Below the pieces are notes generated by a model. That model was not told the origin of the DNA. It did not search any database and saw nothing but the letters and a program-made list of their open reading frames with translations. From Mobula hypostoma (Eukaryota): 64,000 nucleotides of DNA. Every line of letters starts with the position of its first letter. The stretch's first letter is position 1. Below are positions 1 to 64,000 of this stretch, piece after piece. Both the position numbers and the translations under genes were made by a program. The stretch lies in assembly GCF_963921235.1 (NCBI RefSeq), contig NC_086097.1, positions 160,520,001 through 160,584,000 of the forward strand, given 5' to 3'.

Positions 1-285
1 AGTATAGGCCCTTCAGCCCACAGTTTTGTGCGAACCCTTTAATCTACTCCAAGATCAATCCAATTCTTCCCTCCTGCATATCTTTCCATTTTTCAGTCAT
101 CCATGTGCCTATCTAAGAGGCTCTTAAATGTCCCTAATGTATATACTTTGACAACCACTCCTGGTAGTGTGTTCCATGCACCCACTACTCTCTGTGTAAA
201 ACTCCTCTAACTACCTCTACACTTTCATCACAATTACCTACCTTAAAGTTATACCCTCTTTTATAAGCCATTTCCATGCTAGGAA
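1..285 (-). mobile_element. CR1 LINE 3' end fragment, truncated by the window edge
   Basis: Reverse complement matches the CR1 3' UTR seen on + at 55850-55945 (gattgatcttggagta...gcacaa...gtgggc.gaagg). Confidence 0.75.
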
Positions 286-452
286 ACAAAAACAAGTGTA
301 AAAGGCGACTTTAGCTTTTACTGAACAGGTCACAGCTGCTCTTTAATCATTGATTTTCATGGATTGACTAAATCAGTTGGTGGATTTTAGTAGATCAATG
401 ATCTGAAACACAAATTCTATTCTTTATTTATGCCTAGAATGGTATTGTATCA

Positions 453-548
453 ATAGTAGTTACTGCTGCTGCCTCTCAGCCCTAGGAATCTGGGTTAGAT
501 TTTGACCTTGGGTGCAGCCTGCATGGAGTTTGCACGTTCTCCCTGTGA
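453..548 (+). mobile_element. HE1/V-SINE-like tRNA-derived SINE, 5' fragment
   Basis: ctgctgcctctcagc...ctgggttagatt...tggagtttgcacgttctccctgtg: tRNA-like head plus start of the V-domain core. Confidence 0.7.
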
Positions 549-873
549 ACTAATGTAAATTAAAATCATCAGCATGAACAATAAAGTGGCTATTTCACTT
601 TATGGTTAACATTAATATATGCTAATTTACATTTAGTACCAACTCTGCTCAAATACATGTTCCGCTTTGTTTGCAAATACGTACAACACTGTGAGCAACA
701 TTTTTGAAACTTTGCTGAACAAGTTCTTACACACATTTAAATGGGACCATTTTCTATGTTTATCACTTCAGAGACATGAATGGCACCTGGTATCCTGAAG
801 TGCTTCAGATCACCTGAACCTTTTGCAAGTAACTTCATTGCCTTTCTCTATGTTAAGTGTTTGCTCAAGTAAT

Positions 874-1075
874 GTCACTGTGGCCCAGCAGTCAGTGGGG
901 CAGCGACACACTTCTTGAAATTCAGGTTTGATCCTGACCTCAGATGCTGTCTGTTGGAGTTTACTTGTCCTCGCTATAACTGTATGGGTTTTCCCAGGAG
1001 CTCTGGTTTCCTCCCACATTCCAGAGATCTGCTGATATGTTCACTGGGTAAATTTCCCCACACGTAGAGGGTGAG
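874..1075 (+). mobile_element. HE1/V-SINE-like SINE, diverged
   Basis: caggtttgatcctgacctc...tggagtttac...tgggttttcccaggagctctggtttcctcccacattcca (V-domain motif). Confidence 0.75.
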
Positions 1076-1136
1076 AGAGTTAATAACATGTGAAGGTGAA
1101 TAACGGGATAAGTATCTAATGGCAATATTCTGAGAT

Positions 1137-3415
1137 TGTCAGGCCTGCACATGTAGGCACCTCTCATCGCCTCCCAGCTAATAGGATTCACCTGTCACTC
1201 GTTGTAAATTCATCATCTGCAGCCTATTTAACCCCAGTACTCATTGCTAGTCCTTGTTCACTTATTAACCAGCTGCTTCTAGCTTTCACACTATTGTCTG
1301 TTGTGTTTAGTTTCTGTTCTCTCTCGTTTTGTAACCTCTTGTAGCTTGTTATTTTGTGGTCTATTATTAAAATTACTGTTCACTGTTGAATTCTCTCTGC
1401 TGCTCAAGTTTCCTCTGCATTTCCTGACAGGATGAGTAAACCAGTGATTGACCCAGCAGAGTATGCTCACCTAAAGGAGGTCATCTACCGACATGAACAC
1501 ACAATCCAGAAGCAACAGGAAACCATTGATCACCTGGCCGCCACTTTCGTCTCACTCTCCGCCTCGATGCAGCAACTCTGTGACAGTCAGCCTCCTCCCT
1601 CTGAGCCTCAGATTCCTGTGCCCGAATGCTTCAATGCATTGCCATCCTGATGCTACAACTTCATCCCTCAGTGCATCTTCATCTTACACTTCGAGCTCCA
1701 GCTGTCTCTGTATTCTACGGACCGGGCCAAGATCACCTTCCACATTTCTCTCCTGACCAAATGGAACAATAAAGCCAACAATTGCAACAAACATGAGGAT
1801 TTCCTCACTGAGATGCATGGGATTGCAACCATCCCAGAAGTTGAAAGGAGGCAATGGATCGGATACTTTGTCTGTGCCAAGGCTCATGCCCTGTGCTGGA
1901 TTACATCATAGAATTCAGGACCCTCAGCTGCATGGAAGTGTTGGCAGCCACACGCTCTGATGTGCTTCAATGGGACTATTCCTCACTCCTTTCTGACCAT
2001 CCAGGTGCATGTCAGACTCTGGGTTTTCTGTGACACCAGTTCTGGTGGGCACACCTTGATCGCAGATGTACGCCAGTTTGTCACTGCCTGTTATCAATGT
2101 TCCCAGTTCGATCCCTCCAACTAGTAGCCCTCTGGGCTCCTGTGCCTCTAACAGTCCCTTGATGCTCATGGTCCCTCAACATCATGGACTTCATCAGGGG
2201 TTTGCACCTTCCAATGGGCCATGGCGATCATGACAGTGGTGGACCAGTTTTCCAAGGTGACCCACGTCATTGCCCTTCCCAAACTTCCATCACTGTTGAG
2301 ATAGCGGACTTGGTTCTTCTACATGTAGTTCACCTCTTAGCACATTGTGTTGGACCAGGGCCCACAATCTGACTCCTACTTTTGCTCACTCCTCCACACC
2401 TCAGTGAGTTTGTCCTCTGGCTATCATCTACAGACCAACAGTCAGTCAGAAATAGCCAATCAGCAAGTGGAGAAGTTTCTGCAATTCTTTGTTGCTTCTA
2501 ACGTGCAAGTATTATTTGGTCTGGACATAGCTGTCCCACAATCTACACATCTCCTGTACCATGGGTATGTAACCCTTTGAAATGCTACATGGCCATCAAC
2601 CCCCACTGTTCCCTGCAGAGGACCCCATAGTGGAGGTCCTGTCCACCAGGCCTTTATGTCGCCACTGTTGGAATACATGTAGGGGGGCATGGAAGGCTAC
2701 CCTGATCTGGATGTCCACCTGAGATTTGCCCCTGCACACAGACTCCCACAAGCTCTCGCAATGGACTCATCAAGATCACCCACTGCATCAATCCAGTTTC
2801 TTACTATCTCCAGCTGCCACCATCCCTCAGGATCACATCTACCTTCCACTCAACTCAAGAGCCTAGCTAGGATGGTGGGAGGTTGCCTGGCATACACAGT
2901 TTGCTGGCTGATAGATTTGCATCACTGTAACCCTAATGCATGGTCAACTGGTCAAGGCACAGCCCAGGGGAGAGGATTTGGATGCTGTCCAGTTACAACT
3001 TGGATCCATCATTCATCAAGGCATTCCACCAAACCCACCTGGATAATCCTGGGCTAGTAGGGGCCAGCCTTTGGGGAGGGGGTGTCCTATCAGGCAAGCA
3101 TATGCATGTACCTCCCAGTCTTCACCCAGCTAATAGAATTTATTTGTCACTCATTCCAGTCTCATCCCCTGCAGCCTGTTCAACCCCAGTTCTCATCCAC
3201 ACTCATCAAACTAGCCAGCCTCAACCAGTTGCTCCAAGCTTTCACTTTCCCTGTTTAAAGTTTACCTTGGTGCCTGTTATGAGAAATGAATTTTCTCTTG
3301 TTTTGTAGCTCCTTGTGACATATTATTTTGCGGTCTATTACTAAAGTTGTCATTCACCATTGAATCACCTCCACTGCTCTGCTTTTGGGTCAAGCTGCCT
3401 TTACATTTCTTGACA
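1137..3415 (+). mobile_element. Degenerate, internally deleted Tf1/sushi-type (chromoviral) Gypsy LTR element
   Basis: LTRs 1137-1429 (tgtcagg...tgaca) and 3088-3415 (tatcagg...tgaca). Near-TSD gagat/gaaat. PPT ggggaggggg before the 3' LTR. gag N-terminus at 1432 (DPAEYAHLKE), integrase remnants ~1990-2600, chromodomain remnant (LVNWSRHSPGE...LDPSFIKAFH) ~2890-3040. Confidence 0.85.
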
Positions 3416-3974
3416 GAAATATGGCATAGCCCTCCTGTTATGTTGTGAGAAAATGAAAAATATGAGGAAATTCTGCAGTAATGACTGTTTTCACTAAACA
3501 TAAGGTATTCCTATTAAATGAAAAAAGCAACAGGATCGCAGTTCCTGAGCATACACCTTGCCTATTCATGTGATGCAGTTTAGTGTCAATTGCACATGGT
3601 TAAATGCAATTGCTATCTTTATGAATAGAGAATGAAGAATGATGCAGCATCAATATACATTTTCTCTGGACCTTGTCTCCTTTGCTTAATTAATTTATGG
3701 ATGTTAGTATCCTGGGTAAGGCCATCACTTAATGCCCATTCCCCATTGTCCTTGTGAAGATGGTGAACTGTCTTCTTGAACCACTGTGTCATTAACTTGA
3801 CAATTTATTAATGCATGCAGACTATTGTGGCTCCCTTCAGCTCATATGAAGGAATATCCTGGCATGTTGTTAAGAGGTTCAAATGAGTAGGAAAGTGAAA
3901 GCTGACACTTCTCTTTTTTAATGCTGGACTCATACTGACCTAGAAAACTCTAAAAAGTACATAAAGATAGCATT

Positions 3975-4120
3975 TGAAAGTGACTAATAGTGCCCTTATC
4001 TGCAACAACTATAACACTGTACCACACTAATGCAGCATTCCAGCTGGTAGTTTTTGACACACTTTCAAGGTCATCAGGATTTTAAGCCTAGAGTGACCAG
4101 AGTCAAGTGCTAACCCTCCA
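3975..4120 (-). mobile_element. Very old Deu-domain (SacSINE1-like) SINE remnant
   Basis: Weak resemblance to the reverse complement of the SINE head (agagtcaagtgctaacc; cactgtaccacactaatgcagc). Confidence 0.35.
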
Positions 4121-4724
4121 TCTAATATCCACATTTAAACACACACTGGTTACAATAGCTTGCCTCTCCTGAATTTTCAATGTGGGCAGATGCTGTTGAC
4201 ATCCTTGGTGAGTCAGTGAGTTCTTGTGGGGAATGTGAATGTCATTAAGAGTACTCGAGCATGACAGGTCACCAACATACCAGCTGAGACCTTCGTCTCA
4301 TAAGTGGTAGTGAGAGAAATGAGAGTCTTATCTCCATAGGGAGTATCCTTCATGCACATATTAACATATTATTAATCATCTGGTTTTAAAATTTTGGAAT
4401 ATTCTTTCCTTTGCTCCATCAGGAGAAGAAAGAAGCAAAAAATTCCTCAAAGCATTTACAAAATACTTCATAAACTATTCGGTCATAGGCCTTGACAGAC
4501 TGTATTGAAAATTGAGATTACCAAGTGAGTTGAATTTATTAAAGCTGCAATCATGTAACCTTCAATTCATTAATTGTGGTTTAAAATATAAAATGGAACT
4601 GAGTCACAGATGATCCATATTTTGACTGAATAGCAGAACAGGCTCAAGGGACTATGTAGTGAACTGTACTATAATAGATTGTGTTGTCAAGTTAAAAACA
4701 ACAGTAAATTTCCCAGTGCAGAGT

Positions 4725-6020
4725 CAGAGTTACTGAACCTAACATGGTGGGAAAGTTATTGGAAGGTATCCTGAGGGACAGTACCAACCTGCATTTGGAA
4801 AGGCAAGGACTGATAAGAGGCAGTCAACACTACTTTGTGTGTAGGATATTATGTCTCATAAATAAGACTGAGTTTTTTGAGGAGGCAACAAAGAGAATTG
4901 ATGAGGACATTGTCTATATCTGGCTGTTAGCAAAGCAATTGATAATGTCAAGCATGGTAGGCTGGTCTGGAAAATTAGATCCAGTGAGATTAAGAGTATA
5001 AAGGTAGTTTGGTGGAAGGAGTCAGAAGAGGTTGATGAGGGTTATTATTCAGGATGGAGGATTGTGACAAATGGTGTATCATTAGGATTGGTGTTGGGTC
5101 CACTTTGTCATCTCTATAATGATCTGAAGGACTTTTTTTTTACATGGTTAATAAGTTTGTGGATGACACAAAAATTGGTGATGTGGTTGACGGTGAAGAA
5201 GTTTATCTAAGATTACAATGGAGTCAACTGTAGATGGACTGGGGAAGTGGGCCAAAAAATATCAAATTTAATTTAACTTGGACAAGTGCAAGTTGCTGTA
5301 TTTTAGTAACCTAAACCAAAGCAGAAATTATGGAGCAAATGATAGGGCCTTGGGGAGTGTTGTAGAACAGAGAAACTTAGGGGTACAGGTTCATAATTCC
5401 CTAAAATTGGTGATATGTAGACAGGGTGGTGAAGAAAGCATTCAGCATTCTTGCCTTCATCAGTCAGGGCACTAAGTATAATGGTTAAGAAGCCATGTGG
5501 CAATTGTACAGGTCACTGGTAACAGCACACTTGGAGTAGGATGCTCATTCCAAGTCACCCAGCTTTTGGAAGGTATTTCCTAGCTGGAAAGTGTTTTCAG
5601 AAAAATTCACAAGGTTGTTACAAGGCCTCGAGTTATAAGGAGAGACTAAATAGATTGAGTCGTTTTGCTCTGGAGCATAGGAGCCTGAGGAGTGACCTAC
5701 TATACAAAATCACATGGGGAGTAAATAAGGTGGATGGCTTGGGAGGTCTAAAACCAGAGGATATAGGTTTAATTTGAGAAAGAAAAAGATTCAGAGACCT
5801 GAGGGGTAACTTCTTCGTAAAGAGGATGGTGGGTATATGGAATGAGCTGCCAGAGAAAGCGGTAGAGGTGTGTACAATTACAAGTTTAAAAGATATTTGG
5901 ACAGATACATGGCTAAGAATGGTTTTGAAGGAAATGGGCTGAACACAGGCAAATAAAACCAGCTTAGAGAGACATTTTATTCAGTATTAAGCTTCTATTT
6001 CTATGTTGTATTACTCTATA
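4725..6020 (+). mobile_element. CR1 LINE, 5'-truncated, decayed RT and 3' end
   Basis: VGKLLEGILRD...LIRGSQH...EFFEEATKRIDE; KFVDDTKIG at ~5155; C-terminal FF..RMVGIWNELP; many stops and frameshifts. Confidence 0.9.
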
Positions 6021-6194
6021 ATTCCATGACTCTATCTGCTTGGAGTTAGTATCACAAAATTGGCATAGACTCTAGATAGATTCTCACTCAACAAAATAAG
6101 TGTTTGTAGACAGGATCCAAGGAAATGCTTGGAGGATCCAATTGAGAAGATAAATGTGGAGAATCCAAAATGGAGTGTGTGTGTGGGGGGGCGG

Positions 6195-6430
6195 GGGGGC
6201 TGAGATCACCATTTAAAAATAAGGATTCTCTTATTTTAAACAGAGCTAAGGCATCTTTTCAGAAACTTATGAGTCTTTGGAAAAATATTCCTCAAAGGGC
6301 AGTGGATACAGATTCTTTATATAGTTTAAAGGCAGAAGTAAATAAAGTAAATGTAAGATTACCGGAGATAGACAAAAATGCAGACTTGCAATTGCAGTCA
6401 GCTTAGCCATTTAAGGCTTAAGTAGCCCAA
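6195..6430 (+). mobile_element. Old CR1 3' fragment
   Basis: LWKNIPQRAVDTDSLYSLKAEVNK resembles the CR1 ORF2 C-terminus (compare 25010-25085). Confidence 0.6.
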
Positions 6431-7169
6431 CTGTTTCTAATTCATACATCCATTTCCTAAATCAGTGAGACAATCATATAAATCATAGGGATTGATGTGG
6501 AGTCTGAGCCATCTGATTTGGGGGAAGGCTTAAGGGTATAATGTGAAAAGTGGGAAGGAGGAAGTAGGGAGGGGGGAGGTCTGAGGAATCATGGAGCAGA
6601 CGCCAAATGAATATGGGAAGGTCTGATGAATGCTAGGATTGGAAGTTTGAAGACTGTGGAGCAGGAAGCCGATTGCTGCAGGTTTAACTGAGTCACCAGC
6701 TGCTTCTGCTGGCCCACAGAACTTTCTGGATCTGGCAGTACCCACCTCCCTAGGGCTTCCTGAGTTCCCTAGTCCTGGGAAGTCCAGCCCTCAGCTCTTC
6801 ACTTCCAATCACAATTAAAATACTAGGCAGACGGCCTTCCAATGACTGAAGACACAAAAGGGATATGTCCTTTGAAAACATTGTTATGCAGAATTTAATA
6901 GATTCAAAAAGCTGAGCATTACAATATACAGTATAACAGTACATTATATTGCATGGAGTTGTACTGTAGTGATAAACGTCTTTGCACACGGAAGACACAT
7001 AACCCAAAGAGTTCATTGCAATTGAGCAAAAAATCATAAGTCAAAAGTTTATAAATTGAGGGAATATCCTATTCATCCAAACCCAATCCCATTTGTTTGA
7101 GAAGAGATATGTTCACGGAGGAGTTTTTTGGTAATGTATTGATTTATTTGAACACTAACTATACCTGCA

Positions 7170-7400
7170 TTTACTGAAGGTGATGGTGAGCCACATTCTT
7201 AAATCATTGTAGTCCTCTGTGGAGGTACTCCCACAGTACTGCTGTGTGAGGACATCTAACATTCAGACCCAACCACAATGAAAATATACTGAGATATTTT
7301 CCAAGTCATTGTGACATTTGGTGAGATTCCTTCAGATGACAGTGCTCCAAGCACCTTGTCCTTGGTGATAGCAATCAAGAAAGTGGTATAACAGTTGAGG
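7170..7400 (-). mobile_element. Old CR1/L2-group LINE 3' fragment (related pieces ~3700-3790 -, 28950-29095 +, 34375-34500 -, 36160-36415 +, 62840-63200 -)
   Basis: Shared motif gaaggtgatggtgagccacattcttaaatc / gaagatggtgaactgtcttcttgaacc; heavily diverged. Confidence 0.5.
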
Positions 7401-8239
7401 TTTAAATGACCCTCAGTATGCCTGCAGTAAGCCGTTTGAAAATCATCTCATGTACAGGTGATATAATATTTACTTTGGCGCTAACCTCATAGCAGAGTGT
7501 ATATATGTTTGTATGATCTGACACCAATTAGGCATATTAATTCAGTTTAATATGAGAATCCTTTTAACTGATACAGGTATTAAACGGATTTTCTCAAATC
7601 TCTATTCATCTGAAAGGATAATTGACACTTATCATGGGACAGACTTCTAAACTGCTTTGCATCCTTGGTCTCAGCAATGATTCTGCTCTTATATTGTCAG
7701 CTCTGAACCAAGTTTAGAGGTGACAGATTGGTAGCCCCTTTGAGGTATGCAGAAACTTCAGAAGGGTCTGTGTAATTGGATAACCTTCATTCCCTCAATT
7801 AATCATCTTAATTGGCATTTCACAACAGCTTCAGGAACTTATCAAGGAGTACTGCAACCCTGATACTGACAGATGCTCATATTACCTCTTGCTGGAAACA
7901 CATTTGGAGAGAAACTTTCTGAGTAATGAGCAATTACATTGTGGATTGGCAGTGGAATTGACACTGGCTTATATTGGAGTAAGTAGTTTGCTGTAAATCT
8001 GTAGAACATTAAACAAGATACCGAGGGCTGCATTTGCTGGCAGTGCTATGCCCAACAATAGCTGGCACGGGGAAGTCAGGAGCAAGAGATTTCCCACTAG
8101 CTCGATGATATCTGTTACCACCTCCAGAGGCTGCAGGAGAAGTGACAGCAGCTGCTGAATGTGATGCTTACAATCAAGAATGCATTTTCAAATGAGATAT
8201 TAATAGGAGATGATTACAGAGAAAACTGTGGAACTGTTT

Positions 8240-8770
8240 TGGTGTTGGTTTGTTATTGTAATATGTACTGAAATACCGTGGAAAGCTTGTCTTGCATATG
8301 GTTTGATCAAGTCATTACACAATGACACAAAGCTAGACTAAGGTACAAAATAAAGTGTAAAAGCTGCTGAAAAAGTGCAGAGTAGGTAAACAAAGTGCAA
8401 GATCATAACAAGCTAGATTGTGAGGCTGAACCCATCTTACCATATGAGATCCATTCTAATTACAGTGGGATAGAAGCTGTCCTTTAGCTTAGTGGTATAT
8501 GCTTTCAGGCTTTTAATGTCTTTTGCCTGAAAGGAGAGGAGAAATGAGAGAATGCTCAAAGTGGGTGGGGTCTTTAATTAATCTAGCTACTTTATTGAGG
8601 CAATAGACAGATCCTATTGAGTGAAGATTGGTCCTTGTGATGTGTTGAACAACTCTGCAGTTTCCTGCAGTGACAATGCAAAGCAGTTGCCATACCAAGC
8701 TGTGATGTATCCAGACAGAAAGCATGTATCGATTAGAAATTAGTAAGAGTTGACGGAGATATTCCAGAGG
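8240..8770 (-). mobile_element. Rex1/Babar-clade LINE 3' fragment
   Basis: Minus-strand remnant CLNKVARLIKDPTHFEHSLISPLLSGKR and 3' UTR with aataacaaacc tail. Confidence 0.8.
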
Positions 8771-8774
8771 AAAA

Positions 8775-9585
8775 ATACTAAGACACCACCAGATTCAAGA
8801 ATAGCTACTTCCCTTCAACTATTCAATGCTCAAACCAACCTGCAAAACTTGAGACTCAGTATAGCAACACTATAACCGTTGTAACTGGCACCAGTCCAAT
8901 GAAATAATGCCCACGCAACATCCAGATGTCCTGGAAGATTTACTTTTATTTCTCTCTCTCTCTCTTCAGTAGACACCGTGAAAACTACAAGAAAATAAGG
9001 GGCATTACATTTGAAACATACATCCCTCAGTCTTTTAAAGTCTCTCAAGCTAGTGTCCGCCAATAAACAGGCAGAAGTGTGCTGAAATCAAATAAATCAC
9101 TAAAATGTATCACACTGTTCATATAAAGACAACTCAACAGCATTATATAAAACAAATTAAAAAAAACAATAACTGTGTGCACCTCTTGAACCACATGCAG
9201 AATAAGGTTATTTTAGAGCCATCTGTCTTTCTCTGCATCCAAATTGATTCTGACCCATAATACCACAGTCATGCTTTTATCAAACTCTGGTCATGTGACC
9301 CTTTACACTCTGCATTAAATAAACCTTACATAAAATATTTTAAGGTGATAAATTAATCATACATTTATGACAAAAACATATAAACATTTCAACGAAACAC
9401 GTCCCTGAGACAGTTACAACCATTTTTACCACTTAGCACAATAATGGTCTAATTTTGTTTAATTTATGTTTTTATGAATATTGTTTCTCTAATGCTTTGT
9501 GCCTGTAACGCTGCTTTAAAGAAGTTTTCCATTGCACCTGAACTTGTGTATATGACAATAAACTCAATTTTCACTTCGACTTGTT
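8775..9585 (+). mobile_element. Rex1-clade LINE 3' tail, split by a solo LTR
   Basis: TTRFKNSYFPSTI (caccaccagattcaagaatagctacttccc) and terminal gacaataaactc; interrupted at 8880-9418. Confidence 0.7.
8880..9418 (-). mobile_element. Solo LTR
   Basis: Perfect 8-bp inverted ends TGTAACTG...CAGTTACA; 5-bp TSD accgt/accat; minus-strand AATAAA ~70 bp from the 3' end. Confidence 0.85.
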
Positions 9586-9914
9586 CTTTTTGCCTTAATG
9601 CCAGTGGGCCACCTGAAGCACATCAGCAATGCTGAGGTAGTCATGGGGATGGGTAGCATGCAGTGTTGATTTTTTTAAACTAAAATCTTTCTGAAGTAAG
9701 GTGCTGTATTTATATAACACCATTCTGTGGCCCAGGAGTCATGAGCTGTGCAGCAGTGCCTTGGGCTCTGCACTAACTTTTCTCCCTAGACACCATTCAA
9801 AATAGCAGCATACCACCGGAATTCTGGTGCACATCTGTTTGACAAGGCAACCAACACAGAACGAGTCAATATTTTCAATGATCAACTTTAGCTATTTATA
9901 CACAGCAACCAGAA

Positions 9915-10825
9915 CAAGTCAAAGTTGAATTTATTGTTATATGGTGCATTGAAAAACAGACCTGTAGCAGCATCACAAACATATTATATTAGAGGCACAA
10001 TATTCATGAAGAAAACATAAAATACAGTACAGTGCAAAAGTCTTAGGTACTCATATATTGTTAAAATATATATATATATAGGCTAAGACTCCTGCACAGC
10101 ACTGAAATAATTTTATGTATTGCACTGTACTGTTGCTGCAAAAAAAAATCTAATTTTATGACATGTGAGTAATGATAAACCTGATTCTGATATAGGTTTC
10201 TGTTGTGTACTAAGAGTGGGCAGGAGGCAAAGAGGGGAGAATTGTGGTTAGGAAAAGGGGAAGGGAGAGGGGAGGGAGCAGAAAACAACAAAGAGACATT
10301 CTATAATGATCAATAAATAAATTGTTTATAATCAAATGTCCTTGCCTCATTCTCAAGACTGAGTGTGTCTGCACCGGTGACCACACCCCCTCCCACCCTG
10401 GCACCTTTTCTGACACCTGTCCCACCCCCTCCTGGGGCACTCCACCCTCACCACTCCCAACATCCTTTGCTCCCAACAGATTTACAAATTCGCTCTCTGT
10501 CCCATGTAGACAAATACAGTACTGTGTAAAAGTCTTAGGTCCCCTAGCTATATACATGTGTCTAAAACTTTTGCACAGTACTGAAAATGAAACTACACAA
10601 GACATAAAATTAAATGGTAATCCATCGTAGAGCTGTGGTCAAAGTGGTCATACTATTCTTTACTGAGGTAACTAGGGTTTTGCATGTTGGTTCAAAAGCC
10701 TAATGGTTGAAGGGAAGTAGCTGTTCTTGAACTTGATGGGGTGGGACATCAGGCTTCTTTACCTCATGCTGATGGTAGCCTGCAAGAAGATAGCAAGGGC
10801 TGGATGGTGGGATTTGCAAGAAAAA
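9915..10825 (-). mobile_element. Rex1-clade LINE 3' end, split by a composite MITE
   Basis: aagtcaaagttgaatttattg tail; ttgaagggaagtagctgttcttgaac is antisense of FKNSYFP. Confidence 0.75.
10025..10583. mobile_element. Tc1/mariner-like non-autonomous composite: two mini-MITEs (10025-10104, 10517-10583) flanking ~410 bp
   Basis: Each mini-unit is CAGTAC(A/T)GTG(C/T)AAAAGTCTTAGG-(TA-rich spacer)-CTAA(G/A)ACT..TGCACAG(T/C)ACTG and is preceded by TA. Confidence 0.8.
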
Positions 10826-10964
10826 ATGATACCTATTACAAAAAAAGTTATATGTCTCACAGTCCATGTGGTGAAGCCATACTTGTAATATTATTAGATA
10901 CCTCCCTCTGCAATTAGATCCTTGACTTTTACATGGGTGAGCATAATTATTACAAATCAGTAAT

Positions 10965-11890
10965 AACATCTCATCCTTGCTAACAATCAACAAAGGCGCT
11001 TCTCAAGGTTGCGTGCTCAGTGCAATTTTCTACTGTCTCTATACTTATTATTGTGTGACTAGGCATAGCTCAAACAGCATCTAAAAATTCACAGATGATT
11101 CCACTGTTCTTGCCAGAATCTCAGATGTGATGAGGCATACAGGAGTGAGATAGATCAGTTGGTTGAATGGTGTCACAACAACAACTTGCACTCAACATCA
11201 GTAGGATGAAGGAATTCACTGTGGAACTCAGGAGATAGAAGTCAAAATCTGCACCAGTCCTCCATGAGGGGACAGCAGTAGAAAGAGTGAGCAACTTCAA
11301 GTGCCTTGGCATCAACATCTCCGTGTATCTACCAATGGGAAAGCATATTGATGCAACCTTGAAGAAGGCACATTGCACACTAGTGGCTCTAGTGCATTAG
11401 GAATTCAAAGAGAATTGGTAAGTCACTAAAGACCCTTGCAAATTTCTACAGATGTATGGTGGAAACATTCTGACTGGTTGTTTCACAAACTGGTATGGAA
11501 CCTCCAATGCACAGGATCACAAGTAGCTGCAGAGAGTTGTAAACTCAGCCAGTTCCATGACAGGCACAACCCTCACTGCTATCAAGGACATCTTCAAGGG
11601 TTGGTACATCAATAAGTTGGCATCCATCATTAAAGACCCTCGCTGTAGGGGAATGCCATTTTCACATTACTATCATTAGGAAGGAGCCTGAAGACCTAAA
11701 CTCAACATTTTAAGAACAGCATTTCCCCTGCCATCAGATTTTTGAATGGTCAATGAACATCAATTTACTATTCATCTTCTGCACTATTATTTATTGTTGT
11801 AATTTTTGTAACATTTATGTAACTGTACAGCTGCTGCAAGACAATACATTTCACAACATAAATTGATTATAAACCTAATTTTGATTCTGA
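10965..11890 (+). mobile_element. Rex1-clade LINE, RT C-half and 3' UTR, decayed
   Basis: GASQGCVLS; KFTDDSTV; VERVSNFKCLGINIS; tail aaacctaattttgattctga. Confidence 0.9.
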
Positions 11891-12417
11891 GATAGGAATA
11901 TCTCAAAATTTCTCCAACAATAATGAAGAAGCAGGTTGTATATCCACATTATAATGGTTAATGACCTGATGTGGATATTGGGAATTAATAAATTTCCCAT
12001 GAACTACCTACTGGTCCGTGCAGATACCAGGAAACTTTAATATGCATCAAACTGCCAGTAGGATTACTAGTCCTTCTGTAAGGACCTGGAATGTCCAGAA
12101 ATTAAACACTAGTTTTCTGAACACTGCTGTAAACAGCCCAAGAATAGAAGCACTGGAGCTGTAAAAGGAAACATTGTGACTTTTTAAATATCACTGGACA
12201 GAAATTTTTTTGAAAGTGTTGCTCTCTCAAAATTTTTTTGTGGTTAGGATAGACTGCTTGAAGACAACTTGTATCATGCAAGAATTTGGAGAAACAAGAA
12301 AATTACCTTTTAGTGAATATAAACAACAGGAATTCTGCAGATGCTGGAAATTCAAGCAACATACATCAAAGTTGCTGGTGAACGCAGCAGGCCAAGCAGC
12401 ATCTATAGGAAGAGGTG

Positions 12418-12455
12418 CAGTCGACGTTTCAGGCCGAGACCCTTCGTCAGGACTA
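12418..12455 (-). ncRNA. Minimal type I hammerhead ribozyme motif, core intact
   Basis: Minus strand UAGUC-CUGACGA-AGGGUCUCGGCCU-GAAA-CG-UC-GACUG: stem I, conserved core, stem II, palindromic ACGU helix III. Confidence 0.85.
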
Positions 12456-12830
12456 ACTGAAGGAAGAGTGAGTAAGGGATTTGAAAGCTGGAGGGGGAGG
12501 GGGAGATGCAAAATGATAGGAGAAGACAGGAGGGGGAGGGATAGAGCCGAGAGCTGGACAGGTGATAGGCAAAAGGGGATACGAGAGGATCATGGGACAG
12601 GAGGTCCGGGAAGAAAGACAAGGGGCGGGGGGTGACCCAGAGGATGGGCAAGAGGTATATTCAGAGGGACAGAGGGAGAAAAAGGAGAGTGAGAGAAAGA
12701 ATGTGTGCATAAAAATGAGTAACAGATGGGGTACGAGGGGGAGGTGGGGCATTAGCGGAAGTTAGAGAAGTCGATGTTCATGCCATCAGGTTGGAGGCTA
12801 CCCAGACGGAATATAAGGTGTTGTTCCTCC

Positions 12831-12960
12831 AACGTCGACTGCACCTCTTCCTACAGAAGTCCTGATGAAGGGTCTCGGCCTTCAACGTCGACTGCACCTC
12901 TTCCTACAGAGTCCTGACGAAGGGTCTCGGCCTGAAACGTCGACTGCACCTCTTCCTGCA
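12831..12960 (+). repeat. Tandem 52-53 bp HHR-containing unit, about 2.5 copies
   Basis: aacgtcgactgcacctcttcct starts at 12831, 12884 and 12936. Confidence 0.95.
12910..12945 (+). ncRNA. Hammerhead ribozyme motif, core intact
   Basis: AGUC(12910-13) CUGACGA(12914-20) AGGGUCUCGGCCU GAAA(12934-37) CGUC GACU. Confidence 0.85.
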
Positions 12961-13146
12961 GATGCTGCCTGGCCTGCTGCGTTCACCAGCAACTTTGATG
13001 TGTGTTGCTTGAATTTCCAGCATCTGCAGAATTCCTGTTGTTTCAGATTAGTTACAATCTTATTAAAATGGTGAACTGGGCTCAAGAGACCTCTGCTATT
13101 TCTTATGTTACTAATTATTTAGTCCACCCTTAAAAATACAAACCAG

Positions 13147-13288
13147 CAGTGCCTGATGAAGGGTCTCAGCCCGAGATATCAACTGTTTACTTTTTTCTGT
13201 AGATGTTGCCTACCCTGCTGAGTTCCTACAGCATTTTGTGTGCATTGCTTGGATTTTCGCATCTGCAGATATTCTCTTGCTTGTGATT
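13147..13288 (+). mobile_element. Penelope pLTR tail fragment with decayed HHR (GAAA changed to GAGA)
   Basis: cctgatgaagggtctcagcccgagatatcaactg...ctgctgagttcctacagcattttgtgtg. Confidence 0.85.
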
Positions 13289-14204
13289 AGAATCCACGCT
13301 GAACAACACAAAAGAATATGAGCAGACTCATAATTTTTTGAAGTAACATCATTTCTCTTGATTGGATTTATGAGTTTTCATAATATGCAGTATCTCTTAA
13401 TTGTCTCTGTTGATCACCCCCTCATCCCATTCCTTCCTCTTCGGGAGCAGAGGCCAAGAAAGCTTGAAACACTGTAACATCTTGAAGCTTGGTATTCTAG
13501 CAGCCACACTAGTACAGTGATGCTTCTCTCAGTGAGAGACTGAGACACTGATCAAACAGATTGCTTTGAGCTGATTGATATTTATGAGAAAATATAAAAT
13601 GCATTCAAAATACTTTTCAGAACTGCTGACTCCCAATTTTAGCATGGTAGGTGGTTAACCTCATGCAGAGGAAATAGAAGAGGAAGGAGTGAAAAAGGCA
13701 TTCACCAACCCAATTTTTGTCAGTATTTCTGCTGTCAGATTAACCTGTCAGGAAGTTCAATTTTTTGCATTGTTAGATGGCAGAACAGTTTCTTAATATG
13801 CTGCCTGTCTTGTTATGAGAAAAAAATTTTCAGTGAACTATCACTGGTCTAACTTTATGCAGTATAAGCAAAAACAGATTTGAAGAATAAAACTTGAATC
13901 CGTAAGTGCTGAAATTCCTACAGCCCAACACTGCACTCAAGTGGTAGTCAGCCAACCCTTGTTACTATTTTAGTACTATACCCCCTTCTAGTGAATAATT
14001 AAAATTGTACAGACACAAATCATGATGGCTACAGAAAAACAAATCAGAACATGATTTTAACAGACATTTAGAATTTCAGTCTGCCAAATTAATTAACTTA
14101 TTTATAAAATAATATTTTTTCTTAAATCCAATTGGTATGTCAGAGCAGCAGTTATATGGAAAAGATGACAGTATTTTATACAGATTCCTTCGCAGCCCTC
14201 TCAA

Positions 14205-14452
14205 AAATTCCAGTCATTTGCAGCCAAAGATGTAATTTTGGATTATGATCGCTTTTATAATGTAGGTAATGCTGTGACCAATTTGAGCACCACAAGCCCC
14301 TGTATTGCCAGCTGTGAGATATTGCTACACAAATGATCTGTCTCATTTCCTTTGACAAAGAAGTGTCTACACTCCAAAATACTTCAGTGTGAGGGCTTTG
14401 TGACATTTGAAAGTGCCACAAATGGCACTTTAAAAGTGAAAGTCTTTCTTTC
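14205..14452. mobile_element. Deu-domain (SacSINE1-like) SINE remnants: minus piece ~14205-14345, plus-strand tail ~14375-14452
   Basis: tgcagccaaaga...taatgtaggtaatgctgtgaccaatttgagcaccacaag; tail aaagtctttctttc. Confidence 0.55.
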
Positions 14453-15652
14453 TATTTGGATTTTCTTACTCAGGTCAGGCTATTATACCCTGGTACCAAT
14501 ATTTCTAAATGTTTCAAGTGAGAGGTGAGTGGAATGCCTTGGGGAAATTCTGATCCATAAACCTGATTTGGGGAGCATGGCTGTACTGAAAAGGAAAATT
14601 TAGTTCATATTTCAATATAAAAAGCATTATACTTCTAGGTAAGTCCAGTAAATATAAATTTTTTAAAACCTTGAAAATAGATGCAGTATTATCTTGGCTT
14701 CACCATCCCCCTTTCATTCCATATTGGTGCTACAGTACATGAATGATCCTTAGAGATGTGAGAGGAAGTATATCTAGGAATGAAATAATCTTGTTTCACT
14801 TCAATTGTCAAATGAATAATGTAGTGACAAACTTATGGAATCTTATGTTTTGCCATACTCCATGGTAAGTCAAGACAAGATCAAATGTGGACACTCGATA
14901 CATGCTGGATTTTATAAATGTTATCCCTGGGATGGATTTTCATTTGCATTAATTACCAATCAGATGAAACTGAATAAACATTTTCAACTGTCTTCACCAC
15001 CAGCCATTAAGATTAGCATCCAAAAGGATTAATAGCAATTGCAATTATATAGGGCTAGTTATGAATTTCTGTAACAAATAATTACCTGTGTGTCAAATAA
15101 ATATACCATAATCATGAATGCAAATGGAAGATTGCATGGAAACAAGTTAAATGTACTGCTTAATTTGAACGATTAGGTTGCATATCTGATGATGCTAAGG
15201 ATTTATATATGATCCCCTAACATGAACAAGCATCAATGTTCGATTGACAATTGCTTGCAACCAGACTGCTGCTTGTTCTGCATAACAGAATGTGTAAGCA
15301 GAGAAGAGTGTAAAATTGTTCTCATTTATAATGTTTTCATTTACAATGTTAGTTTGTTGGGAAGCAAAAAAAAACCTGGATATTAAAATAGCAAAGAAGG
15401 TTCAGTTGTGGATGTAATACTTCAGTAATATTAGAGCAATATTATTAATATGTTGTTTGATTAAGCAAATTTTGTTGTTTACATCTTGCACTGCAGGTCA
15501 TATGTAGAAGTATGTGAATGGCATGCATAATTATGCTACTATGTCATATGTGCATGCCTCACATAAAGTAAAAAAACCTTAACTAAGACACACATTCCTG
15601 ACTCTGTTCTTGCTTTCAATTAATTCTATGTTTTGAAGTTACAAAATATAAC

Positions 15653-16878
15653 TGTCGTGGTCCGGTCCGTGTAGTTCACATACCGGTTCACGGTCCGATC
15701 CATCAATCCATATTCCAGGTTTTCATGTTTTCTCCATTTCTGTTGGGTGCTCTAATTGAGGCACATGATTCTTGTTTGGGCAGACACATACATACCTCCG
15801 GAGACCAGGTCTGCTGGATTGTTCCTGTCCAAACCCCCTGTCTGTATCCCTTCTCTGCCCCTTCCTCCTGAAGTCTTGCCCTGCAATCAGTGTCTGGAGC
15901 CTTGCCTTGCCTGCAACCTTTGCCTGCACTGCTGTCAAATTCAACTGCTGGAGCAAGATAAGGAACTGTCTATTGTTGTTTTGAACTGTCTCTGTGTCCA
16001 TGCCTTCACTAAGTAGGTCTGATTGTTTGCTGCTACCTAGTGTTGGGATTTGTCTCTGTGTCCACACCTTTGCTAGGTAGGTCTGGCTGTTTGCTGCTAC
16101 CTAGAGTTGGGAACCATCTCTGTGTCCATGCCTTTGCTAGGTAGGTCTGGCTGTTTGCCGCTACCTAGAGTGAAGAACTGTCTCAGTGTTCTGTGTACGA
16201 GTCCTGACCCTATGCCCTGCTCCCTAGGAAGGGTTCTGACTCTGTATAGCGCCCTGGCCCCAAGTCCTGTTCCCAAGGAGGGGTCCTGACTCTTGTGTTC
16301 CATGTCCCTGCACTCCTGTCGCCCCCCTCGACCAAGGCTCTGTGCTCCTGTCGCCCCCGCCGACCAAGGCTCTGCGTTCCTGTCGCGCCCCCCGCCGACC
16401 AAGGCTCTGCGTTCCTGTCGCGCCCCCCGCCGACCAAGGCTCTGCGTTCCTGTCGCGCCCCCCGCCGACCAAGGCTCTGCGTTCCTGTCGCGCCCCCCGC
16501 CGACCAAGGCTCTGCGTTCCTGTCGCGCCCCCCGCCGACCAAGGCTCTGCGCTCCTGTCGCGCCCCCCCGCCGACCAAGGCTCTGCGCTCCTGTCGCGCC
16601 CCCCCGCCGACCAAGGCTCTGCGCTCCTGTCGCGCCCCCCCGCCGACCAAGGCTCTGCGCTCCTGTCGCGCCCCCCCGCCGACCAAGGCTCTGCGCTCCT
16701 GTCGCGCCCCCCCGCCGACCAAGGCTCTGCGCTCCTGTCGCGCCCCCCGCCGACCAAGGCTCTGCGCTCCTGTCGCGCCCCCCGCCGACCAAGGCTCTGC
16801 GCTCCTGTCGCGCCCCCCGCCGACCAAGGCTCTGCGTTCCTGTCGCCTCCTCGACCAAGGCTCTGTGCTCCTGTCTCC
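15653..16878 (+). mobile_element. 3'-truncated LTR (tgtc..gtccggtccgtg family) with internal tandem arrays
   Basis: 5' end tgtcgtggtccggtccgtg matches the solo LTRs at 18186 and 40848; 64-bp unit x3 at ~15984-16183. Confidence 0.75.
16311..16875. repeat. GC/CpG-rich minisatellite, 35-36 bp unit, 16 copies
   Basis: Unit cgaccaaggctctgcg(t/c)tcctgtcgcgcccccc(c)gc; gaccaagg recurs 16 times from 16330 to 16853. Confidence 0.97.
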
Positions 16879-16879
16879 A

Positions 16880-17262
16880 CCAGGAATTCCTCCACTTCAC
16901 GATTCCACATTCCTGTTTCCCTCTCTCATCTTATCTCTTTATCTGCCCATCACCTCTTTCTGGTGCTCCTCTCCTTTTTCTTTCTTCCATGGCCTTCTGT
17001 CCTCCCTTATCAGGTCCTCCCTTCTCCAGCCCTGTATCTCTTTCACCAGTCAACTTCCCAGCTCTTTACTTCACCCCTCCCCCTTCCTGGTTTCACCTAT
17101 CACCTCCTGTTTCTTCCTCCCCTACTCCACCTTCTGACTTTGACTCCTCATCTTTTTTTCTCCTGTCCTAATGAAGGGTCTCAGCCCAAACCATCAACTA
17201 TACTCTTTTTCATACATGCTGCCTGGCCTGCTGAGTTACTCCAGCATTTTTTGAGAGTTGCT
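16880..17262 (+). mobile_element. Penelope 3' UTR/pLTR with decayed HHR
   Basis: Pyrimidine-rich UTR homologous to the reverse complement of 43790-44050; gtcctaatgaagggtctcagcccaaacc; gctgcctggcctgctgagtt. Confidence 0.85.
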
Positions 17263-18185
17263 TAATCTGCATGCTGTTGATGAAAAATCTGATAATGATG
17301 ATGATGGCAAAGGACTGAGTAGCCTTGAGATTCTCAATGTGAAAACTAACAATAGACAAGCAATATAGCTTGTGCCAAAGTAAATGGCAAATTAATTAAA
17401 ATGGAATTGGACACTGGTTCAGCTATTTCTGTCATCCACAATATGAACTTGAATGGCAATTCAAAGATATTTAACTGAAACCTACAGATATTCAACTCCT
17501 AATTTATACTGGAGAAAAGATAGCTCCTCTGGGAATGACTTTCGTAACAGTGAAATACAACAAACAACGAGCCACATTGGGATTATATGTGATAAAAGCA
17601 GAAGGGGATATGATTGGCTGATACAACTACAACTCGACAGTCCTTTTAATTTTGTCTCCATTGTGGAGATGTGATTGGCTTAGACAACTACAATTTGATG
17701 GTCTATTTAATTTTGTCCCCATTGCGGAGACGTGATTGTTGGAGACAATTACAGCTTGATTGTAAATCCATCCAACATTGGAATGCCACATCCTCTGCAC
17801 TGGAGTCACCTGAAAGCAAAATAAGAAATACACTGGATGATGCCACAGCAGTGTTCAAGGATGACATTGGAAAACACAAACATATAAAGGATAAAATAGT
17901 TTTAAATGAAAATGCCAAACTAAGTTTTGTAAAGCCCTTCTGGTTCCTTGTACCATCCATTATGAAGCAAGCAATAAGCTAGATCACATGGAAGCTGAAG
18001 AAATTCTTTCCAAGGTTGATAGGAGCTCATGGTTAATGCCAGTGGCCCCAGTAGCCAAGGAGAATGTGTCTGCCAGCTTCTGTAGTGATTTTAAGGTCAC
18101 GATCAACCCAGCACTCAAAGGAATTCAATACCCTCTGCCCAGATTAGAGAATATCTTTGCAAACCTTTCTGGAGGAAAACACTTC

Positions 18186-18763
18186 TGTCACAGTCCGGTC
18201 CGTGACTCCTCATTTCAGTTAATTTCCTTTTCCCTGTGTTATATGGGGCTCCTTGATTAGGGCACCTGATTTTCATCTGAACCAGCAGCATAAAGACTCC
18301 GGCTTACAACTCCTCGGTGCTGGTCCATCAATGCACGTTCCGGGCTGCCAAGAATAGTGGACTCTAAGTCACTTCGATGCCTGGGGTCGCTTTGTGAAAT
18401 CTGTCATTTTCGTGTCCAGCTGCGTTTAGCTGGCCGTTTGCCGCTACTCTGAGTCAAGGTACGAATTCTGTCATTTTCGTGGGCTACTGAGAATTGCTGG
18501 CCATTTGCCACTACTCCAAGCCAAGATACGAATTGACTGTCATTGTTTGGTTTTGTAGTCTCATGTCCAAGTTCGAGTCCCAGCTCCGTGTCCAGGTCCG
18601 AGTCCCAGCTCCTCCGGTTTGTTGTCCAACATTCATGTCCATATAAGCATCTAATCCTCGTTCTCCGGCCTTCCTGGCAACTATTAATAAAATACACTTC
18701 TGTTAATGCTACCTCCATGTCTGTGTCCTGCACTTGGGTCCACTCCTTTGCCCCCATGTAACA
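18186..18763 (+). mobile_element. Solo LTR inserted in the Gypsy RT
   Basis: TGTCACA...TGTAACA, perfect 5-bp TSD ACTTC, cataaaga TATA-like box, aataaa at 18687. Confidence 0.92.
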
Positions 18764-19496
18764 ACTTCAGGAAAGAGGACTGAGCTGAGACCTACCTACA
18801 GATGGAGATGGAAGAAGAGTCTGAAGTTTTTCTCACCATAAACACTCACAAAGGGCTTTATCGCTACAAGAGGCTTATTTTTGTAGTAACATTTGCACTT
18901 GCACTCTGGCGGAAAGCTAAGGAGCAGGTAGTGCAAGGCTGTCCGGGCACTCAATGCTATCTGGATGACATCATTGTTACCAGTTAGAATGAAAAGAAAC
19001 ATCTCCAAATTCTCAAGACAGTATTAGAAAGAGTAGAAAGTATAGACTCAGAGAGCACAATACAAAAAGCGTGAATTCTTTAAATGAAGCATCACTTACT
19101 GTGGTCACACCATTGACGCACAAGTCTTACACAACTGCGCTGAGAAAATTCAAGCAGTGGTGGATGCTCCAAGCTCAAAGGACATGTCATAGCTGCGGGC
19201 CTTTTTGGGATTTGTCAATTACTATAACAGGTTCCTACCAAACCTGACTCCTGGGAACCACTCATTACTACAGATAGGGAAAAAATGGTAAATGGACAAA
19301 GCAGTGTGAGGTGGCTAACTAAAGACAAAGGAAATGGTGACGTTAGACACTGTACTTACACATTTATGATCCTTATCATCCAGTGAAGCTTGCCTTTTTA
19401 TTATATGTGTAGTTATGTCACATGTTATTAGTGATGGAAATAAAGACCCCATAGTCTTTGCATTATGTTCCCTTTCCACTGCAGAGAAAACTTGTG

Positions 19497-20759
19497 CAGA
19501 CATCCCACCTCTCCCGGAAAATCCGGGAGTCTCCCGCATATCGATAGTGGCTCCCTGACGCCCGGAAATTATATACAATATCCCGGAAATAGATTTTTTT
19601 GAGAGGGAGAGCGAGCATCCCCAACCACCGGGCCATGAGGAAACAATATGACTTGGCGATATGAAATGATATGAGTCATTTGCAACTTTCCTCATTCCCT
19701 GTCACGCACTGTTGAACTTGAACGCACGCGAGGTCATTACGTGCACGTCATCCACGTCAGTGCGGGAAAAAGATCAACTCCTCCAGCTTGTATATGACGG
19801 CGGGCTGAAAAGTATGTTTGACATAACATCTCTGCCGGCATTCTGGATCAAAGTCAAGGCTAAATATCCTGAGATAGCCACGGAAGCACTGAAAATGTTG
19901 CTTCCATTTCCAACATCATATCGCTGCGAAGCGGAGTTTTCTGCAATGAATGCAACGAAAACTAAATTGCGGAATAGACTGGACATATGGAACCCCCTTC
20001 GAGTATCGCTGTCTCCCCTCACCCCTCAATGGAACTGTCTTGTTGCAGGAAAACAAGCCCAGGGCTCGCACTGATTCAGCGATATTGGTGTGTTGCAATG
20101 ATTTTATATGTTCATACGGGGAAAATATGTGGTGTGTTTAATATCCAAACATTACTTAAAATGTTATGATGCTATTGATTTATCACCTATATTCCGGTCA
20201 TGATTAACACCCACCCCCCACCCCAGTTGGCCGGTCCGCAAGAATATTGTCAATATTAAACCGGTCTGTGGTGCAAAAAATGTTGGGGACCCCTGCTAAG
20301 TAGACCTATCAGTTTTCTCTGTGGGCAGGCTTTACAGTCGACCTCAAAAATAATGACAGTGTTGCTCGCTGCACTGTTTGCAACAGTGACTTTTCCATTG
20401 CCCATGGTGGGTTAAAAAGTAAAAGACGTTGAGGTGAGTTTTAACAGGTGTCATTACAGCATAGCTAACGTTATTTAAACTAGCTGGCTAGCTGCTATGG
20501 AGCTACGCTATTGATGTCCTACATGATGAGGCCAAACTCCCTGTAGACTTGCTTAAAGTTGTAATAGAATAAACATGATAATATAAGTACATATTTTAAT
20601 GTCACATTTGCTGCATATACCCAACTTGGTTTACAGACTAGACAAAACCACTAAACAAAGTATTACATACACCCTTGGAGGTCGACTTGTGGGGGTGCTA
20701 CCTCCCTGAAATGGTGGTGGTACCTCCCTGAAATGAGTTTTTGCAGGGTGGGATGTTTG
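19497..20759. mobile_element. Non-autonomous TIR DNA transposon inserted in the Gypsy RNase H
   Basis: TIR cagacatcccacc / ggtgggatgtttg; flanking cttgtg/cttatg; removing it rejoins AEK.YAQNDREAL. Confidence 0.85.
19613..20295 (+). mobile_element. Nested non-autonomous Charlie/Buster hAT with C-terminal dimerisation-domain remnant
   Basis: ORF 19712-20074 FWIKVKAKYPEIATEALKMLLPFPTSYRCEAEFSAMNATKTKLRNRLD; right TIR gttggggacccctg, damaged left TIR tccccaacc. Confidence 0.88.
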
Positions 20760-23189
20760 CTTATGCACAAAATGACAGAGAGGCATTGAGTCTGGTTTTG
20801 GGTGTAAAACATTTCAACCAGTACTTGAATGGGAGAGAGTTTACCCTCATTACTGATCATCAACCACTACTGTACATTTTCAATCCACAGAAGAGTGTCC
20901 CACTAACAGCAGCAGCACAAATGCAGAGACGGGCTCTGTTTCTAGGACAGCACAGTTACAGGATCAAATTCAAGTGGACATGGAAATGCTGGTGGATTGT
21001 GCCATTTATCCTTGGAAAGGAAATACCTGAAAAATTTACAAAGGAAGACACTCCTCTCGATGTATTCTAGCTAATGCAAATGGAAAGTCTTCCTATTACG
21101 GCAGTGATGATCCAAAGGGAAGCCAGAAAAGGTCCCACACTGTCTCAGGTCTACATGGCGGCCCAAAATGGCTGGAATGTGCCCCAAAATCCCAGTTCCC
21201 TTATTTTTGATGGCAGCAGGTTGAACTTGTCATTGACAGAGCTTACTTTATGTAGGGACTAAGAGTCATTGTACCATCCAAACTGAGAGTTAACGTGTTG
21301 GAGAAGCTACATGCTAGTGAAAATGATACACTGGCTCAAAGCTTTGTTTAATGGACTGGAATAGTTCAGTTGATCGAGAGGCTTGGCATGCACTGTTTGG
21401 GATACCAACAGGTCCAGAAGATGCCAAGAGCACCACCTCTCCATCCCTGGGAATGGCCTGCATTGCCCTGGCAAAGATTCATGTGGATTTTTGCTGGTAG
21501 CAGTGGTTACAGGTACAAAGTGGCTAGAAATGATCCCAATAGCCTCCACTACAGCTTCACACACTGTTGATATGTTGAAAAGCCTTGGCTCAAGGACCGA
21601 TATTCCAGAATACTTAGTCAGTGACAATAGACCACAGATTGTTGTAGAACAATTTCAGTCATTACTGAAAATGAATGGAATACGACGTATTACATCAGCA
21701 CCTTCAGCAGTACACACTGCAGTAACACTAAATCAGAAACTCACCAATCTCTTCCGTGCGTATTACAATGCAGCACACTCGACAAACAACAACTCACCAG
21801 CTATTGTATGCTGTTTCAGGGTCGTCCCTTGCATTCATGATTGGATCACCTCAAACCCAATCTCAGAAGGAGTATGCAGGACAAATAGTTGAAACAAATT
21901 GAGGATCCTGAAACAAGAAGGTTCAATGTTTCAGCCATGGACAAGCAGTCCTAACAAGGGACTACAGAGGTGAGTAAAAGTGAGTACTTGGAAAAAATCA
22001 GGCCGATAACCATGGTATCATGAGGTCTAATGAATGTAGCAGAGAGCTGAACTGGTAGATATAAAACTAGTGCGGTGTGTGTGTGCATGTGTATTTGTAT
22101 AAGAGAACAGCCATTTTTTGCTGTAACTTGGTGAGCAGGGCCACCAGTTGCAAAGGGTGGTTACTAACTGTTCAGAATGCCACTGGGGTGCATGTATACC
22201 CGTTCAGAAGAACTGTATAGGAGCAGACGCATTTGTGAGTGTGTTTTTGTCCTTTAAGAATAAGTTAACCTTGGTATAACAATTTTAAATGCAAAAGAAG
22301 AGAATGGGCATTTTTAATTCAGATGTACATACAGTAAGTGGCAGATTGCAGAGAACCTACTCTGTGGTTGGAAGTGTTAACTGTTTCATTTTTATCTGTC
22401 ATTTATATTTTGTGTAGTATGGGAGTTAATGTGGAGATATTTCAGGGAGAGGTTTTTCCCAGATGTATCTGTCAGGATGGCACCTATTGAGGTCAGGCAA
22501 CATCAGGTTGAGAACACTGACGACCAGAGCAAGCCCTTGACCCTGATTACGAACATCCATAAGCCCTTCACTCCTGGGGAGAAGCAGAGCATTTTGTCAG
22601 AGCTGCCCTCACTTAAAGTCGCCTGCGGGAACGCAGAACTCTCGAACAAGCTAAAGGGAAGTATTGAAATTTATCAGATGCACCCCAAAGATATACATGT
22701 GTTGGTAAAAGTGAAATGCCCAAGGCATATGTGAGACAATATGACTGAGGGAATGCAGGATGGCACATGGGCAACTACCGAGAGTACAACCAATGAAAAG
22801 AGATATCAATCCTTTAAGGAGGCAGTGAGGCAGAGACTGGAGGCAGGTGAGAGTAACTTGTGAACAATAATGTCAGTGGTTTAGACAGCTGATGAGCCTG
22901 CCGTGGACTATGCAGACCATAAATACTGACTGTATGAGGAGTATTCGGTGTTGGATAATCCAGGGAGGGATGACCCAGTCTTCCTAAAAATGTAGTTGGA
23001 AGGCCTGAGCTCAGCCCACCAGTAAGTTTAAGATTTGGGGATAGCGGTAGGATCAACATACTCTGCAATAGTATCATGGGCTGGTGAGATAGACCAGAGC
23101 AGGAGGAGGAGAGGTCATAACGTGGCTGTAGTGGATGTAGCTGCTGCATTGTCACAGGAGACTTGGTATGTGAACCAGCATCAAGATTC

Positions 23190-26012
23190 CACAAATTCAA
23201 GATGGCGCCGCAGGCTGATACCGACCTGGCTCTCAAGAAACTGTACGAGACCATCAGCATCTTGGAGACTGCACACCCAGAGGCTGCCTTCATCGTCGCC
23301 AGTAACTTTGAGTGTCGCTGACTAAAGTCTCTCCAAAGTTTTGCCAAAACATCCAGGTGAGCACACGGGGAAATAGCATACTCAACCACTGCTACTCTCC
23401 CCTCTGCAACACTTACAAAGTGCTCCTCTGCCTTCTATTTGGAAAATTAGATCACTCCTCCATTTCTTCTGGTGCCAAAGTACAGGCAGCAATTGAAACA
23501 AGAGGTGGCTATAGTTAAAACCGTCCACTGTTGGTCCGACCAATCGGCCTCCATGCTGCAGGACTGCTTTGATGACGTCGACTGGAATGTCTTCCATGAT
23601 GAGGATGTCTCCGAGTTCACTGGGGTCACGAGTTTCATCCGGAAGTCCATCGAGGATATTTTCCCCCAGAAATCGGTCAAGGTCTTTCCAAATCAGAAAC
23701 CTTGGATCAACAGTTCCATGCAAGCAGCACTTACCGCGCGAGACAGAGCTTACATTGCCAGTAATCAACAAGAGCTCAAGAAATGCAGCTATGATCTGCA
23801 CAAAGTCATCAAGGCAGTGAAACAACAATACAGAGACAAGATTCAGACTCAACTTTCCACCAGCAACACACGTAGCTTATGGCAAGGTCTGCACACCATC
23901 ACAGACTTCAAAGCTAAATGCAGTGGAGTTTCCAACATCGATGCCTCTCTCCCAGATGAGCTAAGTCTTTTTTATACTTGATTTGATGTCACCAATACTG
24001 AGCCCCTGAGAAGGCCTGCAGATGATGCGACCAGCAGCTTGGTCATCTCTGAGGCTGAATTACGCAGTTGTTTCCAACGGGTGGACAGTCGCTAGGCTGC
24101 AGGACCAGACGGCATCCCAGGGCGAGTACTCAGGAGTGTCTGTGGCACAACTGGCAGGTGTGTTTACAGACATTTTTAATCCTCCCCTCTCCCAGTGTAG
24201 AGTGCCCTCCTGTTTCAAAACATCCACCATTGTCCCTGTACCTAAAAAGACCAAGGTAACATGTCTGAATGACTGGTGTCCTGTCACACTCACCTCAATA
24301 ATAAGCAAATACTTTGAGAGGCTGGTCACGGATTGCATCTGCTGCCACCCACACTGGACCCCTACAATTCATCTACTGACACAACCGATCAACAGGTGAC
24401 ACAACAGCCACTGCTCTACACACCATCCTTACACATCTGGAGAAGAGGGATGCTTATGTGAGAATGCTGTTCTTGGACTACAGTTCAGCACTCAACAGCA
24501 TAATTCCCTCCAGGCTCGACAAGAAGTTGAGAAACCTCGGCCTTCACCCTGCTTTGTGTAACTGTATCCTTGACTTTCTGTCAGATCGCCAGCAGGTGGA
24601 AAGAGTGGGCTCCCTCACCTCTGCCCCTCTGACCCTCAACACAGGTGCCCATCAGGGCTGTGTACTAAGCCCCCTACTTTACTCTTGTATACCTATGACT
24701 GTGTTGCCACCCACAGTTCCAATCTGCTAATTAAATTTGCTGACAAAGAAGGTTCACCAGATTGATTCCTGGGATGGCAGGACTTTCATATGATGAAGGA
24801 TTGGATCGACTAGGCTTATGTTCGTTGGAATTTAGAAGATTGAGGGGGGATCTTATTGAAACATATAAAATCCTAAAGGGATTGGACCGGCTAGATGCAG
24901 GAAGATTGTTCCCGATGTTGGGGAAGTCCAGAACGAGGGGTCACAGTTTGAGGATAAAGGGGAAGCCTTTTAGGACCGAGATGAGGAAAAGCTTCTTCAC
25001 ACAGAGAGTGGTGAATCTGTGGAATTCTCTGCCACAGGAAACAGCTGAGGCCAGTTCATTGGCTGTATTTAAGAGGGAGTTAGATATGGCCCTTGTGGCT
25101 AAAGGGATCGGGGGTATGGGGGGAAGGCTGGTACAGGGTTCTGAGTTGGATGATCAGCCATGATCATACTGAATGGCAGTGTAGGCTCAAAGGGCCGAAT
25201 GGCCTATTCCTGCATCTATTTTCTATGTTTCTATGTTTCTACGACACCACACTGATTGGCCTAATCTCAAATAATAATGAGGCAGCCTACAGAGAGGAAA
25301 TCATCACACTGACACAGTGGTGTCAAAAAAACCTCTCCCTCAACGTCGCAACAATCTAGGAGTTGGCTGTGGACTACAGAGGAATAGAGACAGGCTAACC
25401 CCTATAGATATCAATGGATCTGGGGTTGAGAGGATGAACAGCTTTAAGTTCCACGGCATAAACAATGCCGAGGATCTCACGTCGTCTGGTACATACTGGG
25501 CTGTGTGGTGAAAAAGACACAACAGCGCCTCTTTCACCTCAGACGGTTGAGGAGGTTTGGTATGGCCCCCCAAATTCTAAGAATTTTCTATAGGGGCACA
25601 GAACTCTACAGAGAGTGGTGCGGACAGCCCAGCGCATCTGTAGATGTGAAGTTCCCGCTATTCAGGACATTTACAAAGACAGGTGTGTAAAAGGGGCCTG
25701 TAGGATCATTAGGGACCAGATTCACCCCAACCACAAACTGTTCTAATTGCAACCATCTGAAATACGGTACCACAGCATAAAAGCCAGGACCAACGGGCTC
25801 TGAGACAGTTTTTTCCACCAGACCATCAGACTGCTTAATTCATGCCAATGCAACTGTATTTCTATGTTATATTGACTATCCTATTGTACACAATATTTAT
25901 TATAAATTACTGTAATTGCACATTGCACATTTGAATGGAGACGTAACCTAAAGGTTTTTACTCCTTGTGTATATGAAGAATATAAGTAATAAAGTCAATT
26001 CAGTTCAATTCT
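23190..26012 (+). mobile_element. Rex1/Babar-clade LINE (APE endonuclease C-half plus RT)
   Basis: [73 protein letters not shown]; (attca)-like tail. Confidence 0.93.
24745..25240 (+). mobile_element. Young 5'-truncated CR1 inserted in the Rex1 FADD motif
   Basis: Open C-terminal ORF (LRGDLIETYKIL...FFTQRVVNLWNSLP) and (ttctatgt)3 tail. Confidence 0.95.
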
Positions 26013-26682
26013 ATTCTTGCAAGGAACTGCTGAAATTGATGTGGATGGGCAAAGGAGATGATTTGTTACATCTGTGGCCTCTCAGGACATTGTTGGAGAC
26101 AGTGTCCTGAAAAGAGATGATGGTGTGGCATAAATACTTTTATGCTACCAGCTGTGTGTCTCTCGAATGGCTTTCATTGACAGTCACAGCATTTAATCCC
26201 CTACACAGTGGAGATTGCATCTGATGTCATCTGGAGACAACACATTGATCAGCTGAGGACAGCAGAGTCAATTGTTCGAGAAGAACAGTGAGCAGATCTG
26301 TCAGAACTGTTTCCTGTAGTCTCAGAGTCAACTCCTACAACCAGCATTGAGGAGGGCCCAGAACATGAGATTGGTTCACAGGCCCCAGCGCCTGATATTA
26401 TTTTACATCCGCATATCTCGCCAGCCAAGCTGAGTGACCTCCTTTGTCAGGAATGACATTATCCCACAAGAGTAAAACATCCTTCACAGAGGTTAAATCT
26501 CTAGGCCTGAAAGGGACAATGTAAAATTTACTACGCTGTAGATGTTTGCATAGTAGTTGTGTTATATAGTATACTGTGTATATAGTAGAAATGCATTCTA
26601 TATTGAGTTGGAGTTTATGGCTAAGCAGGGAGGAGTGTTGTGTAGTTAATATTTCAATAATATTTGAATAATATTGTAAATA

Positions 26683-26749
26683 CTGTACTGTGCCAAGGTC
26701 TTAGGCACCCTAGCTATATATATGTGCTTAAGACTTTTGTATAGTACTG
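26683..26749. mobile_element. Tc1-like mini-MITE (67 bp) in the Gypsy 3' LTR
   Basis: Same palindromic unit as 10517-10583; inserted at a TA; absent from the homologous LTRs at 15404 and 52524. Confidence 0.88.
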
Positions 26750-27554
26750 CATATTGTTGAATTAAGCATTCTTTGTTGTTTACATAATGCATTGTGGGCT
26801 ATATGTAAAAGTACGTGAATGGCATATGTCATCACACTACGACGTCATACATGCATGCCTCGCCTGAAGTATAAAAACTTAAAGGCACACATTCCCAGCT
26901 CTGCGTTTATGCTTTCAATTAGTTTCATATTTTGGAGTTACAAAGCATAAGAGTTTATAGTATTGATGACTTCATAATTGATTATGGTTCTGGTTGTGTT
27001 AATTTAGTTAAGATGCATATCCATTGAGAAACAACAGTCAAAATGCGAAAAATAAGGGAGAGCCAGGAAGAAACATATTGGAAAACTAAAACAAGAGGAA
27101 GTGACTCTGCAATCCTTCCACGGCATGTTAAACAGACAAAGTGCAGTACATTAATGCATGCTTAGGACAAGGAACCACCATCTCAAAACTTTGCTGTATA
27201 TATGGTCCAAGGTGTCATGTGCAAAGGAACAGCATATTTAACATGCTCAAAGCCTTTCCTCTGCTCGTTCCTCAAGAATGGAGCTGGCAGAGGCAATCAG
27301 GTGATTTGCAAGTCATGGGTCATAGGTCATTGTGAAGAGACATCTGTGGGGGAGGTTTGGGGCATCGAATGTGGAACAATTAGGATCACAACGATGGAAC
27401 CTGGCCATTGGTGATACTAGTGATCATTTTCTGGGAAGCAGAAGTGCAACCTGATGAAAATATGAATGGGCAGTCTCAGTCAGATCTGGGAAATGGATGG
27501 AGAGTCACAGTAAGTTTAAATTTAGAACTTTGTGATAGGCTCTACCGACTGGTA

Positions 27555-27620
27555 ACACACACAAAATGCTGGAGGAACTCAGCAGGCCAGGCAGCATCTA
27601 TGGAAAAGGGTGAACAATCC
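27555..27620 (-). mobile_element. Penelope pLTR tip
   Basis: acacacacaaaatgctggaggaactcagcaggccaggcagcatctatgg. Confidence 0.85.
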
Positions 27621-27799
27621 TGCCAACATAAGCCTCAAATCGCTGTGAGGAAGCAGAAATTATTTTGTGAAAATCTAGGCAACACCAGGCAAAACCTAAT
27701 CAAGGGGACAAACAATTCTCTTCTTGTAAGCAAAATGCCGAAGTTGAGCATTTGAAAAACTTTAACCATTAATTTTAACCATGATTCAGTCTGTGGAAT

Positions 27800-27968
27800 G
27801 CTGAGACCATTGTAAGATCAGGGCTTATTCCAGCCTGCATTGTGCTGCGAAGGTGTGCCAATGAAACATTAAACTAAGGTCATGTCTGCTTTGCCAGGTG
27901 GACATGAAAGATCTTATGGAATTATTTTCAGGAACTAACGAGTTCTTTCTGCATTCATTGCTAATACT
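27800..27968 (+). mobile_element. Deu-domain (SacSINE1-like) SINE remnant
   Basis: atgaaacattaaactaaggtcatgtctgc...caggtggacatgaaagatcttatgg resembles the Deu core. Confidence 0.65.
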
Positions 27969-27976
27969 GATTCACG

Positions 27977-28505
27977 ATAAATTGGTAAATTGGTTAATTA
28001 TTGTCATACAACTGTCCATATTACTGTACGAGGGAAACATTCAATAGTCTTATAACAGCAGGAGGCAATCGGTCCTTGAGCCTAGTGGTACGTGCTTTCA
28101 GACTCTTCTATCTGCTGCCTGATGGGAGGGGAGAGACTGTCCGATGGATGGGATCTCTGATGACACTGGCTGCTTTACTGAGTCAGTGAGAAGTGTCGAC
28201 AGAGTCCACGTAGGTGATGCTTGTCTCGTGATGGTGGACCAAGACAGGCAATTGGTGATGTTCACTCTTGGGAACTTGAAGCTCTCAACCCTCTCAAATG
28301 TTGTGTAGCTAGGAGCATGTGCACTACCCACCTGCTCTTTGGTTTTGTTGACATCGAAGGAAAGGTTGTTGTCATGTCACCATGTCACTAGCCTCTCTAT
28401 CTTATACCCCGATTCATCATTAATTGAGAAATGGCCCACTACAGCAATGTCATCTGCAAAGTTGTAGATGGAGTTAAAGGATGCAGTCATAAGTGTACAG
28501 GGAGT
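27977..28505 (-). mobile_element. Rex1-clade LINE fragments
   Basis: ERVESFKFPRVNITNCLSWS; YNFADDIAV antisense at ~28440-28470; tail aaattggtaaattggtt. Confidence 0.8.
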
Positions 28506-29102
28506 CATTGTGCATCATTTTGTTGTTATGCTCAATAAATTACTGGCTTTTAGCTTCAATGGTTGTAAGGTGCTTTCCCATCACTTCATTTATTGCTATT
28601 CATACTCTAAGTTGCACATTCACTAGAAACCAACAGATGGAGCTTGTGGCTTTCTATAGCCCAATACAATTTTAGAAAGCTAATCTGAAAGGCAGAGAAA
28701 GAACAAGGGGTTGTACAGAGCCTTAATATCTCCGTTAAAAGATCAATTCATTTTCCATGCCTGGAATTACTTAAAATTCCATTCATTATTATTGCATGGC
28801 TAAAAACAGAAGTGACTATGCACGGCAGAAGAACTGAATTTAGGACTTTATTCAATGGAGTGCAGAAGAATGATGATCTTATAGAGGTATGCAAAATTAT
28901 GAAAGGTATAGATAAATTGAATTATGAAGCCTTTTTCCTCTCAGAATCTCTAGATGGGTACAGCTCCAACAACTCTCAACAAACTTGCCACCATCCAGGA
29001 CCAGTCAGTCCATTTGATTTGCACACTATCTAAATCAGCAAGTGTTCCTCCATCACCAGTGCTCCACAGCTGCATTTCCAAAATGCATTGCACGAACCTC
29101 TC

Positions 29103-29245
29103 ATAGACATAAAAATTAGGAGCAGGAAATGGGCACTTCAAGCCTGCTCTGCCATTCATCAAGGTCATGCCAATCTTGTACCTCAGCACAATATCCCTGT
29201 TATAACTTCATGTCCCTTTTCCCTTAATATCCAGAAATCTGGTTA
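29103..29245 (-). mobile_element. CR1 3' tip (a small + CR1 piece lies at ~28850-28945)
   Basis: catagacataaaaattaggagcagga...agcctgctctgccattc. Confidence 0.65.
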
Positions 29246-29890
29246 AAGAGCAGTAGCGGGACCCTTTTCTGAAAGTTTACAGGATACACAAGAGATTCTC
29301 TTCCAGGAGATTAGATGTAGTAATAATTCTACAAAGTGCAAGAGTAGGACTCTTTTCTGGCTGATTTCTCCATCGTGAGAACCATCATATATGAGGCAAC
29401 CTTTATGTTTCAGGAGTGTTTTGAAAGGACTAAATCGTGAATGTTCAAGGAGGCCAGCACACAAGGAGAAATCACAGACCTTGAGAATATGCCTCATTTG
29501 TTACCCGCTATCGTCATGGTCCTGTCTGGCAATTCCCCATCTTGCTATTACCTCCTTAATTGGGCCTTAATCCCCTCATCTGATTTCCAATCATTCCCAG
29601 TTCTACTAATTACAGAACACCTGGTTCCCATTAATAAACATAGGATAAAACTCGGGCAGCACAGTCATGCTTTGCCAGTTTGTTGGTTGACTCTAGTGTG
29701 AGTAAACCTAGTTTCCTGACTCCTTGGGACTGCCAAATCTAAGCTCCGCATCATTTCCTGGATACTCTATGTAAACCTTGTCTCTGTGTAAAGGCTCTCC
29801 TGGATACCGGTTCCCCGTTTGCGGCGGTACTAATGCCTCACGACTCTGCCTCCGCACTTGTGTCCTGCACTTAGGTTTGTCCTTGCAACA

Positions 29891-29906
29891 GAACGAACTG
29901 GCCAAG
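29891..29906 (+). promoter_or_regulatory. Self-priming PBS complementary to LTR segment 29670-29684
   Basis: gaacgaactggccaag can pair with ctttgccagtttgtt, about 25 nt downstream of the TATA-like gataaaa. Confidence 0.75.
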
Positions 29907-29907
29907 A

Positions 29908-30936
29908 ATGAACCCAGTGGACATGGACCCTGTGCAACAGGCCCTCGCCAGTCAAGGCTACCTACTGAGTGCCCAGGACCAACTGCTCAGAGAGGTCATG
30001 GAAAACCTTCGTGAGCTGTCCATTAATGTGAGGAAGGTCAGTGAGCAGGTTGACCGGGTATCCCCTTCCCTTACTCCATCCCTTCCAAGAACCCCGACTG
30101 ACCAAACCGCACAAGTTGGGATGGCTACGCCCCTTGGATTGGCAATACAATCCCCTCGAGAGCCGTACATACCTGAACTGGAACCCTATGCTGGGGACCT
30201 AAAGAAGTGCCGGGCCTTTGTATTACAATGCTCTTTGGTCTTTGAGAAACAGCCACGTACGTACACCTCGGACAGATCAAAGATTGCATACATCATGGGG
30301 CTGTTATGAGGGGTGCCTTGGCATGGGCCACCATGATCTGGGACAGCCAACCAGAGGTCTGTTCCTCCTTCCCCTCCTTCATCTCCGAAATGAGGAAGGT
30401 CTTTGAACAGCCCATTTGCGGTAAGGATGCCGCTAAGCACTTGCTAACTCTCTGTCAGGGTTCAAGAAGCGTAGTAAAATACTCCATTGAGTTCTGAACA
30501 TTAGTGGCCAACTCTGGGTGGAATGACGAGGCACAATGGGAAGTGTTCCAACAGGGCCTCTCAGATAAGATAAGAGATGAACTGGCAGCGAGGGATGACG
30601 CGGACAGCCGGGACTCTGATCTCTCTAGCCACCAGGCTCGATAATCAACTTCAAGAGCATTTGAGAGAAAAGACCAGTCGCCCCACTCCTCAGGTCAGCC
30701 CACGTCCCACCTTACCATCTTCAGCCAGCCTCCCTTCCCCAGCTGCTCCAAGTATAGCTCCTACTCCAACTGTCCCCACTACCCTTGGGGAGGAACTGAT
30801 GCAGCTGGGACAGAACCGTCTCTCTCCTGCCGAACAACTTTGGAGGCGGAGAGCTAGGGATTGTTATTATTGCAGCCAGCCGGAATATTTCCGGGATACA
30901 TGTCCTCTTCAGCCAAAGGGGAGGGCTCACCAGTAG
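29908..30936 (+). pseudogene. gag: gag of the sushi-like element (stops at ~30307 and ~30495, one frameshift)
   Basis: PELEPYAGDLKKCRAFVLQC, SKIAYIMGLL, L.QGSRSVVKYSIEF, EELMQLG, decayed knuckle CYYCSQPEYFRDTC. Confidence 0.92.
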
Positions 30937-33900
30937 AAAGGGGGACCCTGGTGAGCCAGACAACACTCCCTTCAGTCCCCCAGACCCGGAGGCAGATCCC
31001 GGCTACCGTGAACTATCAACAACAGTCCCTGTCCCTATCCGCCTTGGTGGATTCAGGTGCTGAGGGAAATCTGCTGGACGAGAACATAGCCTCCCGGGCC
31101 GGAATACCTCGGGAGCCGTTAAGTACCCCTCTGGAGGCCCGGGCACTGGATGGAAAACTGCTGGCTCGGGTTACCCACTGTACGCCACCCCTGACCTTGC
31201 TTCTGTCCGGAAACCATCGAGAGGAGGTACGATTTAATCTCATCCAATCTCCTCCAGCTCCTGTAGTTCTAGGATATCCCTGGCTGAACCACAACAACCC
31301 CTGCATCGACTGGTCTACCGGGAGGATAGCCAGTTGGAGCCAGTTTTGCCACGCCACCTGTCTGCAGTCTTTCCCTGCCTCCGCACCGCCTGTATTATTG
31401 CGCTATTGACCTTCTCCCTGGGGCCTCGTTACCCACTTATCTTTATAACTTATCCCGACTGGAGAGAGAGGCCATGGAGAAATGCATTCATGAGTCCCTC
31501 GCGGTGGGCATTATTCGACCTTCATCCTCCCCAGTGGGCGCTGGTTTCTTCTTTGTAGAGAAGAAGGATGGGTCACTTCGTCCCTGTATTGATTACAGAG
31601 GCCTAAACAATATAACAGTTAAAAATAAGTACCCACTACCCCACATTAACTCGGCATTTGAACCACTTCATGAAGCCACCATCTTCTCGAAGTTCGACCT
31701 TTGTAGCGCCTACCATCTAGTCAGGATGAGGGAGGGAGACGAGTGGAAGACTGCCTTTAATACACCCTTGGACCACTTCAAATACTTGGTCATGCCGTTT
31801 GGCCTCAACAATGTCTCTGCCATTTTTTAAGCCCTAATCAATGACGTACTGAGGGATTTTATTAATCACGTCATGTTAGTCTACTTAGATGATATCTTGA
31901 TATTTCCTAGCAGCCCCCAGAAACGCATTCACCATGTCCATCTAGTCCTCCAGAGACTGTGGGAGAACAAGTTACTTGTGAAGGCGGAGAAATGTGAGTT
32001 CCACGTCCCTTCAGTCAGCTTCCTAGGCTACATCATCGAGAGCGGGCAGGTGAGGGTAGACCATGAGAAGATCCGAGCAGTGGAAGAATGGCCCAGACCC
32101 GTGACCCGCAAGCAACTTCAGCGGTTTTGGGGGTTTGCAAACTTTTATCGCCGATTTATCAGGGATTACAGTCGGGTGGCGGTGCCCCTTCCCCGACTTA
32201 CCTCGCCTACCACACCTTTTTGTCAGGACTCTGAGGCTGATTCAGCATTCACTGACCGGAGGAGGCAGTTCACAACAACTCCCATCCTCGTCCAACCAGA
32301 CCCCTCCCGTCAATTCATTGTTGAGGTTGACGCCTCTGACTCCGGGGTAGAAGCAGTCCTGTCCCAACAATCAAGTCCGGTTGAAAAGCTTCATACCTGT
32401 GCCTTCTTTTCTCGCCGACTGTCCCCCGCCAAGCAGAATTACGACGTGGGGAATAGGGAACTACTGGCGGTCAAGCTAGCATTGGAGGAGTGAAGGCACT
32501 GGCTGGAGGGGGCGGAACACCCGTTTGTTGTGTGGACTGATCATAAGAACCTGGGATATATTCAGATCGTCAAACGTTTGAACTCCCGCCAGGCCTGTTG
32601 GGAATTATTTTTTGGACGGTTCAAGTTTTCCCTCACATACCATCCAGGGTCCAAAAATGGGAAGTCGGACATGCTCTTCTGCCAATACAACTCCAAGGAG
32701 GACACTTCCAGCCCAGAGACTATCTTCCCACCATCCTGTGTGGTGGCAACCCTCACTTGGGAGATTAAGTCCATAGTAAAGAAAGTCCAACGGGATGACC
32801 CTGACCCTGACAATGGACCCGTCGATCTCCTTTTCGTGCCTGATTCCGTCAGGTCTCAGGTTATCCAATGGGGACACACATCTCGGTTCGCCTGCCACCC
32901 TGGGAGTGATCAGACCCTGGCTGTCCTGAAAAAACACTTATTTGGTGGCCGTCCATGGAGATGGATACCCATTCCTATGTCTCTGCATGTTCTGTCTGTG
33001 CCCGTGGAAGAGTCTCCCATCGGCCACCTGCGGGATTACTTTGTCCCCTACTTGTCCCTGGTCGTCCTTTGCACATCACCCTAGATTTCGTCACCGGTCT
33101 ATCGCCTTCACACAGAAACACCACTGTACTCACCCGTGGTAGACCGGTTCTCCAAGACAGTGCACTTTGTAGCCCTCCCTAAACTCCATTCTGCTCAGGA
33201 AACCACAGACCTTCTCGTCCACCATGTCTTCCGCCTCCACAGAATCCCTGCGGACTTTGTCTCCGATTGAGGTCCCCAATTCATCTTGCAAGTATGGAAG
33301 GCCTTCTGTCAAGCCTCGGGTGCCTTGGTCAGCCTGTCATCCGGCTTCCACCCACAGACGAATGGGCAAATGGAACGGGTCAACCAGGACTTGGAGGCCA
33401 CGCTACATTGTATTACAACCAACAACCCGTCTACCTGGAGTGACCACCTCTCTGGTTAGTACTGCCATCGGAAGGTCTCGCTTTGAGTGCTCCCTTGGGT
33501 ACCAACCCCCGTTGTTTCCCACGCAAGAAGAGGAGATTGTGGTGCCATCTGTTCAGGCCCGTATCGATTGGTGCCACAAGGTTTGGGAGGACACACGCAA
33601 GGCCCTGCTCAGATCAGCCGATCACAATAGGAGGATTGCTGATCGACACCAGACTCCGCCTGAGTATTGACCTGGGCAGATGGTGTGGCTTTCATCCAAA
33701 GACATCTCTCTCAAAAGCTCGTCTAAGAAACTTGCCCCTTGCTTCCTGGGACCTTTCAAGGTCGAAAGTATCATCAGCCCCACAGCAGTCTGACTTAAAC
33801 TACCAAGATCTATGCACATCCACCTTACTTTTCATGTTTCCCAATTAAAAACACTTTCCGTCAGCCGCTTGTGTCCTCCAACCGAAACCCCTCCACCTGC

Positions 33901-34100
33901 CCGGATTATCGACAACCATCCGGCATACACCATCCGGCGGCTACTAGATGTGCACCATTGTGGCGGGGGCCTCCAATACCTGGTCAACTGGGAAGTGTAC
34001 AGCCCAGAGGAGCATTCCTGGGTTTCCCGCTCCTTCATCCTGGACCCCTCCCTCATCCAAGACTTCCATCGGGACCATTCAGACAAGCCTGGAGGCTCCT
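30900..34100 (+). pseudogene. pol: pol of the sushi-like element (PR-RT-RNaseH-IN-chromodomain), disrupted
   Basis: [84 protein letters not shown]...[16 protein letters not shown]. Confidence 0.95.
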
Positions 34101-36418
34101 GTTGTGGTGGGGGGGGGGGGGGGGCGGTATTATCATGGTCCTGTCTGGCAATTCCCCATCTTGCTATTACCTCCTTAAATGGCCTTAAGCCCCTTGGCTG
34201 ATTACCAGTCATTCCCAGTTCCACTAATTACAGCACACCTGGTTCCCATTAGCAAACACAGGATAAAACTCGGTTCCCTGGTTGTGGTGGTGCTAATGCC
34301 TCATGACTCTTCCTTTGTCCTGAGGCTTGTCCTTGCAACAGCTACATCTGTAAGTATAATTCCCTCACTCCTGACTTGAGCCTTGCAATGGTGGACAGTC
34401 TTTGGGGAGTTAGAAGTTGAGTTGATCATCACAGGAGTCCTAGCCTCACACCTAGTCTTATAGCTAAATTGCACATATGGCTAGTCTAGTTTGATTCAGT
34501 CAACTAAAAATGTAAATACACAGTGAAATGAAGAAAAGTACAAAAAAAGGTGCTAAATTTATCTTCTTACTTAAGGTCAGCCCCTGATTCTATAGAATAG
34601 GGCAGTGATAAATGTCCCAGCTATAGCTGGGTTAAAGCTGAGGGACTAGATGCTACCAATATTCCAACATTTAGCTCAGTAATTATAAAATGGTTCCTAA
34701 CTCAATGATAGAGGAAGGTCTGAGCAGCAGATCAGATGCTGAGCCTGCAACCCCCTTTTGCATACAAAACAATTAGAGGTCAGATTTCCATGGAACAGAT
34801 TGCTAATTGTCAATGTGATCCAGCCCAGAGTAATTGGAACAGTGGAATTTAGGAGCTGCTCTCATTACCTGCATGAGCATAATTGAAGAGAATATTTCTT
34901 CCATTAGTTGTCACTTCTGGTCCATATCTCACTTCTGTATTTGCTCTTTCCCCTAACTCTAAAAGCACATAAACCAGTCATTAAATAAAATCTATAATTA
35001 CTGGCATGTACCTTCACCCATCGCTAAAGTCAATGGGTGAGAATTCTCCGTGCAGGTGCAACCTGTCGCAGATTTATCACTAGGGAACTCTCGAACTTTG
35101 AACTGCACTGCTAGATTCCAATAAGAATCAAATGTCCTAGAAGTGTTTTCTAATCTAATGCTGCCAGAATGTTCAACACTTCTGAGCTCATGCACGCCTT
35201 AAAATCTTGAATTTCTTAACCCATGCACGTATAGGGACACTAACAATTATAAATGGAACACTTGGTCCATCCCAGCAAAACCTTGGACCTTTGTCCTTTT
35301 ACAATACAAAATGCAATGTCTTTTTTTTGCTGCAGATTCCTGCATCTACAATCTCCTGTGTCATCCATTTACTGTAGTTGTGTTTAAGGCTATTAAGGTT
35401 GTTTTAGCTATTACTTGGACATTTTTGGCTGCCAAACACTGGAAATAGTAAGCAGAATCAGAGCCAATCAGATAAAAATAATAATTAAGAAATATGAGAT
35501 CAAAGGGTTAACTGTCTTTCTCAAAGAACTCAATGCACTGCTGCAATGCATTTTCTAGATTCTCTTCTGTACCCTACAGTGATATCAACAGAGAGGGTGA
35601 AATTCCCCAAAAATTTAACAATTTCTCAAAAATTTTCCTGAAATAATTAGTGTTCAATTCTGATAAAAGGACATTAGTGATTATGATTTTGCCAATAACA
35701 AGGATTTTACCAGAAATGTTTAATCAAATACATACTTGTGGTTTGTAACAAGTTAGTCTTTGTCAATTAGGCATTTGCACAATAACCTAAGTGGCAACAG
35801 TTCAGATAATGGTGGAATGTCATTTGAAAGCTCTGGGCCATAATATAATTGCTTAATACAAGAGCTTAATCATAGCTTGCTGAGATACAATTTATAACAG
35901 CAATTTTTAAAGCTTCACTTATCTTAACCTCTCATTAATATTTGACATACTGTACATAGTTTCCCAGTGGTTTTATTTAGAGACATATTATCTATGTCAT
36001 TTTCTCATTGTGCCAGAGTTTAAAATACCTTTCAGTCCAAACTTTTATTTTCAGTAAGGAAAGGGCCATCAGTACTAAGAGGACTTTTGGAATCTGTTGC
36101 TGGTATCAAGTAACCTCTTGGTAGGATGCCTTAAGCCATGAAATCGCTGAAATATGTGCTCTCTACCACATGCAGAGCTGAACAGAATCTGACTCTGGCT
36201 CACTAGTGACACTCACCACCTAGAAGAGCAAAGAAAGCAGCTGCATAGGAATATCTTTACTTACATATTCCACTCTAAAACAATATAGTGACTTTGAAAT
36301 ATGTTGTCCGTCTTTAAAGTCATTGCATTTGAATCCTAGGATGTTGGTGCACTTTCAACAAATGGTTTGCAATGGTTCAAGATGGTAACTTCTCAAGTTA
36401 AAGAGATGAGCAATTGAA

Positions 36419-36597
36419 AATTCAAAGGCAACGGTCAAGTTTATTGTCACATGTACAAGAGGAATTCAAAGGCAACGGTCAAGTTTATTGTCACATGTAC
36501 AAGAGGAATTCAAAGGCAACGGTCAAGTTTATTGTCACATGTACAAGAGGAATTCAAAGGCAACGGTCAAGTTTATTGTCACATGTACAAGAGGAAT
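36419..36597. repeat. Perfect 44-bp tandem repeat, 4 copies
   Basis: aattcaaaggcaacggtcaagtttattgtcacatgtacaagagg at 36419, 36463, 36507 and 36551. Confidence 0.98.
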
Positions 36598-37389
36598 GCA
36601 AAATTTATTTGCGGCAGTTTCACAGCCATATAGCCCCATTTAATCAGCACTCACAAGAATACATAAATTAAACAAATTACAAACAATTTAACAAGAAAAC
36701 ACAATTAGAACAAAGAAAACAAGTCTATTTCAGTGCACGATGGTCTGTCAGTGGTTCCCACTGACTAAGGTTTTTGGGTTACTGCTCTAGTGTCTGCCAG
36801 ACAATATCCCCGGAGCTCCCCTCATCCTTTCCAGCCATTCTCAGGCCTCCATTGGTTGCGGTTGACCATGAACGGTTCATCCTAGCTGTCTATGTATCTG
36901 CACTTCAAAACCAGTCATGTCAGAGTGACTGGCATTAAAGTGCCACTAAACCACCTTTGCCCCCTCTGCCATCAGTAGAAATGGCTTCAGTGGGCTTAGT
37001 AGCTAAGCCACACGTGAAGGCCTGGAGCTGGACTTGGTTGGCAGAGGCTATTTGAGACACGCATCATTGGGAGCATTTAATGGGCAGTGGGAACTCATCA
37101 TTACTATCAGCAACTTCACCTGGTCCCTGCGCACGCGCACACAGACACACCAGCTAAGGCAACCTTAAGGAACATCCAGTTAATATATTTTAAAAAATCT
37201 TTTAATTTGAGTTCTGATGCACAGTGAAAGAAAATAAGAACTGCAAATTTGTGAAAAATAATTACAAAAATATTCAATCTATTTAAAGCCACAAATAAAA
37301 TGATTTATTTAATTACAGTAATAACAATTTTCATCAATAATTTTAGAGTGTAAATTAGGACAACTATTTCACCTTGCTTTTTCACCCTC

Positions 37390-39556
37390 CAATGCTATGG
37401 TTGGGTTTGATGCAGTGATATCAGCTTCTCAGCATCAGGCTGAACATCACTCAGAAGGAGTCTCCGATCACCTTATTCTGTTTTGTTGCTTTGAAAGTAG
37501 TTGGACGACTGCACTGAAACCATTCTCTACTAAAAATGATGTTGGAAAGACTATAAAGAACATCTTGACATTCCTCCACAGTGCAGGATAGCATTCAGAT
37601 ATTTTTTTTCTGCAACCAAAATTCTTAACATGAATTTTTGAAACTCGGCTTCAGCTCAGTCATTTTGTAGCGAGGTCATCTTTTCCTCCATCCTTCCAGT
37701 TCATTCTTCATTACAAGTGTTTAGGAATTGACTTAATACCCAATTTGAATTGAGAGAAGATCCTGAAATCTCTCCGATTTGTCTTTCTGCAGCTCACCCA
37801 GGCAGACACAATATACCTGAAATCATCATCTGGTATTCTTTCTTCGCCTTCCACCTCAGAGCAGCTCAGAGACTGGAAAAGGTCACGACGGGCAATGTTG
37901 CACATAAATAGGGTTAACTTGGACAGAAATATGGAGACAACGGATTTGACTTTGAGAAGATTCACATTGTTTCTTTACAATTGAAGATTGATTTCATTAA
38001 ATTTTGTGAATAATGCTGACAAATAAGCAATCCCATGCGAGTTGATTGCTGAATGAAGTATTTGAATATTGAGAGAATTTTATCACAGTTTCAATAGGCC
38101 CATAAAAGCATATCAGGCAGTTTCCTCTTGAGAGCCATTTGATAGCAAGTGTTCAAACTAAACATCATTCTCAATACAAAGCTCTCAAAATAGTCAAGAA
38201 TTGAAAGCATGGACTTGCTTTTATTTACCGCTGTGATAACAGCATTTAATGATTTGTGCAGCTGAACCCTTGGGATATTTTGGGAAAAGATGCTGTCTGT
38301 GATTTACGCTGTGAATGATAAATACATTACGTATAGATTTTTCAAGAAAGTAATAATGCCATGATGATGTCCTGTCATTGATGGTGCCTCATCTGTTGAT
38401 TAAGCAAGAATGATGGTGAGCGGAATGTCGTTCTCTTTGAAAAATTGCTCAAAAACCCAAAATATTGATTCCCCCTTCGTATCTGTTTCTAGTCCCCTTG
38501 CAATTAACAACTCTTGAACCATGCTTTTATGTTTTGTGAAGCGTACATAACCAAGAAGCAATGATATGTTGTCTGGAAAAGTTGACTCGTCCAACTGCAG
38601 AGCAAATTCTGTTGTCCAAAGTATGTTGCACAATGTGTCTTCAACATTCTCAGACATGTCATTTATTTATCTTTTAACAGAGTTGTCGCCGAATGAAATC
38701 ACATTAATTAATTATTAGGTCTGGTGAGTTATGCAAAACTGCACACAGAACCTCCCTTACTACTGGCAGAGTCCGTTCTTCTTGAATTGTATGGGGCTTT
38801 CCAGATTCAGCAATGAGTAATGAAATGTTGTATGAAGCACACAAACCATCACTGTTTCATTATGAAGTGGTGGCAAACATGTTTTAAAGTGTTTTGTAAG
38901 TTTTCAAAGTGACTGAAAATAAACCAAGTTCTTGTCTGCTTTGTTAGAGCATTTTTTGGGGTAACACATATCACAAATTACATCAGCAACTGACTTCAGC
39001 CACCAGTCTGCAGATTCAAATATGAACTGTGGATTAAATCTAAAATGCAGCTCTGAACAATGGGTTCTTAAGAATTGTGAATCACAGTTAATTGGAAAAC
39101 CAGACAATACTGATTTAAATTCATTATTTGGGTGTCATTTGGGTGCAAAGAAGGAGGTGTGAAGTTTGTGTATAGTTCAAAGGAAGCATTGTAATTATGG
39201 AATTGTCATGAATTGTTTTTGATTTTTAGCATATAAAATGTTGTGTAGTGTTGGGTCAAGCAGACTTCTTAATCCGAAAGGGGTATCAGTTATGCTTGCT
39301 GTGTCTTATTTTGTTGAAAAGAGACACTTCATATCCACCAGTACTTCTCTCCAGTGACTTTGTTTACATTACAACAGCTTTATCAGAGTGTATTCTCTTC
39401 AAATTTTCAAGACGGTCTCATTGTCTCATTTGAAAAAATTTTTCACACAACAGACATATTGGCTGTTGTTGGTTGCTTGGTGCTGGTATAAATCCATATT
39501 TCAGATACACCACATTATAATATCTACTTCTTTTTCAATTGGTCTGCATCTGCCAT
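37390..39556 (-). pseudogene. hAT (Buster; ZBED8/SCAND3/FAM200-like) transposase pseudogene
   Basis: YLKYGFIP..QPICLLCEKIFSNETMRPS (BED finger), FALQLDEST, TDEAPSMTG, FPTSFLVENGFSAV; many stops and frameshifts. Confidence 0.92.
38942..39376 (+). mobile_element. Solo LTR inside the hAT transposase
   Basis: TGTT...AACA ends with a perfect 4-bp TSD GCTT; excision restores KRIHSDKADKNLVYFQSL. Confidence 0.9.
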
Positions 39557-40847
39557 TTTCATTACAGAATAACGGCCATAGTTAATCGCCTATTGTTTAA
39601 GTCCAACCTCAAGCACTGATCAATAAAAGCGAAAGTTATGTCATCATAGTGCAGGCAAACCCTAACTCTCTGCCTGAAGGTACATAAAGTGAGCCAACAA
39701 AAATCTTGGTTAGGCCATGAGCTGCTAGAGAAATGTGATCAAGACCATTCATGAAGGTAGTTTATGAACTTTACTCCACTGAACGCCATACCCAAATTCA
39801 CAGGAATTGCGTCACTCCATGATTAGAGTATGGGAATCATACCAGCTAACACTGCAAAGGGCAATAATGCATGGGCTGGGGAAGGAAATAACATGACTTC
39901 TTCAGTCCTGATTTATCATGATTTGCCAAATACAGAAGTGTCACATTGTTCTTCAACAACTATAATGCATTTCGAGCAAAGTCTAAGAAAATGGTGGGTT
40001 AGCAAGAGATGAGGTGATTGCGTGATCATTGTAATCAATTATGAGTCATTGAGAATCAAATGTTTATAATGCAAAACTAATTTCTTAAATTAAACCTGTA
40101 ATCCATCAACTGCCCCTCTGGCTACTGAGTGACCCCCACCACTCTCTTGATCTTTATCACCCCCTTAGAAACTCCCACAGGTGCAATATTGCCAACTTTA
40201 GGAACCACTTCTCTGAGTGGTCATAGTGTTACCAAACTGTAGTGATTAGGTCTTTGCTGATTGGTTCAAGAACTAAATAGTTGAAGGGAAGTAGCTGTGC
40301 TTGAATCTGGTGGTATGTGACTTGAGGTTTCTGCACCTCCTGCTCTATGGTAGCTGCAAAATTCTGGCATGCTACTTGGAGCTCTTTGATGAAGGTATTA
40401 CCTCCTTGAGGCAATACCTTTTGTAGATACTACCAATGATGAAGAGGGAAATGTATGTGATGTACTGGACAGAATCGACTACTCTCTGCAGCTTCTTGTA
40501 TTCCTGTGTATTCAAATTACCACACCAGATTATGATGTAACCATCATGATACTTTCAACTGTACATCTGTAGTAGTTTGTAAGAGTGTTCAGTGACAATC
40601 TGAACCTCCTTAAACTACTAAGAAAGTAAAGACACTGGTGTGTTTTTTCTTAATTCCATCTATGTACTGGGTCTAGGCCAGATCAACTGAAATGTTAATC
40701 CCAGGAAATTAAAGCTGCTGGCTCGATCCACCGCTGATCCCCCAGTGTAAACTAGTGCATGCTAACCCTCTTACCCCACCTGAAGTCAATAATCAGGTCT
40801 TTAATTTTGCTGATGTTGAGTGAGAGATTGTTTTTATGGCACAATTC

Positions 40848-42085
40848 TGTCATGGTCCGGTCCGTGAAGTCCGCATTCCGGTTCATGGTCTGGTCCGTGG
40901 ACTCAGGTCTCCGGGTCTTCCAGCTGTCCCTTGTTTGAGTTAATCATAGGCACCTGATTCCCATCTTGCGGCTTGGAATATAAGTAGCCTTGGGGTTGAG
41001 TGTGAGCTGCTGGAAGATCTCTTGGGAGCAATCTGCTGGTGGAAGGCTAGAGTGTCCTATTGCTATCTTTAGGCTGTGTTGGGGAACCATACCATACCCT
41101 CATGGAGCCTTGCTATCAGTAGTTGGAGCTATCTTTGTGGTATGGATTTGGCTGTTTCCCAGGCCAGCTGAGTGGCTGCCAGCTACTCTGAGCTAGGTAG
41201 GGATCTGGCTGTTTCTGTAGCCAGCTGAGGTTGCTGGCCAAACTAAGACTCAGAGCTACCCTGGAGCAGAGATGGAACTGTCTGTTGTTCTTTGGTGTTG
41301 TCTCTTCTTGCCCTCGCCTCTGTGGGGTAAGTCAGGCCATTCTGCTGTTGTCCTGTGGGGGGGGGGGGTCTTGTCTTGTCCTCACCTCTGTGGGGTAATT
41401 CAGGCTGTTCTGCTGTTGCCCTGTGGGGGGGGGGAGGGGATCTTGTCTTGTCCTTGCCTCTGGGGTAAGTCAGGCTGTTTTGCCATTGCCCTGTGGGGTA
41501 TCTGTCTTGTCCTTGCCTCTGTTGGGTAATTCCAGCCATTCTGCCATTATGCGATGGATGGTCCTGTCCCGCCTTGGTGTGGAGAAGTTGAATCCCGGCT
41601 CTGTCTATGTACTATCCTATTTCATGTTGGTGTCGTGTTAAAGATGAGTCCCGGCTTTTCAAAGGATAAGTCCTGGCTCTATGTTAATGTACAGTTCCCA
41701 GTCTGTCTCTGAGTTCCAGCCTCCGAGTTATCAGCCAGCAGCCAAGCTTGAGATCCCAGGCCCCAGCCGGCAGCCAAGCTCAGGCCTCTAGACCCCAGCC
41801 ACATCCTGTCCTGAAGCCATGACATGTCCTTGCCTGGTTCTGGGGTCCAAGCCCGAGGCAAGTCCCAGGTTCTCGGTCCTTGTCCAGTCTCGGGTTTGGA
41901 GTCGAAGCCTTACCTCCTGGTCCATGGTTTCTAGTCCTGGTCAGACTTTCCCTAGCCCAAGTCTTCGTTCTTGTCCGGCTCCTGGTCCGTATCCTGTCAC
42001 GTCCCTACTCTAGTCAAGTCCTGTTCCTTGTACTTCAGCGTCTGCGTCTTGCATTTGGGTCTGTTCCCAACGCCCCATTGTGACA
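40848..42085 (+). mobile_element. Solo LTR (1238 bp) with an internal ~65-bp array, 4 copies
   Basis: TGTCA...TGACA, perfect 5-bp TSD AATTC, TATA (aatataag) ~40977, array ~41300-41550. Confidence 0.92.
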
Positions 42086-42504
42086 AATTCAGCAGGTGAC
42101 CTAACTCACTCTGGCACATCATGACCTTATCTGGCAGCAATATCAAAATCCGATAAGTCAATAGGAAATTCAGTTAGTTTTCCATCACACTAGCATCTTA
42201 TTCGGCCAATTTATACTCATCCCAGCCAAACCTGAAATCACTTATCGCTGCCAAGTCTCAAAGAAAGAAGCAGGTGAATTATGGCTGGGATTGTACTAGA
42301 CCCAAAAATGATTGTGAACAACTCCCATAATCAATCTAAGATCTTTCCCATCATATATCAACTTCAATAGTCAGCAAGAGAAGGTATAACAGTACCATGA
42401 CAGAAGATGTATGCAGATCAGTGTGGGACTGCCATCAGTTGATGCTCAGAAGTTTGTCTACATAAGAAGATAAAAATTAATTGAATCCCTCACATAGCCA
42501 AGAA

Positions 42505-42735
42505 GAACAATGGCTCAACTAATAGAATCACTGCTTCACAGCTTTGTGAATCCAGGCTCATTCCTGCCCTCTGGTATTTGTGTGGAACTTTCATTCTTCC
42601 AGTGACTACATGGGGTTGTTCCAATTGCTCTGGCTTCCTTCCACATCTAAAGATAGGCAGGTTGGTAGGTTAACAGGCCTCTGTTAAATTGTACCAGGTG
42701 TATGAGTGAATGGTAGAGTCTTGGGTGAGCTGTTG
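42505..42735 (+). mobile_element. HE1/V-SINE-like SINE
   Basis: cactgcttcacagc...tgtgtggaac...tgctctggcttccttccacatctaaaga...taggttaac. Confidence 0.7.
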
Positions 42736-42744
42736 GGAATATTA

Positions 42745-45400
42745 GTATTTACGAAGGAAATGGATACGGAGGACCAGGCGATCAGACCTGAGTGTATAAA
42801 TATGTTAGGTCATTTAAAAGTCAAGGAGGAAGAAGTGCTGGGCCTCCTAGTGTGTATTAAGGTGGATAAGTCCCCAGGACCTGATGGGATTTACCCCAGG
42901 GTATTGAAGGAGGTAAGAGACGAGATTGCTGGGCCTATGACCAGTATCTTCGTGTCCTCTCTAGCCATAGGCGAGGTCTCAGAGGACTGACGAGTGGATA
43001 ATGTACCTCTAAGAATGGAACAAGGGAAAATCCTGGGAACTATAGACTGCGAGTCTCATATCTGTTGTAGGGAAATTGCTGGAGAAAATTATTAGGGATA
43101 GGATATATGAGCACTTGGAAAACTAGAGCCTAATTAGGGAAAACAAGCATGGCTTGCTGCATGGCAGGTTGTGCCATATCAACTTGATCCAGTTTTTTGA
43201 CAAGGTGATGAGAGAGAGATTGATGAGAGTAGGGCAGTGGATGTTTTCTACATGGATTTTAGTAAGACATTTCACAAAATCCCTCATCGGAGGCTAATTC
43301 AGAAGCTTAAGATGCATGGGGCAAATTGGCTGCTTGGATTCAGAACTGGCTTCCACATAGAAGACAGTAGTGGTTGAAGGGATTTGTCCAAGCTGGAGGT
43401 CTGTAATTAGTGGAGTTCCACAGTTCTTGGACCTCTGCAGTTAATGATGCATATAAATGACCAGGATGAAAGTGTAGATGGGTGAGTTGATAAATTTATG
43501 GATGATACCAAGATTGGTGGAGTTGTGGAAAGTGTAGAAGACTGGGAAAGAATACAGCATGATGCAGCTCAGTTGCAGATATGGGCTAAGAAATGGGAGA
43601 TGGAGTTTAACCCAGATAAATGTGAGATGTTGCACCTCAGTAGGGCAAATGCAAGGGCAAGATCTTTAATAGTGTTGGTGAGCAGAGAGATCTTCGGATC
43701 CAAGTTGCCACACAAAATGCTGGAGGAACTCAGCAGGCCAGGGAGTATCTATGGAAAAGAGTACAGTCAACAGTTCAGGCTGAGGTCCTTCATCAGGACT
43801 GGAGAAAAAGAGATAAGGAGTCAGAGTTAGGAGATGGGGGGTGGGGAGGGAGAAACACAGTTGATAGGCGAAACCGGGAGGGGTGAGGGGGGGAGGGATG
43901 AAGTAAAGGGCTCAGAAGTTCGTTGAGAGAAATACAGGGCTGCAGAAGGGGGAATCTAATAGGAGAGGACAGAAGGCCATGGAAGAAAGAAAAGGTGAAG
44001 GAGCACCAGAGGGAGGCAATGGGCAGGCAAGGAGTTAAGGTGGGATAGGGAAAGGGGGATAGGGAATGGTAATGGTGAAGGTGGGTGGGGGGCATTACTG
44101 GAAGTTCGAGAAATCGATGTTCATGCCATCAGGTTGGAGGCTTCCCAGATGGAATGTAAGGTGTTGCTCCTCCAACCTGAGTGTGGCCTCATCGTGACAG
44201 CAGAGGAGGCCATGGAGTGACATGTGGGAGTGGGAATGTGAAGTGGAATTCAAATGGATGGCCACTCGGAGATCCCACTTTTTAAACGGACAGAGCGTAG
44301 ATGCTCGGTGTAGCATACTCCTATGCTACATCAATGACTGCATTGGTGCTGCTTCCTGCACACATGCAAAGCTTGTTGACTTCATCAACTTTGCCTCCAA
44401 CTTCCACCCTGCCCTAAAATTTGCCTGGTCCATTTTTGACACCTCCCTCCCCTTTCTCAATCTCTCTGTCTCTATCTCTGAAGATAACTTATCTATTGAT
44501 GTCTATTATATACCCACTGACACTCACAGCTACCTGGACTATACCTCTTTCCACCCTATTACTGGTAAAAATGCCATCCCCTTCTCTTAATTCCTCCGTC
44601 TCTGCTGCATCTGCTCTCAGGATGAGGCTTTTCATTCCAGAATTAAGGAGATATCCTCCTCCTTCAAAGGAAAGGGCTTCCCTTCCTTCACCATCAATGC
44701 TACCCGCAACCTCATCTTTTCCATTTTGCGCTTGTCTGCCCTCACCTCATCCTCCCACCACCCCACCAGTGATAGGGTTCTTCTCGTCCTCAGCTACCAC
44801 CCTACCAGACTCCACATCCAACACATAATCCTCTGTAACTTCTGCCACATCCAATCCAAGTACATCTTTCTTTCCCTCTCTTTCCCCCCCCCAACTTTCT
44901 GCTTTGCACAGGGGTCACTCCCTACGTGAATCCCTTATCCATTCATCCCTCCTCACTGATCTCCCTCCTGGCACCTAACCTTGCAAGTGGAACAAGTGCT
45001 ACACCTGCCCCTACACTTTTGCCCTCACTACCATTCACAGCTCTAAACAGTCCTTCCAGATGAGGTGACACTTCAACTCTGAGTCTGTTGGGGTCATCTT
45101 TTGTATCCGATGCTCCATCCTGTGCATCGGTGAAAGTCGACATAGTTTGGGAGACCGTTGCACTGAGCACCTACAATTCGTCCACCAAAAAAAAGCAGGT
45201 TCAAGGGGGGATACCTGGAATACGCTGCCTGGTATGGCAGTAAAGGTAAATACATGAGAGGGTTTTAAGAGACTTTGGATAGGCATATGGATGTAAGGAA
45301 GATGAGGGGCATGAACAGGTGTAGGGAGGAGGGATTCATGTTTTGGTGTTTTTGATTTACTTTTTGGCTGGTTTGGCATAATGTAAGTTATATGTTCTAA
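42745..45400 (+). mobile_element. CR1 LINE (RT 42745-43705, 3' end 45203-45400) interrupted by a Penelope element
   Basis: KSPGPDGIYPRVLKEV; KFMDDTKIGG; MEFNPDKCEMLH. Confidence 0.88.
43709..45200. mobile_element. Penelope-like element with internal inversion (3' part on -, RT/GIY-YIG part on +)
   Basis: + strand: YINDCIG...FHPALKF...LPFLNLSV...YLDYTSFHP, GIY-YIG-like VGVIFCIRCS...IGES..LGDRCTEHL. - strand: LEEQHLTFHLGSLQPDGMNIDFSNF* and a decayed HHR at 43764-43801. Confidence 0.9.
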
Positions 45401-45424
45401 TTATTATTAGACAGAATCATAGCT

Positions 45425-47541
45425 AACAAGAGAAGTCAAAGCCAATGTAAAAGCCAAAGAGAGGGCATACAATAGAGCAAAAATGGTGGGAAGTTAGAGG
45501 GTTGGGAAACTTTTAAAAACCAACAGAAGGCGACTAAAAAAATAGTAGTTAAGAAGGTAAAGATGGAATAGGAAAGTAAGTTAGCCAATAATATTAAAAA
45601 GGATACCAGAAAGCAAGAGTGGATATCAGACTATTGGAGAACGATGCTGGGGAGATAGTAATGGGGAACAGGGAAATAGCAGTCAAACTGAATAGGTATT
45701 TTGCATCTGTTTTCACCGTGGAAGATACTAGCAGTATGATGGAAGTTTCAGATGTCAGGAGTCATGAAGTGTGTGAAGTTACCATAACTAGAGAGATGGT
45801 TCTTAGGAAACTGAAAGGCCTGGAGGTAGATAACTTGCCTGGACCAGATTGTGTATACCCCAGAGTTCTGAAAGAGGTGGCTGGAGAGATTGTGGAGGCA
45901 TTAGTAAAGATCTTTCAAGAATCACTATAAGCTGGAATGGTTTTGGAAGACTGGAAAATCACAAATGTCACTTAGCTCTACAAGAAGGGAAAGAGGCAGA
46001 GGATAGGAACCTATTGGCCAGTTAGTCTGACCTCAGTGTTTGGGAAGATGTTGGAATCAATTATTATGGATGAGGTGTCAGTGTACTGGAGGTACATGAT
46101 AAAATGGGCTGTAGTCAACATGGTTTCTTCAAGGGAAAATCATTCCTGAAAAATCTATTGGAATTCTTTGAAGAATTAACAAGAAGGTTGGACAAAGGAG
46201 AATCGGCTGACCGTCTGCCGAAGGGTCTCAGCCTGAAACATCAAATATACTTTTTTCCATGTTGCCTGGCCTGCTAAGTTCTTCCAGCATTTTGCGTGTG
46301 TTGCTTGGATTTCCAGCATCTGCAGATTTTCTCTTACTTAGAATCGGTTGATGTTGTGTACTTGGATTTTTAGAAGGACCTTGACAAGATGCCCAACATG
46401 AGGCTGCTCAACAAGCTATGAGTCCATGGTATTACAGGAAAGATTCAAGCATGGATAAAGCAGAGGCTGATTGACAGGCAAAGAATGGGAATAACGGGAG
46501 CCTTTTCTGGTTGGCTGCCAATGACCAGTGGTGTTCCACAAGAGGTCTATGTGAGACCAATTCTTTTTACATTATATGTCGATGATTTGGCTGATGGAAT
46601 TGAAGGCTTGGTTGCAAAATTTGCAGATGATATGGTGGTAGGTGGAGGGGCAGGTAGCTTTGAAGAAGTAGAGAGGTTACAGAAGGACATAGACAGATTA
46701 GGAGAATGGGCAAAGAAGTGACAGATGGAACACAATGTTGGGAAGTGTACAGTCATTCAAGCACTTTGAGAGGAAAAAATGAAAGGGTTGACTGTTTTCT
46801 AAATGGAGAGAAAACACAAAACTCTGAGGTGCCAAGGGACTTGGGAGTCCTTCTGCAGGATTCCCTAAAAGTTAATTTGCAGGTTGAGTCTCTGGTGAGT
46901 AAGGCAAATGCGATGTTTGCACTTATTTCAAGAGGACTAGAATATAAAAGCAAGGATGTAATACTGAGACTTTATAAAGCACTGGTGAGGACTCACTTGC
47001 AGTACTGTGAGTAGTTTGGGGCACCGTAGAAAGGATGTGCTGAAACTGGAGAAAGTTCAAAGAAGTTTCACCAAATGATTCCAGGACTGAAGGGCTTGTC
47101 ATATGAAGAGCGCTTGATGGCTCTGGACCTGTATTCACTGGAATTCAGAAGAATGAGTGGTGACCTCATTGAAACCTCTCAAATGCTGAAAGGCCTTGAT
47201 AGAGGATGTAGAGAGGATGTTTCTGATTGTGGGAGAGTCTAAGACCAGAGGACACGGCCTCAGAACAGAGAGTCATCCTTTTAGAATGGAGATGAGGATT
47301 TTCTTTAGTTAGAGAGCAGTGAATCTCTGTAATTCTTTACCACAAGCAGCTGTGAATGCCATGCCTTTATGTATATTTAAGGCAGAGATTGATAAATTCT
47401 TGATTGGTCAAGACATGAAGGGATACGGGGAGCAGGCAGGAGATTGGGGCCGACAGGAAAGCTGGATCAGCCATGATGGAATGGCAGAGTGGACTCAATA
47501 GCTCAAATGGCCCAATTCTGCTCCTGTATTTTATGGTCTTA
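45425..47541 (+). mobile_element. CR1 LINE, 5'-truncated (RT through 3' UTR)
   Basis: LNRYFASVFT, PGPDCVYPRVLKEV, SGVPQ, KFADD, 3' ctgctcctgtattttatggtctta. Confidence 0.93.
46211..46339 (+). mobile_element. Penelope pLTR-only mini-insertion with a 12-bp near-TSD
   Basis: agaatcggctga / agaatcggttga flanks; starts at a decayed HHR ctgccgaagggtctcagcctgaaacatc. Confidence 0.85.
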
Positions 47542-47569
47542 TAATCAGAAGAATAAGAAAAGCCAATAT

Positions 47570-50500
47570 AATGGCCATTGTGTGTTATTCGTGCTAGATG
47601 TTGGGAGTCTTGGGAGACCCAGGGTCTCCCAGGAAACTATATCTGCATGAAGTGCATCCAGCTGCAGCTCCTTCAAGACCATCAGCTTGTATGGGAGTGT
47701 GAGGAGATCATCAGTCAGAGTTACAGGGAAGTAGTCACTCCTAAGATGCAGGAAGCGGGTAGCTGGGTGACCGTCAGGAGAAGGAAAGGGAAGGTGAATA
47801 GGCAGTTAGTGCAGAGCACTTCTGTGGCCATTCCCCTCAATAATAAGTATACTGCTTTGGATATTGTTGTGGCGGAAGACCTCCCGGGGAATGCCATGGA
47901 GACCAGGTTACTGGAACTGAGCATGGGTCTGTGGTACCAAAGAGAAAGAGGGAGAAGAGGGGAACAGTCGTGATAGGAGGCTCAATAGTTAGAGGAACAG
48001 GCAAAAGACTCTGTGGACGTGAATGGGACACCCAGATGGTATACTGCCTCCCAGATACGAGGGTCAGATATGCCTCAGATCATGTCCACAGCATTTTGGA
48101 GAGGGAGGGAGACCAACCACATGTCTTGGTACATATTGGTACCAATGACATGGGAAGGAAAAACAATGAGGTTCTGAACAGAGAATTTAAAGAGCTAGGC
48201 AGAAATCTGAGAAGCAGGACCTCCAGGGTAGTCACTTCTGGTTTGCTGCCTATGCCACTCGCCAAGTGAGGGTAGAAACAGGAAGATTTGGCAGATTAAT
48301 GTGCGGCTGAGAAGCTGGTGCAGGGGCAGGGCTTTGGGTTGTTGAATCATTGGGGCCTCTTCTGGGGGAGGTATGACCTGTACAAAAGGATTTGCACCTG
48401 AATCTGAGGGGAACAATGCTCTCACAGACAGGTTTGTTACAGCTGTCGGGGAGAGATTAAGCTAATTTGGCAGGGGGATGGGAACCGGAGTGAAAGGATT
48501 CAGAACAGGAGGGATGGTTTTGTTTTGAAAAAAGCAAAGGTAGCATGCAATCAGACTGTCAGGAAGGGCAGGCAGATGATAGGACAAAATTACATCCAGC
48601 AGGGTGAGTATCAGTGAATTAGGGATGCAGAATCATATAGGGTAGCAAAAACAATACTCAGTGTTACATCTCAATGCACAGTATATAAGGAATAAAGTGG
48701 ATGATCTTGGTGCACTTTTGCAGATTGTCAGGTTTGATGATGCCATCACTGAATTGTGGCTGAAGGATGGTTGTAGTTGGGAGCTGAAAGTTGCACATTG
48801 TACCGGAGGAATAGGAAGGTAGCCAGAGGGGGTGGCGTGGCACTACTGGCAAAGAATAGCATCAAATCAGTGGAAAGATGTGACATAGGATCAGAAGATA
48901 TTGAACCTATGTGGGTTGAGTTAAGAAACTGCAAGATGGAAGGACTCTGACGGCAGTTATATACAGGCCTCCGAACTGTAGCTGGGATGAGGACTACAGA
49001 TTACAATGGGAAAGAGAAAAGGCGTGTCTAAAGGGCAACGTTATGATGGTCATGCGAGATGTTAACATGAAGGTAGATTGAGAAAATTAGGTTGGTAATG
49101 CATCTTAAGAGAGTGAATTAGTTGAATGCCTACGAGATAGAATTTTAGAGCAGTTTGTCATTGAGCCTACTAGGGAATCAGCTAAATTGGGTGCTATGTA
49201 ATGAACTGGAGGCAATTAGGAAGCTTAAGGTAAAGCAACCCTTAGGAGACACTGATCATAACATAATTGAGTTCAACTTGAAATTTTATAGGGAGAAAGT
49301 AAAGTCTGATGTTGCAGTTTTACATTGGAATAAATGAAATTACAGTGGTATGAGAGAGGAGTTGGACAGGAGTTGGCAAAGTAAACTGGAAGGAGATGCT
49401 GGCAGGGATGACAGCAGAGCAGCAGTGGCTTGAGTTTCTGGGAAAAATGAGGAAGGTGCAGGACAGATATATTCCAAAAACAACAAAATACACAAATTGC
49501 AAAATAGTACAACCGTGACTGAAAAGGGAAGTCAAAACTAATGTAAAAGCAAAGGAGAGGGCATACAACAGAACAAAATTTGGCTTGGAATGTAGAGGAC
49601 AGGGAAGCTTTTAAAAATCTACAGAAAATAGCTAAAAGAATCATTAGGGAAAAAGATGAAATATGAAAGTAAACTATATCAAAATGGATAGAAAAAGGTT
49701 TTTCAAGTATATAAAAATAAGAGATGAGTGGATATAGGACCACTAAAAAAAGAGGCCAGAGAAATAATAACGGGGGACAAGAAGGAGGCAGATTAATACA
49801 TAGGTATTTTGCATCAGTCTTCACTGTGGATGACACTGGCAGTGTGCCTGATGCTGTAGTGTGTGAAGGAAGAGAAGTGGGTGCAGTTACTAATGCAAGG
49901 GGAGAAGGTGCTCAAAAAGCTGCAAGACCTCAAGGAACCCAAGTCACCCAGACCAGATGAACTGCATCCTAAGGTTCTGCAAAAGGTAGCAGTGGAGATT
50001 GTTGAGGTATTAATATTGATCTTTCAAGAATCATTGGACTCTGGCATGGTCCAGGCAGACTGGAAAATTGCAAATGTCCTTCCACTATTTAAGAAAGGAG
50101 GAAGGCAGCAGAAAGGAAATTATAAACGCAAATACAAGGAAATCTGCAGATGCTGGAAATTCAAGCAACACACACAAAAAATGCTGGTGAACGCAGCAGG
50201 CCAGGCAGCATCTATAGGAAGAAGTACAGTCAAAGTTTTGGGCCGAGACCCTTCCTTATAGATGCTGCCTGGTCTGCTGCATTCACCAGCATTTTTTGTG
50301 TGTTAAAAGGAAATTATAGACCAGTTAGCTTGACCTCAGTGGTTGGGAAGATGTTGGAGTCAATTATTAAGGATGAGGTTATAGAGTACTTGGTGACACA
50401 GGACAAGATAGGACAAAGTTAGCATGGTTTCCTCAAGGGAAAATCTTGCCTAATGAACCTTTTGGAATTCTTTGAGATTACAAGTAGGATAGGTAAAGTG

Positions 50501-51686
50501 GATGCAGTGGATGTTGTATATTTGGATTTTCAGAATGCCTTTGACAAGGTGCCACACAAGACTGTTTACGAAGCTAAGAGCCCACGGTATTACAGGAAGT
50601 TACTGGCATGGTTAGAGCATCGGCTGATTGGTAGGAGGCAGTGAGTGGGAATAAAAAGATCCTTTTCTGGTTGGCTGCCAGTAACTAGTGGTGTTGGGAC
50701 TGCTTCCTTTTATGCTTTATATCAATGATTTAGATAATGGAATAAATGGCTTCGTTGCCAAGTTTGCAGATGATACGAAGATTGGTGGAGGGGCAGGTAG
50801 TGTTGAGGAAACAGAAAGGCTGCCAAAGGACTTAGACTGATTAGGAGAATGGGCAATGAAATACAATGTTGGAAAATGGATGGCTATGCATTTTGGTTTT
50901 AAAAAAAAATAAATGTGTAGACTATTTTCTAAACAGGGAGAAAATCCAAAAAATCTGAGATGCAAAGGGACGTGGGAGTCCTTGTGCAGAACACCATAAA
51001 GGTTAACTTGCAGGTTGAGTCAGTGGTGAGGAAGGCAAATGCAATGTTAGACCTCATTTCAAGAGGTCTAGAATATAAGCAGGGATGTGATGCTGAGGCT
51101 TTATAAGGTATGGGTGAGGCCTGGCTTTGGGTATGGTGAATAACTTTGGGCTCCTTATCTAAGAAAAGATGTGCTGGTATTGGAGAGTACTCAGAGGAGG
51201 TTCAAAAAGGATGGTTCTGGGAATGATAGGGTTACCATATGAGGAATGTTTGATGGCTCTAGGCATGTAATCGTTGGAATTTAGAAGGGTGAGGGAAGAT
51301 CTCATTGAAACATTTTGTATGTTGAAAGGCCTAGACAAAGTAGATGTGGAAAGGACGTTTCCCATAGTAGGGGAGTCTAAGACAAGAGGGCACAGCCTCA
51401 GGATAGAGGGGCATCTATTTAAAACGGATGCAGAGAAATTACTTTAGCCAGAGAGTGCTGAATTTGTGGAATTTGTTACCACAGGCACCTGTGGAGGCCA
51501 GGTTGTTGGATGTATTTAAGGGAGAAATTGATAGCTTCTTGATTGGCCACGGCATCAAAGGCTACAGGGGGAATGCCGGGGAGTGGGACTGAGGAGGACA
51601 AAAAAAGATCAGCCGTGAATGAATGGTGCTTCAGGCTCAATGGGCCAAATGGCCTAATTCTGCTCCTATGCCTTGTGGTCTTATGC
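47570..51686 (+). mobile_element. Near full-length CR1 LINE (ORF1 zinc finger + SGNH esterase; ORF2 APE + RT), decayed
   Basis: ICMKCIQLQLL; VIGGSIVRG...LVHIGTNDMG; LNA.., ITELWL, LGDTDHN, KSPRPDELHPKVL, YLDFQNAFDKVPH, KFADDTKIGG; 3' tgctcctatgccttgtggtctta. Confidence 0.93.
50125..50305. mobile_element. Fold-back Penelope pLTR mini-insertion with a perfect 13-bp TSD
   Basis: TSD aaaggaaattata at 50112-50124 and 50306-50318; inverted arms ~50167-50216 / 50257-50304. Confidence 0.92.
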
Positions 51687-52339
51687 TTTTATAAACAATT
51701 TTAGAATGCATTCAGAAAAGGGCAATCCTGGAGATATATATACACACATCTTTGAAGTTGGCAGGAATGTGGAGAAGTCTATTATGAAGACAAATTTTAG
51801 TTTTCTACTTGGATTAAAACACTACAAAAGCAAGGAAGTTACTCTAAATCATCACAGAGCACAATGAGCCTCTGCTGGTCCATTGTGGCCATTTCTGAGA
51901 ATGGATAAATGTTAAGTTCTTTGAGACAATGTTTAGGAGAGCTCTAAAATGATACCAAAGTTCAAATGATTTATCAAAGTACGTATATCATTCATATAGC
52001 CATCAGATTCATCTTACTTCAGGCACACACAAAATAAAGAAACACAATAGAATTCATTAAACACACACACACAAGACTGCCGCTTATCCAATTTACAAAA
52101 GACAAATTGCACAAATAGCGAAAAACAGTAAACAAAGTAGCAGGGATGATGATTCAGTCAATTTAAGGAAATGGAGAAAATGTTGTTGAACCTCTTGGAA
52201 CAGGGGAGGTGAGAGGCAAACTTGAATCAATTCAGTATCTTGAGGATATTGAAAAATGAGGCAAGTTCTTTTACCAGTTGCAAGAAGTTTTGTAACCAAA
52301 TATGAAAATGTAGGATGGTCAGCAGAAGAACCAGAGGCA

Positions 52340-55300
52340 GAATGAGGGAAACTTGGCAGTGTGGTTTTGGAATTGGCTTGCCTTCGAAAAGTAGTGGGTG
52401 GTAGTAGATGGAGCAAATTCTGCCTGATGGTATGTGACCAGTGATGTTCCACAGGATTCTCTTCTGGGGCCCCTGCTCTTTGTGATTTTTATAAGTGACT
52501 TGGATGAGGAAGTGGAAGGGTGGTGTTGTGTATTTAATATTTGCGTAGTATTGTAAATATATTGTTTGAAAAGCATTCTTTGTTTATATACTTCATTGTG
52601 GGTTATATGTCAGAAGTACATGAATGGCTTACTTTACGCCACCACGTCATACACGTGTGCCTCGCTAAAAGTAAAATTAAATTAAGGCGTGCATCTCCTG
52701 GCTTTGTTTCAATGAGTTTGATAATTTGGAGTTATAAAATATAACAATGGCAACAAGCAAGTTTTAAACAAACTCGAGCTGACTAACTACCTATTGAAGT
52801 GCAGCAAGATGTTCTAATTAAAACTAAATGAGAAACGGTTGAATAAAAAACTAGTGCAGTATGTACTTCAGGAAGGGGCAGAGGCAGTCAAGTTTTTTAA
52901 AAAAAAAGTCAGAAAATAGACTAATGGGTTCATAAACAGTGTGTACCAGGTGATAATTATTATAAATTTAAAAAAAACAGTAATGGCTGGCTGCATTGGA
53001 AAGATAGATGTGTTCGACTGCACAAAAAATAACTAGGTTGTGTATTCTCAACAGATTAGAACTATTTTAAAGCAAATTAAATAGCCGATGAGAATCGAGT
53101 GTCAGTTTTGCTGAGGGCAATAGGTGGAAGATCATCCAGTTTGCTTAGAAGTTTAACTGCTCCAACCGAAACAAGCTTAGTAGATATTGTGAAAGTAATG
53201 CAGGAACCTTTAGAAACAAAACCATTGTTAATTGAAGATGTCTTTGGTTTCATTTGCGGAATCTAAAGGAAGGAGAGTCTATTTCAGTTTACGTGGCTGA
53301 ATTGAAGTAATTGTCTGACCATTGTCAGTTTAGTGTTGGGTTTAATGATGTACTGAGAAATCACCTAGGTTGTGGAATCTTAATGTTAAATAAGGTAAAA
53401 TAGCGTTAAACGAAAGTTCCACACCCAAGTTTTACAAAGCTCGTCCAGTTCCTTATACCATGCTTGATAAAGCAACCAGTGAGCTAGATTGCATGGAGGC
53501 TGAAGGAATTCTTTCCAAGGTTCAGTGGACACCAAAGACAACACCGGTAATCCCAGTAGCCAGAAGGATGGGCCTGTCAGGATCTGTGGTGATTTTAAGG
53601 TCACCATCAACCAGGTACTGAAAGTAGATCAACAGCCTCAATCCAAGATAGAGGGTAGCTTTGCAAACCTATCTGGAGAAAATCACTTCACCAAAGTGGA
53701 CTTAGCTAAAGCTTACCTACAGATGGAGTTGGAAAAAGAGTCCAAAGTGTTTCTCACAATAAATACTTACAAGGGCTTTATCTCCATAATAGGCTTATTT
53801 TTGAAGCTGCATCTGTACTCTGGCAGAAAGCTATGGACCGGATGATTGCTAGGTTGCCCAGGCACTCAATATTACCTGAATGATATCACTGTTACTGGTA
53901 AGAATGACAAGGAACATCTCCAAAACTTGAGGATAATGTTTAAAAAGATTAGAAGATTATGGGTTCAAGGCATAACACAATAAATGTGTATTCTTTAAAC
54001 CATGCATTATTTACTATGGTGCTACCACTGGTGTTCAAGTATTACGCAAATCTGCTGAGAAAACTCAGTCAGTGGTGGATGCCTAAGGGCAAATGATGTG
54101 TCACAGTTGCTGTCCTTTCTAGGATTTGTTAAATCCCTGCCAAACCTGGCTACTATGCAACACCCCTTGAAATCATTACTATAGATTGGGAAGAAATGGC
54201 AATGGACAAAGTAGTGTGAGATAGCTTTCAAAAAGGTAAAACAAATTGTGATGTCAGACACTACTCACACATTATGATCCACATCGTCCAGTGAAGTTTG
54301 CCTGTGAGGCCTCGCTTTGTAGTATTGGTGCAGTAACGTTACGTGTTACGAGTGATGTAAGTGAGCAGTCCGGAGCCTTTGCATCATGTTTCCTTATTGC
54401 TGCACAGAAAAATTACAGAACCTACAGCTGAGTCAAATTGAGGGTTCTTCAAACAAGGAGGTTTGGTGTTTCGGTCCTAGATAAACAGTCCTGGGAACTA
54501 CAGAAGTGAGCAAAAGTGTGTACTTGGAAAGTTTAAAAACAGAATTAGACCACTCTCTTACACAGTGGAGATTGTCTGATATCATCTGGAAATGACACAT
54601 CAATCAGTTGAGGAGAGCAGATTCAACTGTTAGAAAAGAAAGGTGGCCAGAACTATCAGAACCATTTCTTGCAGTCCCAGAGCCAACTACTGCAACCACG
54701 ACAATGGAGGCCCCAGAATCCGAAAACAAGTCTCCCCTGCCAAGCGGAGTAACTGACTTTGTCAAGAGAGATGTTATCCCACAAGAGTAAGAAATCCTTC
54801 ACAGCGATTAAATCTTTAGGTCTGAATGGAACAATTTAAAATTGGCTATGCTGTGGCTGTCTATATAGTAGTTGTATTATATAGTATGCATGTTGAGATG
54901 AATTCTATATTCAGTTGGAGTTCACAGCTAAGCAGGGAAGAGAGTTGACTAATATTACAGTAATATTTGAGTGATATCATAAATGTATCAATTGATTAAA
55001 CTTTCTTTAAATAATTCATTGTAGGTTATATGTAAGAAGTACATGAATGGCATACGTCTTTATGCTACCATGTCATTTCTGTTCGCCTTGCTTAAAGCAA
55101 ACTGAAACTAAGTGATGCATTAGCTGGCTCTGTTTTCCTTTCAGTTAGTTTTATGTTTTGGAGTTATAAGATATAGTATGTAGGTTAGTACACTTGCAGA
55201 TGTCATGAAGGTTGGTGATGTTGTCGATAGTATAGAAGGTTGCTGAAGGTTACAATGAACATTGACAGAAAGCAGAGCTAGGATGAGAAGTGGCAAATGG

Positions 55301-55945
55301 AGCTCAATGGAGAAGTGTGAAGTGATACACTTTGAAAGGGGTTCAACTTGAAGGCAGAGTACAAGGATGATGACAAGATTCTCGGTTGCGTGGAGGAACA
55401 GAAGGATCTTGGGATCCATATCTGTAGATCCCACAAAGTTGCTGCACAAGTTGGTAGGGTGGTTAAGAAGCTGTATGCTGTGTTGGAGGACTGAGCTCAA
55501 GAGCCACAAGGTGATGTTGCAGCTCTACAAAACTCTGGTTATACTACACCTGGATTAAGGATATTGAAGTATTAGAGAAGGTACAGAGGAGATTTACCAG
55601 GATGCAGCCTGGATTAGAGAACATCTTATGGAAAAAAAGGCTGAGAAAGTTAGGCCATAGATAGAGTGGACAGCCATCACCTTTTTCCCAGGATGGCAAT
55701 AGCTAATATGAGAGGGGGGAATGGCAGAGGTAGATATATCTACACAGTGGTAGTGGCATGAAACACACTGCCAGTGGTTGAGCAGAGGCATTTACATTTG
55801 GGACTCTTAGATAGGCATATGGTTGAAAGAAAAATGAAAGGCTATGTGGGATGGAAAGGTTGGATTGATCTTGGAGTAAGTTTAAAGGTCAGCACAATAT
55901 TGTGGGCAGAAGGATCTGTACTGTACTGTACTGCTCTATGCTCTG
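52340..55945 (+). mobile_element. CR1 LINE 3' half split by a Gypsy insertion
   Basis: VTSDVPQDSLLGPLLFVIFISDLDEEVEGW | VSTLADVMKVG; 3' UTR ctgtactgtactgtactg. Confidence 0.88.
52524..55179 (+). mobile_element. Internally deleted Gypsy element, same family as 15404-26952
   Basis: LTRs 52524-52746 and 54943-55179; near-TSD gtgg/gtag; PBS tggcaacaag; PPT aagcagggaagag; gag MAGCIGKIDVFD; RT KDGPVRICGDFKVTIN. Confidence 0.9.
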
Positions 55946-57471
55946 TTGTAAGCAGAAAAGCCTTCAATGGTCTTTTAATCAAACATGTCTGATTCTCTTC
56001 ACAACCAGATCCAAGCATTTGCCCATCCCGCCTTTGAAAACCACACAGCCCACCTCCGCCGTAATCTAATCTGTGTTCAAGTGCCACAACACTCCCAGGA
56101 CTCCCCAGTGTTGAACCCACAACTTCCCACGTACTGCCCCTCCATTGACCTTGCTCCAGTACACACCCAACTGCTAGCCAAGATTTCAATGTGGCCAGAT
56201 GTTAAAAATTGCTCATGAGGCTCTGCTGATACAGTTGGAGTACCTCCATAAAATATGCCACTTCTGCTTTCATACCTGCTAAAATTGATGTTAATCCCAC
56301 CCATCTACCATCAGGCATCCGTCAGTCTCCACACTATCATCACTCCAACCATACTGCACCCTGACCCAAGCCCCCCCCTGCAGCATCTTAGCACAACAGA
56401 CAGTTTTACTGGAACTGTCAGATGTTGGCAACAGTCATAATTAACCTCAGCTTGTCTGGAAGTATAGATTTGTAGAGAATATTATGAAAAGCAATGATGA
56501 TGGCAGTTAATCACATCCATGCTTGCAGGGAGTTCAAAAAACTAATAGTACTATTAGAACTGTTCTGATAATCTTATTGACAAGAAACACATTGGAGTGT
56601 TGTCAAATGATATCTTGACTTGCAACAGAGAGATTAGTAAACTGCTGAGAATCCACAGTTATTTTCGCAATCACATGGACATATTTGATTGTTTTATTGA
56701 TATGTAAATGTTTAATCCGTTAAAAGGAAGTTGAAGACTTCTGAATAGTACTCTTTATACATTAAACTGCAACAGAGGATTTTAAAGTAGTTTAGTGCAT
56801 TCTTCTACTGTATTTGAGTTTGATTCAATTTCCTCTGCCATTCCATCTAACAGTTTTCATACGTGACTTTTGTCAGCCCCAGTTCATGGGATTCACCGCA
56901 GTTGGGCACTAGTTATTCTGAAAGCCAGCAAAAGTAGTGTGGGAAATGAAAAAAAATCCCAACAGTAAAATAGTTATTAAAGATTTGGGAGCTGAAAGGG
57001 TTCTGCTAGTGCTCGCTTGGCACCACTGTTATGAAGTCATTGGAATGATCCAATGAGGCCACAGTGCTTGAGTAGGGGAGCAAGATCTACGGACCAAGAA
57101 CAAATTGTTTTAACAAGTAAGAAGATAAAAAAAAGAATAAAAGGAAACAAATTCCGTTAATGTTTATGTGAATCAAAATAGGCATTTTAATTATATTTAT
57201 TATAGTTGGTTTGAAACTAAAATGATGTTACTCAGTTCACAAGACATATCTTTTTATTTTAAATATTAACTCAGTTCTTTCCACAAACAGACGAGTTGTG
57301 AAATTCCATTCTCATACACTTTCCCCTTCAATCCTACAACTTCTTTTTATCAAGAGCTTCTCTCCTAGTTCTAGTTCTTGATTTATTTAAGGTAACTAAT
57401 AAGTGGTGCCTCACGGAGGGGCTTCAATTCAAGGCATGGAAAGCTGCAGACCTAATACAGGCAAATGAGAA

Positions 57472-58692
57472 CAATAGAACATAGAACAGTACAGCACAGG
57501 AACAGCCCCTTTGGCCCACGATGTTATGCTGAACCAATTAAACTAATTCCTTCGGTCCACACAATGTCCATATCCTTCCATTTTCCTCACATTCATATAG
57601 CAATCTAAACATTTTTTAAAAGTCTCTAATGTATCTGCCTCTGCCTCTACCACTACCACAGACAGCACATTCCAGGCACCCACTACTGTGTATAAAACTT
57701 GCTTCTCACATCTCCTTTGAAATTAGCCCCATATATTCCCTCTGGTATTAGACATTTCAACCCTAGGAAAAGGATGCTGTCTCTCTACTCTATCTCTGGT
57801 TCTCACAACATTATAAATTTCTATCAGATCTCTCCTCGGCCTCGACAACTCCAGAGAAAACAACCCAAATTCTTGTTATTACACATGTGGTAAACCTTTT
57901 CTGCGCCCTTTCCAAAACCTCAACATCTTTCCTATAATGTGGCAACCAGAACTATATGCAATACTCTAGATGTGGCCTAGCTAGAGTTTTATAAAGCTGA
58001 CTTTTGAACTTGGTGTCTCAACTAATAAAGGTAATCATGTCATATAGGATAGTGGAGAGGGCAGTTTGCTCGGGAGACCACGTGCAAAGTCGCCAGTTAC
58101 TGGCACCATCTTTTACTTATTTATCTTTTACTTATTCAAAGTAGTCACGGAGGACCTCATCCGTTTCCTCCGTCCAACGTGACACTATTTTTGACACCGT
58201 GACCACCCGCTTCAGTTTCTGTTTGTAAGCCGGGAGGAGGAGTACAGCTTGATGGTCCGATTTTCCAAAGTGAGGTCGTGGGATGGAATGGTAGGCATCC
58301 TTGACTGCTGTGTAGCAGTGGTCAAGTATATTCAGGCCTCTAGTGGGGCAGGAGACATATACCTTCTAAACAACCCTATCAACATGTGAAGCCACTTCCA
58401 GAGAACTGTGAACCTGACCCCAAGATCTCTCTGCTCATTAACAACTGTTAATGGTCTTGCCCGTAACAGTGTACTGTCTCCTTACATTTGACTTATCAAG
58501 GTGCTACACTTCACACGTGGCTGGGTTAAACACAATCTGCCATTTCTCTGCTCCTATCTGCAACTGATTTATATTCTGCTGTATTTGCCAGTCTTCTATG
58601 ACATCTACGACACTACCAATCTTCATATCATTTGCAAACTTGCCAACCCACCCATTTACATTTTCATCCAAGCCATTTATATACATCACAAA
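57472..58692 (-). mobile_element. CR1 LINE 3' part
   Basis: aatagaacatagaacagtacagcacagg tail; YINGLDENVNGWVGKFANDMKIG. Confidence 0.9.
58045..58360 (-). mobile_element. Rex1 endonuclease fragment plus 5'-end-like piece inserted in the CR1
   Basis: Minus strand SCPTRGLNILDHCYTAVKDAYHSIPRPHFGKSDHQAVLLLPAYKQKLKR, then an A-rich spacer and aagatggtgcc. Confidence 0.85.
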
Positions 58693-59127
58693 TTAGTAAA
58701 GTTTCCTGTACAGATATAACATAGATAGATATACAGTAACAGTCAATTGGATGGAGTGAACTGAAGGATTTGTTTGTGTTCTGGACTCTGACTCAAATGA
58801 ATTTAGTTATATTAGAAGTACTACAGTATATTCAAATTGTTGCTTAACCTCACTCTGATTTTCTTCAAAGGCAAATTTTAACTGCAGTGTCTGCTTAGGG
58901 CATTGACACCTGAATGTAAGTGTGCCCTGTATTTTTGAAGATGAAATTCCAAAAGAGTTCTCAGATCATCTGCCCCAATATTTGGAGAAAGTTCAAAGGA
59001 GGCTGTGGATAACTGGCATAAACAGCAGAAAATTAGGACAATCTCAGACTGGTATGGGGAAAAAAGTGTTGCATGTGTCCAAAACCCACAAGCAAAGAAA
59101 ATCAATTGATGTAAGACAAAATTTTAG

Positions 59128-59935
59128 GATTCAAGATTGCTGAATATAATTTCCAGTACAGAGATGTAAAGGAGAATGAAATAATTGTTATTCTGGATCC
59201 AAGGCAGCGAAACAAAACAGAATTAGATAAATATCATAATAATTAAAAACACAATTAATATAAATGCATAAGATAGCTTATATACATCAGTCAGTCAGTG
59301 GGTGCCGTCCCAAATCTCGTGTTGAGGGCTAGGCACCTCCATCTTCTTCGATCTTGCAGTCTTTTTCTGGATTGATTTAATGTCCATAAAGTGACACTTG
59401 CACAGCAGTGTCTGTACATAAGGAGACTCTAACAGGAAATGATAAAGTCGTGATGGTGGGCGGTGTGGAAGGGTGGGTTAGTGGGTGGAGGTGTTGATAA
59501 GCCTTACTACTTGGGGGGGGGGGGGAAATAACTGTTTTTGAGTCTGATAGTCCTGGCATGGATGCTACGTAGTCTCTTCTCTGATAAGAGTGGAACAAAC
59601 AGTCGATGAGCAAGCTGGGTGAGATACTTCAAACATGAGGTTCCTGTCCTTTTTCTGGCATCTTTCTATATATATGTTCTTGATGACAGGTAGGCTGGTG
59701 CCAGTGATGTTTTGGGCAGTTTTGACCACCTGTTGTAGAGCCTTCCTGCCCACTATAGTGCAGTTTCTGTATCATACAGTGATGCGGCACGTTAGGATGC
59801 TCTTTGTTATCCATCTATAGAAGGACATGAGAATACACGTGCTCTTCTCAGCCTCCTCAAAGTACAGACATTGGTAAGCTTTTCTGATGGTATAGAATGT
59901 CTTCTGAGTCCATGAGAAGATGTGCATTCTCAGGA
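59128..59935 (-). mobile_element. Rex1-clade LINE 3' part containing an ~80-bp insert (59288-59369, (ctga)n-tailed, RTE-like)
   Basis: RKALQQVVKTAQNITGTSLP.IKNIY.ERC; tail ggattcaagattg. Confidence 0.85.
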
Positions 59936-60309
59936 GCATAAAAATGAAGTTACTTTTTACTTCCCTAGAATATCTGCCAATGTCTTTAATTGCTGATAGA
60001 CATGGAGACCTTCCCCGTGCCAAACTGAGGCTGCTGAGATATTTACAAGCTCTCTGACGGAGTTAGAATTTAGTCTAATACTGGATCTGCTGAAAGGCTG
60101 TCAAACATAAAAGCCTAATTAAGTTCTTTAAATGGACATCACCCAGTTTCAGAACCCCACTTAACAAACTGCAATGAAGACTACAAGAGAAACATCATTA
60201 CTCCTGTTTTTGTTTTGGATACAGTTTCCAACCAAGACTTCCTATTTCATTGAAGTCTTTCATAACATTTCTCTCCATGCAAAATGGAAAATAGTTGATA
60301 ATTCACATT

Positions 60310-60465
60310 CCAGCTTTTCCTCCTCCCCCCACCCCCCAATCTTCTTATTCTGGCACCTTCCCCCTTCCTTTCCAGTGCTGATGAAGGGCCTGGGCCCGAA
60401 ACACAGTTTATTCATTTCCATAGATGTTACCTGACCTGCTAAGTTCCTCCAGTATTTTGTGTATG
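60310..60465 (+). mobile_element. Penelope pLTR tail with HHR core but an altered cleavage arm
   Basis: cagtg-ctgatga-agggcctgggccc-gaaa-cacag; cctgacctgctaagttcctccag. Confidence 0.85.
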
Positions 60466-61413
60466 AGATCTCAGTAGTTTGGACATAAACAATGAACTTC
60501 ATTTGAAAGGGCTGTACATTTGTCACGAAAATTATCTCCCTAACCAATGTTTTGTCTTATAATACTTTTGTCAGGAATATATTGTTTAGGGGAACATTTT
60601 TGCTCCTCATCTAATTGTTGCAATAAGGGTTATTTGGGTGGTACTCTATGCTTGAATCCTACATTGTACATTGAAGAAGGCTGTAATAAGTTAACTCACA
60701 ATAATTAAATCACTAAGTCATTTAATGTGGTAATCCACCCTACACCTTCTACAGAAAATACCAGTAAAAAAATTTGTGCTAGAAACTTATTTAGCTAAAT
60801 GAGATCAAACTAAATCAGTTCTTATGGCAGAGCATTCCTTGGCCATGGAAAACAGATACAATTTGAAAAATGAGAAATTAATCTTGCAACTGAGCATTAA
60901 AAACCCTGAACCAATGATTTAACTTGAATGTTGTAAAGTTTGTGCCAGCTAGCTGCCAATTAGTTCTTGAGATTAATCACATTGCATTTCTAGATCTGTT
61001 GGCCAGTCATTGAGACATCCAATTTGTTGCTGTAGATGTAGCAAAAGGAGGCTTCCATTGCCCCATTTATCCTCATAGTGCACACAAATGGACATAACCA
61101 AATCAGCTCACTAGAATATGAAGACAAGGGTGCATGCTTCATACAAATTTGAAGGGTAACTGCATAGACTGAAGCAGCTGCAGACCAGAAGGTTAAAGAG
61201 GAAATTTACAGATGCTGATGTCTTGCACTTAAATCTATATTGTTTTCAAAATCAATACCAGACACCTTTTTGTCCACTTTTCTCTTAATGAAAATTTCAG
61301 TTCGTCTTGGTTCTGAATATAATTTTCATAAGCTTGAAAGCCCTTACTGAATATTAATTTTAATGATTAATTTACTGTTTTGAGTGCATCTGATGGTGGA
61401 TCAGGTGCTGAGA

Positions 61414-61750
61414 AGGATCAAGGATCAATTTAATTCACTATATAGATTTACAAGTATTAGGAATTTGCTTTGGTGTATTGATGCTACATGCAATTAAAAA
61501 CAACATTTTACAATTATAAAGAATTACATTAAAATAAAATTAGAAGTACAGATATGAAGTAAAATGTGCATAGATACATAAATAAAAACATATGTTTACA
61601 ATGCAAACAACATTATAAAAGGTGGTTTAAAGTGTTTACAGTGCATTGCAGTGACTTAGTAATAGATAAAGGATAATGGCTAACCGGAATGGTTGATCAA
61701 ATTAACTGCTTGGGGTACGAAACTTTTAAGTTGGTGTGCAGTTTTTAATG
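61414..61750 (-). mobile_element. Rex1-clade 3' UTR fragment
   Basis: aaggatcaaggatcaatttaattc tail; ttaactgcttggggtacgaaactt. Confidence 0.55.
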
Positions 61751-62044
61751 TATTTTATGTGGTCACAAATTGATCAGATATCAATGAAGGTTTCTCTTAT
61801 GAGCCTATCTTGTAGCTATTTCCCAACAAGTCTTAATGACCTTGATGTGTTCCCTTCATTTTTAACTCCCACAATCTTTGAGCATTCATAGTCTGACACA
61901 TTATGCTTCTTGGGAATCTTAATTCCTGGGTCTTACAGAAGCACCACATTCTGAATACCTCAGTAAACTACTCCCAACAAAATTCATATATATCTGTCTC
62001 TCTCCCTCTCCACTTCCCCCACACCCCCCCCCGAATAGTCAAAG

Positions 62045-62810
62045 CACTCAAAAGAGATCTAACCTTGGAATGGGCATTGACCATAGCAATATCGTTAGAG
62101 ACTGCAGCAAAGGATGCCGCAGAGCTACAGAAAAGGTTAGAATGTGAAATGCCCAAAATATCCCTGAATGGTGCAAAAATCCAAAAATGTTATCAATGTG
62201 TCAAATCCTCCCATGTTGCAAATGATTGTTGGTTCAAAGACCAGGTCTGCAGAAAGTGTCAGAGTGTGCAAGGCAGACAAAAAGCACAACCGAGTGAAAA
62301 GTCTCAAACACAAAACTAAGCAAATCCATAAAGTTACCGAGCATAAAACAGAATCAGACAACATAGTCCGACAAAGGTGAACTGTCAAGGCTAGAACTGC
62401 ATGATATAACTGAAGCAGATCACAAAATTGTCTGGATCACTATAGACATTCCTGGTGTAAAACTGAAAATGAATCTGGATTACAGGGTCAGCTTGGTCCA
62501 TAATTCCAGAAGCTGACTACAACAGACTGTTTCCTAAGATATCAAGAGAACATCTCAGTGATTCTAAAGACCTGTGCAGGTAAAAATGTGTCTCCCAAAG
62601 GCAACTTGAAAGTAAAGGTGACATATGGAGGCCAAGCAGTTAGAGCTTCATGTATTGAAAAGTGGAGGACCAGAACTTTTTGAACATGAATGGTTGAGAA
62701 AAATCCTACTAGACTGGCACTCAATCAAAGTCTCAGTGTGACATCAACAGGCAATGGCAGACCAAATAGTAGCACTAACCAGAAACTGGTAAAGCTGCTT
62801 AATGCTTGAG
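62045..62810 (+). mobile_element. Gypsy gag C-terminus/protease fragment, no LTRs
   Basis: DLTLEWALTIAISLETAAKDA; knuckle CYQCVKSSHVANDC...CRKC; frameshifted LKMNLD/TGSAWSII. Confidence 0.85.
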
Positions 62811-63804
62811 AAGAGAAGAGAAACATTGAATTTCTTGAGTGGTGTTGGTATTGCAATCGTCCAAACAAGTAACCTATGACTCATTCTGGCATGTGAAAGA
62901 TGAAACCAAGGGATGAATCGCTCGTGGTAAGAACATTAAGTATTTATGCGGTCGATCTAATTGAGTTTCAGACAATAGTGATCCCCAGAAGGATGATAGT
63001 AGGAAACCCAAAAGTACAGTAATACCATAAAATGTCAAGAGAAGGTGGTTAGACGCTCTCTTGTTAGCACTTTATAGTAAGAATATTACTTACCATTTAG
63101 TAGCCCATGCTAGAATATCATCCATGCTGGTATGGGCTGTTTCACTTACTGATGATTTTCAACTGGAGTTGCTTCCAGTCTCATTTTATCAGCTGAAAAT
63201 GATTGTGCTCCAAAAAAAATCTTGCGGTAATGGCCTGAGACTGGGTTGATTGATCTCCAAATGCCACGAGTATCTTCTTGTTTAGAGAGGAACACCTAAA
63301 GCCATTAGAAGATTCCATCTGAGAACTCAGACTTCATCTTCACCAGGACGTTTTGATGCCATGCTTAGTCAATTGGCAACCATGATACCATTGTCAGTCA
63401 TTTTCATCTTTTTTCTGCTTGGACCTATATAACTGAAATGCAAAATACATTGTCAGAGAGACAGCAGTGTGGCAATTGAACTGGGACAGTTTGGCTACTT
63501 GTAGAATTGAATTATTCTCTTCTACTCCCCCCTCCCACCCCCCGCAAATGCTGGTGAATGTCCACGAATCTCATGAAAATGAATGACTTACTCACTGAAT
63601 TCTTCTCCTCTGGTTCAAGAGGTTCCACAGTGTGAATAAAAAGATTAACCCTTGTTTTAGTCAATAGGTAGTATTTTATGCATTTTTAGTATCTTTGTTA
63701 ACCACATCTAAGTTTTGTCATTTTCTTTATTTTAGTTTGCTGAACTCTATATGATGGAACAAAACTCTTTGAAGTATTCCAAGCTGAAACTTAGCATCAT
63801 TTTA

Positions 63805-63905
63805 TACCATAAGACATAGGAGCAGATTTAGGTCATTTGACCCATTGAGTCTGCTCCACCATTCAGTCATGGCTGATCCTTTTTTCCCTCCTCAGCTCCA
63901 CTTAC
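63805..63905 (-). mobile_element. CR1 3' tip
   Basis: accataagacataggagcagatttagg is the reverse complement of the tail at 51650-51686. Confidence 0.85.
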
Positions 63906-64000
63906 TTCATTTCTGGGAGATAACTGAGGTCCCTAAAAACCTAAAGGATGGGTACCTATTAAAGGATCTGAATCTTCTTTGGCATTCTCAGAAATGTACT

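Follow-up and report, generated by a model that had tools for sequence, protein, structure and literature searches.

In the dimer model for tandem minimal hammerhead ribozymes (HHRs), the core of one copy acts on the cleavage site of the other (Cervera and De la Pena 2014, PMC4209133); on dimeric hammerheads see also Forster et al. 1988 and Lunse et al. 2017, as cited in PMC6765202. Dimers of the minimal HHRs of Penelope-like elements (PLEs) are described as having low activity, and a single-motif dimer mimic was cleaved mostly at non-physiological Mg2+ (PMC4209133). The same source calls the G10.1-C11.1 pair highly conserved in minimal HHRs, and the literature consulted on this pair gives its conservation only and no rate for its loss. 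In the anole, a PLE hammerhead is reported to cleave only when the protein of the element is present (PMC11167929). PLE insertions have been described as carrying an inverted partner that is truncated at its 5' end (PMC8557442, PMC3846280). Tandem hammerhead repeats in animals are described as non-LTR retrozymes (Cervera and De la Pena 2020, PMC7229834). A preprint by Li, Clavereau and Pollet (2026, 10.64898/2026.07.22.740005) reports retrozyme families of 51–972 bp, including tandem units with a mean of 363 bp in one chondrichthyan, and derives retrozymes from PLE termini by local tandem amplification; one of its nine dimers was cleaved, and its definition of a retrozyme is two consecutive complete motifs. 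Tandem duplication has also been raised as a model applicable to the circular permutation of ribozymes (PMC10085705).

The locus analysed here, in a 64-kb stretch of Mobula hypostoma DNA (64,000 nt, the window), is probably a short tandem duplication that sits at the inversion junction of a single 5'-truncated PLE insertion; it likely formed by slippage and likely has no function. It resembles the dimer of PLE minimal type I HHRs in its short helix I, the unpaired base after A9 and the palindromic ACGU for helix III, and also in taking the site from the upstream copy and the core from the downstream copy. It differs in that the spacer is 16 nt and becomes hairpin loop 1, that the second half is dead, and that position 11.1 is U and not the conserved C. 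As in the PLE insertions with an inverted pseudo-LTR described in PMC8557442 and PMC3846280, a partial copy lies head-to-head by the 5' end and is joined through microhomology. Unlike the insertions in those reports, the locus has a 105-nt stutter at the junction and no visible target-site duplication or tail extension. Both of these are optional in PLEs, and neither was seen when the flanks were compared by eye.

The host insertion is a 5'-truncated PLE on the minus strand (12321..12833), recognised by translation, protein match and read depth. It consists of the last codons of a GIY-YIG endonuclease, the 3' untranslated part or pseudo-LTR, the hammerhead and the 3' end. The C-terminal codons and stop of the endonuclease frame are found at 12752..12833 (minus; translation and protein match), and 12850–12593 (minus) matches P0001, a Mobula hypostoma protein, at 85% over 86 codons. 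P0001 itself matches GIY-YIG with an E of 4.6e-4, under the Pfam cut-off. P0001 and P0008 match GIY-YIG and P0005 matches RVT_1, all under the Pfam cut-offs with E from 1e-4 to 8e-4, and P0002 has no Pfam domain match. Pfam returned no family for three raw frames of the window, and the identity of the element rests on homologues. Judged from these, it belongs with the EN+ PLEs, in which the endonuclease is in frame with the reverse transcriptase; this copy keeps the last codons only. It also carries a pseudo-LTR with a minimal hammerhead and an inverted 5'-truncated partner. All 11 homologues of the frame of a neighbouring relic come from Mobula or Hypanus.

Two other PLE remains in the window are inverted. 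An older relic at 43718–44900 is internally inverted: its endonuclease end lies on the minus strand and extends to about 44200, and its reverse-transcriptase end lies on the plus strand from 44198. At 50137–50304 another PLE end is inverted head-to-head, with the junction within helix II of the hammerhead, and it lies inside an older LINE-like frame.

The sense arm of the insertion contains the native minimal type I hammerhead (12419..12454, minus; core scan), with helix I, core, helix II, GAAA and the palindromic ACGU. The cut would fall 3' of C12423, and position 11.1 is U. The inverted 5'-truncated arm, a pseudo-LTR end, occupies 12910..13043 on the plus strand. It begins at the first base of helix I and carries the GUC site 12941, and its core is the sole complete one that the locus has on the plus strand. 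CUGANGA, GAAA, an NUH site, a palindrome at 15.2-16.2 and a helix I of 4-5 bp are found at both 12910–12945 and 12454–12419. Together with the PLE endonuclease end and the inverted partner, these motifs bear out the identification as a PLE minimal hammerhead that the sequence-only reading had made from the letters. The arms terminate at an identical base and differ by 4 substitutions in 134 nt. The G10.1-C11.1 pair is absent in both; with U at 11.1 there is a G.U, or an A-U without the bulge. Position 11.1 is C in 4 of the 9 relics listed, and CpG decay is the likely reason for the loss of the pair. The native single motif (12419–12454 minus; 12910–12945) is predicted to fold into one self-locked hairpin, in which GACG of the core pairs with CGUC of the cut site.

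At the inversion junction, the minus-strand PLE end (12321–12833) joins an inverted copy of its own terminus head-to-head through a 3-nt microhomology (12831..12833, plus). The family sequence diverges behind 12833; its normal continuation appears as loose ends in all four runs and is also seen in the relic at 44089–44176. The first 105 nt of the arm are two additional rounds of a 52-nt stretch around the hammerhead. Tandem Repeats Finder, run on the 64-kb window, reports this repeat at 12826–12962 with a period of 52, 2.6 copies, 91% matches and a score of 232. Unit 1 (12826..12878, plus, 53 nt) holds the junction, the GUC site 12836, the 3' flank of the ribozyme, a helix I strand, CUGAUGA and helix II. 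Unit 2 (12879..12930, plus, 52 nt) holds a dead UCAA, the GUC site 12889, helix I with a 16-nt loop, an intact CUGACGA and helix II. The two units differ at three places: C/T at 12829/12882, one additional A, and T/C at 12866/12918. The GUC triplets end at 12836, 12889 and 12941, the upstream core has UCAA instead of GAAA at 12882–12885, and the downstream core has CUGACGA at 12914–12920 and GAAA at 12934–12937. A 52-53 bp tandem duplication with a dead upstream core had been proposed from the sequence, and the repeat itself, the GUC sites, helices, loop and cores were all found to be placed correctly.

Tandem-repeat and core scans found no second copy of the duplication in the 64-kb window. 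A GC-rich 35-bp minisatellite lies at 16308–16875 (16.4 copies, 95% matches) with several frames open, and a young 44-bp tandem repeat lies at 36419–36602 (4.2 copies, 99% matches). The broken frames at 29875–34200 read like gag, protease, reverse transcriptase, RNase H and integrase of what we take to be a Gypsy-type LTR retrotransposon. A promoter scan of the bacterial type was set aside.

The UCAA of unit 2 is one change away from the junction sequence and two from GAAA. As its sequence is nearer to that of the junction, the best reading is that unit 2 reproduces unit 1 together with the junction, and the UCAA would then likely be a junction copy with one C-to-T change. It follows that the upstream core was likely dead from birth. 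A three-step history, with a slip order reconstructed from this one locus, may account for the structure. During integration, DNA synthesis would have changed template to the terminus of the element itself, at a point 5 nt upstream of the cut site. After 26-27 nt it would have slipped and restarted at the first base of helix I, with the help of an imperfect direct repeat of 12 nt that flanks the ribozyme; many family copies are truncated at this spot. A second slip, between two CCT triplets, would have recopied the junction and the ribozyme, placing the junction CC (now UC) where GA had stood and so killing the upstream core. The outcome would be an intact core preceded, at a distance of 16 nt, by a spare GUC site and helix I strand, that is, half of a classic double hammerhead in cis. 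The candidate slip site is a 12-nt stretch just 5' of the ribozyme (12457..12468, minus), 11/12 identical to the sequence that follows the ribozyme on its 3' side in the form found in the repeat units (12898–12909); its partner in the sense arm lies 54 nt away at 12403–12414 (minus). Of the 1,285 joints listed, 15 are shown, and 11 of these 15 depart from the antisense arm at 12449–12464, which is the 5' edge of the ribozyme. Their landing points at 12908–12919 (13 of the 15 shown, 1,285 listed) were not used, because the reference arm starts there. The 12-nt direct repeat flanking the hammerhead in this PLE subfamily could favour events that duplicate or delete the entire ribozyme. The duplication sits at the inversion junction, and slippage during PLE insertion, as suggested by the sequence-only reading, is its likely origin.

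Head-to-tail repeats could also arise as cDNA, by rolling reverse transcription of a 52-nt RNA circle. The 2.6 head-to-tail copies would suit such a template, and circles are a proposed intermediate of PLEs and retrozymes (PMC4209133, PMC7229834). A circle made by the ribozyme would close at the cut site, however, and the repeat joint 12909/12910 is 20 nt from it, which makes such a circle an unlikely source. GAAA would moreover be expected in every round, whereas unit 2 has the junction-like UCAA. We therefore consider this origin extremely improbable.

Slippage within a single integration must also be weighed against two separate events, in which the minus-strand copy was inserted first and the stuttered plus-strand arm is a later insertion of a sister copy that replaced target DNA. 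The contigs of organism B (run X5) bear on this history. A contig from the left flank reaches 29 nt into the element, and the left junction is common to both organisms. The right-flank contig matches 13045–13211 and then continues with 563 letters unlike the window left of 13045. These unfitting letters and the lack of a visible target-site duplication would agree with two events, and they indicate that the history may be more complex than one integration. The 563 letters may be either a later insertion in B or the trace of a two-step history at the window locus. Against two events, the arms end on the identical base and share subfamily letters, and head-to-head inversions are described as typical of single PLE integrations (PMC8557442, PMC3846280). 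The difference between the arms, 4/134, is also about that between the flanks of A and B, and fits an insertion that predates the A/B split followed by a later insertion in B. Two events are thus unlikely in our judgement; if they did occur, the history would change and the verdict of an inert locus would stand.

The duplication is seen in raw reads. A 105-nt contig of run X1 spans 12831–12934 with one letter different, at a depth of 20.8, and the four flank contigs of the same run have depths of 14.1-19.2. All 74 of the 31-mers of 12831–12934 are missing from the native arm. The contig has more than 31 letters on either side of the middle joint (12882/83) and fewer at the two outer joints. 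These data, a contig at flank depth and 31-mers absent from the native arm, indicate that the duplication is real in the raw reads and behaves as one locus. An assembly artefact might be suspected, since the repeat lies inside an inverted repeat and X1 is possibly the sample behind the window's own assembly. The raw-read contig carries 104 letters in one piece at flank depth, however, and the units differ at three places, and we give an artefact hardly any credence. The left-flank contig of X1 ends at 12296, 24 nt short of the start of the element, possibly at a heterozygous site or a short repeat.

Contig depth is not copy number (a caveat of the tool) and is informative for near-identical copies only. 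The summed contig depth of the Penelope-like family is 10^6-10^7 over most of 12321–12833, compared with about 20 in the flanks; the summed depth across the bin of the junction was left out as a measure of copy number. The exact junction was found at flank depth in one DNA run (X1). Among the eight contigs listed for run X5 (organism B), none spans the duplication. Among the eight listed for each of runs X11 and X12, which we guess to be RNA, none lies over 12831–12934, and the unique flanks are nearly bare; this result was given no weight in either direction. The contig depths of X1 bear on the idea of a family of hammerhead repeats of about 52-54 nt, dispersed or in arrays, in which the locus would be one diverged member. 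Such repeats would be created repeatedly at the built-in direct repeat, and some of them would have two live cores. The 12-nt direct repeat with its 54-nt spacing belongs to the element and not to the locus, the PLE family is hugely amplified, and tandem units are reported from one chondrichthyan (mean 363 bp) and from 51 bp upward overall (10.64898/2026.07.22.740005). Yet the exact junction contig is at flank depth, the window has no other copy, and the unit starts with the locus's own inversion-junction sequence. The argument from depth holds for near-identical copies, as against diverged or independent duplications elsewhere in the genome. Membership in such a family is quite improbable in our judgement, and a duplication private to this insertion is preferred.

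As base-pair geometry, the duplicated sequence allows a fold in cis at 12885..12940 (plus), in the order site-core-GAAA. Helix III is formed by ACGU 12885–12888 with ACGU 12937–12940 and helix I by GACU 12890–12893 with AGUC 12910–12913, all pairs being Watson-Crick, and the loop of helix I is 12894–12909 (16 nt). Helix III can be extended by 2 pairs past an A.C mismatch. The core positions of the fold are all intact (C3-A9, G12-A14, A15.1-U16.1 and C17). The fold corresponds exactly to one of the two hammerheads in the known dimer, but with a spacer of only 16 nt. When head-to-tail duplications of the native arm were simulated, 538 of 544 allowed this fold by construction. Almost any head-to-tail duplication thus gives the cis fold by geometry, and its presence is no sign of selection. 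As a single sequence with no known family, the cis fold offers no covariation, and no complementarity of the 16-nt loop with loop 2 is obvious by eye.

The sequence-only reading had called the fold type III-like, which holds for the order of the blocks. Site, core and GAAA follow one another as in type III (SCG, RF00008), and loops close helices I and II as they do in that class, which includes the motifs of plant LTR retrozymes, viroids and phage-associated motifs, and the open helix III is shared as well (PMC10085705). The likeness does not extend to the structure expected of the RNA. The locus has a helix I of 4 bp with a 16-nt loop, compared with 5-8 bp and 3-7-nt loops in 20 controls; it lacks an Rfam match and a known family, the fold is not the predicted ground state, and in the folding model a three-way junction is not favoured. 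Rfam gave no match at the gathering score in the 64-kb window and, at E up to 10, no hammerhead in 12300–13100, where three weak matches were unrelated.

The cis fold, although correctly drawn, is predicted to be unpopulated. When constrained to the active fold, the RNA is 9.3-11.9 kcal/mol above its ensemble in ViennaRNA (4 spans, 2 helix II registers). Twenty natural type III-compatible sequences gave 0.32-2.92 kcal/mol, with a median of 0.9; these are the distinct sequences among 121 viral-contig loci allowing helices I and III of at least 4 bp in type III order, and their choice (helices of at least 4 bp, fixed helix II pattern) favours low values. The Rfam Hammerhead_3 model was passed by 3 of the 20. 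Among 200 shuffles of the loop, 73 folded as well as the locus or better, as did 121 of the 538 simulated duplications; none of them came below 3 kcal/mol, and by this model the cis fold carries no sign of tuning. The main competitor is a pairing of two GUCGAC palindromes with each other, at a probability of 0.85 in 12880–12946. Placing C at position 11.1 lowers the gap from 10.2 to 7.9 kcal/mol. A plus-strand transcript from upstream would meet the antisense arm first; the mean probability of pairing between core and antisense is 0.79-1.0, and the gap is 47 kcal/mol. For transcripts starting at 12470 the gap is 16-23 kcal/mol. RNA of the locus would thus mostly misfold, and in a read-through transcript the core would pair with the antisense arm.

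These energies must be read with the native element in mind. The native double hammerhead of the PLE family folds likewise poorly (-8.3 kcal/mol, compared with -23.4 kcal/mol for two monomers). Because the native form is also far uphill, and because the anole hammerhead is reported to need the protein of its element, folding energy is no proof of inactivity. At most, a short transcript made in vitro would be cleaved slowly when Mg2+ is high; from the model such weak cleavage is plausible, if not the outcome we expect, and a role of the cis fold in the cell is not likely.

The sequence-only reading had also proposed that the permuted ribozyme would release unit RNAs of about 52 nt. For the live core acting in cis on C12889 or C12836, the predicted cost is about 13 kcal/mol for either site (12826–12946). 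Cuts at both C12836 and C12889 would free 12837–12889, a unit whose core is dead. Release of the live-core unit, 12890–12941, requires a cut at 12941, and this is possible only by a second molecule. The locus alone therefore cannot make a self-renewing 52-nt RNA, since the only unit releasable in cis has a dead core, and that part of the proposal is not supported.

In its strongest form, the proposal is that the locus is a working monomeric type III-like ribozyme, which cleaves in the cell and whose 52-nt unit RNAs seed retrozyme-like arrays. All the helices and core nucleotides are present, helix III may gain 2 pairs, and the tether in cis makes a partner unnecessary. PLE minimal HHRs are reported to be partly active as dimers or with an engineered helix III (PMC4209133), and tandem hammerhead families down to 51 bp are reported to exist (10.64898/2026.07.22.740005). 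The active fold, however, is 9.3-11.9 kcal/mol uphill, or 47 with the antisense arm, and the G10.1-C11.1 pair is lost. The depth is that of a single copy, the releasable unit carries the dead core, and the live-core unit depends on a partner in trans. The two units already differ from each other at 3 of 53 positions and show no trace of homogenisation. A monomeric ribozyme at work in the cell is thus very improbable. The related view of the locus as an undescribed self-contained system is not supported, as the locus is half of a known double hammerhead with a disfavoured fold, an antisense block and single-copy depth. We conclude that the stutter is real and that it is likely an inert scar, left by slippage in a single decayed PLE insertion, rather than a new ribozyme system.

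The sequence-only reading saw in the duplication a plausible route from a PLE to retrozyme-like or HHR-satellite repeats. The route from PLE termini to tandem hammerhead repeats is already given in the preprint 10.64898/2026.07.22.740005, with units down to 51 bp. Like the non-LTR retrozymes reported there, the locus is a head-to-tail repeat from a PLE terminus with hammerhead sequence in each unit, and its length is at the lower edge of the 51–972 bp range. It differs from them in having one complete core, at one locus that is still inside the parent insertion, and in being known from DNA sequence. By the two-motif definition, and as judged from its letters, it is not a retrozyme. The exact type of locus was not found described in the hammerhead literature consulted, and the families of the preprint may include a 51-54-bp unit of such a build. 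A pattern of cut site, short spacer and core gave no loci in viral contigs and 17 loci in metagenomes, none of the 17 with helix II and GAAA after the core; both are weak blanks, as these collections are not expected to contain ray DNA. Fifteen of the 17 metagenome loci represent a single conserved GC-rich stretch; for L004, no match to the window had an E below 0.27. The fifteen (L001-L003, L005-L014, L016 and L017, at about 701–738) are a chance match to the pattern and look coding, with a lysine/alanine-rich tail at the end.

Our study indicates that the significance of the locus itself is small, as it is one decayed junction in a family with a huge copy number. It is a natural example of how a single duplication turns the type I block order into the type III order, and an example of the first step required by the PLE-to-retrozyme model. 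With its 12-nt direct repeat and its truncation at the edge of helix I, the ray PLE family might repeatedly spawn duplications of 52-54 nt, each turning a type I into a one-strand type III hammerhead. Some two-core copies would then cleave, perhaps with the protein of the element, and seed ultra-short arrays, the present locus being a damaged example; we regard this as distinctly improbable. If such duplications do recur with live cores, and if one of them cleaves as a monomer, they would provide a route for hammerhead permutations and for the birth of retrozyme arrays.
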